Shown here: piece after piece, positions 1 to 64,000 of the stretch
How the letters are laid out: every line of letters starts with the position of its first letter
Position numbering within the stretch: the stretch's first letter is position 1
Source: Eledone cirrhosa
Lineage: Eukaryota
Assembly: GCA_964016885.1 (NCBI GenBank)
Contig: OZ024748.1
Coordinates: forward strand, 5,952,001-6,016,000
Direction of reading: 5' to 3'
DNA: 64,000 nucleotides
Notes under the pieces: generated by a model
What the model was told of the DNA's origin: nothing
Seen by the model: only the letters and a program-made list of their open reading frames with translations
Database searches by the model: none
Position numbers and translations under genes: made by a program

Positions 1-494
1 TCTTTTCTTCTATTTGTTGTTGTTGTCATTATTCTTGTTATTACTTTATTTGCTTCTGTCATTTTCTATCTCTTTTGCACTTGCTTCTCTCTTGTTTTTT
101 CTTTCCAACTTCCCCCTTTTACCATCCACCATTTTCTTATTTTCTTTCATACGTATTTGCTTTTCGTTCGTACATCTCCCTTATTTTAAACTTAGTTCAC
201 ATTCTGATATTTCAATATCTATGTTCAACTATGAGATCTTCACCATTCACATGGGGAAAAAATCTAGTGTACCAATATAGGTACGGGGCTGTAGGCAAAT
301 AACCTTTCTCTAAAATACATTTAGTAACGGTTCTTTACATTGTAAGTTCGAAATTCATCGATATCAACTTTCTTTTTCATTCATACGTGTGCCGATAAAC
401 TGAAATATCCAGCCAGTTACTCAGAAAGATTAAATCAATCACAGGCTTAATTACTTAATTAAAGAGTTTTGCATATGAACATGCAAACATAATT

Positions 495-680
495 GTTTCT
501 ACTTTTGGCACAAGGCCAGCAATTATCCCAGAGTATTACTGGTGCTTTGTTTTATCGACCCCGTAAGGATGAAAGGCAAAGTTAACCTCGGTGGGATTTG
601 AACTCAGACCGTAAAGCGGTGTAACTCTATGTCACAACTAATGGCGTCCGACCCTCTACCGATACTGAAAATTCAACGCA
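495..680 (-). mobile_element. tRNA-derived SINE, family 1 (central domain resembles the MetaSINE domain)
   Basis: The minus strand has B-box GAGTTCAAATC followed by GGTTAACTTTGCCTTTCATCCTTACGGGGTCGATAAAA and the 3' end GCTGGCCTTGTGCCAAAAGTAGAAAC. It aligns by eye to about 8 other copies in the window. The Meta-domain assignment is from memory. Confidence 0.85.
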
Positions 681-1522
681 AAATTAATAATAGTAAAAAA
701 ATCTGTTTCGTGCGTCGGTCTTCCCCCTAAAAATATATATCATTGCGTCTATATTAGAATTATATTTAATGAACAATTGTCTCCTCTGAAAGGGTGTGTC
801 TTCTTTGTCTAACTCCGCAATGTATTGAATGTAAAGTTGTCTCCCCTAAATATATATGTCATTTTGCTATGTTACTAATATCTTTGATAAACACTTATGT
901 GTGTACTAGTGTGTGTGTTTGGAGGTGTGCGTGTGTGTGGTAGGAAAAGAATGTGTGTATGTGTGCGTGTTGGTATAAGACACATCTTACAATTTACCAT
1001 AGAATATATTTTATACGTATTTCATACACATTTACCCTGCAGAATCTCCAGTTCTTTGGTCAGTAACTTTCTGTTGGTCTTTTATTTCAACTGGCAGCCA
1101 TCTTCTAATCTATCAGTGTCCTTGAAATATGAAAATCCATTGTCAAACAAAACAGTCTCACATCAACACTAGTTTAGATGAGAGTCTGCGAAAAACCAAT
1201 TCCAAATTAGTGCTAATTTTTAGCTCGACCAATTTCTTGGTCTCTGTAGACTAATCTTCGGCATTGTCCGAATATTTCTCTCCGTATAGTCAACATTAGT
1301 AATTCAGTTTTTGTGTGTGTACTTGCGCATATATATGTGTGTTTCTATATTTGCATGTGTATGTGGATATCTATATGGGTATACATATACATAATACAAA
1401 TCATTGTATATATGAATATTGAAATATAGAAATATAGAATATATATATATGAGTGTGTGTTTTTCTAGAAGAAAAAAAAACAATGATAGACTTGTATAAG
1501 GACACACGTATAAGGACACACG

Positions 1523-1576
<54 letters not shown>

Positions 1577-1592
1577 TATATAGATATATATG

Positions 1593-1645
<53 letters not shown>

Positions 1646-1819
1646 GTATATATATATGCGCACACGCACAGGCACACACACATTATATATATATATATAT
1701 AAATATATATACATATATATATACAATTATATATATATATATATTATATATGTATATATATATATAATATATGTATATATATATATATATGTGTGTATAT
1801 ATATATATATATTTATAGG

Positions 1820-1907
<88 letters not shown>

Positions 1908-2210
1908 CACACACACACCATTCATCGCTACTTTTGCTCTGGGTTACCGAACCATAATAGCGCCACTATTAACATATTGTGATCAGACGTGTCATCATTA
2001 CCTCCATCATCATCATCACCATCATCATCACCGTCATCGTAATAACCGTGATTATCATCATCCCAGTAATCGGAACTCTAATAAAAGAAGCAGTAGAGCG
2101 CATTTTTGTCCGTTTGGTTCTCCCTTAACATATTGTACTATATATATATACCAATCTTAGGTCTTATTTCTCAAGGGAGCTACTTTCATTATTAGAAAAG
2201 AATAATCCAA

Positions 2211-2280
<70 letters not shown>

Positions 2281-2438
2281 GTATATATATATATATATTT
2301 ATATACATACAGAGAGAGAGAGGGGGGAGAGAGAGAGAGAGAGAGAGGTAGGCAGCGAAACAGAGTCAGATAGACAAATAGGTGTAAATATACATACATA
2401 TATAAATATATATATATATATGTTTGTGTTTGTATGTT

Positions 2439-2488
<50 letters not shown>

Positions 2489-2516
2489 TGTATATATATG
2501 TATATATATATGTATA

Positions 2517-2585
<69 letters not shown>

Positions 2586-2646
2586 ATACATAGATAAATA
2601 GTTAGTCATATTGATAGGTGTACATATATACATGACTAAATATGTT

Positions 2647-2726
<80 letters not shown>

Positions 2727-3016
2727 GATATGCATAGGTATTAACACATGTATGCATACATATATATATATACATGTACATATAATCTCTGATGTTTTTA
2801 TCATCGTGTTGCAAATTGAGCTCCGATGTGGTTGCCACCAAACAAGACAATTACTGACTGGATTGTTTGATGTCTTAAATAGAAGGAGCAAGTTATCGTC
2901 AAAATGGCGGTAGGCTTAATGAGGAGCATCTCGTCAAGGGAAAAAACCATGGTTAATCATTGTAATCAGTGTAACATGCAATGTCTTACGCGGAACTTTA
3001 TTTTTGCGTGTATCGT

Positions 3017-3130
3017 TTAAGGGAGAATTGGGTGGCTGTTAACATCTGAGGGAGTTTATGCATGCCTCTGTATTTACCAGAGAACGAGAGAGAGAGGCGG
3101 ATTGAGAGAGAGATTGAGAGGTAGAGAGGT

Positions 3131-3217
<87 letters not shown>

Positions 3218-3475
3218 AGTGAGTCACAGAACCGTGGCAAAAGATAAAGACAAATTAAGGGAGTACCATCGGAGAGAGGTGATTTATGCATGCCTCTGTG
3301 TTAACCAGAGAGAATGAGAGAGAGGGTTGTAGTGAGAGAGAGAGATAGCGGGTGAGAGTGGGAGTGTAGGAATGTGGGAGAGAGAGAGAGGGTGAGAGAG
3401 AGAGATAGAGTGTGAGACACTGAACCGTAGAAACAGCGAAAGACAGATTAAGGGAGTAACATGGGAGAGAGGTGG
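3017..3475. repeat. Local tandem duplication (~200-240 bp unit containing (GA)n)
   Basis: TTTATGCATGCCTCTGT occurs at ~3055 and ~3283. GAACCGT...AAAGACA.ATTAAGGGAGTA.CAT.GGAGAGAGGTG occurs at ~3228 and ~3422. Confidence 0.75.
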
Positions 3476-3574
3476 TCCGAGTGAATAGTAAAGGTTAAAA
3501 AGAAAATTTGAATTTTCCCTTAGGACAAAAATTACTCTCCCTCATATACATACACGCATAATTGCATATATGTC

Positions 3575-3713
<139 letters not shown>

Positions 3714-4192
3714 ATAAATATATATACTTGTGCTTCCATGTATATATGCATAGGCCTGAGGACATGTGTGCGTATGTGTGTGTTTATGTGCGTGTGTGTA
3801 TGAGCGGTAGTGACTGTTATTTTTTTTATTCCTTGATTGTTCTTATTTCCTTACGCTGAAATACATCCCAGACGTGTCTATTTTACTCTCATCTTTATAA
3901 TACAATATGGACGTCTATCCTAATAATAAAGAGACCCGCAACGGTTACCAAACTGCAGAATATTTCACATATTCGTGTTTTAATTAACTTTAATAATTTG
4001 AAATGTCGAGACTGTCTGCCTTGTTTTGTTATCAAAATTGAGCATTGATCCATTTATTTTGACTTAAATTTCGAGTATGTCTTTGACGGTTAGGAGTTAG
4101 GAGTACTAAATACCGAAGTAAAGTTTTGATATTCATTTATCAAAGCTAAAACATCAGACATCTTGCCTGATGTATGTCTCTATATATATATA

Positions 4193-4381
4193 AGTTTATC
4201 ACGGGTTCAATCTGGAGTAACCACAGTAAGTAAGGTACACAATACAAAGCAGAGTATAGATATTTAATATAGAAAAGGCTTCTATAAGACTAGAACTGTT
4301 TCATTCGGGAGAAATCTTCGGGAAGCCCTGATGATTTCTCCCGAATGAAACAGTTCTAGTCCCGTAGAAGCCTTTCTATAT

Positions 4382-4388
<7 letters not shown>
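4193..4388 (-). mobile_element. Penelope-like pLTR fold-back element, family A, in (TA)n
   Basis: A ~65-nt unique tail is followed by inverted arms ~4260-4317 and ~4333-4388. Homologous to 35505-35785. Contains CTGATGA (4328-4334) and GAAAC (4347-4351), but the helix I 5' strand is lost at the fold-back centre. Confidence 0.75.
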
Positions 4389-4418
<30 letters not shown>

Positions 4419-4639
4419 ATATATGTGTGAGTGTGTGTGTGTGTGTGTGTATTTCTATATTGGTATTAACTTATTAACTTATTATCTTGGTATAAACACA
4501 GGTGAAACAATGTAACGCCATGATGGATCATTTGCATTTGAAAAACCTTTCCCTGGAGACAATCCGCTACATCAAAAACGAATTATATTAGTTTACTTAC
4601 ATATATTATTATACACACACAAATGTATATATAAAAATA

Positions 4640-4896
4640 AATATATATATGCATCTATGCATTTATGTATGTATGTATGTAAGTATGCATTTACGTATAT
4701 ATGTCGTCCGTCTATATGTATATATGTATGTAAGTATGTATATATGTAAGTATGCATGTATGCATATATGTTCATCTGTATGTATGTATATATGTATATA
4801 TGTAAGTTTGTATATATGTATATATGTAAGTATGTATATATGTAAGTATGCATGTATGTAAGTATGCATGGATGTATATATGTCCATCTGTGTGTT

Positions 4897-4928
<32 letters not shown>

Positions 4929-5130
4929 AGTATGTATATATGTAATTATGCATGTATACATATATGTCCATATGTATGTATGTATATATGAAAGTTTGTA
5001 TATATGTAAGTATTCATATATGTATATATGTCCATCTGTATGTATATATATTTAAGTATATATATATATGTAAATATGCATGTACGTATATATGTCCAAC
5101 TGTATGTATATATGTATGTATATATATATA
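4640..5130. repeat. Degenerate TATG/TAAG-based minisatellite
   Basis: Recurrent units such as TATATGTAAGTATGCATGTATG and TATATGTCCATCTGTATGTATG; similar units at 6340-6440. Confidence 0.8.
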
Positions 5131-5404
5131 TATAAACGGAATAAATGAAACGAAATTTCATTTCTCACGCTTCGTACGGCTGTTACTTAAATATAAGTAT
5201 GTATACGTACATACATACATGTATACAGACGTACAGTAGTATGTATATATATATATACATACATGCACACATATATATATATGTATGTATGGATTGACCG
5301 AACATTTATTATAATGCTCGGTGTGTTTGTAAACAAACATCCCGAATTAAGCCGTACAGTGTCTAGCAACCATCGTTGCTCATTTGTTCAACACTGACAA
5401 AGGA

Positions 5405-5447
5405 ACGATGTACTAGTTTCAAGCTTAATAGCTATCGTCAGCAAAGT
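5405..5447 (-). ncRNA. Type I hammerhead ribozyme motif (mirror copy, weak helix I)
   Basis: Minus strand: ACTTTG CTGACGA T AGCT ATTA AGCT T GAAAC TA GTA CATCGT. Confidence 0.55.
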
Positions 5448-5685
5448 ATACCTTCCTTCCAGATGATTGAACGTCCGAAAGTATATACTTTACTTATGCA
5501 TATTAAGGGCTGAGCAGCCTAATTTGCATATCGAGTGAGTTAATCGGCCGGGTGTGTTAATCACTAAGAGTGAGAATTGAAATTTCGTTTCATTTTTTTC
5601 CGTTTATCGTTTTCGCTGCTCAGCCGTTAATATACATAAGGAAAGTATATACTTTCAGACGTTCAATCATCTGGCAGGAAGGTAT

Positions 5686-5728
5686 ACGTTGCTGACGATA
5701 GCTATTAAGCTTGAAACTAGTACATCGT
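5686..5728 (+). ncRNA. Type I minimal hammerhead ribozyme motif
   Basis: ACGTTG CTGACGA T AGCT ATTA AGCT T GAAAC TA GTA CATCGT. Helix I pairs 5 of 6, helix II has 4 bp, helix III is the palindrome ACTAGT, and the cleavage triplet is GUA. Confidence 0.7.
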
Positions 5729-5937
5729 TCCTTTGTCAGTGTTGAACAAATGAGCAACGATGGTTGCTAGACACTGTACGGCTTAATTCGGGATGTTTGT
5801 TTACAAACACACCGAGCATTATAATAAATGTTCGGTGAATCCATACGTACATATATATATGTGTGCATGTATGTATATATATATATATATATACATACTA
5901 CTGTACGTCTGTATACATATATGTATGTACGTATACA

Positions 5938-5987
<50 letters not shown>

Positions 5988-5989
<2 letters not shown>

Positions 5990-6272
5990 AAGATCGGAAT
6001 TAAGAATATTCCGCAGTTCACTGTAATAATAATAATAGTATTAGCTCAAAGAAGAATAGAGAATTTTCTTCTGAGCTCAGATGCAAATATATTACACAAA
6101 GAGAAGTGTGTTACACTTTAATTTAAAACTCTAATTCAGAGATTTGATTCTGACTTAGATTTTTCTATTTAATTGCTAAACCTGTAGATATTGTTCTCTA
6201 TACAGTAACGGTAAAACTCACTTGTAAAAATTCTTTACACACATCTCACTATGTAACACACTTCTCTTTGTG

Positions 6273-6280
<8 letters not shown>
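5988..6280. mobile_element. Tail-plus-inverted-arm insert in (TA)n (no hammerhead seen)
   Basis: A ~29-bp inverted repeat, ATATATTACACAAAGAGAAGTGTGTTACA (6087-6115) and its complement (6252-6280), follows a ~100-nt unique segment. (TA)n on both sides. Confidence 0.5.
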
Positions 6281-6343
<63 letters not shown>

Positions 6344-6653
6344 TATGCATGCATATATCTAAGTATGCATGCATATATACATGTCCATCTGTATGTATGT
6401 ATATATGTAAGTATGCATATGTGTATATATGTATGTATATATGCACAGTGAGTGTTAAATGATGAGATGGTCTGGAGGCGAAATACCGATCACAATGAGA
6501 AACATATAGCAATGTGAGGTACTTTCAGCTGAATTCATGCACGCAACTCCTCTCTAATTTTGTTCTCATTATTTTGTGTCCACCGGGTGATTTACATTTG
6601 GGCTACAAAATATCATTTACCAGAATATATACAAATGCATGCATATAAATATG

Positions 6654-6726
<73 letters not shown>

Positions 6727-6803
6727 TTATCACTATATATATATATATAGTGAGTGGGAAATTTCGGCGTACTAGCACAAACTGAATTAGTCTAGTTCGA
6801 TAC

Positions 6804-6856
<53 letters not shown>

Positions 6857-6858
<2 letters not shown>

Positions 6859-6974
6859 AAAAGAGTCAGGACACCGACGGCTGAGCTCCGGCCATTTCGA
6901 CAGCTAGATACCCTAAATATTGAGTAATCTGGTGCATTATGGTCCACCTGGTATATTACCACACCCTCTTTGTT
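6857..6974 (+). mobile_element. Penelope-like short element, family B (diverged copy)
   Basis: Reverse-complement homolog of 31303-31427; (TA)n on both sides. Confidence 0.7.
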
Positions 6975-7015
6975 ATATATATATGCATACATACACAGAC
7001 ACAGACACGCACACA

Positions 7016-7122
<107 letters not shown>

Positions 7123-7857
7123 ATGTGTTCGCGTGTGTGTATCGTAGGATATATTTAGTGCTTTCAAATTTCACTCTCAAAATAATTCCGATTATAAGTA
7201 TAGAAAAAGTGTTCTCCAAGGCGATATACTGTGAGATATTTCTTATAACGAGGTTGCAAAACGAACTTTATCGAAGAAAACATGGGATAATCACATCTTG
7301 ATAATCACTGATGAAATATCTTGATCAGTGTTACATTTTTGTAAAAAAATGGATACTTATATTATCAAAATTATGAAATATATTAATGTGATACTCCAAA
7401 TTGTCTGAAACATTACATAAGTATCTTATTTCAAAAAATCTTGTCAGTAGTCGGCAATAAATTTACTCTACATCAGAAGGTATAGAAATACATATAGTCG
7501 TTTCTCTCTTAAATTATTTACAATATATCTAAAAAGGAGAAATTGATGTCCAAATATATTATGACTATTGTGATAAAGATAAATAACACTATGATTTAAA
7601 TCATTGTAAGACTCTTAGCAAAGCTTAGGCTCATATAATTATGGAACATTATCCTGTCAAAAGAAACAGAAAGAAAACTGCATATATAATTAATTCATGA
7701 AATACTTCCAATTCTGTACATATTAAATAACAGCTATTTGCAGACATTGTTAAATGCTTGTTTCAGCACACATACACACATACACACCCACACACACACA
7801 CATATATATATATAATAAAAAACAAAATACAGACAGGACTCGTTAATGGCTATATAC

Positions 7858-7890
<33 letters not shown>

Positions 7891-7893
<3 letters not shown>

Positions 7894-8087
7894 GTAGAAC
7901 ACTGGAAGGTAATATCCGTAGTGGTAGAGCACTCAGTCCATGGGACGAGTTAGATAGAAGTGGTTACGCAACAGTTAGTTCACAATACCGAGAAAAATTG
8001 TTCCGTATAACCAAGCCCATTACGCGGTGAGGATCCGCTAAGGTGAAACAATTCTTCTCGGTATGGTGAACTAACTGTTGTGTAACC

Positions 8088-8093
<6 letters not shown>
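7891..8093 (-). mobile_element. Tail-plus-fold-back element between (TA)n and (TC)n
   Basis: Inverted arms 7956-8002 and 8047-8093 follow a 65-nt unique segment containing AGCACTCA. A decayed hammerhead-like stretch TGAGGA...GAAAC...GTA lies at the centre and right arm. Confidence 0.6.
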
Positions 8094-8143
<50 letters not shown>

Positions 8144-8156
8144 CTCTCTCTCTCCT

Positions 8157-8221
<65 letters not shown>

Positions 8222-8574
8222 AAGTGTGTGTATTTATATAAATGTAGATAAACCCGTAGAGCAAATGTTTGAAATTAGCCCAGATTAAAAGGTTCCTCAA
8301 ATAATTTCTGTTTTCACCATAAAGCAGATCATCTGAAACTGAGTAATATCAATCTGTGGGTGCGAAGGTGAGGAAGTAGACAGTGGTGATATCAGTGAAA
8401 TTTTAGTGGATACTATAGATGGTAAATAACGGAGAGCTGAAGACAGAAACAATTATGAAATACTGAGCTATATATATATATAGCCAGACCGGAGGTACCA
8501 GGGCCTGTATCCAGATTATCAGTAAACACAAATGAAAATATTTGTTACACTTCCAGTATATAGTTGATTATAAT

Positions 8575-8758
8575 GTTTCTATTTTGGCACAAGGCCAGCA
8601 ATTATCCCAGTGCATTACTGGTACCTTATTTTATCGACCCCGTAAGAATGAAAGGCAAAGTTAACCTCGGCGAGATTTGAACTCAGATCATAAAGGGTCG
8701 TAACTCTATGCTGCAAAGCATGGCGTCCGACCCTCTACCGACACTGCTAATCCACCGC
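8575..8758 (-). mobile_element. tRNA-derived SINE family 1, full length with TSD
   Basis: Minus strand starts G(G)CGGTGGATTAGCAGTGTCGG (A-box-like) and has B-box GAGTTCAAATC. Flanked by the direct repeat CCAGTATATAGTTGAT (8553-8568 and 8759-8774). Confidence 0.92.
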
Positions 8759-10374
8759 CCAGTATATAGTTGATAATAATGTCTTCCTGGACAAGAACAA
8801 AAAAGGAAAATTAATTAATGATATCAGAGAGACGGAATCAATTCAGACCTGGCGGAGAACAGACGCTGCCCACCAGGTCTGAACACAGAAGAACCGAACT
8901 CACACTATCATCGCCTCCATCTCGCTTGCCCCCACCCTCACCTTCTTTCCTATACTGCCAAGACAAGGTTTAAGACAGTATCCTCATTAAGAATTACTGA
9001 CGTTCTATCACCGGTTCAGGTTGTTTTCTCAAGTCAAAATGGCGACGGCGTAGACAGCAGAAATGCTGATGTTGACTTTGTACTTAAGTTGATTTAATTA
9101 TCAGTTAAACGTTTTGAAGAAAGAAACATTAAATAAAAAACGCTGCATTTTATTCTGTTTTATTATTTTTCTAATTAATACACAATTTGAATATTGTTAA
9201 TCTTTTTTCATTTCTGGACTTAATTTCTTTAATTTTTTTTTGTTTTCTTCGTTTAATTTTGTTCGTCATTTCTTTAACATTTTGGAATGTATATAGTGAA
9301 AGTGTGTAGAGGATGTATCTGTTTTGAGAGAAAGAAAGAGAGACAGAGAAAGAAAGAAAGAGAGAGAGAGAGTGAGAGAGAGATCATGTCTATTTGTAGA
9401 GGCTATGTGTGTGTGTGTTTGTGAGTGTAAAATTATAATTCTTTAGTATATTGATATTTCTTAGAGGGTGGAGCATTTGTTTGGGTGTTTGTGTGTGTAT
9501 ACAAAAAATTAAATATGTGCATATTCGTCTGTGTATGAGTGTATGTATTTATGTATGTGTGTACGTACGTTTCTGTGAACCCATATTTATTCAATAAATC
9601 CATTATCAGTAATTAGTGGACTTTCAACCTTTTTGTTGATGAAAAGAAAAAAACTATTTTATTTTTTCGGCATTTCACTTTTTCATCTCCACCCTCTAAC
9701 TTCTTTCACCTGTCTAATACTGACTCACACACCACCTTTGTACATTATCATCATCGTCATCATCCATACATCTCCCCCTCCTCCTCTCCTCCTCCTCCTC
9801 CTCCTCCCCCTCCTCCTCCTCACACTTCCGACCACAATTATCACCATCATCATCATAATCATCATCATCATCATCATCATCATCATTCTATCCATTTTCT
9901 TCCTTCTTATTTTCATTACCATCATCACCCTGATCAGCATCCTCCACTTCTCCTCCTACTCTTTCTAATCATCATCATAATCATCATCATTATTATCATC
10001 ACTATTATCATCATCATCATCATCATCATCATCGGTGAGTGGGGTTGAATATGTCTATGATGGTAATAGTGAAATGTTGATGGTGGTTGTGGTGTCGGGT
10101 TGATATTGGTTGGGTGTGATGATGGTGGTGAAGGTGCTGCGTATGGCGACATTGATATTGGTGGGGTGTGACGAAGGTGGTGAAGGTGCTGATTATGGCG
10201 ATATTGGTGGTGGTGTTGTGTCTTAGACGACGATGAGAATAGAGGTGTGGGTGGATAACAAGAAGTTTCAACGACACTAAATGTTTCTTATAGTTTGATT
10301 AATGTTTAATTGTTCAGCTTAATGAATTGTTCTTTTATCATCAACCTCACTCCCCACCCAGGGTATTTAACACA

Positions 10375-10765
10375 CAACCACCACCGCCACCAACACCACA
10401 ACCACCACCAACACCACCACCATCACTACAACCACCACCTGCACCACCACCACCACCGCCGCCACCAACACCGCCACCAACACCACCACCACAACTACCA
10501 CCGCCATCAACACCACCACCACCACAACCACCACCAACACCACCACCATCACTACAACCACCACCACCACTACAACCACCGCCGCCATCAACACCACCAC
10601 CATCACTACAACCACCACCACCACCACTACAACCACAACCACCACCAACACCACCACCATCACTACAACCACCACCGCCACCACACTACCACCACCACCA
10701 ACACCACCACCACCACAACGACCACCGCCACAACCACCATCACAACCAACACCACCACCACCACC
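10375..10765. repeat. Compound (CAC/CAA)n trinucleotide repeat
   Basis: Degenerate CAC/CAA/CGC array giving spurious poly-His, poly-Pro and poly-Val ORFs. Confidence 0.9.
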
Positions 10766-11118
10766 CTCAACAATGGACCACCCACCTCTAGCAACGACAT
10801 GATTAACATAATTGACACAGTAGAAGCAACACATTCAAACATCTCTGACTACTATCAACATAGACACCACATCTACTGCGTCCAACACCAATTAGTTGCT
10901 AAACACTATCACTATCAACGTTATTACTCTTATAAAACTCCCAACACACCAAACAACTATCACTACTAACATCGAAACTATATCTACTATTTCCAACACT
11001 AATTAACTGAACACAATCACCATCAACTTCATCACCATTACCTAAACACAATCACCATCGCCATCATCAACATCGTCATCATCATAATCTCAACATCAGC
11101 ACCACCACCACCACCACC

Positions 11119-11152
<34 letters not shown>

Positions 11153-11454
11153 TCAATACATTATTATAGTTATTATTACAGTTGTTGTTTATATTCTTTG
11201 TTTTAGTTTTTATCATACGGATAATTAAACATGGTTTTTTTTGGGGGGGGGGGGGGTCTTAAAAGAAAAAAAAATAATGTATGGAGGAAGCAGAATATAA
11301 GATTTAGTGAATCTGGCGGACATTTAATACCACTTACAGAGTGTTGTTATGATTAGCATTGTTGATTAATTGTTGTAATAATGACAAGAACAACAACATC
11401 ACACTGGAACAATAGAAGTAACATCAGTAATAACAATATAGCACAGTATTGGTA

Positions 11455-11497
11455 AGAAGAAGGAGGAGAAGAAGAAGAAGAAGAAGAAGAAGAAGAA

Positions 11498-11544
<47 letters not shown>

Positions 11545-11558
11545 AGAAGAAGAAGAAG
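11455..11558. repeat. (GAA)n microsatellite; similar tracts at 29671-29829, 39141-39227 and 41616-41700
   Basis: Directly visible. Confidence 0.95.
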
Positions 11559-11644
11559 AGAATATTATGTGAATATTCCCAACCTACATATATATTTTTT
11601 TGTATCTGTGATCTTAAAGATACACACACACCCTTTCTCTCTCA

Positions 11645-12235
11645 CACACACATCCACACAACATACATTCACTCACACCATCACACACATACACACAACA
11701 TACATTCACTCACACCATCACACACATACACACAACACACATTTACTCACAGCATCTCACACATACACGCAGCACACATTCACTCACACCATCACACACA
11801 TACACACAACACAAATTCACTCACACCATCTCACACATACACACAACACACATTCACTCACACCATCACACACATACACGCAGCACACATTCACTCACAC
11901 CATCACACACATTCACTCACACCATCACACGCATTCACTCACACCATCACACACATTCACACAACACACATTCACTCACACCATCACACACATACACACA
12001 ACACACATTCACTCTACACCATCGTACGCATTCACACAACACACATTCACTCACACCATCATACACATTCACTCACACCATCACACACATTCACTCACAC
12101 CATCACACACATTCACTCACACCATCACACACATTCACTCACACCATCACACACATTCACTCACACCATCACACACATTCACTCACACAATCACACACAT
12201 ACACGCAACGCACATTCACTCACGAATCACACACG
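11645..12235. repeat. Minisatellite, core CATTCACTCACACCATCACACA
   Basis: A ~22-bp core alternates with a longer ~35-bp variant carrying CATACACACAACA. Confidence 0.9.
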
Positions 12236-12254
12236 TATTTTTAATTTTATTTTT

Positions 12255-12378
12255 TTCGTCAAATCGAACCGAGGAAACAATGTTTCCGTTGGTCTTTCCA
12301 ATTGCTAATACTACCTATCGTTCGCAACTCCAGGTAGAAGGAACAACATGAAATAAAGTGTCTTGCTCAAGGACATAA
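12255..12378 (-). mobile_element. tRNA-derived CORE-like SINE family 2, fragment
   Basis: TGAAATAAAGTGTCTTGCTCAAGGACA and TCTTTCCAATTGCTAATACTACCTATCG are shared with 54432-54600 and 18232-18338. Confidence 0.75.
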
Positions 12379-12742
12379 GTGTATATACATACATATATAG
12401 GCATGCATGTGCATATATATGTATTAGAATTATAAAATGCTTGTCAAAGTCTGTTTTGAAGCCATTTAGAAAGTTCTGTCTATTGTCAGACATCAGTCAC
12501 CACCACAGCGTTTGATTTACTAAAAAGTGAGAATTGTATCGGAAACAAAGGATATAACATTTACTTCCGGTTATGCTTTGCATTCTGGGAAAATATGTAA
12601 CCTTATATTTTTAATCATAAAATATAATTAATGGGAGATTATTTGTGAATAAATTATGAGGGTAGTGCCTTCGAAAATGAACCTGTTGACATGTATGTTT
12701 TAAATATTAAAATTTAATTCAAGAAATTTAAGAATCAATGAA

Positions 12743-12775
<33 letters not shown>

Positions 12776-12848
12776 TTAAAAGTTAAACAAGTTTCAATGA
12801 ATAAATCAATATATATATGTATACATATATACACACACACACACATGC

Positions 12849-12921
<73 letters not shown>

Positions 12922-12967
12922 ATAAAGAGAAATTTGGTGGATGGAAATTGTGCAGAACCAGATCGTA

Positions 12968-13080
<113 letters not shown>

Positions 13081-13872
13081 AACACACACATACATACATA
13101 TTTGCGGGTATGGATGATTATCTGTATAAATATTTCATGCTACAATTTTTACGAAATTTGTCTTGATTTTTATTTTGCTTAATTTATTTATTTTTTATTT
13201 TTTCAATCATTTTATTCCACACTTGATTTTTTTTCTTCATCAAATGACTTTAAAGTGTAGTGTCATCTGCCGTGGTCTTTGATGTGACTAGAATGAGCAG
13301 CGTAATGTAGCATATAATTTTTTTGAAAAATAAACATGTGAAGAAATAAAGTTTTGCGGAATATATTAAAAAACATAAATATATAAAAAAAAGTCTGTAA
13401 ATATATAAACGAATGAAAACAAAAACCATCCTAGACTAATTAAAGAAATTAATTGTTTATAAAATATATAATGAGGCTGAACAATACTCTCACCCTCTAC
13501 CCTCTATGAACGGTGTAGAACAGAACGAATGGGAGACAAATTAGTCACTGTGGAGGTCTCAAATTGTGACAAAAGAGCTTTGATAATAAATAAAGGACCA
13601 TCCGGCTATTAAATCAAGTAACTGGAAATTTGTAATAAAGTGAAAATCAAAAGGTGTGTTCATTTGGCAGCATGTCTCTCTCAAAGCAGGCGTTTTCAGA
13701 TAAATCTTGCAAAACAAATACAAAAACGAAGTATATATATATATATATATATATTCAAAGTTACATTTTAAACTTCGCTCCGTTTAAATGATTATTTATC
13801 TAGTTAATTTCTGCGGACTAAGGAGAAGAATAATTGGATATATCTTGTTTGACTGTTCTTCAAACTTATGAT

Positions 13873-13961
<89 letters not shown>

Positions 13962-14393
13962 TTCAAGGCACCATATGTTCTGCACTTCCCTTACCGAGTT
14001 CCACACTTGCTGCATTTCACTTACTGGGAAAGAGTCAAAATATCATTCTCATATTAAACGATAATCTTTCTCACTCTCTCTCTCTCTTTAAGTTTCTCTC
14101 TTTGACCATAGGATCTGGGAAATATATATAACGGCACTGAAATTATTTTGTCTCAAATTGCATTGCAGGGCTTCCTCCTTCTTCGGACTTAATGGTTCGA
14201 CAAACACACCATTCCACTGACCAGAACACACACATACTCTCTTACTCTTTCTCATTCTCATTCTCTCTCTCTCTCCCCCCTCTCTCTATATATATATATC
14301 TCCCCCTCTCTTACTCTTTCTCTCTCTCTTTCTTTATTTCTCACACATGCAATCACACATACACATACACACACACACATATATATATATATA

Positions 14394-14488
14394 GTGGTAA
14401 GATCTCTTATATAAACATTCTTAGCCGTTTCAAGCCAACGAACAACCTGCCATTGCTTACACTGTACACTGCAATCATCAATTACCAC
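14394..14488 (-). ncRNA. Decayed type I hammerhead-like motif abutting (TA)n
   Basis: Minus strand: GTGGTAA TTGATGA ...GAAAC... ATC TTACCAC. Helix I is a perfect 7 bp, but the core has C3->U and helix III is poor. Confidence 0.35.
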
Positions 14489-14937
14489 GATGAATTTTAT
14501 TGCAAGCTGGTGTATCTAATTAGGTGGACTGGACTCTTTGGAGCTAGTACAACACCCATAGGTATGTTGTAACATTAGTAAACATAATACAATTTGCTGG
14601 CGTTCCTCTTGAATTTGCTTAAACCAATCGCCGCTTCAATCCGCAGCGTTCATAAACATGCGAGATTATCAACCTGATAGAATTAAAGGAACGAACGAAA
14701 TACGACAGAACAGTCATTGTTGTTATATATTCATGCAGAAGACTGGATCACCATCTTGGGGAAAAATTCTCACTCGTCTGTTTAAAGGCAATGTTTAGTC
14801 ATGTTATAACTGTGGAACCGGGAATTCTTGTGATTCCAGAATTTATCAGATAAAATTGTATTCTGTTATCCTATTTGGGACGTCAGATAAGGAAATTGAA
14901 GGGGCTGTGAGTTTGAGACAAGATGAAATTATATGTG

Positions 14938-14973
<36 letters not shown>

Positions 14974-15390
14974 ATATCAGGAATATTGGAGAGCAATTTG
15001 GCAACTATTTCTAGCACAACGTAGAATCCCCTTGATAGAGAGAGAGAAAGAGAAAATGGCAGAGAAAACGTGTTAGTATATTTTGATGTTTAAACCAACG
15101 TCAGTCCTGATTGAGTAGACATATGACCAAGAGCTTTCTAACCATGATCATCTCATCTTATTTCAGATATTATCTTGTTGCGTATCTAGGACTACATTAT
15201 TGAATAATGTGGTGAATATACTATATCATATTCATGTGGTATATTTGACAACCATACTTTCTCTTTGTTGTAAACTTAGTGAAAGAAAATCATAGCAGCG
15301 TATATATGTTGTATCTTTGTGCATATTCAGTGATGAAATATCTCACATACATGAGGTATCATTTCACTGCCAAATCTCATATGCTTCAAT

Positions 15391-15481
<91 letters not shown>

Positions 15482-16870
15482 CTCTCTCCCTCTCTCTGCT
15501 CTCTCTCGCTCTCTCTCTCTTCTTGTACATATATATATATGGTAGCGGACAAAACAGCCTATTTCATTTGTTTATGTCCTGTAAAATAGGTTTTTCAAAA
15601 TGAGATCGATGTAATAAGTAGTTGACTTGACAAATAAACTGAGGTCTATGTGATCGATTAAAACTAATGATTGAAACAAGTAAAATAAGAGAAAGTTATA
15701 TTTAATTTTGTGGATTATTATTTTCAAGTCTTCTTATATTCCGTTCACATCTGTTTTAGTACTTTCTTCTACCCAACCCAAACACTATAGTAATCTCTTC
15801 ATAACTCCTTGCAGATTATAGTCAGCAGGTTTACCATCTTTTAACATTAGAGTTCACCGTAGGAAGACTATTTAAGACTGAAGCTAATTTTGTTAAAACG
15901 TCTTGAATTTCTTTATTTGGATTCTTAATAATCAAAATTTAGTTCTTGTTTTATTTCTTATGTTTATGTTTGCGTTTGGAGTTTAGAGTAGGTTCTTTCT
16001 TTTTTTTTGGGGGGGGGGGGGTTTCTTTATAATCCGTGTTTTTGAAAATACAATGATGATGTTAATGGCGTTGCTGGTGAATTTGTAAAGAGAAGGAGAA
16101 TAAAAGGATGGTCTGGATAAAGATGATGATGGCGAGGAAATAGATGATGGGGAAGATAACAATAAGTAGATGACGATGTCGACAATGTGATGAGGGTAAT
16201 GATGGTAATTGTATGAGGTCATCGATATTGATGACGAAAATCGTAATGATCATGATGACGAGGGTAATGATGACAATGACAATGTGATAACGATGATGAT
16301 GATGACGATGATGATGACGATGACGACGGTCATGTGATGACGATGATGATGATGACGATGATGATGACGATGACGATGGTCATGTGATGACGATGATGAT
16401 GATGATTGCATTGACGATGGCGAAAACGATGATAATAATAATGATGATGATTAGGAGGATTATGATGATTAAGATGTTTTCTATAACTGGCACCGTGAGT
16501 GGTTTCAGTGTCAGTGGAGACATTTCGATAATGTATTTATATATATATGTGTATATATATTTTTATTTTTTTCTTAATATCCATTTTGTTTTTCTTCTCT
16601 TCCATTATTCGATTCTGTTACTTCCGCTGGTAACTCTAGGATTGTCAGCATGTTGTAATTGTTGTGGTTAGTGGTGGTCATGGTGGGTTGTCGTAATCGA
16701 TGCTGTTGTTGATGGTGGAGTTGCTGTTGTTATTTTTATTTCTGGTTGTTGTTGTCGTTGCTGGTGTGGTGTTGGCTGTGTATACATATAGGGACACTTC
16801 CACCCAATTTATTGAGCTTGTTTCTATGATAGAACTTAAGAATTAACTCAATACTAGCATACCAACAATT

Positions 16871-17008
16871 GTTTACACTTTAGGCACAAGGCCAGAAATT
16901 ACCCCAGTGCATTTCTGGTGCTTTATTTTCTCACCCCTCAACTCAGAACGTAAAGGACATAACTCTATGCTGTAAAGCATGGTGTCTGATGCTCTACCGA
17001 TACTGACA
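16871..17008 (-). mobile_element. SINE family 1, internally deleted
   Basis: GGCACAAGGCCAG...AACTCAGAACGTAAAG...CTCTACCGATACTG; the central domain is missing. Confidence 0.8.
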
Positions 17009-17720
17009 ACCTATAATAACATCATTTCAGCCATTTCCATCTTATATTTTCCATTTTGCAAATATCCAAGATCTACGTCATTCATATCTCTTACATATTT
17101 CTTTTAAAGACAGTTGGTTTCGATTTGAATGTAATTCGGCTGTTATTTCTAGTAAAATATGTAATCACGCAGAAGGCTTCTTTTTTCCTACTTACATTTT
17201 TATATTAAAACGAGACGATATATAAGTATGTTTTGAGTGTTGCGTTATATATTGCTATTAACAGATCTTCAGAAATCTCATTAACAATAGCGTCTATTAC
17301 TCCCAATTATTCATAGTGGAATTAATAATATATACCAGAATCAGCAAAAATCTAGAACAAAAACAAAATCCCGGGAAATATTAGCTTCATCAACAACCAA
17401 TCAGGATTATTTAGATGTGTCAATTAAAATTCACGTGACTATTATAATTTACAGGTTATTTATATATTCGCAGGAAACTCTGAAAATTGCCAACTACACG
17501 ATATAGGTGACATTCAATTAAAATATAAACATGCGACATTTTCTTATCAACTACCAAGAAGACATTTCGACATATTGTGTTATGTAAAACAAACTTTATT
17601 TCAAACTTATTTTGTAATGGAATTCCGAAATAAAGATTCAATTCCCTATTATAAATAATTAAATAATTACATAACTACACTCTATATAATTAGTTATTAT
17701 TACTTCCCTTCCTCTGCCTT

Positions 17721-17805
<85 letters not shown>

Positions 17806-18231
17806 TCCTCTCCTCCCGTCTCTACGCCATTTTTCTCTTCCTTCCTAAGACTGTAGACCAAACATTTTTCTCCTTTTGGCTACGCTACCGCGCACTAATT
17901 TTCTATTTCTTCAATGTTTTATTGTTGTTATTTTCATTCGTGTAATCCACCGAAAGCCACAATCTGTCCTGTATCTCCCTGTTGTAGTGCGTCCCATGTG
18001 TCTTTGGATGAACAGTATCAACTGTAATGATCCGAAACTACAGGGATTTCAAGAATTAGACTAAAGGGAAAGGACTGTTCTATTAATTTTCCCGTTATCT
18101 TTGTCTTGTGGACACCTATTGTTTATTTCTCTCTCTCTATATATATATTATAGACCACGCACGCACACTCACACACACACAAACACACACACACACATAC
18201 TCACACACACACACACACACACACACACAAA

Positions 18232-18338
18232 TTATTTCACGTTGCTCCTTCTACCTGGATTTGTGACCAATAGATAATATCAGCAATTTGAAAGACCAAT
18301 GGAAGTAATGATTTGGCGAAAGTCGATCGACTGTCGAT
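18232..18338 (+). mobile_element. SINE family 2, 3' part
   Basis: TTATTTCACGTTGCTCC...GAAAGTCGATCGACTGTCGAT ending in (AT)n; reverse complement of the 54432 copy. Confidence 0.75.
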
Positions 18339-18349
18339 ATATATATATA

Positions 18350-18502
18350 GGCTCTGATACCATCAACACTATACACACAGAGCTGGCATATCTAAGAACT
18401 GACTAACTGCCTGATGAGGTCATAGCCATTCAATGGCTATGATTGAAATATATATAGCAGTAAATAAAGGATTATGAGTTCATGCAATTGACTTATGTTT
18501 CG

Positions 18503-18506
<4 letters not shown>
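18350..18506 (+). mobile_element. ~157-bp hammerhead-containing insert between two (TA)n tracts (family E)
   Basis: A unique island bounded by (TA)n, carrying a complete hammerhead followed by AATAAA (18463-18468). Confidence 0.7.
18406..18461 (+). ncRNA. Type I hammerhead ribozyme motif
   Basis: ACTGC CTGATGA GGTCATAGCCAT TCA ATGGCTATGATT GAAA TATATA TA GCAGT. Helix I has 5 bp, helix II has 12 bp (2 G-U), helix III is the palindrome TATATA, and the cleavage triplet is AUA. Confidence 0.85.
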
Positions 18507-18541
<35 letters not shown>

Positions 18542-18985
18542 TTACATACTTCCCAGATTTTCTAGTAGCTTTTTAAATTTGACTGGGCAACAACCTACCT
18601 GGTTTTAGTATTTTTTCTCAATACGTTATTTAATGGTTTTATTTTCAAAACTTTCTCCACCTACCATTCCATTGTCCATTCAACCTTCCGCCATTTTCTT
18701 CTTATAGTCGTCTTCTCAAAATTGATACAAGTACGTCTAGGAAAAGTTTTTTTTTTCCTGACGAATTCAATAATGAATGAAACAAATTTATAAACCTTTA
18801 TATATGTACATAAGTATATATTTATATATTATACATAATATATAAACATATACACACATTTCTATTTGGATGTATGTATATCTATCTATATATCTTTCTA
18901 TCAATCGATCTATCGATCTATTTATCGAAATATATATATACATTCTTCAGCCACCCACACATATATGTGTATACATATGAATATG

Positions 18986-19035
<50 letters not shown>

Positions 19036-20180
19036 TATAGTTATATAGACGTATATATGTATATAAATATATATGTATTTATATATATATATGCATATAA
19101 ATCTATGCATATGTACACATATGTACACATGTGTACATATGTGTGTATGGGTATGCCTAACTTATAAAGTTATATCTATCATATCAGATCACACTTCACA
19201 TAGTTTTCACTTTACACTAGACTGAATGTCCGTTTAAAGCGTTAGAAGACATTTAGATAATCTTTGATTTCCCATGTGACAGTATTCTCTCCCTCCCTGG
19301 CGGCTGTCTCAAATTATCAACGATGATATTTTAGATCTTCTTTTGTTGATGTGTATATTTCATATATTTCTATCCGTTTTATATATTGAAGCGTCTCGGC
19401 TTTACTTTTCTTCTTACCGCCATCTTACTTTCCAAAGATGGCCGTAATTTTTACTTATAAGTTTATACGATGTGCAAACCTGCAGAATCTATTCAATATT
19501 TTCATCTTTTTAACCTATTTTGTATTTTTTATTTGTTTATATATATTTATCTATATATATATTTGTTTTGTTTATTTGCTGGACTAGGAAACGTTTCGTA
19601 TTTTTTCATATTTTCTCGTTCATCGTCCTACGATAAATCTCATGAAATAATATATGTAATATAAGCTAATACATAAAGCTATTCTACTATTTATTTTCCT
19701 TTAACTAGTTTCGGTTATTTGAGTGTGGCCATGCTGGGGCAACGTCGTAAGTCTTAAACGGATTTATTCAATGATATTCCCTCAGACTAGTATTTATTTA
19801 TCGATCTGTTTTTATTGAACCCGTAGGTACGACACACACACACACACACACATATGTATGTATATATATATATATACAATATATAGACACAATATATACA
19901 ATATATATATAAACCCGTAGAGCAAATATTTATAAGAACAGATTAAGTTTAAGCAGCGATTCTTTGCTTAATCTTCTTATAATATATATGCTGTTTTAGG
20001 TTATGTAACTGTTATAGAAACACGTGTCAATAAATTCCTTTCAACTAAACTGTATCCATTCAAATCTTTCTATTTTTCTCCGGATTACTTTTGGAACTAC
20101 AACTGGAACCGTCGAGCAAACTCTACGTGAGCTGATAATCTACTGTGTGTAATATTTATATTACAACACAACGGAAAATA

Positions 20181-20236
<56 letters not shown>

Positions 20237-20379
20237 TATATCCATAGAGTAAATGTTGACTGCGATTCAACTCAAAACCAAGATCTTTACCGTCTCTAAT
20301 ACCTACCGCTAGGCCACCATATTCATAGTAATAGTTTTTCTTTCACTATTATACGAATGAAATAATATAGGAATGATAT

Positions 20380-21010
20380 AGTGGATGAATAAATGAAAGA
20401 TATGGAGAAAGAGATTGAATGAATTTTATAATAAAACTGTAAATAAATGGATGTATGTCGGTGTGGACAAACATGAACAAATAAATACGTGAATGAATAT
20501 GAGAATAAAAGAATAAGTATTCTAATAAACGAATGAATGTACAAACGAAAGAATAAATTATTACATTAATCAATCATTGAAGAGATTCAAGAACGAGAAA
20601 ATGAATGTAGGAATAAATAATGGTCCACAAAAATGGATAAATAATGAATGAGTGAATGAAATTGTCAATAAACGAATGCATATAATTCTGACAATGTACC
20701 TACGAAAAGAATGAAACAATGATTGAATAATCGAAATAAGTATAATCGAATGAACGAACGATCGAACGAAAGAAACAGTGAGAATATATGAATGATTCTC
20801 TGAATAATTAAATGAATGAGCGAAGGGAAGAATGAATGTTGGAATGAATAAATGTTTGTAAGGGTACACAAACGAAAGAATAAATAATCCAATGAAGAAT
20901 TTTAAAAATGAAGAAATATAATTCTATAAAAGAAAGAATAAATATTTGTAAGACAACCAGAACATTAGAATGAATGAATGTATGAGAGAATGAGAGAATG
21001 AATGAAAAAA
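20380..21010. repeat. Decayed (GAAT)/(AAAT) low-complexity tract
   Basis: Recurrent AATGAATGAA/AAACGAATGAA units. Confidence 0.7.
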
Positions 21011-21296
21011 TAAATGCCGAAAGTAATGAATTAGAAGCTAAGCTATCTAGAAATCAATGGCAAGATGTTCAAAGAGAATCTTTAAGGTATTTTCGCTTTT
21101 ATTGGTGTTGATTTAGGAAAAACAAGATGGGTAACCTTTCAGTTTGTTTTTTATTGCATGTACACCGAAAGGATATTTGTGATAGCAATACTGATAACTT
21201 TGTTTATCAATTACCTGTATATACATATCATTGACAGGGAAAGGGACAGCAATATTTACAGGCATACATAAACACAATAATACACACGGACAAATA

Positions 21297-21327
<31 letters not shown>

Positions 21328-22240
21328 CATATATGTAAAAATGCATATATATATATGCATACATATAAGTAAAAAAATTAAAAAATAAAATATATATATA
21401 TATATATATATAGTAAATGTGTGTCTTTATATATATATATACATGCATACAGTAAACAAGCAAAGAAATACTAAATCTTCAAACATGGAAACCTGCTTCC
21501 ATACACTTCAACGGAGTCCGTCTTCCTTTCTCTGTTCCTTTCAATCGTAAATGTGTTTTTTTTGTATTTTAAAATCTTTTTCTCTTCTCTCTATATTCTC
21601 ATTCTTCTGGCTCTCCGAACTCACTGTCCGCTATTGGAATATTATTAATATCCACCAACAGCACTCAGGCAAATACCTCAAATTTCAGCAGCTCTCTCTT
21701 CACATACCTTTGCACTAAATAGCATGTATATATTCTTTCCTATCTAAATATGATTCGTTCTACAACAACTTCCGTTCAACGCAAATATTATAAAAGCTTT
21801 GGCATATTTCTATAGAGAACTAGAGAATTACGAATATAACATTTACAGTGTATAAAATAAAAGGCAATAGTTGAAAGCAGTAAGGCAGTGGAAAAGCATT
21901 CTGCCCCAAATGATATTTTTAGGTTACCTGGTGCGGATAATCTGTCCAAAGAAATAGCAGTGGTCGTATGGTTAAACCTTCCCGACGTAGCTATGTCATT
22001 TCAGGATCAGTCTCACGGTGCAACATCTTGGACACGTATCATGTACATACATAGAATTATTGTGATTCAAAATTCGAAATTTATGTGAATGATAACGTGT
22101 GGAACTTTTTAGAAGCTCAGTTTCTCTTCTTTGTTCTCCCGTTTCATTACACTTCACCCCTTCATTATCTGATCCATGTCATCATTTAGAAAAAGACCTC
22201 TCTTGCAGTGATTCTATTTAATTCCACGATCTGAGAATAA

Positions 22241-22710
22241 TTATTCCCTTTGCCGCTGCCCCTCTTCCATTAAATGTAATGGGTGTAATATATGAAGCTC
22301 GATTGCTCCATACAGAGCTTTACTTCTTCTTGTACTCCATGTCTGTTCCTTCCTGGCATGAGATTTCAAATGGCTGTGAAACACTCGCCCGCAAATAATA
22401 CAATGATGTCTCATCTCGATCTTGTTTCTACTTTGGGTTTGCTTATTGTGTATGTTTAGATGTCGCTTCAGTCTACCTGATTTGCATATTATCTGACATT
22501 GGAACGGATTCTCTACAACGTAGTGTGAATGGACTTTACCATCATGTGCTCGTTGGTGAGCATTCAAGCCAGAATTCGAAAGGTACACTGGATAAGATTC
22601 ATCATTGTTACTGTTTGTCTCATTCTTTCGTAATTTTCTTCTCAGTTTAGCATGTTTTACCCTCTCCATTTCAAATTCTTTTACTCCATCACAAATGGCA
22701 TTTCTTTGTA
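22241..22710 (-). mobile_element. 3' fragment of an RTE-clade-like non-LTR retrotransposon ORF
   Basis: RNAICDGVKEFEMERVKHAKLRRKLRK...SNSGLNAHQRAH...FQCQIICKSGRLKRHLNIH...CIICGRVFHSHLKSH resembles, from memory, the post-RT C-terminus of RTE LINEs (FE..R...KR..RK plus C2H2-like fingers). The fingers carry deletions. Confidence 0.7.
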
Positions 22711-24168
22711 CTGCAGTCAACTAAAATGAAAATAAGTATTAGCGGCTGCTGCCAATTAACTCTTTAAGATTTTTTATATTTTCAGTCACCGGAACGCCCA
22801 TAAAACGGGAATATGTTTGGTATTGATGAGTTTTCGAGCTTGGGGCAGACTTTAAATTATTCTTATCAGCAGTTGAGTTTATTTTACTCCCATTATAACT
22901 AAGTACATTATTTACAAGAAAAGAATAACAATTTATTTTAATCACCGTAATTAACACTACTCTGTATATTTCTGATGTTGAAAACATTTGAAATAATCAT
23001 ATGCACCCATTTACTATATAATTACATGTTCGACTCCCCTTTTAAATGGATTATAAATTAATCATCTTTTTGTTAAACTAACATTTTTGATAGTTAGCTA
23101 CTTACACAAAGGAGAGTAGGTATACTGCAGGTCTATATTTCCGCTGATGATGACTGAGAAACCCGAAACGCTTGTTGTTCCCTTCTTTACTCGGCCAGTG
23201 AATATCTAAATATTATCCAAGTCCTAATATTATTATCATAATCACCGTATTTATCGCATCTGATACTTCATCTGTCGTTTAAAATATCGTATATAAGAAT
23301 CAATCTCTCCTGTCCCGAAGGGCATGTGATGATCTTAGGCACTGCCTATTTCTCTAAACCAACAAAGTAAAATTAAGGTTCTGTGATTAGTGTAGAGCAG
23401 GATATATGCTAGAGATACAAATTACTGTGATACCGTTTCAAGTCTCATTGGTAATCTTATTTCCAGCAAAGGTTAAGTACTTAAAGTATATCCCTAGGAC
23501 ATATATCAAACCTATTTATCCTTCTTATAAATGTAAACAAAACGGCACAAAGAAAAATCTTGATAGTTAAATTACGCCCATAGAGAAGAGAAAACAATGG
23601 CTTTTGCAGGTTTTTAAAGGACCTTTGTATTTCGCATAACAAAGATTGCCGACCAAAACACGTGGGGTCAACTCCTATAATAAGTTAATCAACATTTGAA
23701 ATATTTAAGACTCCTTATTATAAGTGGTTTCTATAATTACATAACGTTTAACATTTTATATTCCCTCTCCTCGAGATTATTATTATTTCGTATTTTTTTA
23801 ATCTCTTCCCTAGTTATTATCGTTCTTTGTGTGGTAAAGTTAAAACGGGATTGAAATCAGACGCTTTGATTCGCTCCGCTGATAAACCCGACAATAACAA
23901 TAAAACCTTTATAAAAGTAATTAGAATTTCTATATTATATCCCGATTTTAAATTGTTAATCACTTTAGCACATATACACATATGCATTCTAACGCATGTG
24001 CATTCGTCCAGGAATTATTTATACACGTACAATAAATTAGATTTGTCGATATATATCCGATGTTCCCGCGTGTATATATGCACGCATGCGTTTTACATAT
24101 TTTGAGCGCAAATAATAACATAAATGCAATTAGAAAATAGAAAAAATATATATATACCAACACACACT

Positions 24169-24234
<66 letters not shown>

Positions 24235-24386
24235 TTCATATACTCTCTCTTTCCAAGCATTGTTCTTCTGATTTTAGGCATTTTCCAACACGCATACATG
24301 CTATATAGATACATGATTACCTACATACATGTATGTTTACATATATGGATATACGCATACATATGTACATATATATCTCCCTATAC

Positions 24387-24474
<88 letters not shown>

Positions 24475-25092
24475 TTATATATTTATTTATATATATATGG
24501 AGAGATAGAGAGATAGATAGATATATATATACGCATACACACACACAAACGCGCTCACTCACACACTCTCACATATATATATAATTGTGTAAATATGTGT
24601 ATGAATGTCTATGTAAATATGGATCTGTCTATATATACGTGCTTGTGTGCTAAATTATATATTTATTAACATATAACGTGGTTCATGTGAACTCATTTCA
24701 AATTAATGTAAAAGAAGTATTTTAATGGAACATGTGATTACATACATATCCTAATTGGAAATAGAATAGTTTCAATTAACAACACAGCTAATCAACTCAA
24801 AGTTAATCATATATGCATATAATAAATATTTGTTTTTGAAATATAATTAGAAAAAATGATTTTGTTTTGTTTTATATTTAAATTTTGCTTTCGCAACATA
24901 GCATTCATATTACTAATTACAATACGTATTCATCTATAATGAATATAAATTAAAACCTCTGTTCCTTTTATTATAACCATTTGTTTCACAAGGTGTTTTG
25001 TTTACCTTGAAAATTGTTGTGTAATGTTTTCACAACAGAGTGGCGCAAAAGTCAATATCCATTTTAAATTTAACTGATTACTATTAATGTTA

Positions 25093-25145
25093 TCACCAGT
25101 AATGCACTGGAGTAATTGCTGGCCTTGTGCCAATAGTAGAAACAT
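25093..25145 (+). mobile_element. SINE family 1, 3' fragment
   Basis: CACCAGTAATGCACTGGAGTAATTGCTGGCCTTGTGCCAATAGTAGAAAC. Confidence 0.75.
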
Positions 25146-26291
25146 TAGTTTCATCATTAACGTTTATTTTAAAGAAAGAATCTTTATAAGCAATCACCAA
25201 ATGTTCCAGAATTGAAGAAGAATATCAGACAATAATTTGTTCTCAAACAGTAAATGTAACCTGAAAGCTTGTGAATATAATATATATAAGACATCTTCAC
25301 ATTAGGAGGTGGTGTTAAAACACCAACAAATTCAATTTGACAAGCTGATGTTTAAAATTAGTACACAAAAACCGGAACAAATACTGCGATGCATTGTGAC
25401 CGAAACTGTAATGATTAAGTTCTTATATTATCCTAGACTTCGATTATATTATATAAATATCCGCTACAATAGACAGTTGATTTCAGTATGGATTTGAACC
25501 GTGAGCACAAAGTGCAGAAAAAAAAATGCTAGGCATGTATTTTACTTTTTAAGGCCTCTGTGAAATAATTTTAAATAAATAACTTAATACTTTTTATGCA
25601 TTTTTATCAAACGCTTTACCATTTCAAAACCGCAACGATTCAGGAACAATGGATTGCATCGAACCCAACACTGGACTGTTAAATAATTATCGATGATGGG
25701 AGGAAGAAAGGCAGAGCTAAATACAATGGGATTTGAACGCATTACCTAACGGGAAGGAATTCAACATGACAGGGTTTGTTATGCCATTTCAAGAATTCAC
25801 TGACCTACTACATTTAAAACCTACAACAATAATCAACTACTTCACGTAAGATAGTATTTATAAAACATTGTTTTAGCAAGTATACTGCGATATATATATT
25901 TATCAACAGAGTTAGTATATGTTATATATACCCTTTAGTTTCTGATGACATTATCTTGAACCTACTTCGAACCGTTGAGAAAGTGATAATCGGGTCAATA
26001 TATATAAATTGTCTTCTATAGAGCTAGGAATACGGAGTATATAAACCCGACAGTTGCCAAAACTGACCTGACAAAATGGCAGACTGTCAGAAGTTAAATT
26101 ATAGTCCCAAGAAACATCTATATATATATACATATGTACTTACGTATGTATGTATGTGTCTACATATGTATGAATATACGTTAAATTGCTTATACTTACG
26201 TATGTATGTTTGCATATATATATATATATATATATTTATACATATGTATGCATATAATATATTCATATATAGACACACTCACACAAACATA

Positions 26292-26371
<80 letters not shown>

Positions 26372-26540
26372 TATAAAGTGTGTGTATATTTATGTTTATA
26401 TATCCTCTGGCCAAGTAAGGTTATGGACAGACATTGAACTCAGGAGATAAAAGTAAATAACAAAGAATACAAGAAATGTGTCTTATTGTTACATTTCAAC
26501 AGTCTACAGGAATAGTAACATCCGAACACACACACACACT

Positions 26541-26637
<97 letters not shown>

Positions 26638-26660
26638 GTATTTATATATATATGTATATA

Positions 26661-26746
<86 letters not shown>

Positions 26747-27693
26747 CCTATACCTTTGGCACAATTGGTACTGACTATGATGATGATGATGCTAATGTGG
26801 TGATGACTTTGTGTTTCTTGTTGTGTCTCTTCATATAAATTTGGATATTCATTATACACTTCACAGGCAAAATTATCATCCTGATTCTACTGATCCACAT
26901 CCTTCACCTTCTCCAAACACACACACACACCACCACCGTACGTGTTTCTATGTGTAGGTGCGTGTCTAATAAAGTGTATATACCTTATATGGAAAGTACG
27001 AGAGCAAGTCTTAAAATATCTCTCATGCTCACGTCGAATACTTTTTGCCTAAAATATGCTCTTATTTTTCTGTAGCACCAACAAATCCCAGAAAAAAAAG
27101 CCCATACAATCATATAGATGTTTTGTAAAAAAATACAAAATGCACAAACAAATAACAGTATTAATAATAACCAAACAACTGCAGGTAAAAAAATAGGAAA
27201 AAATCCACTATCACTACTGACTATATATATTAGCTGAGGTGAACGTAATTCTAGCGAAGTGACCTGTCAGATAGTAAAATAGCGAGTGAACACTAACTTT
27301 AACATGGTCAGATTGCACTCTGCCCAGTAGGCTGGAAGCGATGTATCTGGTTCTATAAACCAAGCATTCGGTCTGGTAAACGAATGTATACTTCTTTACC
27401 CTTTTTCTGTCCCGAGGTTCAACAATGAACTTTCTGTCCGGATTAGAAAGCCACACACTTGTGTGTGTCCGAACTGTGTGACGTTCTTTCCAACCGCAAA
27501 GTTTGCGAAAAGTCCGTTGTTGGATAGCGCAAACAAAGATGGCTGCTGAACAAAATTCCTTTACAAATGCATGAACACACTCACACCTCACCAAACAATC
27601 ACTTATTCTCCCTGCTATTCTCTCTTAATCTCTCTCCCTACACTCACTCACTCACTCACTTACTCACTCAGTCATTCTTTGTGTGTTTATATA

Positions 27694-27802
<109 letters not shown>

Positions 27803-27825
27803 ACACACACACACACACATGTATA

Positions 27826-27883
<58 letters not shown>

Positions 27884-27932
27884 TATATGTATATATACAT
27901 AGAGAAAGATATATACGCATACGCACACACAT

Positions 27933-28005
<73 letters not shown>

Positions 28006-28258
28006 CATGTATTGCTGTCGACCTGTCAGCTTCCATGGATTATTATTTCTAACGCTTCAATCAATACTGATTAACCCTAAACCTACGCTCCGCTAAAGGC
28101 CTTCTGCAAAACCAATGAACTATTCTAACCTTTCATACCAACCGAGATATCCCAAGCCAAGTTTATGTGGATCTTGAGAAACTAAATACTCGAATCAGTT
28201 GCAGGATACGCCAACAAACTTGTGGGTTCTTATCATTGTTGTTGTCGTTCTTATAATT

Positions 28259-28430
28259 CACTGTATCGTTAGAGTGTGTGACGATATGCTTTGTAGCATA
28301 GTTACGTCCCTTTACGGTCTGTGTTCAAATGTCGTGGAGATTAACTTTCCCTTTCCTCCTTACGGGGTCGATAAAATAAAGTACCAGTAATGTACTGGAT
28401 AATTGCTGGCCTTGTGCCAAAAGTAGAAAC
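28259..28430 (+). mobile_element. SINE family 1
   Basis: GTTCAAAT B-box, CCTTACGGGGTCGATAAAATAAAGTACCAGT and the family 3' end. Confidence 0.85.
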
Positions 28431-30078
28431 AACTATGTTAGAGGGATAACAAATTTGTTTCTATACACAAATCAGGGTGGATTCAGTTAGAAACTGATTA
28501 GACTATTACTCAACAGAGTATTCAATACTTGGGTTGGTAAAGTGTGTTTATATTATAAATAGCCATGACCCGACAGCTAAGCTGTTTCCGTTTCAACAGC
28601 TTGTTCCAGATTCTACAACTAGCTATTGAAACACCATATCTATGTAGGAGTGTGTGTGTATATATACACTTTTTAATCAAATATCTAAAATATGTGAAAA
28701 CAATATTTTACATTCTAAATTGTATTGAGATGAGTATAGGTTATTTCATTCACCCCAATTGACTTCATTTGTTTATTCATTGAGCTTACAAAAGAAAAAA
28801 CAAAAAAAAAACAATATGAGGTTTGGTGAAGTCGAGAAATGAACCCATTCAGAACTGCTCCGAAAATTGCGTAGACAAAAGTATATATTTTAAAAGACAA
28901 TTTTTTCTTCCACCATATTTGTCAACAAACCGTTCTCTTCAACTTCGCTAAACTATCGATCTGTTAATATGTTTGTTTATGATTTGTGTTCATAAGACAG
29001 TTTTCCCGCTCTTTTCCAATGACTGCTTCTTAAATCTTTTGAATAAAAATGTTAAATTTTTTCAACGACATACAACAACATAGAACTAATGTCGACGGTG
29101 CTTCAGCTCCGCTGTGTAATGAGGCGAACTCTGATTACAATAAAAACATTCTTTTAAAAAGAAGAAATGAAAAATAATTAAATAAAGATAAAATAAAATA
29201 AAAAAAGGAAAATAATTGAAAAAAAAAAAAAATTACTAATTCTAATGAGAGAAATTTTCTGCTTTGTTGAGAGTGATACAAAAGAAGAATAGTTTAGATG
29301 TATTAAAATATTATTATCATTATCATTAATATTAATATTATTATTATCATTTTAATACATCCAATTAAGCTAATACATCAGTGATAAAAGGATTTTAAAT
29401 TTCAATTTTTCGGTTCAACTATCAAGGTTGTTTATATTTATATTTATATTTATATTTATAATTCTCTATTTTGTTTTTTGTTTGTTTAAAAAGATTTTCT
29501 GTTATTTCTTGAAATTTTTATCGTTTTCTTCTCCTTCTTCTCTTGGTTTTTTTCTTCTTCTTCATATTCTGATGTTATTTGCTTTGAAATATCTTCTTTC
29601 GTTTCCTGTATCAACAAATTCTTACTCACATTCTTCTCATTCAGAATCGTCGTCGTCGTCGTCGTCGTCGTCTTCTTCTTCTTCTTCTTCTTCTTCTTCT
29701 TCTTCTTCTTCTTCTTCTTCTTCTTCTTCTTCTTCTTCTTCTTCTTCTTCTTCTTCTTCTTCTTCTTCTTCTTCTTCTTCTTCTTCTTCTTCTTCTTCTT
29801 CTTCTTCTTCTTCTTCTTCTTCTTCTTCTATTCCCTCCTCGCATATCATTATTTTCATTATTTTCCTAATATTTTTAATAATTGCTTTTTCAGGTTGTTG
29901 TCAATATTGTTGTAGATGTTGTTATTATCAACATCATCCACATCATCATCATCTTTATATTAATTGTTTTTTATGAATCACATTATCAACATTACACTTA
30001 TCCCTCAAGTGGTAATAAGGACAATAACAAGTTCTACTACAATTTATATCACTGTCCATCACATACACAAAAGCACAC

Positions 30079-30116
<38 letters not shown>

Positions 30117-30163
30117 TCAGACACACATTCACATATATGCATATATATATACTCAAACACACA

Positions 30164-30232
<69 letters not shown>

Positions 30233-30245
30233 TCAGACACACACT

Positions 30246-30323
<78 letters not shown>

Positions 30324-30483
30324 CATGTATATAATGCTTCGACATGTGTTTGGCAAGTATTTATTATATTTATATTATTTAATAGATTCTAAAGCGATTA
30401 ATACATCAGAAGTTAATATTCCTGTTGTTTTGATCGAAACGTTTGTCATACAATTAAATAACATTATCTAATGAAATCCTGGT

Positions 30484-30515
<32 letters not shown>

Positions 30516-30653
30516 AAGGTTAAACAAGGTTCAATGAATAAATCAAAGAATGAGTTTTACAAAGGATTGGAAGCACTCAACAGTATTGGTTTTCGCGAGT
30601 TATTAATATTAATTAAAAATATTAACAAATATAGAACTTCTTGTGATCAAGTA

Positions 30654-30720
30654 TATTTTATTATACATATTTCAGAGGTACTGAACTAACTTCAACAGTA
30701 CATCCTCATCAGATAAAATA
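30654..30720 (-). ncRNA. Type I hammerhead ribozyme motif
   Basis: Minus strand: TATTTTAT CTGATGA GGATGTACTG TTGAAGTTAGTT CAGTACCTCT GAAA TATGTA TA ATAAAATA. Helix I has 8 bp and helix II pairs 9 of 10. Confidence 0.8.
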
Positions 30721-30803
30721 AGATGATGCATGACATACCCTGACATAGTAGATAGTTAAGATCCAGTCATATCTACTATGTCAGGCTATGTCATGCATCA
30801 TCT

Positions 30804-30873
30804 TATTTTATCTGATGAGGACGACGTACTGTTGAAGTTAGCTCAGTACCTCTGAAATATGTATAATAAAATA
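30804..30873 (+). ncRNA. Type I hammerhead ribozyme motif
   Basis: TATTTTAT CTGATGA GGACGACGTACTG...CAGTACCTCT GAAA TATGTA TA ATAAAATA. Confidence 0.8.
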
Positions 30874-30990
30874 TACTTGATCACAAGAAGTTCTATTTTT
30901 GTTAATATTTTGAATTTATATATATATATAAGTTTGCATGACTCTATGACAAAGTTGGCCATACGGCGTAGGGTCTGACAATATATATAT

Positions 30991-31024
<34 letters not shown>

Positions 31025-31160
31025 ATATATATATAAATGGATGTAATGTTATTGAGTCCATTGTTGAACTTATAACTTGATATTAATGACAGTAGATGTA
31101 GATATTACTGGGATTTTTGTCCTTCAGTTAATCTTAGCATTAGTGTAAATACTCCCTATA

Positions 31161-31202
<42 letters not shown>

Positions 31203-31302
31203 AAATGAGGTTCACATTAAGGTTTCTATTGGAAAAACAGTTACGACAGTCGCACAGATGGGTAGCTCAGGATCTAAATTCTACATATATATATATATAT
31301 AT

Positions 31303-31427
31303 AACAAAGGAAATGTGGTAAGGAACCAGGTGGACCATAACGCACCAAAGTACTCAATACTTAGGGTAGTAGAGTGGGTAATAGGTCGAAACGGCTTGAG
31401 CTCAGCCGTCGGGGTCCTACTCGTTCC
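31303..31427 (-). mobile_element. Penelope-like short element, family B
   Basis: An ~80-nt tail nearly identical to 42406-42485, then the hammerhead 3' half GAAAC GGCT TGAGCTC AGCC GTC GGGG on the + strand; (TA)n on both sides. Confidence 0.75.
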
Positions 31428-31463
<36 letters not shown>

Positions 31464-31901
31464 GTGTTTGTTTGTGTGTGTGTGTGTGTGTGTGTGCGTG
31501 TGTGTGTGTGTATGTGTTGGAATTGGGTTCAATAGACGAAACGCAGTTTATAAATATTTATTTTCGAAATGTAATAAAGAAAAGGCATTTATATATAAAG
31601 AAAGGAAGATAGAAATAATAGAAAGAAAAACTTAAAGAATTAAATATAAATAATATAGAAGTGAACTATCTAAATTTGGTGTTTATATAGGAGCTGAGAA
31701 AAAAGAAGAAAAAGAATGAATGAGAAAAATGCAAAAAGTAGAAAGAAGGAAAATTATTGTATGTAGAAGTGAAACAATGGAAGTTGACTCTGAATATAAA
31801 TATTCACATATTATTTTCACTCTATTTAGGTATTCACTAAAAGGAATATACACATGTTGAATTACCAACAAATATACGATATATATATATATATATATAT
31901 A

Positions 31902-32070
31902 TATCAAATTTAATAAAATGTTCCATTCGAAAGAAATCATGATTTATTTTGAATGAAAGAGTTCTACTCCTGTAGAAGTAATTTCTATACTAAATTTGAT
32001 GTTTACTCTCTACTAATGTATTGAGTACCATACATACTGTAGTTACCCGGATTAAATCCAGGACTCACAT
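31902..32070 (+). mobile_element. Diverged family A copy
   Basis: TGAATGAAAGAGTTCTACTCCTGTAGAAG...GTATTGAGTACC...GTTACCCGGATT matches the reverse complement of the family A arm and tail; a short inverted arm lies upstream. Confidence 0.6.
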
Positions 32071-32096
32071 GTATATATATATAATTCTTATTATCA

Positions 32097-32290
32097 TTGG
32101 CAGTATCGGTGGAGCGTGGGATACTATGTTTTGTGGCATGTAGTTATGGCCCTTTATGTACTGAGTTCAAATCCTGCCGGGCCTTTCAACCTTACGGGGG
32201 TCGATAAACTAAAGCACCAGTAATGAACTGGGGTCGATTTAATCGACGTTCCCCTCCCTTCAAAATGCTGGCCTTGTGCCAATAGTAGTA
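32097..32290 (+). mobile_element. SINE family 1 (first of tandem pair)
   Basis: GGCAGTATCGGT...GAGTTCAAATCC...GGGGTCGATAAA...GCTGGCCTTGTGCCAATAGTAG. Confidence 0.85.
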
Positions 32291-32298
32291 AGCATTAT

Positions 32299-32470
32299 TT
32301 GACAGTATCGGTAGAGGGTCGGACGCCATGCTTTGCAGCAAAGAGTTACGGCCCTTTATGGTCTGACTTCAAATCTCGCTTAGGTTAACTTTGCCTTTCA
32401 TCCTTACAGAGTCGATAAAATAAAGTACCAGTAATACACTGGGATATTTGCTGACCTTGTGAAAAGTAGT
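32299..32470 (+). mobile_element. SINE family 1 (second of tandem pair)
   Basis: CAGTATCGGTAGAGGGTCGGACGCCATGC...GCCTTTCATCCTTAC...GTACCAGT. Confidence 0.88.
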
Positions 32471-32657
32471 AGTAATCATTATTACATAGAAACAAGTTTA
32501 ATCTTATATTGAGAACATTTTGGCAGTAACTAGAACCTTTTTCTTTTTCATTTCTTGTAAAACTGCAAACAAAATATTTGAAAATTTCAATAAATCTCTG
32601 AAGTAAATTTCCCTACCAAATGTCCACAAACACACTCAACACAACCATAAATATTTA

Positions 32658-32774
<117 letters not shown>

Positions 32775-33159
32775 GTGTGTTTGTGACTATGAAAATAATA
32801 GTAATAATAATTGATATTACTTTCTTTGCTTTTGTTTGCTCCGAAGAAAATCTCGCTTTATTTTAATATAAACAAGAAAACATTAATAGATAATGGGAAG
32901 AGTATAGAAAGGTTAAATAATGGGAATAATAATTGTTTCTCAATTAATCAAGAGTCATTAAACAGGAGGTTAATATCCCTTGCATTACCAGACCCCGATA
33001 TTGCTTCAATCCCCAGTCGATGGTCTCTACGTTCGCTTACATCTCTATTTAACACAAACAACACATAACCACATTCACACACTGAGACAGACATATACAC
33101 ACACACATACTCGCTAGCTCTCTCTCCCACATGCACATACGCACACACATATATATATA

Positions 33160-33200
<41 letters not shown>

Positions 33201-33245
33201 TATACATATATATATGTATGTATTTACATATATATATATATATAT

Positions 33246-33335
<90 letters not shown>

Positions 33336-33379
33336 CCGAGAGTGTGTGTGTGTGAGAGAGAGGGAGAGGGAGAGAGAGA

Positions 33380-33475
<96 letters not shown>

Positions 33476-33543
33476 TAACATACTTTGATACAAGATGTTT
33501 CAATATATAATTGTATATATACTTGTCTGTGTCTATGTATGTT

Positions 33544-33574
<31 letters not shown>

Positions 33575-33731
33575 AAAAAAAATCTATACAGACACATTAA
33601 AGCGATTATCTCTTAATTAACCGAACATCCAAGAACAAGTTCAAGTCTTTTCGACTAAAGTTCCTGGTCTGCTTTCGATACTAAGATGAACTCAATCAAA
33701 GCCTAATTAATAAACTAATTATATCTAATAC

Positions 33732-33931
33732 NNNNNNNNNNNNNNNNNNNNNNNNNNNNNNNNNNNNNNNNNNNNNNNNNNNNNNNNNNNNNNNNNNNNN
33801 NNNNNNNNNNNNNNNNNNNNNNNNNNNNNNNNNNNNNNNNNNNNNNNNNNNNNNNNNNNNNNNNNNNNNNNNNNNNNNNNNNNNNNNNNNNNNNNNNNNN
33901 NNNNNNNNNNNNNNNNNNNNNNNNNNNNNNN
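33732..33931. other. Assembly gap (200 N)
   Basis: Run of N, adjoining a (TA)n tract. Confidence 0.99.
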
Positions 33932-33977
<46 letters not shown>

Positions 33978-33986
33978 ATATGTAAT

Positions 33987-34023
<37 letters not shown>

Positions 34024-34838
34024 TTTATCATGTATCAAAACGTTTTATTAATATACTTGTAACACAGAGAATTAATTTTCCTCCCAACCTCAGATCAACT
34101 GATATCTGCTCAAGAAATAGAAAATTCGAAAACGAAGAGATAGATCAACACAGACACATATACACATATACACATATACACATATACACAAACATAGCTA
34201 AGCACACGATCACTCTTTGACATACACACAAAAACACAGACACACACACACACAGACACACACACACACACACAAACACACACACGCTATCACATAAACG
34301 CCCACGAATGCACAAGCACACGAACATGACCATATAAGTGCCTACGATTTCAAACACACACACACAAACACACATACACATTCAAACGCACAGAGAGGGA
34401 GAGATAGAGAAAGAGAGAGAGAAAGAGAGAGAGATAGAAAGAGGCAGAGAAAGAGAGGGAAAGAGAGAGTAAGAGAGAGAGATAGAAAGAGATAGAGAAA
34501 GAGAGAGAGAGATAGAAAGAAGGGGAGAGAGAGAGATAGAAAGAAAGGGAGAGACCGACATACAGATGGACACGTATACAGGCGTGCAGTCGAAAAATGG
34601 CAATTGGTTCACCCCAAAATCGGGAAACAAATAGAAAACAAGAATTTGAAGTTGGATTTAGTTTCTGAAGAGTTGGTCATTTCACCTCAACTGCAATCCT
34701 AAAGAGCTAGACGCCCTCCCCCTCATCTGCCGAGATCTCCACATGTATTCTTGCTTACGACTGACCTGATATTTTCGTCAAGGAAAACTAGCTAAATTCA
34801 CATGGGTGAATATTATCTTTCTCGCTGCTGCTGCTGCT

Positions 34839-34936
<98 letters not shown>

Positions 34937-35113
34937 GCTCTCTCTCTCCCTCTCTCTTTCTCTCTCACACTCTTTCTATCTATCTCTCTCTCTCTCTTTC
35001 TCTCTATCTCTCCCTCTGTACCGCTCTCTCTCTCTCTATCTCTATCTCTCTCACACTCTTTCTCTCTCTCTCTCTCCCTCTGTACCGCTCCCTCTCTCTC
35101 TTTCTCTCTCTCA

Positions 35114-35164
<51 letters not shown>

Positions 35165-35165
35165 C

Positions 35166-35273
<108 letters not shown>

Positions 35274-35504
35274 TATACATATATATGTATATATATATTA
35301 TTAAGCTGTTGGTTTTCTCGCTGCTTCGGTGTCGTGGTTGGGTCTGCCTGCCACAGTTTTCAATTTGTCATGCTATCTAACGAATGTTATTATTCTGAGA
35401 CTCCTCATCGAGTGCTTGGCACCACAATACCTCATTGTATTTCGTTGGATGGCCATAGCCGAAGCTTCGATTTTACCAAACTTTCATTTATATATATATA
35501 TATA

Positions 35505-35785
35505 AGTTTATCCCGTGTTCAATCGGGGGGTAACCAGAGTAAATAAGGTGCTCAATACATAGCAGAGTATAAATATTTAATATAGAAAGGCTTCTACAGG
35601 ACTAGAAATGTTTCATTCGGTAGAAATCATCAGGAAGCAGCTGTCCAAGTAATATGGTGGTTTTTTATATCTCCTACCACAAGAAAAGATATAAATACAA
35701 CCATTTTACTTGGACAGCTGCATCCTAATGATTTCTACTGAATGAAACAGTTCTCGTCCTGTAGAAGCCTTTCTATATTAAATAT
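35505..35785 (-). mobile_element. Penelope-like tail-plus-fold-back element, family A (longer copy)
   Basis: Tail 35505-35572, then arms 35573-35672 and 35687-35785; (TA)n on both sides; homologous to 4193-4388. Confidence 0.8.
35590..35638 (-). ncRNA. Type I hammerhead ribozyme motif
   Basis: Minus strand: GCTTC CTGATGA T TTC TACC GAA T GAAACA TTTCTAGTCC TGT A GAAGC. Helix I has 5 bp and the cleavage triplet is GUA. The mirror arm has CTAATGA (G5A). Confidence 0.7.
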
Positions 35786-35794
35786 ATATATATA

Positions 35795-35893
<99 letters not shown>

Positions 35894-35899
35894 GTTATA

Positions 35900-36622
35900 T
35901 AGTAAGGTGTATTATTGGTTGTGTAAAATGGTCCAATAACTTTATGTTAGCAATATTAAGTTCTCCACGCTTTTGTATATCTCCAATTCCATTCGAGGGA
36001 ACTAGATGATGTAAAACGGAGTATAAGTATCAAAATGAAAATCCGAAGGCAAGGTAAAATTCCAATCATTTAATCACGACACATGTTTCAATAAGAGATA
36101 GATCGATTGTGAAGCCATCAGTCTTCAAATTCTTGATATGAGGGAGAAAAAATAACGATGTTCTCTCACAGAATTCATTCCCTCATATGGAGACACACCA
36201 ATCAGTCAGAGACATGGCGACTGCTATTAGCTTTAGTTGAGATCATAAAAGTGTTCAGATTTCTATCGCTGCAAAAGACACTGGACATCAATCAAATCTG
36301 TAGGGATACAGTCACTCACAGTTAAAAGTGAGTGGGTACACACACACTCCACACCTACATACATCGGCTCGAGGTCAAAGAAAAATATATACATATATAT
36401 ACACACATTAACACAGTATTAAACCCGTGGGTGGGTACACACGTACTTTCACACACACCGAAGCGATGTCCGAGGAAAAAAAAAATATATAATAAAACAA
36501 ATATAATAAAACAAATATAAGAATGTACCAACACAGCACTCACCGAAAGTTAGTTCACAAAGCAACAGAAGCTATGTCGATCAAATCTCAATTTGACGAT
36601 GTAAATTGGAAATATTGGGTTA
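35900..36622 (-). mobile_element. Family C element copy with the hammerhead 5' core deleted
   Basis: Reverse-complement homolog of 50227-50982 including the tail; deletions at ~36118 remove helix I and part of the core. Confidence 0.8.
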
Positions 36623-37049
36623 ACCAACGCTACACACATACACACACACACGCGCCCGCGCAAGTAAGTTCAGTTCAGTGTTCTGCTATACGTGTATAGA
36701 TCGAATTGTAACATCCATATCTTCAAGTGTTTGTTATGGTATATACATATCCGAATCGTCCCCCCCCCAAAAAAAAAGGGGGGGGGGGTTATATTTCCGG
36801 GTATATACACATCCATGTGAAGAGCAAGCAATCAGCTCATGTCGAACTCCGTGTGTACCGCTGTCCCGTTGAGAATCCGTGTCACCAAATCCGTGCGTGC
36901 AAGCAACTGCAATGTGGGCCGGCAAAGGGCTTCGTGTAGGGTTGGGTATTGGGTAAATGCGTCTGCAAGTGCGATTTCCCGTCACATGGGCCAATGAGCT
37001 TTTAAGATAGTTGTTTGAGTAGTGGAGGTGTGTTATCCAACACAGAAGG

Positions 37050-37260
37050 TGAAGAAAACACAGGACAGTAAAATCCAAAGGATGTGTGTAGGCCCATTAA
37101 TGGTGTGTCAGTATTATTGTTCAATCCGTAACAGTGAGTCTTCCATGGTTAGATAATCACGCATCAAAACCTGGTGTAGTGTTCAGTCGGTAGGAACGTG
37201 ACAGTCGTAATTGTGGGAGTTCAATGTCTAAAGGAAACGGGTACTGTGTGTAGAGCTATG
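37050..37260 (-). mobile_element. Possible decayed LINE C-terminal fragment (RTEX-like)
   Basis: My minus-strand translation gives LPQLRLSRSYRLN...LTVTD...WAYTHPLDF with stops. This is reminiscent of L.QLRSG...LN...LW..P LINE C-termini, but the match is weak. Confidence 0.3.
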
Positions 37261-37308
37261 TATAGAGAGCGTAATCGGACCTAACTAGAGAATGGGGGAG
37301 AGAAAGAG

Positions 37309-37380
<72 letters not shown>

Positions 37381-37712
37381 TTCTCTTTCTCTCCCTCATT
37401 CTTACGTGATAGTTCCGTCACTCATCAAATGCGAAAGCTTCAACTCATTTCAATTTCATCATCTTCTATACATCGGTCACAACAGATTCACAAACACACC
37501 GACACACATACGAACAGATGCACAGAGACAGGTGCACAATATTGTAACGAAATCACAATTACACACACACACACACGTATATATATATATATACATATAT
37601 ATTGATGAAAATAGTGCTCGATCTAGTGTAAGAAACGTAAGGTCTGATGACTGAACCACGGTTGCGATCACTCCACCATGCATTCTGCACCACCGCGCCC
37701 AGTGTGTGGAGA

Positions 37713-37758
37713 TGGTCATAACTGGACCTTGAAACCTAACGTAGTGGTTTACTTGTTC

Positions 37759-37816
<58 letters not shown>

Positions 37817-37862
37817 GAACAAGTAAACCACTACGTTAGGTTTCAAGGTCCAGTTATGACCA
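37713..37862. repeat. Perfect palindrome: two 50-bp arms around a (TA)n core
   Basis: TGGTCATAACTGGACCTTGAAACCTAACGTAGTGGTTTACTTGTTCTGAA (37713-37762) and its exact reverse complement (37813-37862). Confidence 0.92.
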
Positions 37863-37876
37863 CTTCCACAGATGAT
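37827..37876 (-). ncRNA. Variant or decayed type I hammerhead motif
   Basis: Minus strand: ATCAT CTGTGGA AGT GGTC ATAACTG GACC TT GAAAC CTAAC GTA GTGGT. Helix I has 5 bp with G-U pairs; the core has A6->U. Confidence 0.45.
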
Positions 37877-38740
37877 GGTATTACATATTTAATGCACTAC
37901 ACAATGAAATTGAGTAATTTGTCTGGTAGGGACTACTCGACAGATTATGGCCTCATGGATTTCGGCCTTTTACTACCAGGTGGGCGATTATTTAAACGTG
38001 ATTGAATTTGGTAATTGTATTTTGTGTGATGTGAGTTTGCTAGCTTATTCTATTTAGCCGTTGAGGATATTTTCGAATAAAATATTATATATTAATGTAA
38101 CATTTTGTAGATTTAAAATAAAACATCATCTATGTACCTTAAGATATTTATAAAAATTACCGGGACACATTTGTATATTTGGAAAATGTACACGGTTAGA
38201 AAACTCAAAGAGAAGGCTCTTCACCAGCGAAACAAATAAAGGACCTTGGAATTTAATTATATTCTTTACGCACCTGTTAGAGAATACGCGTGTAAGAAGT
38301 ACAAATATTAATTTGAAATATATTGAAATTAGAAACTTTTCACTTAACGTGTAGAATATATAGAGCGATATCAATTAATATAGACAAGTTGAACCTATCC
38401 TTCAAGCTCTAAATGTAGTTATTATTGAAAATAGTGTTGCAATATACGAAGTCACCAAAAACAGCTCCATTAACAAATGGTTAAGCGAATATAACCTAAA
38501 GGTTTTGTTAGATCTCAATCGCTTTTGACGAAGAATGTTCCCAAAATCGAATGATTCCAAAAATCGAACAACATGCTTGTGAAATCACCATGTTCTCTTT
38601 TCTGTCATTCATATTTACATCAAAGTTGTCTAAGTGCCAGAAGATGAGGTCACACATTTGATCCCTCTCACAATCTGGCAATAGGGTCAATATTAGGCTT
38701 TGAAACCCTAGGTAGCGATTTTGTTCTGTGTATGAACATA

Positions 38741-38891
<151 letters not shown>

Positions 38892-39139
38892 TGTGTACAC
38901 GTATGTATATATGAGCATTAATATTCATATATAAGACATATAGTTATATATACGTACACACAAATATTCGCACATTTGAATATATATATATATGTGCGTG
39001 TGTGTGTGTGTGCGCGTGTGTGTGTGTGTGTAGACATGGGTGCTTGCCTGAAATATATACAAGCAGTTAAACAATTGTAGATCTGTTTCGTTGGAAGACC
39101 ATTTTTTTCTTTTTTAAAACTGTTCATCCGTAAATATAC

Positions 39140-39170
<31 letters not shown>

Positions 39171-39368
39171 CTTCTTCTTCTTCTTCTTCTTCTTCTTCTT
39201 CTTCTTCTTCTTCTTCTTCTTCTTCTTCGTATTATTATTAAAAATAATAATAATTTAAATTTTTCTTGCCACTAGAGTGTAAATTTCCATCTATATAACT
39301 AACTAGCATGAACACCTATTTTTTTCCTATATACACTCTCTATCACGCTATACCTCACTATATATATA

Positions 39369-39422
<54 letters not shown>

Positions 39423-39974
39423 TTAACATTTCTCATTTTTTTACACATGAGCACATTTAAAATCACCCACTCTTTCTTCCTTTCACTTTCCCTATCTCTT
39501 TCTCTCTCTCTGTGTCTATCTATATTTTGCTTATCTCAAATCCTCCCTCACCTCCACTTCCGCTACATTTCCATTCATTCTCTCTCTTATTTCTACTAAA
39601 GTAAATGGTTGTACACTTAAAAAAAATAACGAAATTATATACCTTACTGATTATTATTTTTTGAAAAGTTCATTTCAAAATTTATCCTACTGGAAACTTT
39701 CATACATCGCTTTTTTAAATTTTCCTTTTTTACTAAACACTTTATTATTATTTTTATTTTGGCCCCCGAAAGATATATCTAATTTGACAGTTACTTGTTT
39801 ACAAAACTTTCATCATAGAATCTTTATTTATATATTTATGTATGCTTTATTTATGTTGTTTATGTTTTCTCTGAGATGCATTTTATTACGTTTTTCGTGT
39901 ATTTTTGGATTTACTTTTGGAAATTGGAAACTTCTATCTATCCTCCCCTTCTCTCTCTCTCTCTCCCTCTCTCC

Positions 39975-40035
<61 letters not shown>

Positions 40036-42024
40036 TGAATATATATATATATGTGTGTGTGTATAATACTACTTTCTATGAGTATGAGAGATATGTAGTA
40101 TTTCTCTGAAGAGTATATGCAATTACACAAGTCACCTATCATATCTTTTTATATATCCCAACATTCCTATACTGTTAAATTAGTTTGCATTAATTAACAT
40201 TTTTTTATTTTTAAGTATTTGTGTCCTAAAAATCCTGTTTCTTCTGTGATGGAATGCCAATTAGAACATCTTTGGTCAGAGGTCCAAACAGGGTTCAATG
40301 ACATCTACAACAACAAATGTAACAAGAACAGCTAAAACTTAAGAACAAATACCAGCAATGACCCGTTTGAAATATACGTCAAAAACTATAATCTTAAAAT
40401 ATTAGACGCGTATTATGCACGTCTTAGATATAGAAATGTATGATTTAACCTTGGTTGGAAACCCAGTGATCCAGTGATCCAGTGATCGATTGTTACTAAA
40501 CAATAGTTTTTACTACCAGTTAAATTCCGAAAACCAAACAATTTTAATAAAAAGCCTCATCTAGTTTTAAATGAAATTATTTTGCTCTGCTAAAATATGA
40601 AACTCTGAATAATGTTTTTCTTTACAATTCATCTCAACACTGTATAGTGTTACCCTAAAATGTTCTTATTCAGACCAATAACACAATCTTCCTGGTTTTT
40701 GTTTCGAATTGTAAATTGCAGAAGAAGGATAAACAAACTGTTGACATTCTAATGATTCAACCGCCATCTTGTATATATATTTCTTTCTAAATTTGAACAC
40801 GCTGAAGTTAGCTAATTCATCTTATTCTTTCATTTTGTCTGATATTAATGTATACAAACAAATATACAAATACAATCCAATATTGTCAGGAGTTCCAGAA
40901 ATTGATGACATTGAGCAAAAGCCCGTGATTACGATGTGCTCATTTGGGAATAAAATAAATTTCGACCCTACTGCAAGAATTATTATTTTTTAAATCTATT
41001 TTTGTTTCCGTTCATTATATTTCAAGGCTGATTATCGCTGTCTAAATTCCAACAAAGAGAACTTGGTCATTCAACCAAAAGAACGTTTCTTATTCTCTTG
41101 AATATATTTCAATGAAAATCAGGAAATATATTTGTAAGAACATAATACTGTATTCATGTAACGCGGTGTATGTATTTGTCTATAGAATATATTATTGTGT
41201 TCGTGCATACATATGTGAAAGTATCCATACATGCATATTAAAAAATATGCACATATTTTATGCAAATTTACTCAAACTTAAAAGAGAAAAACAAAAAAGA
41301 ATTTAACAGGGACTAAGTATGAAAAGTCAAAATTTTTTTTTTAACATTTGAAAAAAAATTCAAAAGGAAAATGACTTTAGCGTAAAAAGAACTAAATGAA
41401 GAAATTAAAAAAGATATATATATATAATAAAATATTAATGAGAAGAATGAAGAAAGGATTTTTAAAATTTGAAATAAGTAAAGAAATTAGGAAAATATAA
41501 GAATTAAAAATGAAGTTTTTTGTCAAAGATGAAATTGAAAGTTGGAAGGCTCGGTTAGATATAAACAAGGATTTTATATTCAAATATAATGAAAAGAAGT
41601 ACAAAGGAGACGAATTGAAGAAGAAGAAGAAGAAGAAGAAGAAGAAGAAGAAGAAGAAGAAGAAGAAGAAGAAGAAGAAGAAGAAGAAGAAGAAGAAGAA
41701 TGAAGGATGCTAAAAGAACTTAGAAAAAAGTTATCATATTTAGGAATTTCAATTTCACTTTCCAGAATGATATCATTTGAAGCTCTCAAAATTCCTATGA
41801 TATATGACATGGATTGTGACAGGAGAGTAAAAGGAGAAAGCGTGAGAATATAATAATGTATTATACTACAAACTACTAGAAGTTCTGCATCGTATGACAA
41901 GTGAATGTATGTATGAGGTTAATCTGGTGTAGCTATGATCGATGATATGCTACGTTATTGGAAGTATACATGAGTCTTTAATTCAAAATCGCATAGGGTT
42001 GCCTCTTAAAAAATATATGCGCGT

Positions 42025-42405
<381 letters not shown>

Positions 42406-42407
<2 letters not shown>

Positions 42408-42580
42408 CGAAGGAAATGTGGTAAGGAACGAGGTGGACCATAACGCACCAAAGTACTCAATACTTAGGGTAGTAGAGTGGGTAATAGGAATGAGTAGGAC
42501 CCCGACGGCTGAGCTCAAGCCGTTTCGACGGCTAATTCTGGACTAAAAATCTTTTTTAGTCCAGAATTAGCCTACTCGTT

Positions 42581-42582
<2 letters not shown>
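42406..42582 (-). mobile_element. Penelope-like short element, family B (with long hairpin)
   Basis: Tail, then the hammerhead 3' half on the minus strand, a 20-bp hairpin (42530-42572) and a short inverted arm CCTACTCGTTCC; (TA)n on both sides. Confidence 0.75.
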
Positions 42583-42627
<45 letters not shown>

Positions 42628-42631
<4 letters not shown>

Positions 42632-42691
42632 ATAATAAATGTGAAGACTAAAATCCGAAGAGGGCTCGATAAATATTATATATATATATAG

Positions 42692-42729
<38 letters not shown>

Positions 42730-42775
42730 ATAATAAATGTGAAGACTAAAATCCGAAGAGGGCTCGATAAAGATT
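42628..42775 (-). mobile_element. Two tandem ~47-bp tail-only inserts separated by (TA)n
   Basis: AGTAATAATAAATGTGAAGACTAAAATCCGAAGAGGGCTCGATAAA occurs twice; its reverse complement is at ~49353-49398. Confidence 0.7.
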
Positions 42776-43528
42776 ATATATATATATATATAATATATAA
42801 ACCCGTAGAGCAAATATTTATTATATGAACAGATTAAAGTTTCCTATTACATTGTCTTTCTTAAACACCACATGGTAGGATTTGAGAGACATTTTAACTG
42901 TTATATTTAGCCGATCAAATTAGCTCCTAGCGGTGCCATAACCAGCTCCACCAGATAGTATATTCGTAAGACGAAGTAAATTTCTGCGTCTCTCAAGCAG
43001 AAACCAATATGGCTAGCTGATCAGTCATTGATTAATGGCCTCTGATCATGAAGCGCCAAAATAATTGATTCGTTCATCCGAATAAAGTAGAATCGATACA
43101 GATAAATAGATCGAAGTATAAAGAGTGTAAACAAGGTTTGGTTCCAGCATAATCCTCCAGCATATTCTCTGATTTTTCTCAAATATATTGTTGTTCAGAT
43201 ACTATGAAATACAATGTTAATTAATCATTTAAATCTTCCTCAAACTTTAACTCATAATATTTCAGTGCAAAAATTGTTGCCAAATCATATTTCAAAACGT
43301 TTGTGTATGATTGTCTGTATGTATAATTGTGTGTGTGTATGATTGTGTGTGTGCATGATTGTCTGTATGTATAATTGTGTGTGTATGATTGTGTGGCTTC
43401 ATGTTTTTGTGTGCGTATGGTTTTATGTTTGTGTATCTGTTTCTATACATAAATAAATTTCTGTTTGCTCACACCTACATGTAAGAATATATATGCAACT
43501 TCGCTCTCTCTCTTTCTCCACCCCTCTC

Positions 43529-43590
<62 letters not shown>

Positions 43591-43704
43591 CAGATGAGTG
43601 AGTGGGAAGGTATATATGCATACACACAAACATATATATATATGTATGTATATACAAATGTGTGTATATATATATATATATTTGTGTGTGTGCGTTTTTA
43701 TGTT

Positions 43705-43775
<71 letters not shown>

Positions 43776-43799
43776 ATATATATATATATATAAACATAA

Positions 43800-43837
<38 letters not shown>

Positions 43838-44583
43838 ACACACACCTATATATATATGTATATGTATGTATGTTTACATATGTATGTATATGTATGTATG
43901 TATGTTTATATGATTATATCAATATAACAACAGTGGAAGATATATATGTGCATATGTATGTGTACATATAAACAGACGACAGACAGGGGGGGGGGGGCAA
44001 AGAGGTAGTTAGATAGATAGATGCGCAGATAGACATGAGTATTTTATTTTCTATCATAAAAATCTCTTGACAATGGTCTGTTGCAATAATATTCCAATGT
44101 TTTAACAAACATTGGAAAACTGTAAGTATTGATGTAATTGTAAAGTTATATGAGACATAGCTACGTTTGTCAGTGAACGCACAGCAGACAAGTCAACAAC
44201 ACGGAAGAGTATTGGATACATCATATTTCTCATTCTTCACAATTACATTTTGTTCATTGAGTTTCACCAAACGTAAATTTCATGCTGTATACATATGAAA
44301 TTTAAGAAGGTTAAAAATATTTGGCACCTTATGCTTCTATAATATATTGTAATATAATTTAAACTAATGTGTGGTTTGAGTACACACTAACACACATTGA
44401 TACACTCAGACACATACACACACATACATATCTAGCTATGTATCTCACACTCTGTCTAGCTCTCTCTATCTATCCATATTATATATATATATTTATATAT
44501 ATATATATAAATATACATATATATATACACATATATATATAAATATACATATATATATAGATGTATATATATATATATGTGTG

Positions 44584-44628
<45 letters not shown>

Positions 44629-44822
44629 GTATATGTTTGTGTGTCCAATGGCGTATAGTTGTTGGCTTGGTTTGATTTGTCATCTACAAATCATAGATGA
44701 ATGTTGCTTCTGTGAAAGAATGATTCCTTGACGTTTACAATATGCAATACATACTTGCATACAACCTCTCATTACACGCGCACACACACACAGAGAAAGA
44801 AACACTCACACACACAGACACT

Positions 44823-44919
<97 letters not shown>

Positions 44920-45656
44920 TTGTGTGCTTATGTGTGTGTATTTGTGCGTACAACATCTCAATATATAATATAGGACAAGTTATCTTGAACTTTATTATAG
45001 AGTAAACGTTGAATTTCATTCTACAAAATATATATCCTCTTTTTAAATAATGGTTTAGTGATTTTAATAATCGTTTAGCAAATAGAATTTATATACACAT
45101 ATATTTTTTCTTTCTACAAAATGTTTAGTGGTTAGTAAGCGAGCAGTTTGAATTTAGTAATATCTTCAGAATATTAGGTATGTATAATTGAATACTTAAC
45201 TACTTTATTTCACAACTTGATTTGTAGATATTTCTATGCTTGCGTTATAAAATGAGAATGTTTTAAATGTACGATTGATTTTGATGTCTAACACCCAAAT
45301 CAGCTTCCAGGAAGGTTCTATAATTTCGTGCAAACTATGGAATTTCTATATGGTCTTTCCACCCGTGAAGCATAGCAGCTAATCCCACACAAATTATAAA
45401 CTAATCACTTTAAACATCTAGTAATGACGGATTAGATAACCAAACATGGGAATACTATGTCTGTATGAATGATGATGGATTGTGGAGCGTGGTAGAACTC
45501 GTCAACCAGTCACACACAACTAAAGGGATCTTTTCTTGAATAATTGGTCAGATTGTGTAACATCATGAACACTGATTTACAGTTGAAAGGTTCATGCGGT
45601 GCGTGGTAGACTTCAACCATTGCCCAGTTTAGCACAACTACCTGATCTTGCCTTAA

Positions 45657-45852
45657 CCCTTTATAATTCACTATATTTACTATTGTATTTTCACAGAAAA
45701 GGCTTTACCTCACATCATTATTTCACATAATATTGAATCTATGAGATTTTGATATTATTTGAGAATAATACCTTAACATGAGTATGACCTGCTTAAACAG
45801 AAAGGTAGGGAGATAATTCTGGCCTGATATGGTCGGTTTAAATGCTAAAGGG
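45657..45852 (+). mobile_element. piggyBac-like MITE
   Basis: TTAA-CCCTTTA...TAAAGGG-TCAA termini; a second, inverted copy is at 48097-48296. Confidence 0.65.
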
Positions 45853-46385
45853 TCAATCTATCTGGATGGCTTAAGACTAGAATACATTATTCTGTCTCCA
45901 TCGTCGGCAATCATTCGATGCTTATCCATGGGTTGAAGAGCATCTCTACCCTTCTTATTCTCAATACTGGCGTCATACTAAAGGGTCATGGAAACGTTAA
46001 TTAATCAACAACAGCAACAAAACCAATTATACACCTACAACAACGAGGCCCATGTAATCGATCTCCTCTACCGGGCCCTAGAAACTAACCGTCTGATCTC
46101 TTATCTCGATCAGGTTAAAGACAACGATGTGAAAGAGCAACAGTGATATACGCCAGAAAACCTGCAGAAACAATACAAATATCAGCACCAACAAAAACAA
46201 CACTAACAACAAAAACAAGTCTGTAAAACAAACTTTAATGAAGACGAAATAGTTTAACGTCTTGACATATGAGAATCATTTACATGGGCTGAACATTTAA
46301 ACTCTTTGTGAAAGTCATGAAGTAAATACATTTGTGTTGGTATTCTTACGACTACTAAAGAAGACTAAACGCCTCACACACACTT

Positions 46386-46433
<48 letters not shown>

Positions 46434-46447
46434 TCATCTATCTATCA

Positions 46448-46589
<142 letters not shown>

Positions 46590-46970
46590 GTCTATATATG
46601 TCTATCTATCTACCTATTTATCTATCTATCTAACTATATATTTATCAATCTACCTATCTATCTATCTATACATCCATCCATCTATCTATAAACTTGATGA
46701 ATCTACGGCTGAATCAAGCAAACAAAATTCAACACTTTAACTGTTTTAGTGATGGCCTCCTCATACAGCAACACGTTACGTGTTAACAGCAACATTTAGC
46801 CAATCACCCCAAATAATCGATCACATTAACTAAATGATCTTCTGGAGAAGGTTAGAAAGTAAGAAAATACCCCACCTCTAAAAAAAAGCATTTGCTTACA
46901 CATACATGCACATTTATGTTTGTGTTTTTGCATAGAATGAGAGAGAGAGGGGTACCAGAGAGAGAGGGGT

Positions 46971-47028
<58 letters not shown>

Positions 47029-47109
47029 CGATGTGAGAGGTAGGAGAAAGTTTGGATAGAGAGAAAGATTCATATAAGAAAACATATTGGAATTTCTAAC
47101 AGACAGATG

Positions 47110-47181
<72 letters not shown>

Positions 47182-47675
47182 GAGAGAAAGCGAGAGATAG
47201 GAAAGAAAGATTAGATAAGTAACATATACTGGGACAGAGAACCATTAAAAAGAATATTGGTGTTGGGTTGTTGGCGTGTTGGTGCCGTGACTTGAGAGAG
47301 AGAGAGAGAGAGCAGTGATTGAAGTTCCTTTGAAATACATTAAGAGATGCTGGCGTCTAATGGTGCTGAAGTGACGTGATAGCTAAGAATCATTGTGAGG
47401 TATGCACACCTCTGGATAGTGGGCAGTTTAAAGGCTTATTGTTTCCTTAACACCTATCATAAGACGTTTAAGACGTTAAACGATATTTTCAATTCATCAT
47501 TGAGATGGTTACTTAAAGACAAAACGTATTTCTATCTCAACGGTTAAGGAGAAATTGAAACTTCTTCCAAAAACTCAAGAAGAAATACAAACAGGCAGAC
47601 ACACACACACGCAGTCACGCAAATATACATATATACATATATACATATACACGCAAATACACGCCGTGAAAGTCG

Positions 47676-47822
47676 TGAAGGCACATGGCTTATTGGTGAG
47701 AGCATGGGGCTTGCAATCGAAAGGTTGTGAGTTCAATTCGCGGACCGTGTGATGTGTTGTTTTCTTGAGCAAGACACTTTATTTCACGTTGCTCCAGTTT
47801 ACTCAGCTGTAGAAATGAGATG
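47676..47822 (+). mobile_element. tRNA-derived CORE-like SINE
   Basis: A-box-like TGGCTTATTGG, B-box-like GAGTTCAATTC, then CTTGAGCAAGACACTTTATTTCACGTTGCTCC. Confidence 0.85.
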
Positions 47823-48096
47823 ATAGGACTGGCTCCCTATCATTGAATTACCCAAGACACCTCCAACGAGATTTACCTAGGAGGAGGCCAGCTAAACCTG
47901 CATAGGTGTGAGCTGTCACATACACAAATACACGCCGAAATACACACACATTATTAAAGAACTATAAACACATATAACGGAGCACACAGTTATATACATA
48001 CACCTACATAAATATAGATATACATACAGAGTCATGTTATTTCATTTAGATAAGCGTACTAAAACTCACAAAGAATCGAATCAGGCTAATGTTTAA

Positions 48097-48296
48097 CCTT
48101 TTAACATTTAAAAAGGTCATATCTGGTCAGAATTCTCCCACCTCTTTCTGTTCAAACCAGACGTACCTGGCCACTCATACTGATGTTAAGGTATTGATCT
48201 AAAAAAATAAATAATATCAAAATCTCATAGCTTCGATATTATGTGAGATAATTACGTGAGGTAAACCCTTTTACATGAAAATAAAATAGTAAATAT
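48097..48296 (-). mobile_element. piggyBac-like MITE, second copy (one end visible)
   Basis: Starts TTAA-CCTTTTAACATTTAAA; reverse-complement similarity to 45670-45852. Confidence 0.6.
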
Positions 48297-48429
48297 CAGG
48301 AGAGGTGGAACTGGGGGGGGGGGAGCATTCCTCGCCCCCCAACTATATATTTTCTCCCCCAACTACCAAATCACACATCTATTTGTATATGCGCTACAAT
48401 TTATCTACCTGTTTATGTAGAGACAGATG

Positions 48430-48679
48430 GAAGGGATTGATATAGATATAGAGGAAGGTTGGGAGAGTTTGGCGTTAATTAATATATATTGGATGTGAGT
48501 TCCGTTGAGTAGATATAAAGAGGGGGGCGAGATGTTTGGTGTTAATTGATATAGAGAGGGGGATCGGAAGAGAGTACCGTGGTAGATACAGAGAGGGGGA
48601 GAGTCTGGTGGTAATGGGTGAGGGGATTGACAGAGATATGTATTAATAGATATAGAGAGGGGGAGACTTTGATAGTGAT

Positions 48680-48680
<1 letters not shown>
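48430..48680. repeat. Degenerate G-rich minisatellite
   Basis: Recurrent GATATAGAGAGGGGG..GAG..TTTGGTGTTAAT units. Confidence 0.65.
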
Positions 48681-48753
<73 letters not shown>

Positions 48754-49151
48754 TATCTGAATTTACAGTTGACTAGATTTTTACCTCGGCAAAAGTGGAC
48801 ATGTGAAGATAGTCTACAGTCTTTGCCAACATATTCAGTTCATTAATATATCAACATTTAATATGCCCTATTGGACGAGTCCATGTTTTAGAAGACCAAA
48901 TATTCACGGAAAATACCTTTATGTTGAAATCGTAGTTTATTTCCTTTCAGCTGTTTTAAACATTATTAAAGACATCAAAGAAAAAATGTTTAAGGTTGAT
49001 TTAGAAATTGGCAGTATCTTAGTATTTTCCTGTAACTTGGTATGACTTGATATCTGTTTAGATATAGTATCTCTCCGTGCTGGATGTTTTGTACATCTCT
49101 GTACCTATATTGCTATCTAAGTATCTATCTGCACGTCTTTTCGCATGTACA

Positions 49152-49221
<70 letters not shown>

Positions 49222-49653
49222 TATATATATATATTAAAATATATATATATATTAAAATAACAAATTAAAGTTTAAGCAAAGAATCGCTGCTTTCACGCTT
49301 ACCGGGATCTTCTGAAACTAGGGTTCTGATATACTTGATATATATTTAACCTTATCGAGCCCTCTTTGGATTTTAGTCTTCACATTTATTATTATTACTA
49401 TATATATATATATGAATGTATGTATAGTATATTTGGCAATATACTGTATGTTTAATTAAAAACATTTTGAAGAACATTCGCTATGACTTTTAAAGTAGTG
49501 ACTATGTCACTTACTTATTCTCGGCATAAATAACGGTCAGTGATTGACAGACAGTCTGTTTCTCGCTTGTTAGCCTTTATCAAGACCACACACACCTTTG
49601 CCCCTGCCGAGAATTATAGAAACTGGATTCTTATAGAATTCTAGTAATATCCA

Positions 49654-49690
<37 letters not shown>

Positions 49691-49701
49691 ATAATATTTG
49701 A

Positions 49702-49793
<92 letters not shown>

Positions 49794-49835
49794 AAATGAA
49801 AATCTGAAGGCAAGGTAAAATTCCAATATTTTTAA

Positions 49836-49909
49836 TCACGACACATGTTTCAATAAGAGATAGATCGATCGTAAAGCCATGATCAATTATCATTGATCTC
49901 ATCAGGTGA
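49836..49909 (-). ncRNA. Type I hammerhead ribozyme motif (mirror copy)
   Basis: Minus strand: TCAC CTGATGA GATCAATGATAATTGATC...ATT GAAAC ATGT GTC GTGA. Confidence 0.65.
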
Positions 49910-50740
49910 AAATGAATTGTCTTCAAATTCTTGATATGAGGGAGAAAATTAGCAATGTTCACTCACAGAGTTTATTCCCTCATATGGAGATCCAGAAGTC
50001 AGAAATACGGCGACTGCTATCAGCTTCAGTTAGGGTCATAAAACTGTCAAATCTCCATAGCTGCAAAGGACGCTGGACATTAATCAGATCTGTAGAAATA
50101 CAGTCGGTCACAGTTAATGTCAGTGGGTACACACACACTCAACACCCATACACACCGGCTCGAGGTCAAAGAAAAACAAATATATATATATACATATCAA
50201 CACAGCATCAAACCTGTAGAACTATATAACCCAATATTTCCAATTTACATCATCAAATTGAGATTTGACCAATGTAGCATTTGTTGTTTTGTAAACGAAC
50301 TTTCGGTGAATGGTGTGTTGGTATATTCTTATTCTTATATTTATTGTTTTTTTCTATGACATCGCTTCGGTGTGTGTGTGAGAGTGCGTGTGTACCCACT
50401 CACACTAATTGTGACCTTCTATAGTTCTACATGTTTGATGCTGTGTTGATATGTGTATATATATATATATTTTTTTTTTCTTTGACCTCAGCCGGTGTGT
50501 ATGGGTGTTGAGTGTGTGTGTACCCACTGACATTAACTGTGACCGACTGTATTTCTACAGATCTGATTAATGTCCAGCGTCCTTTGCAGCTATGGAGATT
50601 TGACAGTTTTATTGCCCTAACTGAAGCTGATAGCAGTCGCCGTTTTTCTGACTTCTGGATCTTCATATGAGGGAATAAACTCTGTGAGTGAACATTGCTA
50701 ATTTTCTCCCTCATATCAAGAATTTGAAGACAATTCATTT

Positions 50741-50814
50741 TCACCTGATGAGATCAGTGATAATTGATCATGGCTTTGCGATCGATCTATCTCTTATTGA
50801 AACATGTGTCGTGA
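50741..50814 (+). ncRNA. Type I hammerhead ribozyme motif with enlarged domain II
   Basis: TCAC CTGATGA [47 nt] GAAAC ATGT GTC GTGA; canonical GUC cleavage triplet and 4-bp helix I. Confidence 0.65.
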
Positions 50815-50979
50815 TTAAAATGATTGGAATTTTACCTTGCCTTCATTTTGATACTTATACTCCGTTTTACAACATCTAGCTGTTCCCTTGAATAGAATTG
50901 GAGATATACAAATCCGTGGAGAACTTAATATTGCTAACATAAATTTATTGGACCGTTTTACACAACCAATAATACACCT

Positions 50980-51017
<38 letters not shown>

Positions 51018-51721
51018 GTGTGTATATGTGAATTTATACGTATGTGTGTGCCCACGAAAATTGCAGTGTACTAAACATGTGTTTTACACCATTGCAGTAT
51101 GGATGTTAGTCATGGAAAACATACTGTGAGTATGCCCATCACTCTGAGTTCAAAACCTGTCAAGATCTATTTCGCCTTTAATCGATATGTTTGAGGCCAT
51201 CACAAAGCACAAAATGGAGCGAGAAGTTAATGCATTATCGGCAATCGTAAACACAAGAAAAACAACCTAATGCAGTGGCCATCCATACACCCCAACAACA
51301 GTAACTACAAAGAGGCTGAAGACTATATATATATGTGTATATAGCAAAATTACAGAGGAGAAAATAGGTATGACAAATTAACAAAAACAACTACCTACAT
51401 CATCAGCCAGCAACTTGACACTATATTATGTGTTTGTGTGCATGTGTGTGTGTTTCAGTAGTCATAGGGAGAATGGTAAAGATCAATATTCAGAGGCGCA
51501 TCTGGAGAGAGAAAGTTATCTATAACAGATCAATTAGTAAGTTTAATCACTGTATCGACAAAGATAACTGCTTCCAGTAGTTTAGAATGTAAGGTAAGAG
51601 TTGACGTCCCATTCTTTTTAGAAAAACTAACTCTCCATTTATCTGAAATGACATGCTTGCACAGGCATCTATACACACACACATACACACACACACTCAC
51701 ACACACATACACACACACACG

Positions 51722-51759
<38 letters not shown>

Positions 51760-51849
51760 GAAAGCGCGTCCCCAAAAATTGTATACATACTTTGATTGTA
51801 CACAGGCAATATTTGTTAGAATGCTGTTGAAGTGTGTATACATTTTTCA

Positions 51850-52029
<180 letters not shown>

Positions 52030-52086
52030 ACGTTGTAATATTATATTTCCGAAGAGAAAAGTGGTAGAAAACTCGGAGTATTGCTC

Positions 52087-52138
<52 letters not shown>

Positions 52139-52509
52139 GTGTATGCATGCATGTGTGTGTGTGAATATGTCCACACAAATATATGTGCCTCTGTGTGTGT
52201 ATAAAGATTTATATTTGTGGTATGTATATGTGTATGTGTATGTATAACCCTCTCTTCGCCTGCCTACGTTTGTATATATATTCCTCATTCATTTCTCGTA
52301 TATATGTCTGCACGTTCGTTCGAGATTATTCGTCACCGCCAATGCCCTGTTACCCTCCTTCCCTCCTGACACCTTCTCGAACTTTCTACCATTATCACAC
52401 TTCTTATCTAATTCTTATTCTTTTCAAAGATTCTCCTTCTTCCATCTCCCCGCATATTCCCGCCACTCAATTTTACTTTTTCTCTTTCTTCCACTTCCTC
52501 TTTCTATCT

Positions 52510-52594
<85 letters not shown>

Positions 52595-52641
52595 ACGCAA
52601 ACACACATTTCACACAAGCATAAATCTCTCTCTCTCTCCCT

Positions 52642-52720
<79 letters not shown>

Positions 52721-52890
52721 TGGGTGAAAGTGTATAAATATATATATATATATGTATATACATACATATATGCATATGTATACATATCTATCTATCTATT
52801 TATATGTATATATATATACATAACTTTCTATATATGGACTTATCTATATACGAATCTCTACTCCTACCCTCTCTCTCTCTCTCTCTCTCT

Positions 52891-52930
<40 letters not shown>

Positions 52931-53197
52931 TCATTGCTTGTCTATCTATATTCACCTCAAATTATGTCTATTTGGCTCTTTAACTATTTTCCAAACTACC
53001 ATACTAATCCATCTAATAAAATTACAGCAACGTTCGCTTCTTACTAAATAGTCTCCACCGTCCGCTTTCGGAGCACGTACAAACAGTAACAGTGACATCA
53101 GCGTTAAGCAGATTAGAAGAGCCTTATACGCGCCTTCGCCCAACCATTTCAAACTGCCACCATCACTAACTTTGTCTTCATTATTACAGCCACCATA

Positions 53198-53396
53198 AGG
53201 TGGTAGAAGGTCGGACGTCATGCTTTGCAGCATAGAGTTATAGCCCTTTACGATATGAGTTCATCTCCCTTCATGGTTAACTTAGTCTTTCATCCTTACA
53301 GGGCCAATAAAATAAAGTACCAGTCACGCACTGGGATCGATTTAATCGATTTTCCTCTCCACCAAAATTACTGGCCTTGTACCTATATAAGAAACT
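53198..53396 (+). mobile_element. SINE family 1 with 18-bp TSD
   Basis: Flanked by ATTATTACAGCCACCATA (53180-53197 and 53397-53414). Confidence 0.9.
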
Positions 53397-53611
53397 ATTA
53401 TTACAGCCACCATAGCCACCACTTTTACACACACAGACATATATATATATATATATGTATGTCTGTGTGCGGTTGTATCTATTCGTGTGTATACATATAT
53501 AAATAGGATAAAGATACAATAACTCCTTGTGGAGTCATAGGGGCACGGTCATACGGTGTGTCTAGGGCACATTTAAAGCAGGCAGAGACCAACCGTCTCC
53601 TGGTCTGAACA

Positions 53612-53798
53612 CAGCCGATGTTTTCAATAGAGGAAGAATTGACCCCAGTACTGGACTCGTACTTTTTTTTTATTGACCTCGGAATGTGAAAAGTAATGTT
53701 GACCATGGCAGGATTTGAACTCAGAGCGTGCAATGTGGTGGGACAAATACGGTAAAGTATTCTATCCGACGTCTTAACGACTCTGCCATTTCGCTGCC
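53612..53798 (-). mobile_element. Older SINE related to family 1
   Basis: GGATTTGAACTCAG (B-box complement) and ACGACTCTGCCATTTCGCTGCC (tRNA-head complement). Confidence 0.7.
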
Positions 53799-54398
53799 AG
53801 TAAAATACATCACAGATACATACAGATATGTCAGTATGTTGTTATAAGCCGGATCAAGCGGATAGCATTTTCACTTCATCACACACCTGAATGCAGAAGA
53901 GACCAAACCATAGAGCACTGAACAGAACAATAGCTCCACAGTAAACCTATGTCTGAGCTGTAGTTGTTTCTCTGTGTATCAACAGAATGTAGTTTCACCT
54001 GTTTATCAAGCAGGTGTAAAATATATGTTTTTCCTACCATTGATGTGTGTCTTTGCATCGTCTCTCAACCTCTGTGTGGTCAAGTGTTGATGGCGGACAT
54101 CTCATCAGATTGCCATACAAGGTTAAATCCAATATGATAATCGCTTGACTAAATCCGATTATTTACGGGCAGTTCAACAACGACCCCCCACCTCATAATT
54201 TAGAGTTAACAAATATCTGCCAGTGCTCATTTCCAATCACTCTACTTGACCACCTACAAATGTCCGCACGGATGTGTTGCCACTTTGTTTAAATATACAT
54301 TTAGAGAGACACTTGCCTCTGCATAAATATACATACACCCACACGCCCGCTAGCTTATATATTATAAATACGTGAACACACACACACTCAAACACACA

Positions 54399-54431
<33 letters not shown>

Positions 54432-54436
<5 letters not shown>

Positions 54437-54600
54437 CAGTCGATCGACTTTCGTCAAATCGGATAGAGGGAACAATGATTCTTCCCTTGATCTTTCCAAT
54501 TGCTAATACTACCTATCGGTCGTAGGAATAACGTGAAATAATGTGTATTGCTCAAGGACATAACGCATCGCCCGGTCCAGGAATCGAACCTCAAACTTCA
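54432..54600 (-). mobile_element. SINE family 2
   Basis: GGAATCGAACC (B-box complement), GCTCAAGGACA, and the 3' end ATCGACAGTCGATCGACTTTCG next to (TA)n. Confidence 0.8.
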
Positions 54601-55515
54601 CAATTGCCAATCAAAATACTTCAAATTCGCGTAAATATAACCGATATTGTTCCAATCGGTCTGAAAACCGTTAGTAATCACCCTACATCAAACCCCAACA
54701 TATATTCATAACTCCTTTCAAACCCAAATTCGGCAAATCAAACGGAGACCGCAAGTCCTCCTAAACTTGACATACGTAACCGGACCACAAGATCCAGCTA
54801 ATTGGGAAGACAGACGTTTTCAAGCTGCAGCTGCCATATTACATAGTTAAAGCTATTATTATATATGGACATTCCTGCCGATTGTACTCATAATTTAGCC
54901 TACTGCCAAAATATCTAAATACAACAAACTTAAATAAGTAAAATTCACACCAGACAAACTACATATAAAATTAAACATGACCACTACATGGTCTACGATA
55001 AAGACCTTCATCAAGACACGTTAGCTTTCAATATCTGGTTCCTTTCCAGATAAGGTCGTTAGTTAGATTAGTACAATATATTCTAAAATGTACCAAATAC
55101 TTATTCTTATCGACGGGAAAATACTACGAACTAGCCAGATCTTAAGGTGACCCTAGCTCTAACGATATTAGTGTTGTGCTAAAATTTTAACAATTTTTCT
55201 TATAAAAACCTACCGAAATATATATGGTGCTGTAAATTGTTCGATGAAATTACAGGATATAGTATATCTTTCACACATATATGCATTACTTTATCTCATG
55301 TGACCCTATTCTTGCATTAACTTTCAGCATCACCTATATAACTTTTGAGAGACTGCACATACATTTACACATATACATACACAGACAGACACAAGCCCGC
55401 ACACACACATACTAATATATATATATATATATATGATGGCTTCCCCCTCGTTATCGAATACATACATACGTAATTTTGTACAGTGAAAGACAAAGTTAGA
55501 TGTATATATTAATCC

Positions 55516-55599
<84 letters not shown>

Positions 55600-55984
55600 A
55601 TACATATATATATATGCATATATATATATATGCAGAGTATATACATACACACTCACATATGTATATATACATATATAAATATATATGTACGTGTAATATG
55701 TGTGTGTGAATATATTATTTTTGTGAGTTGTTAAGTGCTAGAGATGTCTTTTATCAGCCTATCCTATCACTTACTCACTCTCTCTCTCTCTCACTCTCTC
55801 CCTCTCACACACACTCTCTCTCTCTCACTCTCTCTCTATCTATCTCTCTCTTTCTCACACACACACATATACATACACACATACACACATACACACATAC
55901 ATACACTGAAACAATATAAATACTCCTTATAACATATAAATATTAATATTTATGTATTCAATGTTGGACCCCACTCAAGTAAAA

Positions 55985-56375
55985 CACACACATACACAAA
56001 CACTTACAAAATAGCACACATAAATACACATAGACAAGCACATACAAAACAGCACACATAAACACACAAAACTCACAAAATGGCACACGTAATCACACAC
56101 ACACAAACACTTACAAAATGGTACACATACATACATACGCACAAACACTTACAAAGTGGTACACATAAACACACATATACAAACACTTACAAAGAGGTAC
56201 ATACAAACGCACATACACAAACACACACAAAGTCGCATACGTAAACACATACACAGCACAAACACTCAACAATTTACACACATAAACACACATACAGAAA
56301 CATTTACAAAGTGACATACACAATGACTCAGAGACACACGTAAAGACCCAAATACACAAATACACACATAAATAC
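55985..56375. repeat. Degenerate ~35-40 bp minisatellite
   Basis: Recurrent ACACAAACACTTACAAAATGG.ACACAT. Confidence 0.75.
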
Positions 56376-56601
56376 ATATAATAATCACTGTTTGTTGTTA
56401 TTGCTGTTGTCATTGTTGTTAGATGTTTGGAGAGTTTATCGTTTAAACGTATCATTTGAAAAAGTAAAATTTTGCATAATTTCATAATTTGTTCATAGAT
56501 TTATAATTGTTTCTTGCCATTAAAATCGTATAAAAAAGGTGAAAAACTTCAGTGGAAATGTTTCGGGGTGGCTTTCAAAATCAAAACTCAATTCTTTTTT
56601 A

Positions 56602-56654
<53 letters not shown>

Positions 56655-56776
56655 TTTCAAATGAATAATCAAATAATATCATTGTCAACTATATTGGTCA
56701 TGATCATGATGATGATCGTGATGATCGTGATGATCGTGATAATTGTTTCTACTTTTGGCACAAGAATAGTAATGCT

Positions 56777-56824
<48 letters not shown>

Positions 56825-56970
56825 GATGATGATGATGATAACGATGATGATGACGGAGGGTGATGCTGATGATGAGGACGATGATGCTGATGATAATGAT
56901 AATGATGATGAAGATGATGATTATGATGGTGATGACGATGATCTTGATATTGATAGTTATAAGATTAATA

Positions 56971-57022
<52 letters not shown>

Positions 57023-57217
57023 TATTATGATATTATAATAGTAATAATAATATTATCATTTTTGTTATTATTATCATATACCACTATATATATTCATATA
57101 TTTCTATGTATGTGCATATTAATTCTAATAATTATAATAATACTAATAACATTCCCTTAATATTAATATAAACCAGTGACGAAGGGAGATCCGAATACAC
57201 ACAAACACACACCTATG

Positions 57218-57257
<40 letters not shown>

Positions 57258-57273
57258 TACATACATATATATT

Positions 57274-57396
<123 letters not shown>

Positions 57397-57451
57397 TTAT
57401 ATATATATATATGTGTGTGTGAGAGTGTGTATGTATATATATATATGAGTG

Positions 57452-57553
<102 letters not shown>

Positions 57554-57846
57554 CATATATATATACACACACACACACAAACACACACAAACACACACAA
57601 TTATATATATATATATATAAATGATAGATTGGTTGGTGAATAGACATAAAAGCCTTATATTAAAAGGCAATAAAACAATAAAAAAGAAAAGAATTTATAA
57701 AATTAATAAAATAAAACATATAATGTATATATAAGAGTATATCAAAAACGAAAGATTTGTATGAAAACTATTAAAAGGATGTAAATGCATTTATATATAT
57801 ATATATATTTGTGTGTTGGTATGTGTATGTATATAAATGCATATAC

Positions 57847-57939
<93 letters not shown>

Positions 57940-57963
57940 TATACATATATACATATATGTATA

Positions 57964-57996
<33 letters not shown>

Positions 57997-58034
57997 GAAT
58001 AAATATATATATATTTATACATATATGTATATGC

Positions 58035-58089
<55 letters not shown>

Positions 58090-58223
58090 GGAGTGTGTGT
58101 GTGTGTGTGGATGTCTAATGTGTTTAGGTAGGAAGAATATATAATTGAGAAACTTAATGAATAAGCAATCCACACAGAAACACGCTGTTTAATGTCTTTC
58201 GACAGAGAATGTTTGTGTGAGTT

Positions 58224-58307
<84 letters not shown>

Positions 58308-58642
58308 TGTGTTTGATATAAGTGTGTATGTGTGCGTGTATATGCATATGGGTTTATGTGAGTGTCTGTGTGTGTATCTCTCTTCTACACGTATGCGTTT
58401 ATGGGAGTGTCTGTGTGTGTGTATCTCTCTTCTATATGTATGTTTTCATGTGAGTGTTTGTGGATCAGTTAGTTTATCTCTATAAAACATTGCTAAATTT
58501 TATACTAAATTAATTGCCGCATGATTCTCGACCAAAGTTTAGATCATACAGACACATACACTCACTCTCAAATACACACAGACACACACATACACATACA
58601 TACATACACACACACATATATATATATATATATTTATATATA

Positions 58643-58724
<82 letters not shown>

Positions 58725-59080
58725 AAATACATGAGTGTTTGTGTGTATGTATCAGTGTTTGAAGTATGTTTCGTTTCTTGCAAATGCAACGGCAGATCAA
58801 AAATTAAGTCTTAGTAGCTAGGTAGATGTTTGTATTCCACTCACATCATTCTCTCCTTTGTAGTGGTAGAAAGTTGTTAACAATAATTTTAATTTTAATA
58901 TTATATATTCAGACAAAATATATTGCTGTTGCATTTGGCAGAAAATGGCATTACTTAGTCATTATTAACAAAATTATTCTCATTTCTTTCAAACATTATT
59001 ACGAACATCATCGTCATAAACACCATAAACATCATGATAATCATCACGGACAACATTAGACTACTGCACACACACACACA

Positions 59081-59188
<108 letters not shown>

Positions 59189-59365
59189 TGAGTGTGTGTG
59201 TGTGTGTGTACGTGAGTGTGTGTGCATGCATGTCTGTATTACACACACAGATAGTCCCATTTTTAAGATTGTATATATGTATATATATATATATATATAT
59301 ATACATACTTATACATGGGGTTATCTGTGTGTGTATAGTCATATGTTATATATATATATATATAC

Positions 59366-59483
<118 letters not shown>

Positions 59484-59906
59484 GCGTGTGTACGCATACA
59501 CAGTCAATCACTCGCACTTACACACATACATACTTACGCAAGAATATCTGTTGAACGTGAGTTAAATCTACTACATGCCTTAATATTAGATTTAAATCAT
59601 CAATACTTTTAGGAAAATATATAAATAGAAATTTAATAATACCCTGTAACTATGAATATTATCACCATTATCATATCTCATGTCATTCACCTATCGATAA
59701 TTCTCTCCCATTTATGTACAGAATTAGGATTTCGAATGCCTATTAATATATATTTATTTGTATATATATATATATATATACATGTGTGTGTATGTGTAGG
59801 GAGGTATGCATTTATGTTCGTATATATGAATATATGTACGTATGTGAGTTTGTATATATGTGAATAAGAATCTAAGTATCCCCTCCCTCTTCTCTATATT
59901 AGATAT

Positions 59907-59937
<31 letters not shown>

Positions 59938-60004
59938 ATTTATATATAGATGTATGTTACAGATACTCTCATGTACATTGGTAAATGTAGTAAATATTTA
60001 CATA

Positions 60005-60108
<104 letters not shown>

Positions 60109-61146
60109 CTGAGAAAATATTGATCATAGGTGAATAACATTAAACGTGTTTTTTCATATAGCATAAACAAGATGAACCTGTCTGTTTTTGAAGTTTTGAA
60201 ATACCTTCTGACTGAGCATAAGTTCCATCGAGTTTCTATCTTGACTACAACTCTAATCTATTGACTGTGCTCAGGTGCAATTTTGTTTTTGAATCGTATA
60301 CGCATTTTGTGATTGGGTAAATCTATAGTTGAATTCTCTATATCCATACTTACTCCTCTGAATTGTCTATCAGCTGCTATTTCCAGAAACAAAATTCTCT
60401 TAAAAACTGCAAGCTCACACAAAATGTACTCTCTTACCTCTTTCTAAACTAATTCTGGAGAAATTGCATAGCAATAAAAGACTGGATAGTCATGGCTGGA
60501 AAACATTTAAGGATATGTCGAATCAGAGAATTCTCAATTCGGATCAAAATGAGTTAAACTTTTCCTCTCGTTCTTTGATAAATCACTTGAGAATACAAAG
60601 TAGAAACAATGTTGTCATACTTAGGTACATACTTACATATATATGTACATGTATATTCATAACTGCATATATTCGTATTTATGTATGTATTTATGTATTT
60701 ATACAATTATGTATGTATGACAACTACATTTATACTAAGACCACCTTCTTACTACAGTCATATACTTGTGTCAGGGATATTAGATTCCTTGCCGTGGATC
60801 ATTGGATGGATGCTTCAGAACGGCTTTGTTTTAAAATTCTTATGACCAATTAAAAATCGTTATCTTCTATTGTGGTTAATTGCTTGTAGTTGTTGTTGCA
60901 AAGTAAATAAAATCGTTGATCTTTTATTATGATATAATATAATATAATATAATATAATTTGATGAACTATAGTATAACGTAATAAAATCTAACGCAATAT
61001 TACACCCTAGAATATATATATAATATAATATACATATCGATATTATACAAAGAAATAATATATAATTATTTCTGATTAAGTGTAATTTAATATCAATAGA
61101 AAAAGAAAGAAATATATACGTCTATACATAAGTCTATATATATATA

Positions 61147-61208
<62 letters not shown>

Positions 61209-61447
61209 GAAAAGAAATTACATACAAGGTTAAAACATCACTAAGACAAAACAACAAGACAAAAAAAAATACAGATTATTAAACAAATACTGGAAACGAT
61301 ACAACAAACGTAAATACGTCGAAAAGAACATCAACATTGACATCAAAAACAAAACACCCCACCAACCAACAATTATGTAAATAAATAAATAGATAAATAG
61401 ATAAATATATATAGAATAAATATATTAATTAATAAATGGCAAAATTA

Positions 61448-61492
<45 letters not shown>

Positions 61493-61726
61493 ACAAACAA
61501 CACTGTGGATATTTCCGGACCAAAATAATGAAATGGTTAATAAACATCAAGTTTTTAGAAACAATGCTGCGTAAGTCACTAGATTAACACTAAATGCTTG
61601 CTGATTGTCAGATCTCTAGTCTAGGCTTGTTTGTATTTTGTTGGGGAGCTTTCTGGTGAAATTTTTTTCTTACTATAAATATTATTGTTGTTCTTATTAT
61701 TATCATTTTTCTAATTATTATTACCA

Positions 61727-61738
61727 TTGTTGTTGTTG

Positions 61739-61833
<95 letters not shown>

Positions 61834-62012
61834 GTTGTTGTTGTTGTTGCTGTTGTTGTTGTTATTGTTGTTGTTGTCCTTGTGTCTTTTGTATTATTAT
61901 ATCTTATTTAACAGTGTTGTTCTTTTGTTTTATTAATTTCTTATGTAGTTTACTTTGTTGCTGTTGTTGTTGTTGCTGTTGTTGTTTTTGTTGTTGTTGT
62001 TGTTACTGTTGT
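61727..62012. repeat. Compound (TGT)n/(TAT)n microsatellite
   Basis: Directly visible; source of the poly-Tyr, poly-Cys and poly-Leu ORFs. Confidence 0.95.
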
Positions 62013-62567
62013 TATAGCTTTTCTTTTAAACAGTTGAGTGTCTAACTTCCGGTAGCGGAACAACATTTCATTATCGTACAAAAAAATTATGGAATTTCTT
62101 TTACGATTCTGATACAAATAAATACACAAATAAAATATATATAAAAATGTAACACAAAAACCAAAAATAAAACAAACACAAACAAACAAACAACGAAGAA
62201 ATCAGACAAACAAATAAACATAACACTTAACAACAACAACAACATTTATATAAATAATAAGAAATATATGTAAAAAATATATACAGAAAGATCATGAAAA
62301 ACATTAAAAATAACGCTTGTGTATGTGTTGGGGCGGCCACTAGGGTGTGTTTGTGTCAGTGGTTGTGATGGTGGTGTGGTGGTGTGGTGGTGTGCTAGTT
62401 TGGTGGCGTGGTGTTGGATTGAGAGGGTGGTGTGGTGGTATGGTGTTGGGGTGAGAGGGTCGGTGGAAGGTGGAGAAAAAAAACGACGAGAGAAAATATA
62501 AAAATAAAAAAGAAGTTGAATAAATAGATAGCTGTATAATCAAACAAAACGAAATCAAATAAATTAC

Positions 62568-62632
<65 letters not shown>

Positions 62633-62683
62633 GTTTCTGTGTGTGTGTATATATATACATATATATATATGTGTGTGTATGCA

Positions 62684-62726
<43 letters not shown>

Positions 62727-62932
62727 ATATATATACATATATATAGACATATAAATATAAATGAATATATATATCTGTGTATATATATATATATATATAT
62801 GTGAATAAGAAATAAGAACAAAGAGAAAGCAATATATATATATATATATGTATATATGTATATATGTATGTATGTATGTTTATGTCTGTGCGAGTATATA
62901 TATATGTATACGAATAAAAAAGAACAAGAAAG

Positions 62933-62971
<39 letters not shown>

Positions 62972-64000
62972 CATACATAAACAACAAAAGCTAAACTAAA
63001 TATGTTGATGATAAAAACAACAGAGAAACACTTTAGTGATATCTTTGCAATTAACAAACATTTTTTTTTATTATTTGTTTTTTTCTTTTAGTATCATCTT
63101 CTGTTTGAATACTATTAACAGCGCCCTCTATATTATTTCATATTTTTCTCTTGTTTGGCTTTTTTGTATCAGTTTGTTTATAAATTGTTTTCTAACTGAG
63201 GCACAAGGCCACTAATGTTTGTGGTAGGTGGTGATATTTACGGTAATAGTGAAGTTTAGGGTTATAGTCGAATATATCAACCTTAACTTTTGATTGGTTT
63301 TATAATTTATTATTTTATGATTGGCAGAGACGCTAGAGTATTGCAAGCTAAGCTTAAATACCATCATGGTCATCTTTGGGTTCAATATTCCCGAAGTTAT
63401 CAAAATAAGATACCAGTAATATACTGTGTCTCAATGTAATCATTCTCTCATCCTCGAATTTACAGGCTTTCTGGCTAAATTAGAAACCATTGAGAAACAT
63501 AATCAGCTGCATATAAAGGCCCAGTGGTGTTTGGCGTGGTTCGAACACAGAGAGCACATGTGTAGGTAACAAGGTATGATATTCTTTGTCAGTAGTATGT
63601 GATTTAAGTCAGAGGTGGCTGCTATCTCCAGCTGTTTTGTGTTAACTTATTGGGGTCTAGTTTTGTTTAAAAACATACCCACAATTTGTGTCAGTAGATA
63701 ATGATTACAAGCCTTCTAAATATGTTAGACTCATCTATTTTCAAGACATAATTTTACCTTATTCAGTAAGCGCCTTAGTTTAAGAAGCCAAGAATTGATT
63801 AGACAAAGATTTTCTGTTAATCTATCATGATTAGTGCACCTAATATCTATACTAAATATGTTCAATATCCAAGTTTCACATCTAAACACATAGAATACCC
63901 GAAAGCAGATTAGCTAGTCTTTTTATACAACCAGTTGGTACAGAATAATTCCTAGTTAAATGTGACCCGGCTGTGGGGAAAATGAACCAATGGATGTATA

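What the first reader, a model, noticed from the sequence alone, without database searches (positions are those of the whole stretch)
4193..4388. Tail/arm asymmetry: the inverted copy stops at the tail boundary
Seen in A (4193, 35505), F (30513), B (42406), C (49790), 7891 and 5988. One side is arm plus a 65-130 nt unique tail; the inverted arm lacks the tail and runs straight into the microsatellite. The two family A copies share this boundary but fold back at different depths (~58 vs ~100 bp arms). Inference: a defined 3' priming end plus a second, defined cDNA start, with variable 5' truncation. Random palindrome formation or a TIR MITE would not give this pattern.
Basis: partly seen in the sequence, partly recalled or inferred. 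Interest (0 to 1): 0.7.

Follow-up and report, generated by a model that had tools for sequence, protein, structure and literature searches.

The report
Penelope retroelement ends with one-sided tails
These lopsided hairpin-like repeats sitting in TA runs are short copies of the ends of Penelope-type jumping genes, whose one-sided 'tail' is a known signature; most copies stop about 30 letters after a TATA box, likely because the element's RNA begins there.

Summary
The asymmetry is real: in 60 of 66 fold-back insertions sampled genome-wide only one arm carries the tail, and copy ends fall at two fixed points per family. [quoted passage not shown] Family A's repeat runs into the start of an ORF, and an 82-86% identical sister subfamily flanks an intact 713-aa reverse transcriptase/GIY-YIG protein with the Hydra-clade motifs; families C and F join such ORFs too. 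One refinement: fold depth is not freely variable. Inner ends pile up 30 nt downstream of a TATA box in families A, F and B, pointing to run-off from the RNA's 5' end (inferred; no RNA data). The tail-less arm often holds sequence missing from the tailed arm, which favours two separately primed cDNAs over a self-primed hairpin. The scan noted this system before on other DNA of this genome.

The parts
4193..4262 (-). Family A tail: the part of the pLTR between the two copy end points; in ORF-bearing copies it continues about 50 nt further to the start codon
   Evidence: 89.6% to L254 over q1-135
4263..4327 (-). Tail-bearing arm of the pLTR; ends at q135, the predicted RNA start (30 nt after a TATA box present in long copies); its ribozyme core is mutated
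4328..4388 (+). Inverted tail-less arm; carries the hammerhead-like core (starts 4328, cleavage triplet 4359-4361) but has lost the 5' strand of stem I at the junction
4389..4424 (.). (TA)n target tract; a shorter TA run lies on the other side (about 4182-4192)
35505..35785 (-). Second family A insertion, same outer ends, deeper fold (to q168); hammerhead motif at 35633-35600 on the minus strand
30513..30918 (-). Family F insertion: 93-96 nt tail, hammerhead motif in both arms; 3' end of a Hydra-type element (94.6% to L180)
49791..50985 (+). Family C insertion: inverted tail-less arm 49791-50229, direct copy with tail ending 50985; hammerhead motif in both arms; 3' end of a Hydra-type element (96% to L171)
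35891..37290 (-). Longer, unfolded, 5'-truncated copy related to family C (78-81%)
42407..42583 (-). Family B insertion: tail, arm, short internally deleted inverted arm; ribozyme core degenerate; no ORF linked
7891..8093 (-). Family D insertion: about 60 nt tail, arms with a hammerhead-like core; tail-less end runs into (CT)n; no ORF linked
5988..6276 (-). Family E insertion: about 100 nt tail plus 29 nt of arm, joined to a longer tail-less inverted arm; no ORF linked
5132..5949 (.). Further fold-back of the same kind (family G), hammerhead motif in both arms

Best explanation
These are short insertions of Penelope-like retroelements in TA runs (families A, C and F join Hydra-type reverse transcriptase/endonuclease genes), and the one-sided tail likely arises because the two ends of the cut target each prime a cDNA at a different fixed site on the element's RNA. 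Shown: two fixed outer ends per family; tail on one side only; the repeat is the pLTR of an RT plus GIY-YIG element; a hammerhead-like motif lies just 5' of the tail. Inferred: the GIY-YIG domain cuts (TA)n on both strands; one end primes at the distal site (arm plus tail), the other at the proximal site (arm without tail); the two cDNAs are joined head to head. Also inferred: most short copies are made from the 5' leader of the ORF mRNA, which would start 30 nt after a TATA box in the pLTR, so both cDNAs run off after about 135 nt (A), 140 nt (B) or 264 nt (F); longer copies would come from read-through RNA of tandem elements.
For: L283 is the same layout around a whole element: (TA)19, inverted tail-less pLTR (1.64 kb, 98.8% to the 3' copy), junction, truncated direct pLTR, ORF region, pLTR plus tail, (TA)n; L093 shows it for an element of another clade. 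L254 and L275 (88-90% to the 4193 copy) run from the tail into the ORF start. L280, L281 and L285 hold an intact 713-aa ORF: 98.3% profile match over 529 columns to proteins with Pfam RT and GIY-YIG hits; model pLDDT 93.8, best fold matches telomerase RT; Hydra motifs present. C and F run upstream into such ORFs. Hammerhead descriptor: 9 hits in the window against 0.45 in shuffles, 7 in arms of A, C, F, G. Two-cDNA test 10 against 2 of 24. Inner ends: A 88 of 129 arms at q126-138, 1 at q139-151, predicted start q135; F mode q263, predicted q264, 23 of 54 within -22/+3 and 3 in the next 26 nt; B 19 of 24 incidental arms within 3 nt of the predicted start. In vitro precedent: both strands cleaved and extended, two RT start sites bounding the tail (PMC11167929).
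Against: No RNA or biochemical data for these families. The intact ORF belongs to a sister subfamily (82-86%); the two closest ORF-linked copies read here are broken or truncated. B, D and E were not linked to an ORF. Pfam alone does not recognise the 713-aa protein (GIY-YIG E = 0.025) and Rfam gives only a sub-threshold hammerhead hit for C and none for A. The two-cDNA test is modest (p = 0.039) and later deletions at palindrome centres could mimic it; 12 of 24 fold-backs are near-symmetric and fit self-priming equally well. The TATA rule was found after the fact in A; B's box is a variant; family D does not fit the nearest TATA-like site; the D. virilis Penelope promoter is TATA-less (PMC2377424, passages). 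Samples are the best 30-40 of 500-2600 candidates per search, so they favour young copies.
Confidence: 0.88

Rival explanations
1. Same elements, but the inverted arm is made by self-priming: one cDNA folds back on itself and is recopied until a fixed stop at the tail boundary.
For: Short palindromes or microhomologies at many junctions; 12 of 24 fold-backs are near-symmetric; self-priming was proposed for PLEs in PMC3846280 (passages).
Against: In 10 of 24 the inverted arm holds 10-67 nt that the tailed arm lacks, which a copy of that arm cannot; tail-less ends also occur on unfolded direct copies, such as the 3' end of L280 and many family C copies.
Confidence: 0.2
2. The pile-up of inner ends is a polymerase stop at the ribozyme structure, not the RNA's 5' end.
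For: In family A the pile-up coincides with the 5' strand of hammerhead stem I (q130-135).
Against: In family F it lies about 65 nt upstream of the core yet still 30 nt after a TATA box; such a box would fall in a given 5-nt window with chance about 0.01-0.02.
Confidence: 0.2
3. Non-autonomous TIR DNA transposons (Tc1/mariner-type MITEs) with TA target duplications.
For: Short, abundant, palindromic, flanked by TA.
Against: The termini are not inverted repeats of each other in 60 of 66 pairs; lengths run from 100 to over 1500 nt; the repeat continues into an RT gene.
Confidence: 0.01
4. Random palindromes from DNA repair or assembly errors at (TA)n.
For: TA tracts are unstable and hard to assemble; post-insertion deletion probably shapes some junctions.
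Against: Ends recur at family-specific positions across chromosomes; arms differ by 4-15% substitutions in the window copies; junctions differ between copies.
Confidence: 0.02

Closest known systems
Hydra clade of C-terminal EN+ Penelope-like elements (Craig et al. 2021, PMC8557442; e.g. Hydra-1_Obim, Penelope-13_HM)
   Same: Single ORF of about 700 aa with RT then GIY-YIG; RWK-like, DKT and CxCX5C motifs; no conserved CCHH; (TA)n targets; hammerhead with the ctgatgat...tgaa pattern listed in file S2; an inverted 5'-truncated copy noted for Penelope-13_HM.
   Different: Long 3' UTRs here (about 2.2 kb in F, about 3 kb in the A sister subfamily) against elements generally under 3 kb; tails of 60-140 nt against the 30-40 nt quoted for PLEs; no tree with the published sequences was built.
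PLE tail and internal RT initiation in Poseidon of Anolis carolinensis (Frangieh et al. 2024, PMC11167929)
   Same: Two fixed ends bounding a tail, downstream of a hammerhead; AT-rich targets; both strands extended.
   Different: There the start sites lie inside the ORF; in family A both ends lie upstream of the start codon. Different clade; shown in vitro there, inferred here.
Penelope elements of Adineta vaga (PMC3846280)
   Same: Head-to-head inverted pLTR, optional tail on one pLTR, TATA box about 20 bp before an initiator-like site in the pLTR.
   Different: That paper explains the inversion by self-priming and reports target duplications; here duplications cannot be read within (TA)n and asymmetric arms favour two cDNAs.
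Naiad PLEs (PMC8557442)
   Same: (TA)n targets, inverted copies, tails, high copy number in invertebrates.
   Different: Naiads have an N-terminal endonuclease and lack canonical hammerheads; A, C and F have a C-terminal endonuclease.

Membership tests
EN+ Penelope-like elements | Telomerase-related RT and GIY-YIG endonuclease in one ORF | tested here: met
   713-aa ORF next to the A-like pLTR; profile match 98.3%; fold matches to TERT rank 1-5; C and F join RT and EN fragments on the sense strand
EN+ Penelope-like elements | pLTR: the same repeat at the 3' end and in front of the ORF | tested here: met
   L280, L281, L283; L254, L275
EN+ Penelope-like elements | Inverted 5'-truncated copy and one-sided tail | tested here: met
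   60 of 66 pairs; L283
EN+ Penelope-like elements | Hammerhead motif in the pLTR | tested here: met
   Own descriptor, 9 hits against 0.45 shuffled, in A, C, F, G arms and in L283; Rfam sub-threshold or absent; self-cleavage not tested
EN+ Penelope-like elements | Link to an RT ORF for families B, D (7891) and E (5988) | tested here: inconclusive
   No sense-strand ORF link seen within about 1.5 kb of 30 B and 25 E loci; D not searched for separately
Hydra clade | C-terminal GIY-YIG, RWK-like motif, DKT, CxCX5C linker, late CxxC | tested here: met
   Read in the L280 protein; 101, 107, 102 and 103 of 107 aligned relatives; CxCX5C also in C and F
Hydra clade | CCHH zinc finger absent | tested here: met
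Hydra clade | Insertion into (TA)n | tested here: met
Hydra clade | Placement in the clade on an RT tree with published members | not tested
   Published sequences were not fetched
Naiad clade | Endonuclease N-terminal to RT | tested here: not met
   EN is C-terminal in A, C, F
Tc1/mariner MITE | Symmetric terminal inverted repeats and uniform length | tested here: not met
Tc1/mariner MITE | TA target-site duplication | not testable with these tools
   Flanks are (TA)n, so a duplication cannot be told apart

The most novel reading that the evidence does not exclude
The thousands of ~200-nt lopsided palindromes are run-off copies of the 5' leader of the element's own mRNA: a TATA promoter in the pLTR sets the RNA start, the RT starts at two sites just upstream of its own start codon, and both ends of a double-strand cut in (TA)n are extended separately. 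The genome would then record, for each family, the RNA start and both RT start sites, and the short copies would be promoterless dead ends that outnumber productive ones.
Probability: 0.55. Interest if true: 0.45.

Novelty: new member of a known kind. Interest (0 to 1): 0.27.

Why it matters
The pattern itself is known. Its value is as a large natural data set on an open point: how PLEs build their inverted, tailed ends is still unresolved (PMC8557442 calls for an in vitro system; PMC11167929 gives the first one, for another clade). Here an intact Hydra-type ORF, both copy end points and a predicted RNA start are all defined, so the two-primer model can be tested against self-priming. Practically, these short palindromes are easily misfiled as MITEs or microRNA hairpins.

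Tried and rejected
Whole-window Rfam scan: the 150 rows shown were hairpin and microsatellite matches, none a hammerhead. Targeted Rfam: Hammerhead_1 at 12.8 bits (cut-off 34) for C, nothing for A. No PLE ORF in the window. GIY-YIG search gave many PLEs (150 scored of 10597 candidates), but none of the 20 regions fetched had a window family as its own pLTR; window-family copies there were separate insertions. Walking family A upstream from its inner end failed, because long copies fade into a degenerate TA/CA tract; I first suspected a non-autonomous 440-nt element and dropped this when the tail was found to run into an ORF and the tract appeared in the 3' UTR of L283. I first took the RT fragments for Naiad and rejected this on domain order. 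Single-sequence folding was unusable (pLDDT 31.7); PDB sequence searches found nothing meaningful; the protein atlas gave no answer. Sequencing runs: no RNA holder listed, so no reads were laid. Literature searches for twin priming or an RNA-start explanation of short PLE palindromes returned no paper stating it; the library lacks most subscription journals, including the 2005-2006 PLE reviews, so this is weak.

Full report
1. Observation. The window is microsatellite-rich animal DNA from a 3.0-Gb assembly. At 4193-4388 about 67 unpaired bases are followed by a palindrome with arms of about 62-64 nt, between TA runs. The copy at 35505 has the same outer ends and arms of about 106-118 nt. The loci at 30513, 42407, 49791, 7891 and 5988 show the same layout with tails of about 60-140 nt. 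Positions below (q) count from the tail end of a natural reference copy.

2. Is it general? I gathered copies by genome searches; each DNA search scores only its best 40 of roughly 500-2600 candidates, so young copies are favoured. Outer ends are bimodal in all five families counted: A 68 of 132 at q1-5 and 53 at q62-72; F 24 and 17 of 44; C 12 and 22 of 36; B 24 and 19 of 48; D 6 and 8 of 16. Among fold-back pairs one arm only has the tail in A 30 of 34, F 10 of 10, C 1 of 2, B 15 of 16, D 4 of 4; two of the F arms scored as tail-less end further in than the boundary. In 30 A loci chosen only by a tail-end motif, 24 fold back and 1 scores as tailed on both sides (a rearranged copy); in 30 B loci, 24 fold back and none is tailed twice. 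Five family E loci read by eye show the same, one with both ends tail-less.

3. What the repeat is. Among the 30 pattern hits, one continued past the tail into non-TA sequence shared with L069; at that locus (L254) the whole pLTR and tail run into an ORF start about 50 nt later, broken by a stop. Searching with that stretch and fetching 12 regions gave intact 713-aa ORFs in L280, L281 and L285, flanked by a pLTR 82-86% identical to the 4193 copy. L283 is (TA)19, an inverted tail-less pLTR of 1.64 kb, a head-to-head junction, a truncated direct pLTR, the ORF region, a long 3' UTR, the pLTR with tail, and (TA)n: the finding's layout wrapped round a whole element. Pfam does not recognise the protein, but it has 1293 relatives at E <= 1e-10 among 7994 scored; their profile matches Pfam-confirmed RT/GIY-YIG proteins of this genome at 98.3% over 529 columns, and the model built from 107 sequences (pLDDT 93.8) has telomerase RTs as its five best fold matches. 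It carries the features listed for the Hydra clade in PMC8557442 (passages): RWK-like, DKT, CxCX5C, late CxxC, no conserved CCHH. Family C runs upstream into a CxCX5C linker, GIY-YIG and RT in L171, L174, L175; family F does so contiguously in L180. B, D and E were not linked to an ORF. A hammerhead descriptor of my own gives 9 hits in the window against 0.45 in 20 shuffles; 7 lie in arms of A, C, F and G, and their core pattern matches the Hydra hammerheads in file S2 of PMC8557442 (one part of the supplement read).

4. Mechanism. Known: PLE insertions often have an inverted 5'-truncated copy and a tail at one end (PMC8557442, PMC3846280, PMC8969392; passages); a purified Poseidon protein cuts and extends both target strands and starts RT at two internal sites that bound the tail, on uncleaved RNA (PMC11167929, parts 1-2 of 4 read); hammerheads lie in pLTRs (PMC4209133, part 1 of 4 read). 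Tested here: a self-primed hairpin cannot contain sequence absent from the first arm, yet the tail-less arm reaches at least 10 nt further 5' in 10 of 24 fold-backs and the reverse holds in 2 (p = 0.039). This favours two cDNAs, though later deletion could contribute and 12 cases are uninformative. Inner ends are not spread evenly: in A, 88 of 129 arms end at q126-138, 1 at q139-151, 11 beyond and 29 before (loci picked for the inner pLTR excluded); the 22 purely incidental arms show the same cliff, with none between q136 and q167. The long copy has one TATA box, and its first base plus 30 gives q135. In F the same rule predicts q264; the mode is q263 (8 of 54), with 23 arms within -22/+3 and 3 in the next 26 nt (F loci were picked on q1-248, which hides shorter copies but not the cliff). 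In B a variant box predicts the point within 3 nt of which 19 of 24 incidental arms end; the 45 arms from the B search mostly carry a few extra A's. D does not fit its nearest TATA-like site, with about six copies. I infer run-off from the 5' end of the pLTR-promoted mRNA; this is untested.

5. Comparison and novelty. Families A, C and F meet the tested features of EN+ PLEs and of the Hydra clade; a tree was not built. A Hydra element from an octopus with (TA)n preference is already listed; the host here is not named, and a cephalopod is only my guess from genome size. Naiad and MITE membership fail. The asymmetry and the two-start explanation are published; the families are new members. The TATA+30 rule was not found in three searches, which cover open-access text only; a pLTR TATA box is noted in PMC3846280, and the D. 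virilis promoter is TATA-less (PMC2377424, passages). PMC13282606 (passages) and the retrozyme preprint 10.64898/2026.07.22.740005 (abstract and outline only; supplements closed) add context only. Earlier notes of this scan describe the same system elsewhere in this genome; I had seen the pile-up of inner ends before reading them, but two of them prompted the tests. They are leads, not support.

6. Verdict. Real, well explained, known in kind. Identity as PLE ends about 0.95; two separately primed cDNAs about 0.7; RNA-start run-off about 0.6. Interest 0.27.

Noticed in passing
window 37640-37870: A repeat end with a hammerhead-like core faces its own inverted copy across (TA)26, tail to tail, the opposite of the usual head-to-head layout; L010 and L078 show shorter tail-to-tail cases.
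   Followed up: partly
   Followed up: no
window 31939-32083 and 6857-6973: An older family-A-related copy (about 77%) and a family-B-related copy with rearranged arms.
   Followed up: partly
L091, L093, L101, L277 (G000): The genome holds several other PLE lineages with long ORFs (Neptune/Nematis-like and Poseidon-like by recalled motifs); L093 shows the same inverted tail-less pLTR and a 35-nt tail.
   Followed up: partly
L262-L270, L273, L274 and further hits: About 30 near-identical scores for the A sister subfamily ORF start suggest a young, recently active family.
   Followed up: no
L101:7780-9900: Family G forms a tandem array of about 490-nt units, each with a hammerhead motif, resembling a retrozyme array.
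   Followed up: no
families A, B, D: Three unrelated families share a modal insertion length near 200 nt and a fold centre 132-144 nt from the tail end.
   Followed up: partly
window 481-679, 8570-8758, 28255-28439, 32303-32487, 53202-53337: A dispersed repeat of about 190 nt with at least seven copies in the window, probably a SINE.
   Followed up: no
window 42628-42775: Two tandem 49-nt repeat ends separated by TA runs; the same family recurs in many loci.
   Followed up: no
window 22241-22720 (-): A frame with zinc-finger-like C/H spacing, probably a decayed gene or repeat fragment; an assembly gap of N lies near 33730-33930.
   Followed up: no

What the first reader, a model, noticed from the sequence alone, without database searches (positions are those of the whole stretch)
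5134..5940. 320-bp-arm palindrome with a circularly permuted terminal segment
Seen: besides the main arms, 5134-5168 (AAACGGAATAAATGAAACGAAATTTCATTTCTCAC) is the reverse complement of ~5570-5606 in the spacer. This segment precedes the arm on the + strand but follows it on the - strand. Inference: the template was a tandem or circular RNA unit, as expected for tandem pLTRs or hammerhead-processed circular RNAs.
Basis: partly seen in the sequence, partly recalled or inferred. Interest (0 to 1): 0.7.

Follow-up and report, generated by a model that had tools for sequence, protein, structure and literature searches.

The report
Ribozyme repeat with Penelope-type ends
This mirror-image stretch is one decayed copy of a non-coding repeat of about 433 bases, present over 11,000 times in this animal genome, that carries a predicted self-cutting RNA motif and was likely pasted in by a Penelope-type jumping-gene enzyme copying one RNA from two fixed start points; both the repeat type and the end pattern are known kinds, and a circular RNA template is not shown.

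Summary
The palindrome and the extra segment are real (arms 5188-5518/5615-5949, 94%; segment 5132-5175/5563-5607, 89%). The locus is a two-armed, head-to-head insertion, in a (TA)n tract, of a ~433-bp hammerhead tandem repeat (non-LTR retrozyme; 11,409 exact core matches). The 'permuted' segment is the unit's start. On the left it is the one-sided 56-nt Penelope 'tail'; on the right the arm begins just before it and has a private 39-bp deletion. Of 79 two-armed copies, 56 had two classifiable ends; 53 pair a long with a short end. An RT+GIY-YIG Penelope-like family here leaves the same footprint; no partner homologous to the repeat was found. Tandem templates are supported. A monomer circle is not: copies run through the cut site, and 20 of 23 informative variants sit in only some units. 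A>G changes shared within insertions (17, against 5 T>C) point to edited sense RNA. Inverted copies, tails and two internal start sites are in print (PMC8557442, PMC11167929). This scan reported the same layout earlier for other repeat families of this genome. New member of a known kind.

The parts
5132..5552 (-). Left arm, ribozyme sense on -, unit positions u50 to u433 then u1 to u37; ends at the family's 'long' 3' end
   Evidence: (L001 mapped on natural unit L015:1430-1862)
5132..5187 (-).
5411..5441 (-). Type I hammerhead core of the left arm; predicted cut after 5411; stem I has 2 mismatches of 6
5553..5562 (.). 10-nt insert at the head-to-head junction of the two arms
   Evidence: L001, gap 10
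5563..5949 (+). Right arm, u427 to u433, u1 to u45, then u85 to u414; ends at the family's 'short' 3' end
5563..5607 (+). Second copy of the terminal segment = unit start in the right arm
5614..5615 (+). Site of a 39-bp deletion (about u46-u84) that makes the segment look detached from the arm; 2 pattern matches genome-wide, this one and a 38-bp variant
5692..5722 (+). Type I hammerhead core of the right arm; predicted cut after 5722; stem I has 1 mismatch of 6
4644..5131 (.). Left target flank, degenerate (TA/TATG)n
5950..5987 (.). Right target flank, (TA)n

Best explanation
The locus is one insertion of an abundant non-coding ~433-bp hammerhead tandem repeat (non-LTR retrozyme), made of two head-to-head arms in a (TA)n tract whose outer ends lie at two fixed sites 56 nt apart, and it was likely written in by a Penelope-like RT/GIY-YIG protein acting in trans. 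Inferred steps: (1) a tandem array is transcribed in the ribozyme-sense direction and some adenosines are edited; (2) the protein cuts both strands in (TA)n; (3) one DNA end primes at u37 and the other at u414 of the same RNA, most likely an uncut multi-unit transcript; (4) both cDNAs stop at variable places and are end-joined, which gives a palindrome with the 56-nt tail on one side only; (5) afterwards this copy drifted (arms differ at 8 of 230 sites) and the right arm lost 39 bp at or after insertion. Shown: unit, copy number, arrays, end rule, junctions, flanks. Not shown: transcription, cleavage, the partner protein.
For: 11,409 exact matches of a 26-nt core, 0 for the reversed control. 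Orientation: 36 of 79 position-ordered and 43 of 60 best-match insertions are divergent pairs; 1 and 1 have other multi-arm layouts. 53 of 56 pairs with two classifiable ends have one long and one short end (p 8e-13; position-ordered alone 23 of 24). TA tract beside 77 of 84 long and 74 of 90 short ends; 60 of 79 inner junctions within 10 nt of blunt. The two arms agree at subfamily sites about 90% of the time against about 60% between loci. Non-A>G rare variants are shared in register 20 of 368 against 2 of 277 out of register (p 7e-4). Shared A>G 17 v T>C 5, private 67 v 64; L118 has 14 A>G v 1 T>C, two shared by both arms. A 938-aa RT+GIY-YIG family has long/short ends about 60 nt apart in TA, one of each in 3 of 3 two-armed loci. 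PMC11167929: a purified Penelope-like protein cuts and extends both strands at AT-rich DNA, starts at two internal RNA sites that define the tail, and does not need hammerhead cleavage.
Against: No protein-coding element with ends homologous to this unit in 46 GIY-YIG loci (30 best + 16 chosen of 150 listed, 10,596 candidates); the unit hits in L177, L193 and L196 look like nested insertions (L196 read by eye). In-register sharing could also come from later arm-to-arm gene conversion. A>G variants are shared equally in and out of register (6 of 44 v 5 of 32 events, p 1.0), which fits a circle or a homogeneous source array better than a mixed multimer. Counted by distinct site and locus without L118, the A>G excess is not significant (126 v 101, p 0.13), and the 5'-neighbour bias I recall for ADAR is absent. 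An unexplained G>T over C>A excess (97 v 64, p 0.018) is also present. PMC11167929 saw no strand difference in start-site use in vitro, whereas the rule here needs one. 23 of 79 pairs have an unclassifiable end and 3 have like ends. The tail is 56 nt against 30-40 nt in print.
Confidence: 0.72

Rival explanations
1. Same enzyme and ends, but the template is a hammerhead-cut, re-ligated monomer circle that is reverse-transcribed round and round from both DNA ends.
For: Arms pass the cut site: 104 of 128 exceed the length a cut linear monomer allows (37 of 59 shorter arms), and 38 of 216 pass it twice or more. A>G variants are shared between successive units of one arm (16 of 76 allele counts v 2 of 51 for T>C) and out of register. 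Stem I keeps pairing at u158/u194 in 206 of 224 segments through three pair types. The unit folds compactly as a circle (-149 v -93 +/- 7 kcal/mol; mononucleotide shuffles only).
Against: Where 3 or more segments of one insertion cover a shared variant, 20 of 23 are in only some segments; one circle predicts all. In-register excess of other variants. No RNA evidence. PMC11167929 finds unprocessed RNA the dominant substrate in vitro.
Confidence: 0.25
2. The repeat inserted as a single arm, and the mirror arm arose at DNA level (fold-back repair or inverted duplication) or by self-priming on an antisense RNA, as suggested for Penelope palindromes in PMC3846280.
For: 42 of 79 position-ordered insertions are single-armed; the arms share subfamily and rare variants; a few junctions sit on local palindromes (L026, L028).
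Against: A DNA fold-back would not end at a second fixed site 56 nt from the first in 53 of 56 cases; the short arm often holds unit sequence absent from the long arm; most junctions are not symmetric; shared variants lean to A>G on the ribozyme strand, not T>C.
Confidence: 0.06
3. L1-style twin priming or insertion of hammerhead-cut linear monomers.
For: A few long arms stop near the short start site (L034, L047, L114, L138, L142).
Against: The arms overlap in unit coordinates instead of being complementary parts; 1 of 216 inner ends lies at the cut site (4 expected if uniform; sample biased to hammerhead-bearing arms); most arms are too long; no poly(A) seen at the ends.
Confidence: 0.04

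Closest known systems
Metazoan non-LTR retrozymes (Cervera & de la Pena 2020, PMC7229834, passages seen; Li, Clavereau & Pollet 2026, 10.64898/2026.07.22.740005, parts 1-3 of 5 read)
   Same: Non-coding tandem repeat of 150-450 bp, low GC, one type I hammerhead per unit with a 2-bp stem III and palindromic loop; Penelope-like elements proposed as the mobiliser.
   Different: Here about half of the insertions are head-to-head pairs with a long/short end rule in (TA)n; the 2026 preprint's text has no 'tail' or 'palindrom' and 'inverted' only in a reference. Circular RNA was shown for coral, mussel and axolotl, not here. The base pair closing stem II next to the core is U-U here.
Insertion footprint of endonuclease-bearing Penelope-like elements (Craig et al. 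2021, PMC8557442; Arkhipova et al. 2013, PMC3846280; passages seen)
   Same: Partial tandems, an inverted 5'-truncated copy head to head, a tail at one end only, preference for (TA)n, a hammerhead in the terminal repeat.
   Different: No ORF; the tail is 56 nt, not 30-40; the whole element is the repeat unit; no homologous autonomous element was found.
Poseidon element of Anolis (PAc) in vitro (Frangieh et al. 2024, PMC11167929; parts 1-2 of 4 read)
   Same: Both strands cut and extended at AT-rich DNA; two internal start sites bounding the tail, at a stem-loop; hammerhead cleavage dispensable.
   Different: PAc showed no strand preference between the two start sites and starts in an AC-rich loop; here genomic copies use one site on each side, and both sites end in TTAT-like sequence next to TA.

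Membership tests
Metazoan non-LTR retrozyme | Tandem repeat unit of 150-450 bp | tested here: met
   ~433-bp unit, dimers to about 25-mers
Metazoan non-LTR retrozyme | Type I hammerhead in each unit (core CUGAnGA, GAAA, nUH; three stems) | tested here: met
   Core and stems I (6 bp), II (4 bp), III (2 bp) present; core positions 97-99% conserved; stem I pair kept through U-G, A-U, G-U. Rfam did not list it among the rows shown.
Metazoan non-LTR retrozyme | No protein coding, GC under 50% | tested here: met
   No stop-free frame of 120 aa or more overlaps 5132-5949; GC about 35% at scored unit sites
Metazoan non-LTR retrozyme | At least two consecutive hammerheads in one orientation | tested here: met
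   Met by the family (38 of 216 arms, plus four long-array loci); not by this locus, which has one per strand
Metazoan non-LTR retrozyme | Self-cleavage of the RNA | not testable with these tools
   Needs in vitro transcription; the single motif is not the minimum-energy fold, as expected for a motif that works as a dimer (PMC4209133, part 1 of 4 read)
Metazoan non-LTR retrozyme | Linear and circular monomer RNAs in tissues | not testable with these tools
   Only assembled contigs were on offer; variant patterns are mixed
Penelope-like element footprint | Inverted 5'-truncated copy, head to head | tested here: met
   79 of 139 insertions; 1 tail-to-tail
Penelope-like element footprint | Tail at one end only | tested here: met
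   53 of 56 classifiable pairs; 56 nt
Penelope-like element footprint | (TA)n or AT-rich targets | tested here: met
   151 of 174 fixed ends abut TA
Penelope-like element (autonomous) | ORF with RT and GIY-YIG endonuclease | tested here: not met
   None in the unit or window; such ORFs exist elsewhere in the genome
Non-autonomous derivative of a named Penelope family | Homology of the unit to the pLTR of a coding element | tested here: inconclusive
   None in 46 GIY-YIG loci of 150 listed
Penelope-like element footprint | Retained intron overlapping the pLTR/tail | tested here: inconclusive
   u1-u83 reads GTGAG...TTAG by eye; 0 spliced copies by exact gap pattern; no RNA to test splicing
Penelope-like element footprint | Target-site duplication | not testable with these tools
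   Ends lie in TA tracts; no empty allele available

The most novel reading that the evidence does not exclude
One Penelope-type ribonucleoprotein uses its two internal start sites asymmetrically, one for each end of a double-strand cut, on a single edited sense-strand RNA that is a ribozyme-made circle; the genome then records rolling-circle reverse transcription of a retrozyme, and the edits settle the sense-versus-antisense template question raised for Penelope.
Probability: 0.25. Interest if true: 0.65.

Novelty: new member of a known kind. Interest (0 to 1): 0.38.

Why it matters
How animal retrozymes move has been proposed (Penelope-like enzymes, perhaps on circles) but not shown in the papers read. 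This family ties a retrozyme to the Penelope footprint by numbers: a long/short end rule, end-joined inner junctions, and editing-like changes on the ribozyme strand. It gives a short non-coding substrate with two predicted start sites for the in vitro system of PMC11167929. The locus itself is an ordinary decayed copy, and the scan has met the same layout several times in this genome.

Tried and rejected
Rfam: no hammerhead among the rows shown; TA-driven miRNA hits rejected. Circular permutation as a special property of this locus: rejected, since inner ends are scattered over the unit and the deletion is private. Pile of inner ends at the cut site: not seen; an apparent pile at u158-163 shrank to 9 of 216 after the reference differences at u156-157 were corrected and was not tested further. 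Spliced form of a possible u1-u83 intron: 0 matches; the one exact 38-nt GT..AG loss (L199) is treated as a microhomology deletion. Autonomous partner: not found. RNA: no RNA holder listed; three guessed-RNA runs lay only on short low-complexity parts of the unit. Independent support for the central junction: no listed contig piece spans it. Look-up of this unit among earlier findings by sequence: nothing. Literature searches for the combination found no paper on inverted, tailed retrozyme insertions or on editing scars in them; one search returned 0; subscription journals are mostly missing, and supplements (for example Fig. S9 of PMC7229834, Fig. S2 of PMC11167929) were not read and may bear on this. 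Rows dropped before counts: 12 duplicate loci (L002, L014, L018, L024, L025, L077, L078, L086-L088, L092, L100), 3 without the unit (L055, L058, L070), long arrays (L054, L056, L057, L066; L102 also), clusters cut by a locus edge or under 150 bp; microsatellite, poly-T and subfamily sites were left out of the variant counts. One alignment row (L105) was mis-specified and ignored.

Full report
Observation. The window is animal DNA rich in TA microsatellites; the group is not established here (cephalopod-like is my guess). Each arm holds a type I hammerhead core, with predicted cuts after 5722 (+) and 5411 (-).

The family. A 241-bp query gave 1714 candidates in the own genome, and a 26-nt core variant matched exactly 11,409 times against 0 for the reversed control. 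At least four subfamilies are visible; median private divergence per segment is 1.7% (232 segments). No stop-free frame of 120 aa or more overlaps the locus.

Anatomy of this locus. Left arm 5552 to 5132 on the minus strand = u50 to u433 plus u1 to u37. A 10-nt insert (5553-5562). Right arm 5563-5949 = u427 to u45, a 39-bp deletion, then u85 to u414. So the segment is simply the unit start: the left arm runs 56 nt past the point where the right arm stops, and the right arm happens to begin just before u1. The deletion pattern occurs at only one other place in the genome, as a 38-bp variant. Both flanks are TA tracts. The arms differ at 8 of 230 compared sites; both carry a U-U in stem I and the left arm a second mismatch. 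With one sense ribozyme per strand the locus cannot release a monomer.

End rule. Among 79 position-ordered insertions 36 are divergent pairs, 42 single arms and 1 convergent; among 60 best-match insertions 43, 16 and 1 complex. Outer ends fall at u37 (or its eroded form near u25-30) or u414. Of the 79 pairs, 56 have two classifiable ends and 53 of these pair long with short (p 8e-13; 23 of 24 in the position-ordered set). 151 of 174 fixed ends abut TA; 60 of 79 inner junctions are within 10 nt of blunt, with short overlaps or inserts and no target DNA seen between the arms. The tail folds into two hairpins, with the short site in the loop of the first and the long site at the base of the second (z -3.4 and -3.2). 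A coding family with RT and C-terminal GIY-YIG (L183, 938 aa) has ends about 60 nt apart in TA, one of each in 3 of 3 two-armed loci, and its tail runs into the element body in 2 loci. It shares no detected sequence with the repeat; no homologous partner was seen in 46 GIY-YIG loci.

Template. Cut linear monomers are excluded for most copies: 104 of 128 arms are too long (37 of 59 shorter arms) and 1 of 216 inner ends lies at the cut site (the sample is biased to ribozyme-bearing arms). The two arms come from the same subfamily (about 90% against 60% concordance) and share rare alleles at 5.8% against 1.1% for same-subfamily loci. Among non-subfamily variants, shared A>G outnumber shared T>C 17 to 5 (p 0.017) while private ones are 67 to 64; L118 carries 14 A>G against 1 T>C, two of them in both arms. 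Against it: the overall excess is not significant per site and locus without L118 (p 0.13), there is no 5'-neighbour bias, and G>T exceeds C>A as well. Circle against multimer is mixed. For a circle: A>G variants are shared between units of one arm and out of register as often as in register. Against: other variants are shared in register (20 of 368) far more than out of register (2 of 277; p 7e-4), and 20 of 23 shared variants covered by three or more segments are in only some of them. Later gene conversion can blur both, and unit registers were assigned by script. I put an uncut multimer ahead (about 0.55) of a monomer circle (about 0.25).

Mechanism. Shown: unit, abundance, arrays, end rule, junctions, flanks. 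Inferred: a Penelope-like protein binds the RNA near the tail hairpins, cuts both strands of (TA)n, starts one cDNA at u37 and the other at u414 of the same RNA, and the two truncated cDNAs are end-joined. The hammerhead (2-bp stem III with palindromic ACUAGU; expected to work as a dimer by PMC4209133) would process array transcripts but is not needed for the ends.

Comparison. Retrozyme features are those of PMC7229834 (passages) and the 2026 preprint (parts 1-3 of 5). Inverted copies, one-sided 30-40-bp tails and TA targeting are described in PMC8557442 and PMC3846280 (passages); close opposite-strand hammerhead pairs are noted in PMC4209133 (part 1 of 4). PMC11167929 (parts 1-2 of 4) shows two internal start sites, extension of both strands and dispensable cleavage in vitro. 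What I did not find in print is a retrozyme with this footprint, the near-strict one-site-per-side rule, and editing-like scars as evidence for a sense template. Earlier notes of this scan report the same layout for 310-, 422- and 467-bp families of this genome; these are leads, not support. This 433-bp unit had no look-alike among them.

Verdict. Observation confirmed; interpretation partly supported (tandem yes, circle unproven). New member of a known kind; interest 0.38.

Noticed in passing
window 4270-4380 (+ core 4328) and about 35590-35650 (- core 35633): A second, different hammerhead family (longer stem III, GUC/GUA site); the first copy is a short palindrome around stem II. Similar motifs lie near GIY-YIG loci L188, L192 and L195.
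   Followed up: no
window 49790-50990: Another two-armed palindrome between TA tracts (388-bp arms, 96%), with the right side about 130-140 bp longer; another family.
   Followed up: no
window 37705-37871: Short near-perfect palindrome centred on a (TA)n tract.
   Followed up: no
L118:1616-2058: Unit with 14 A>G and 1 T>C on the ribozyme strand, one in the stem III loop; looks like a reverse-transcribed hyper-edited RNA.
   Followed up: partly
L056-L057 (G000:C3:72261556-72272381): Array of about 25 units, long end in TA on one side, with higher-order repeats; a small opposite arm lies about 3.8 kb beyond.
   Followed up: partly
L183:3309-6122 (-): Open 938-aa RT+GIY-YIG ORF with about 1-kb direct terminal repeats and a ~60-nt tail; no hammerhead found by my pattern.
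   Followed up: partly
L117, L118, L122, L129: Long ends of one subfamily are followed by (TC)n instead of (TA)n.
   Followed up: no
unit u1-u83 (left arm end and right arm start): Reads like an 83-nt spliceosomal intron (GTGAG, TTAAC, TTAG) overlapping the tail, as in Penelope; no spliced genomic copy found.
   Followed up: partly
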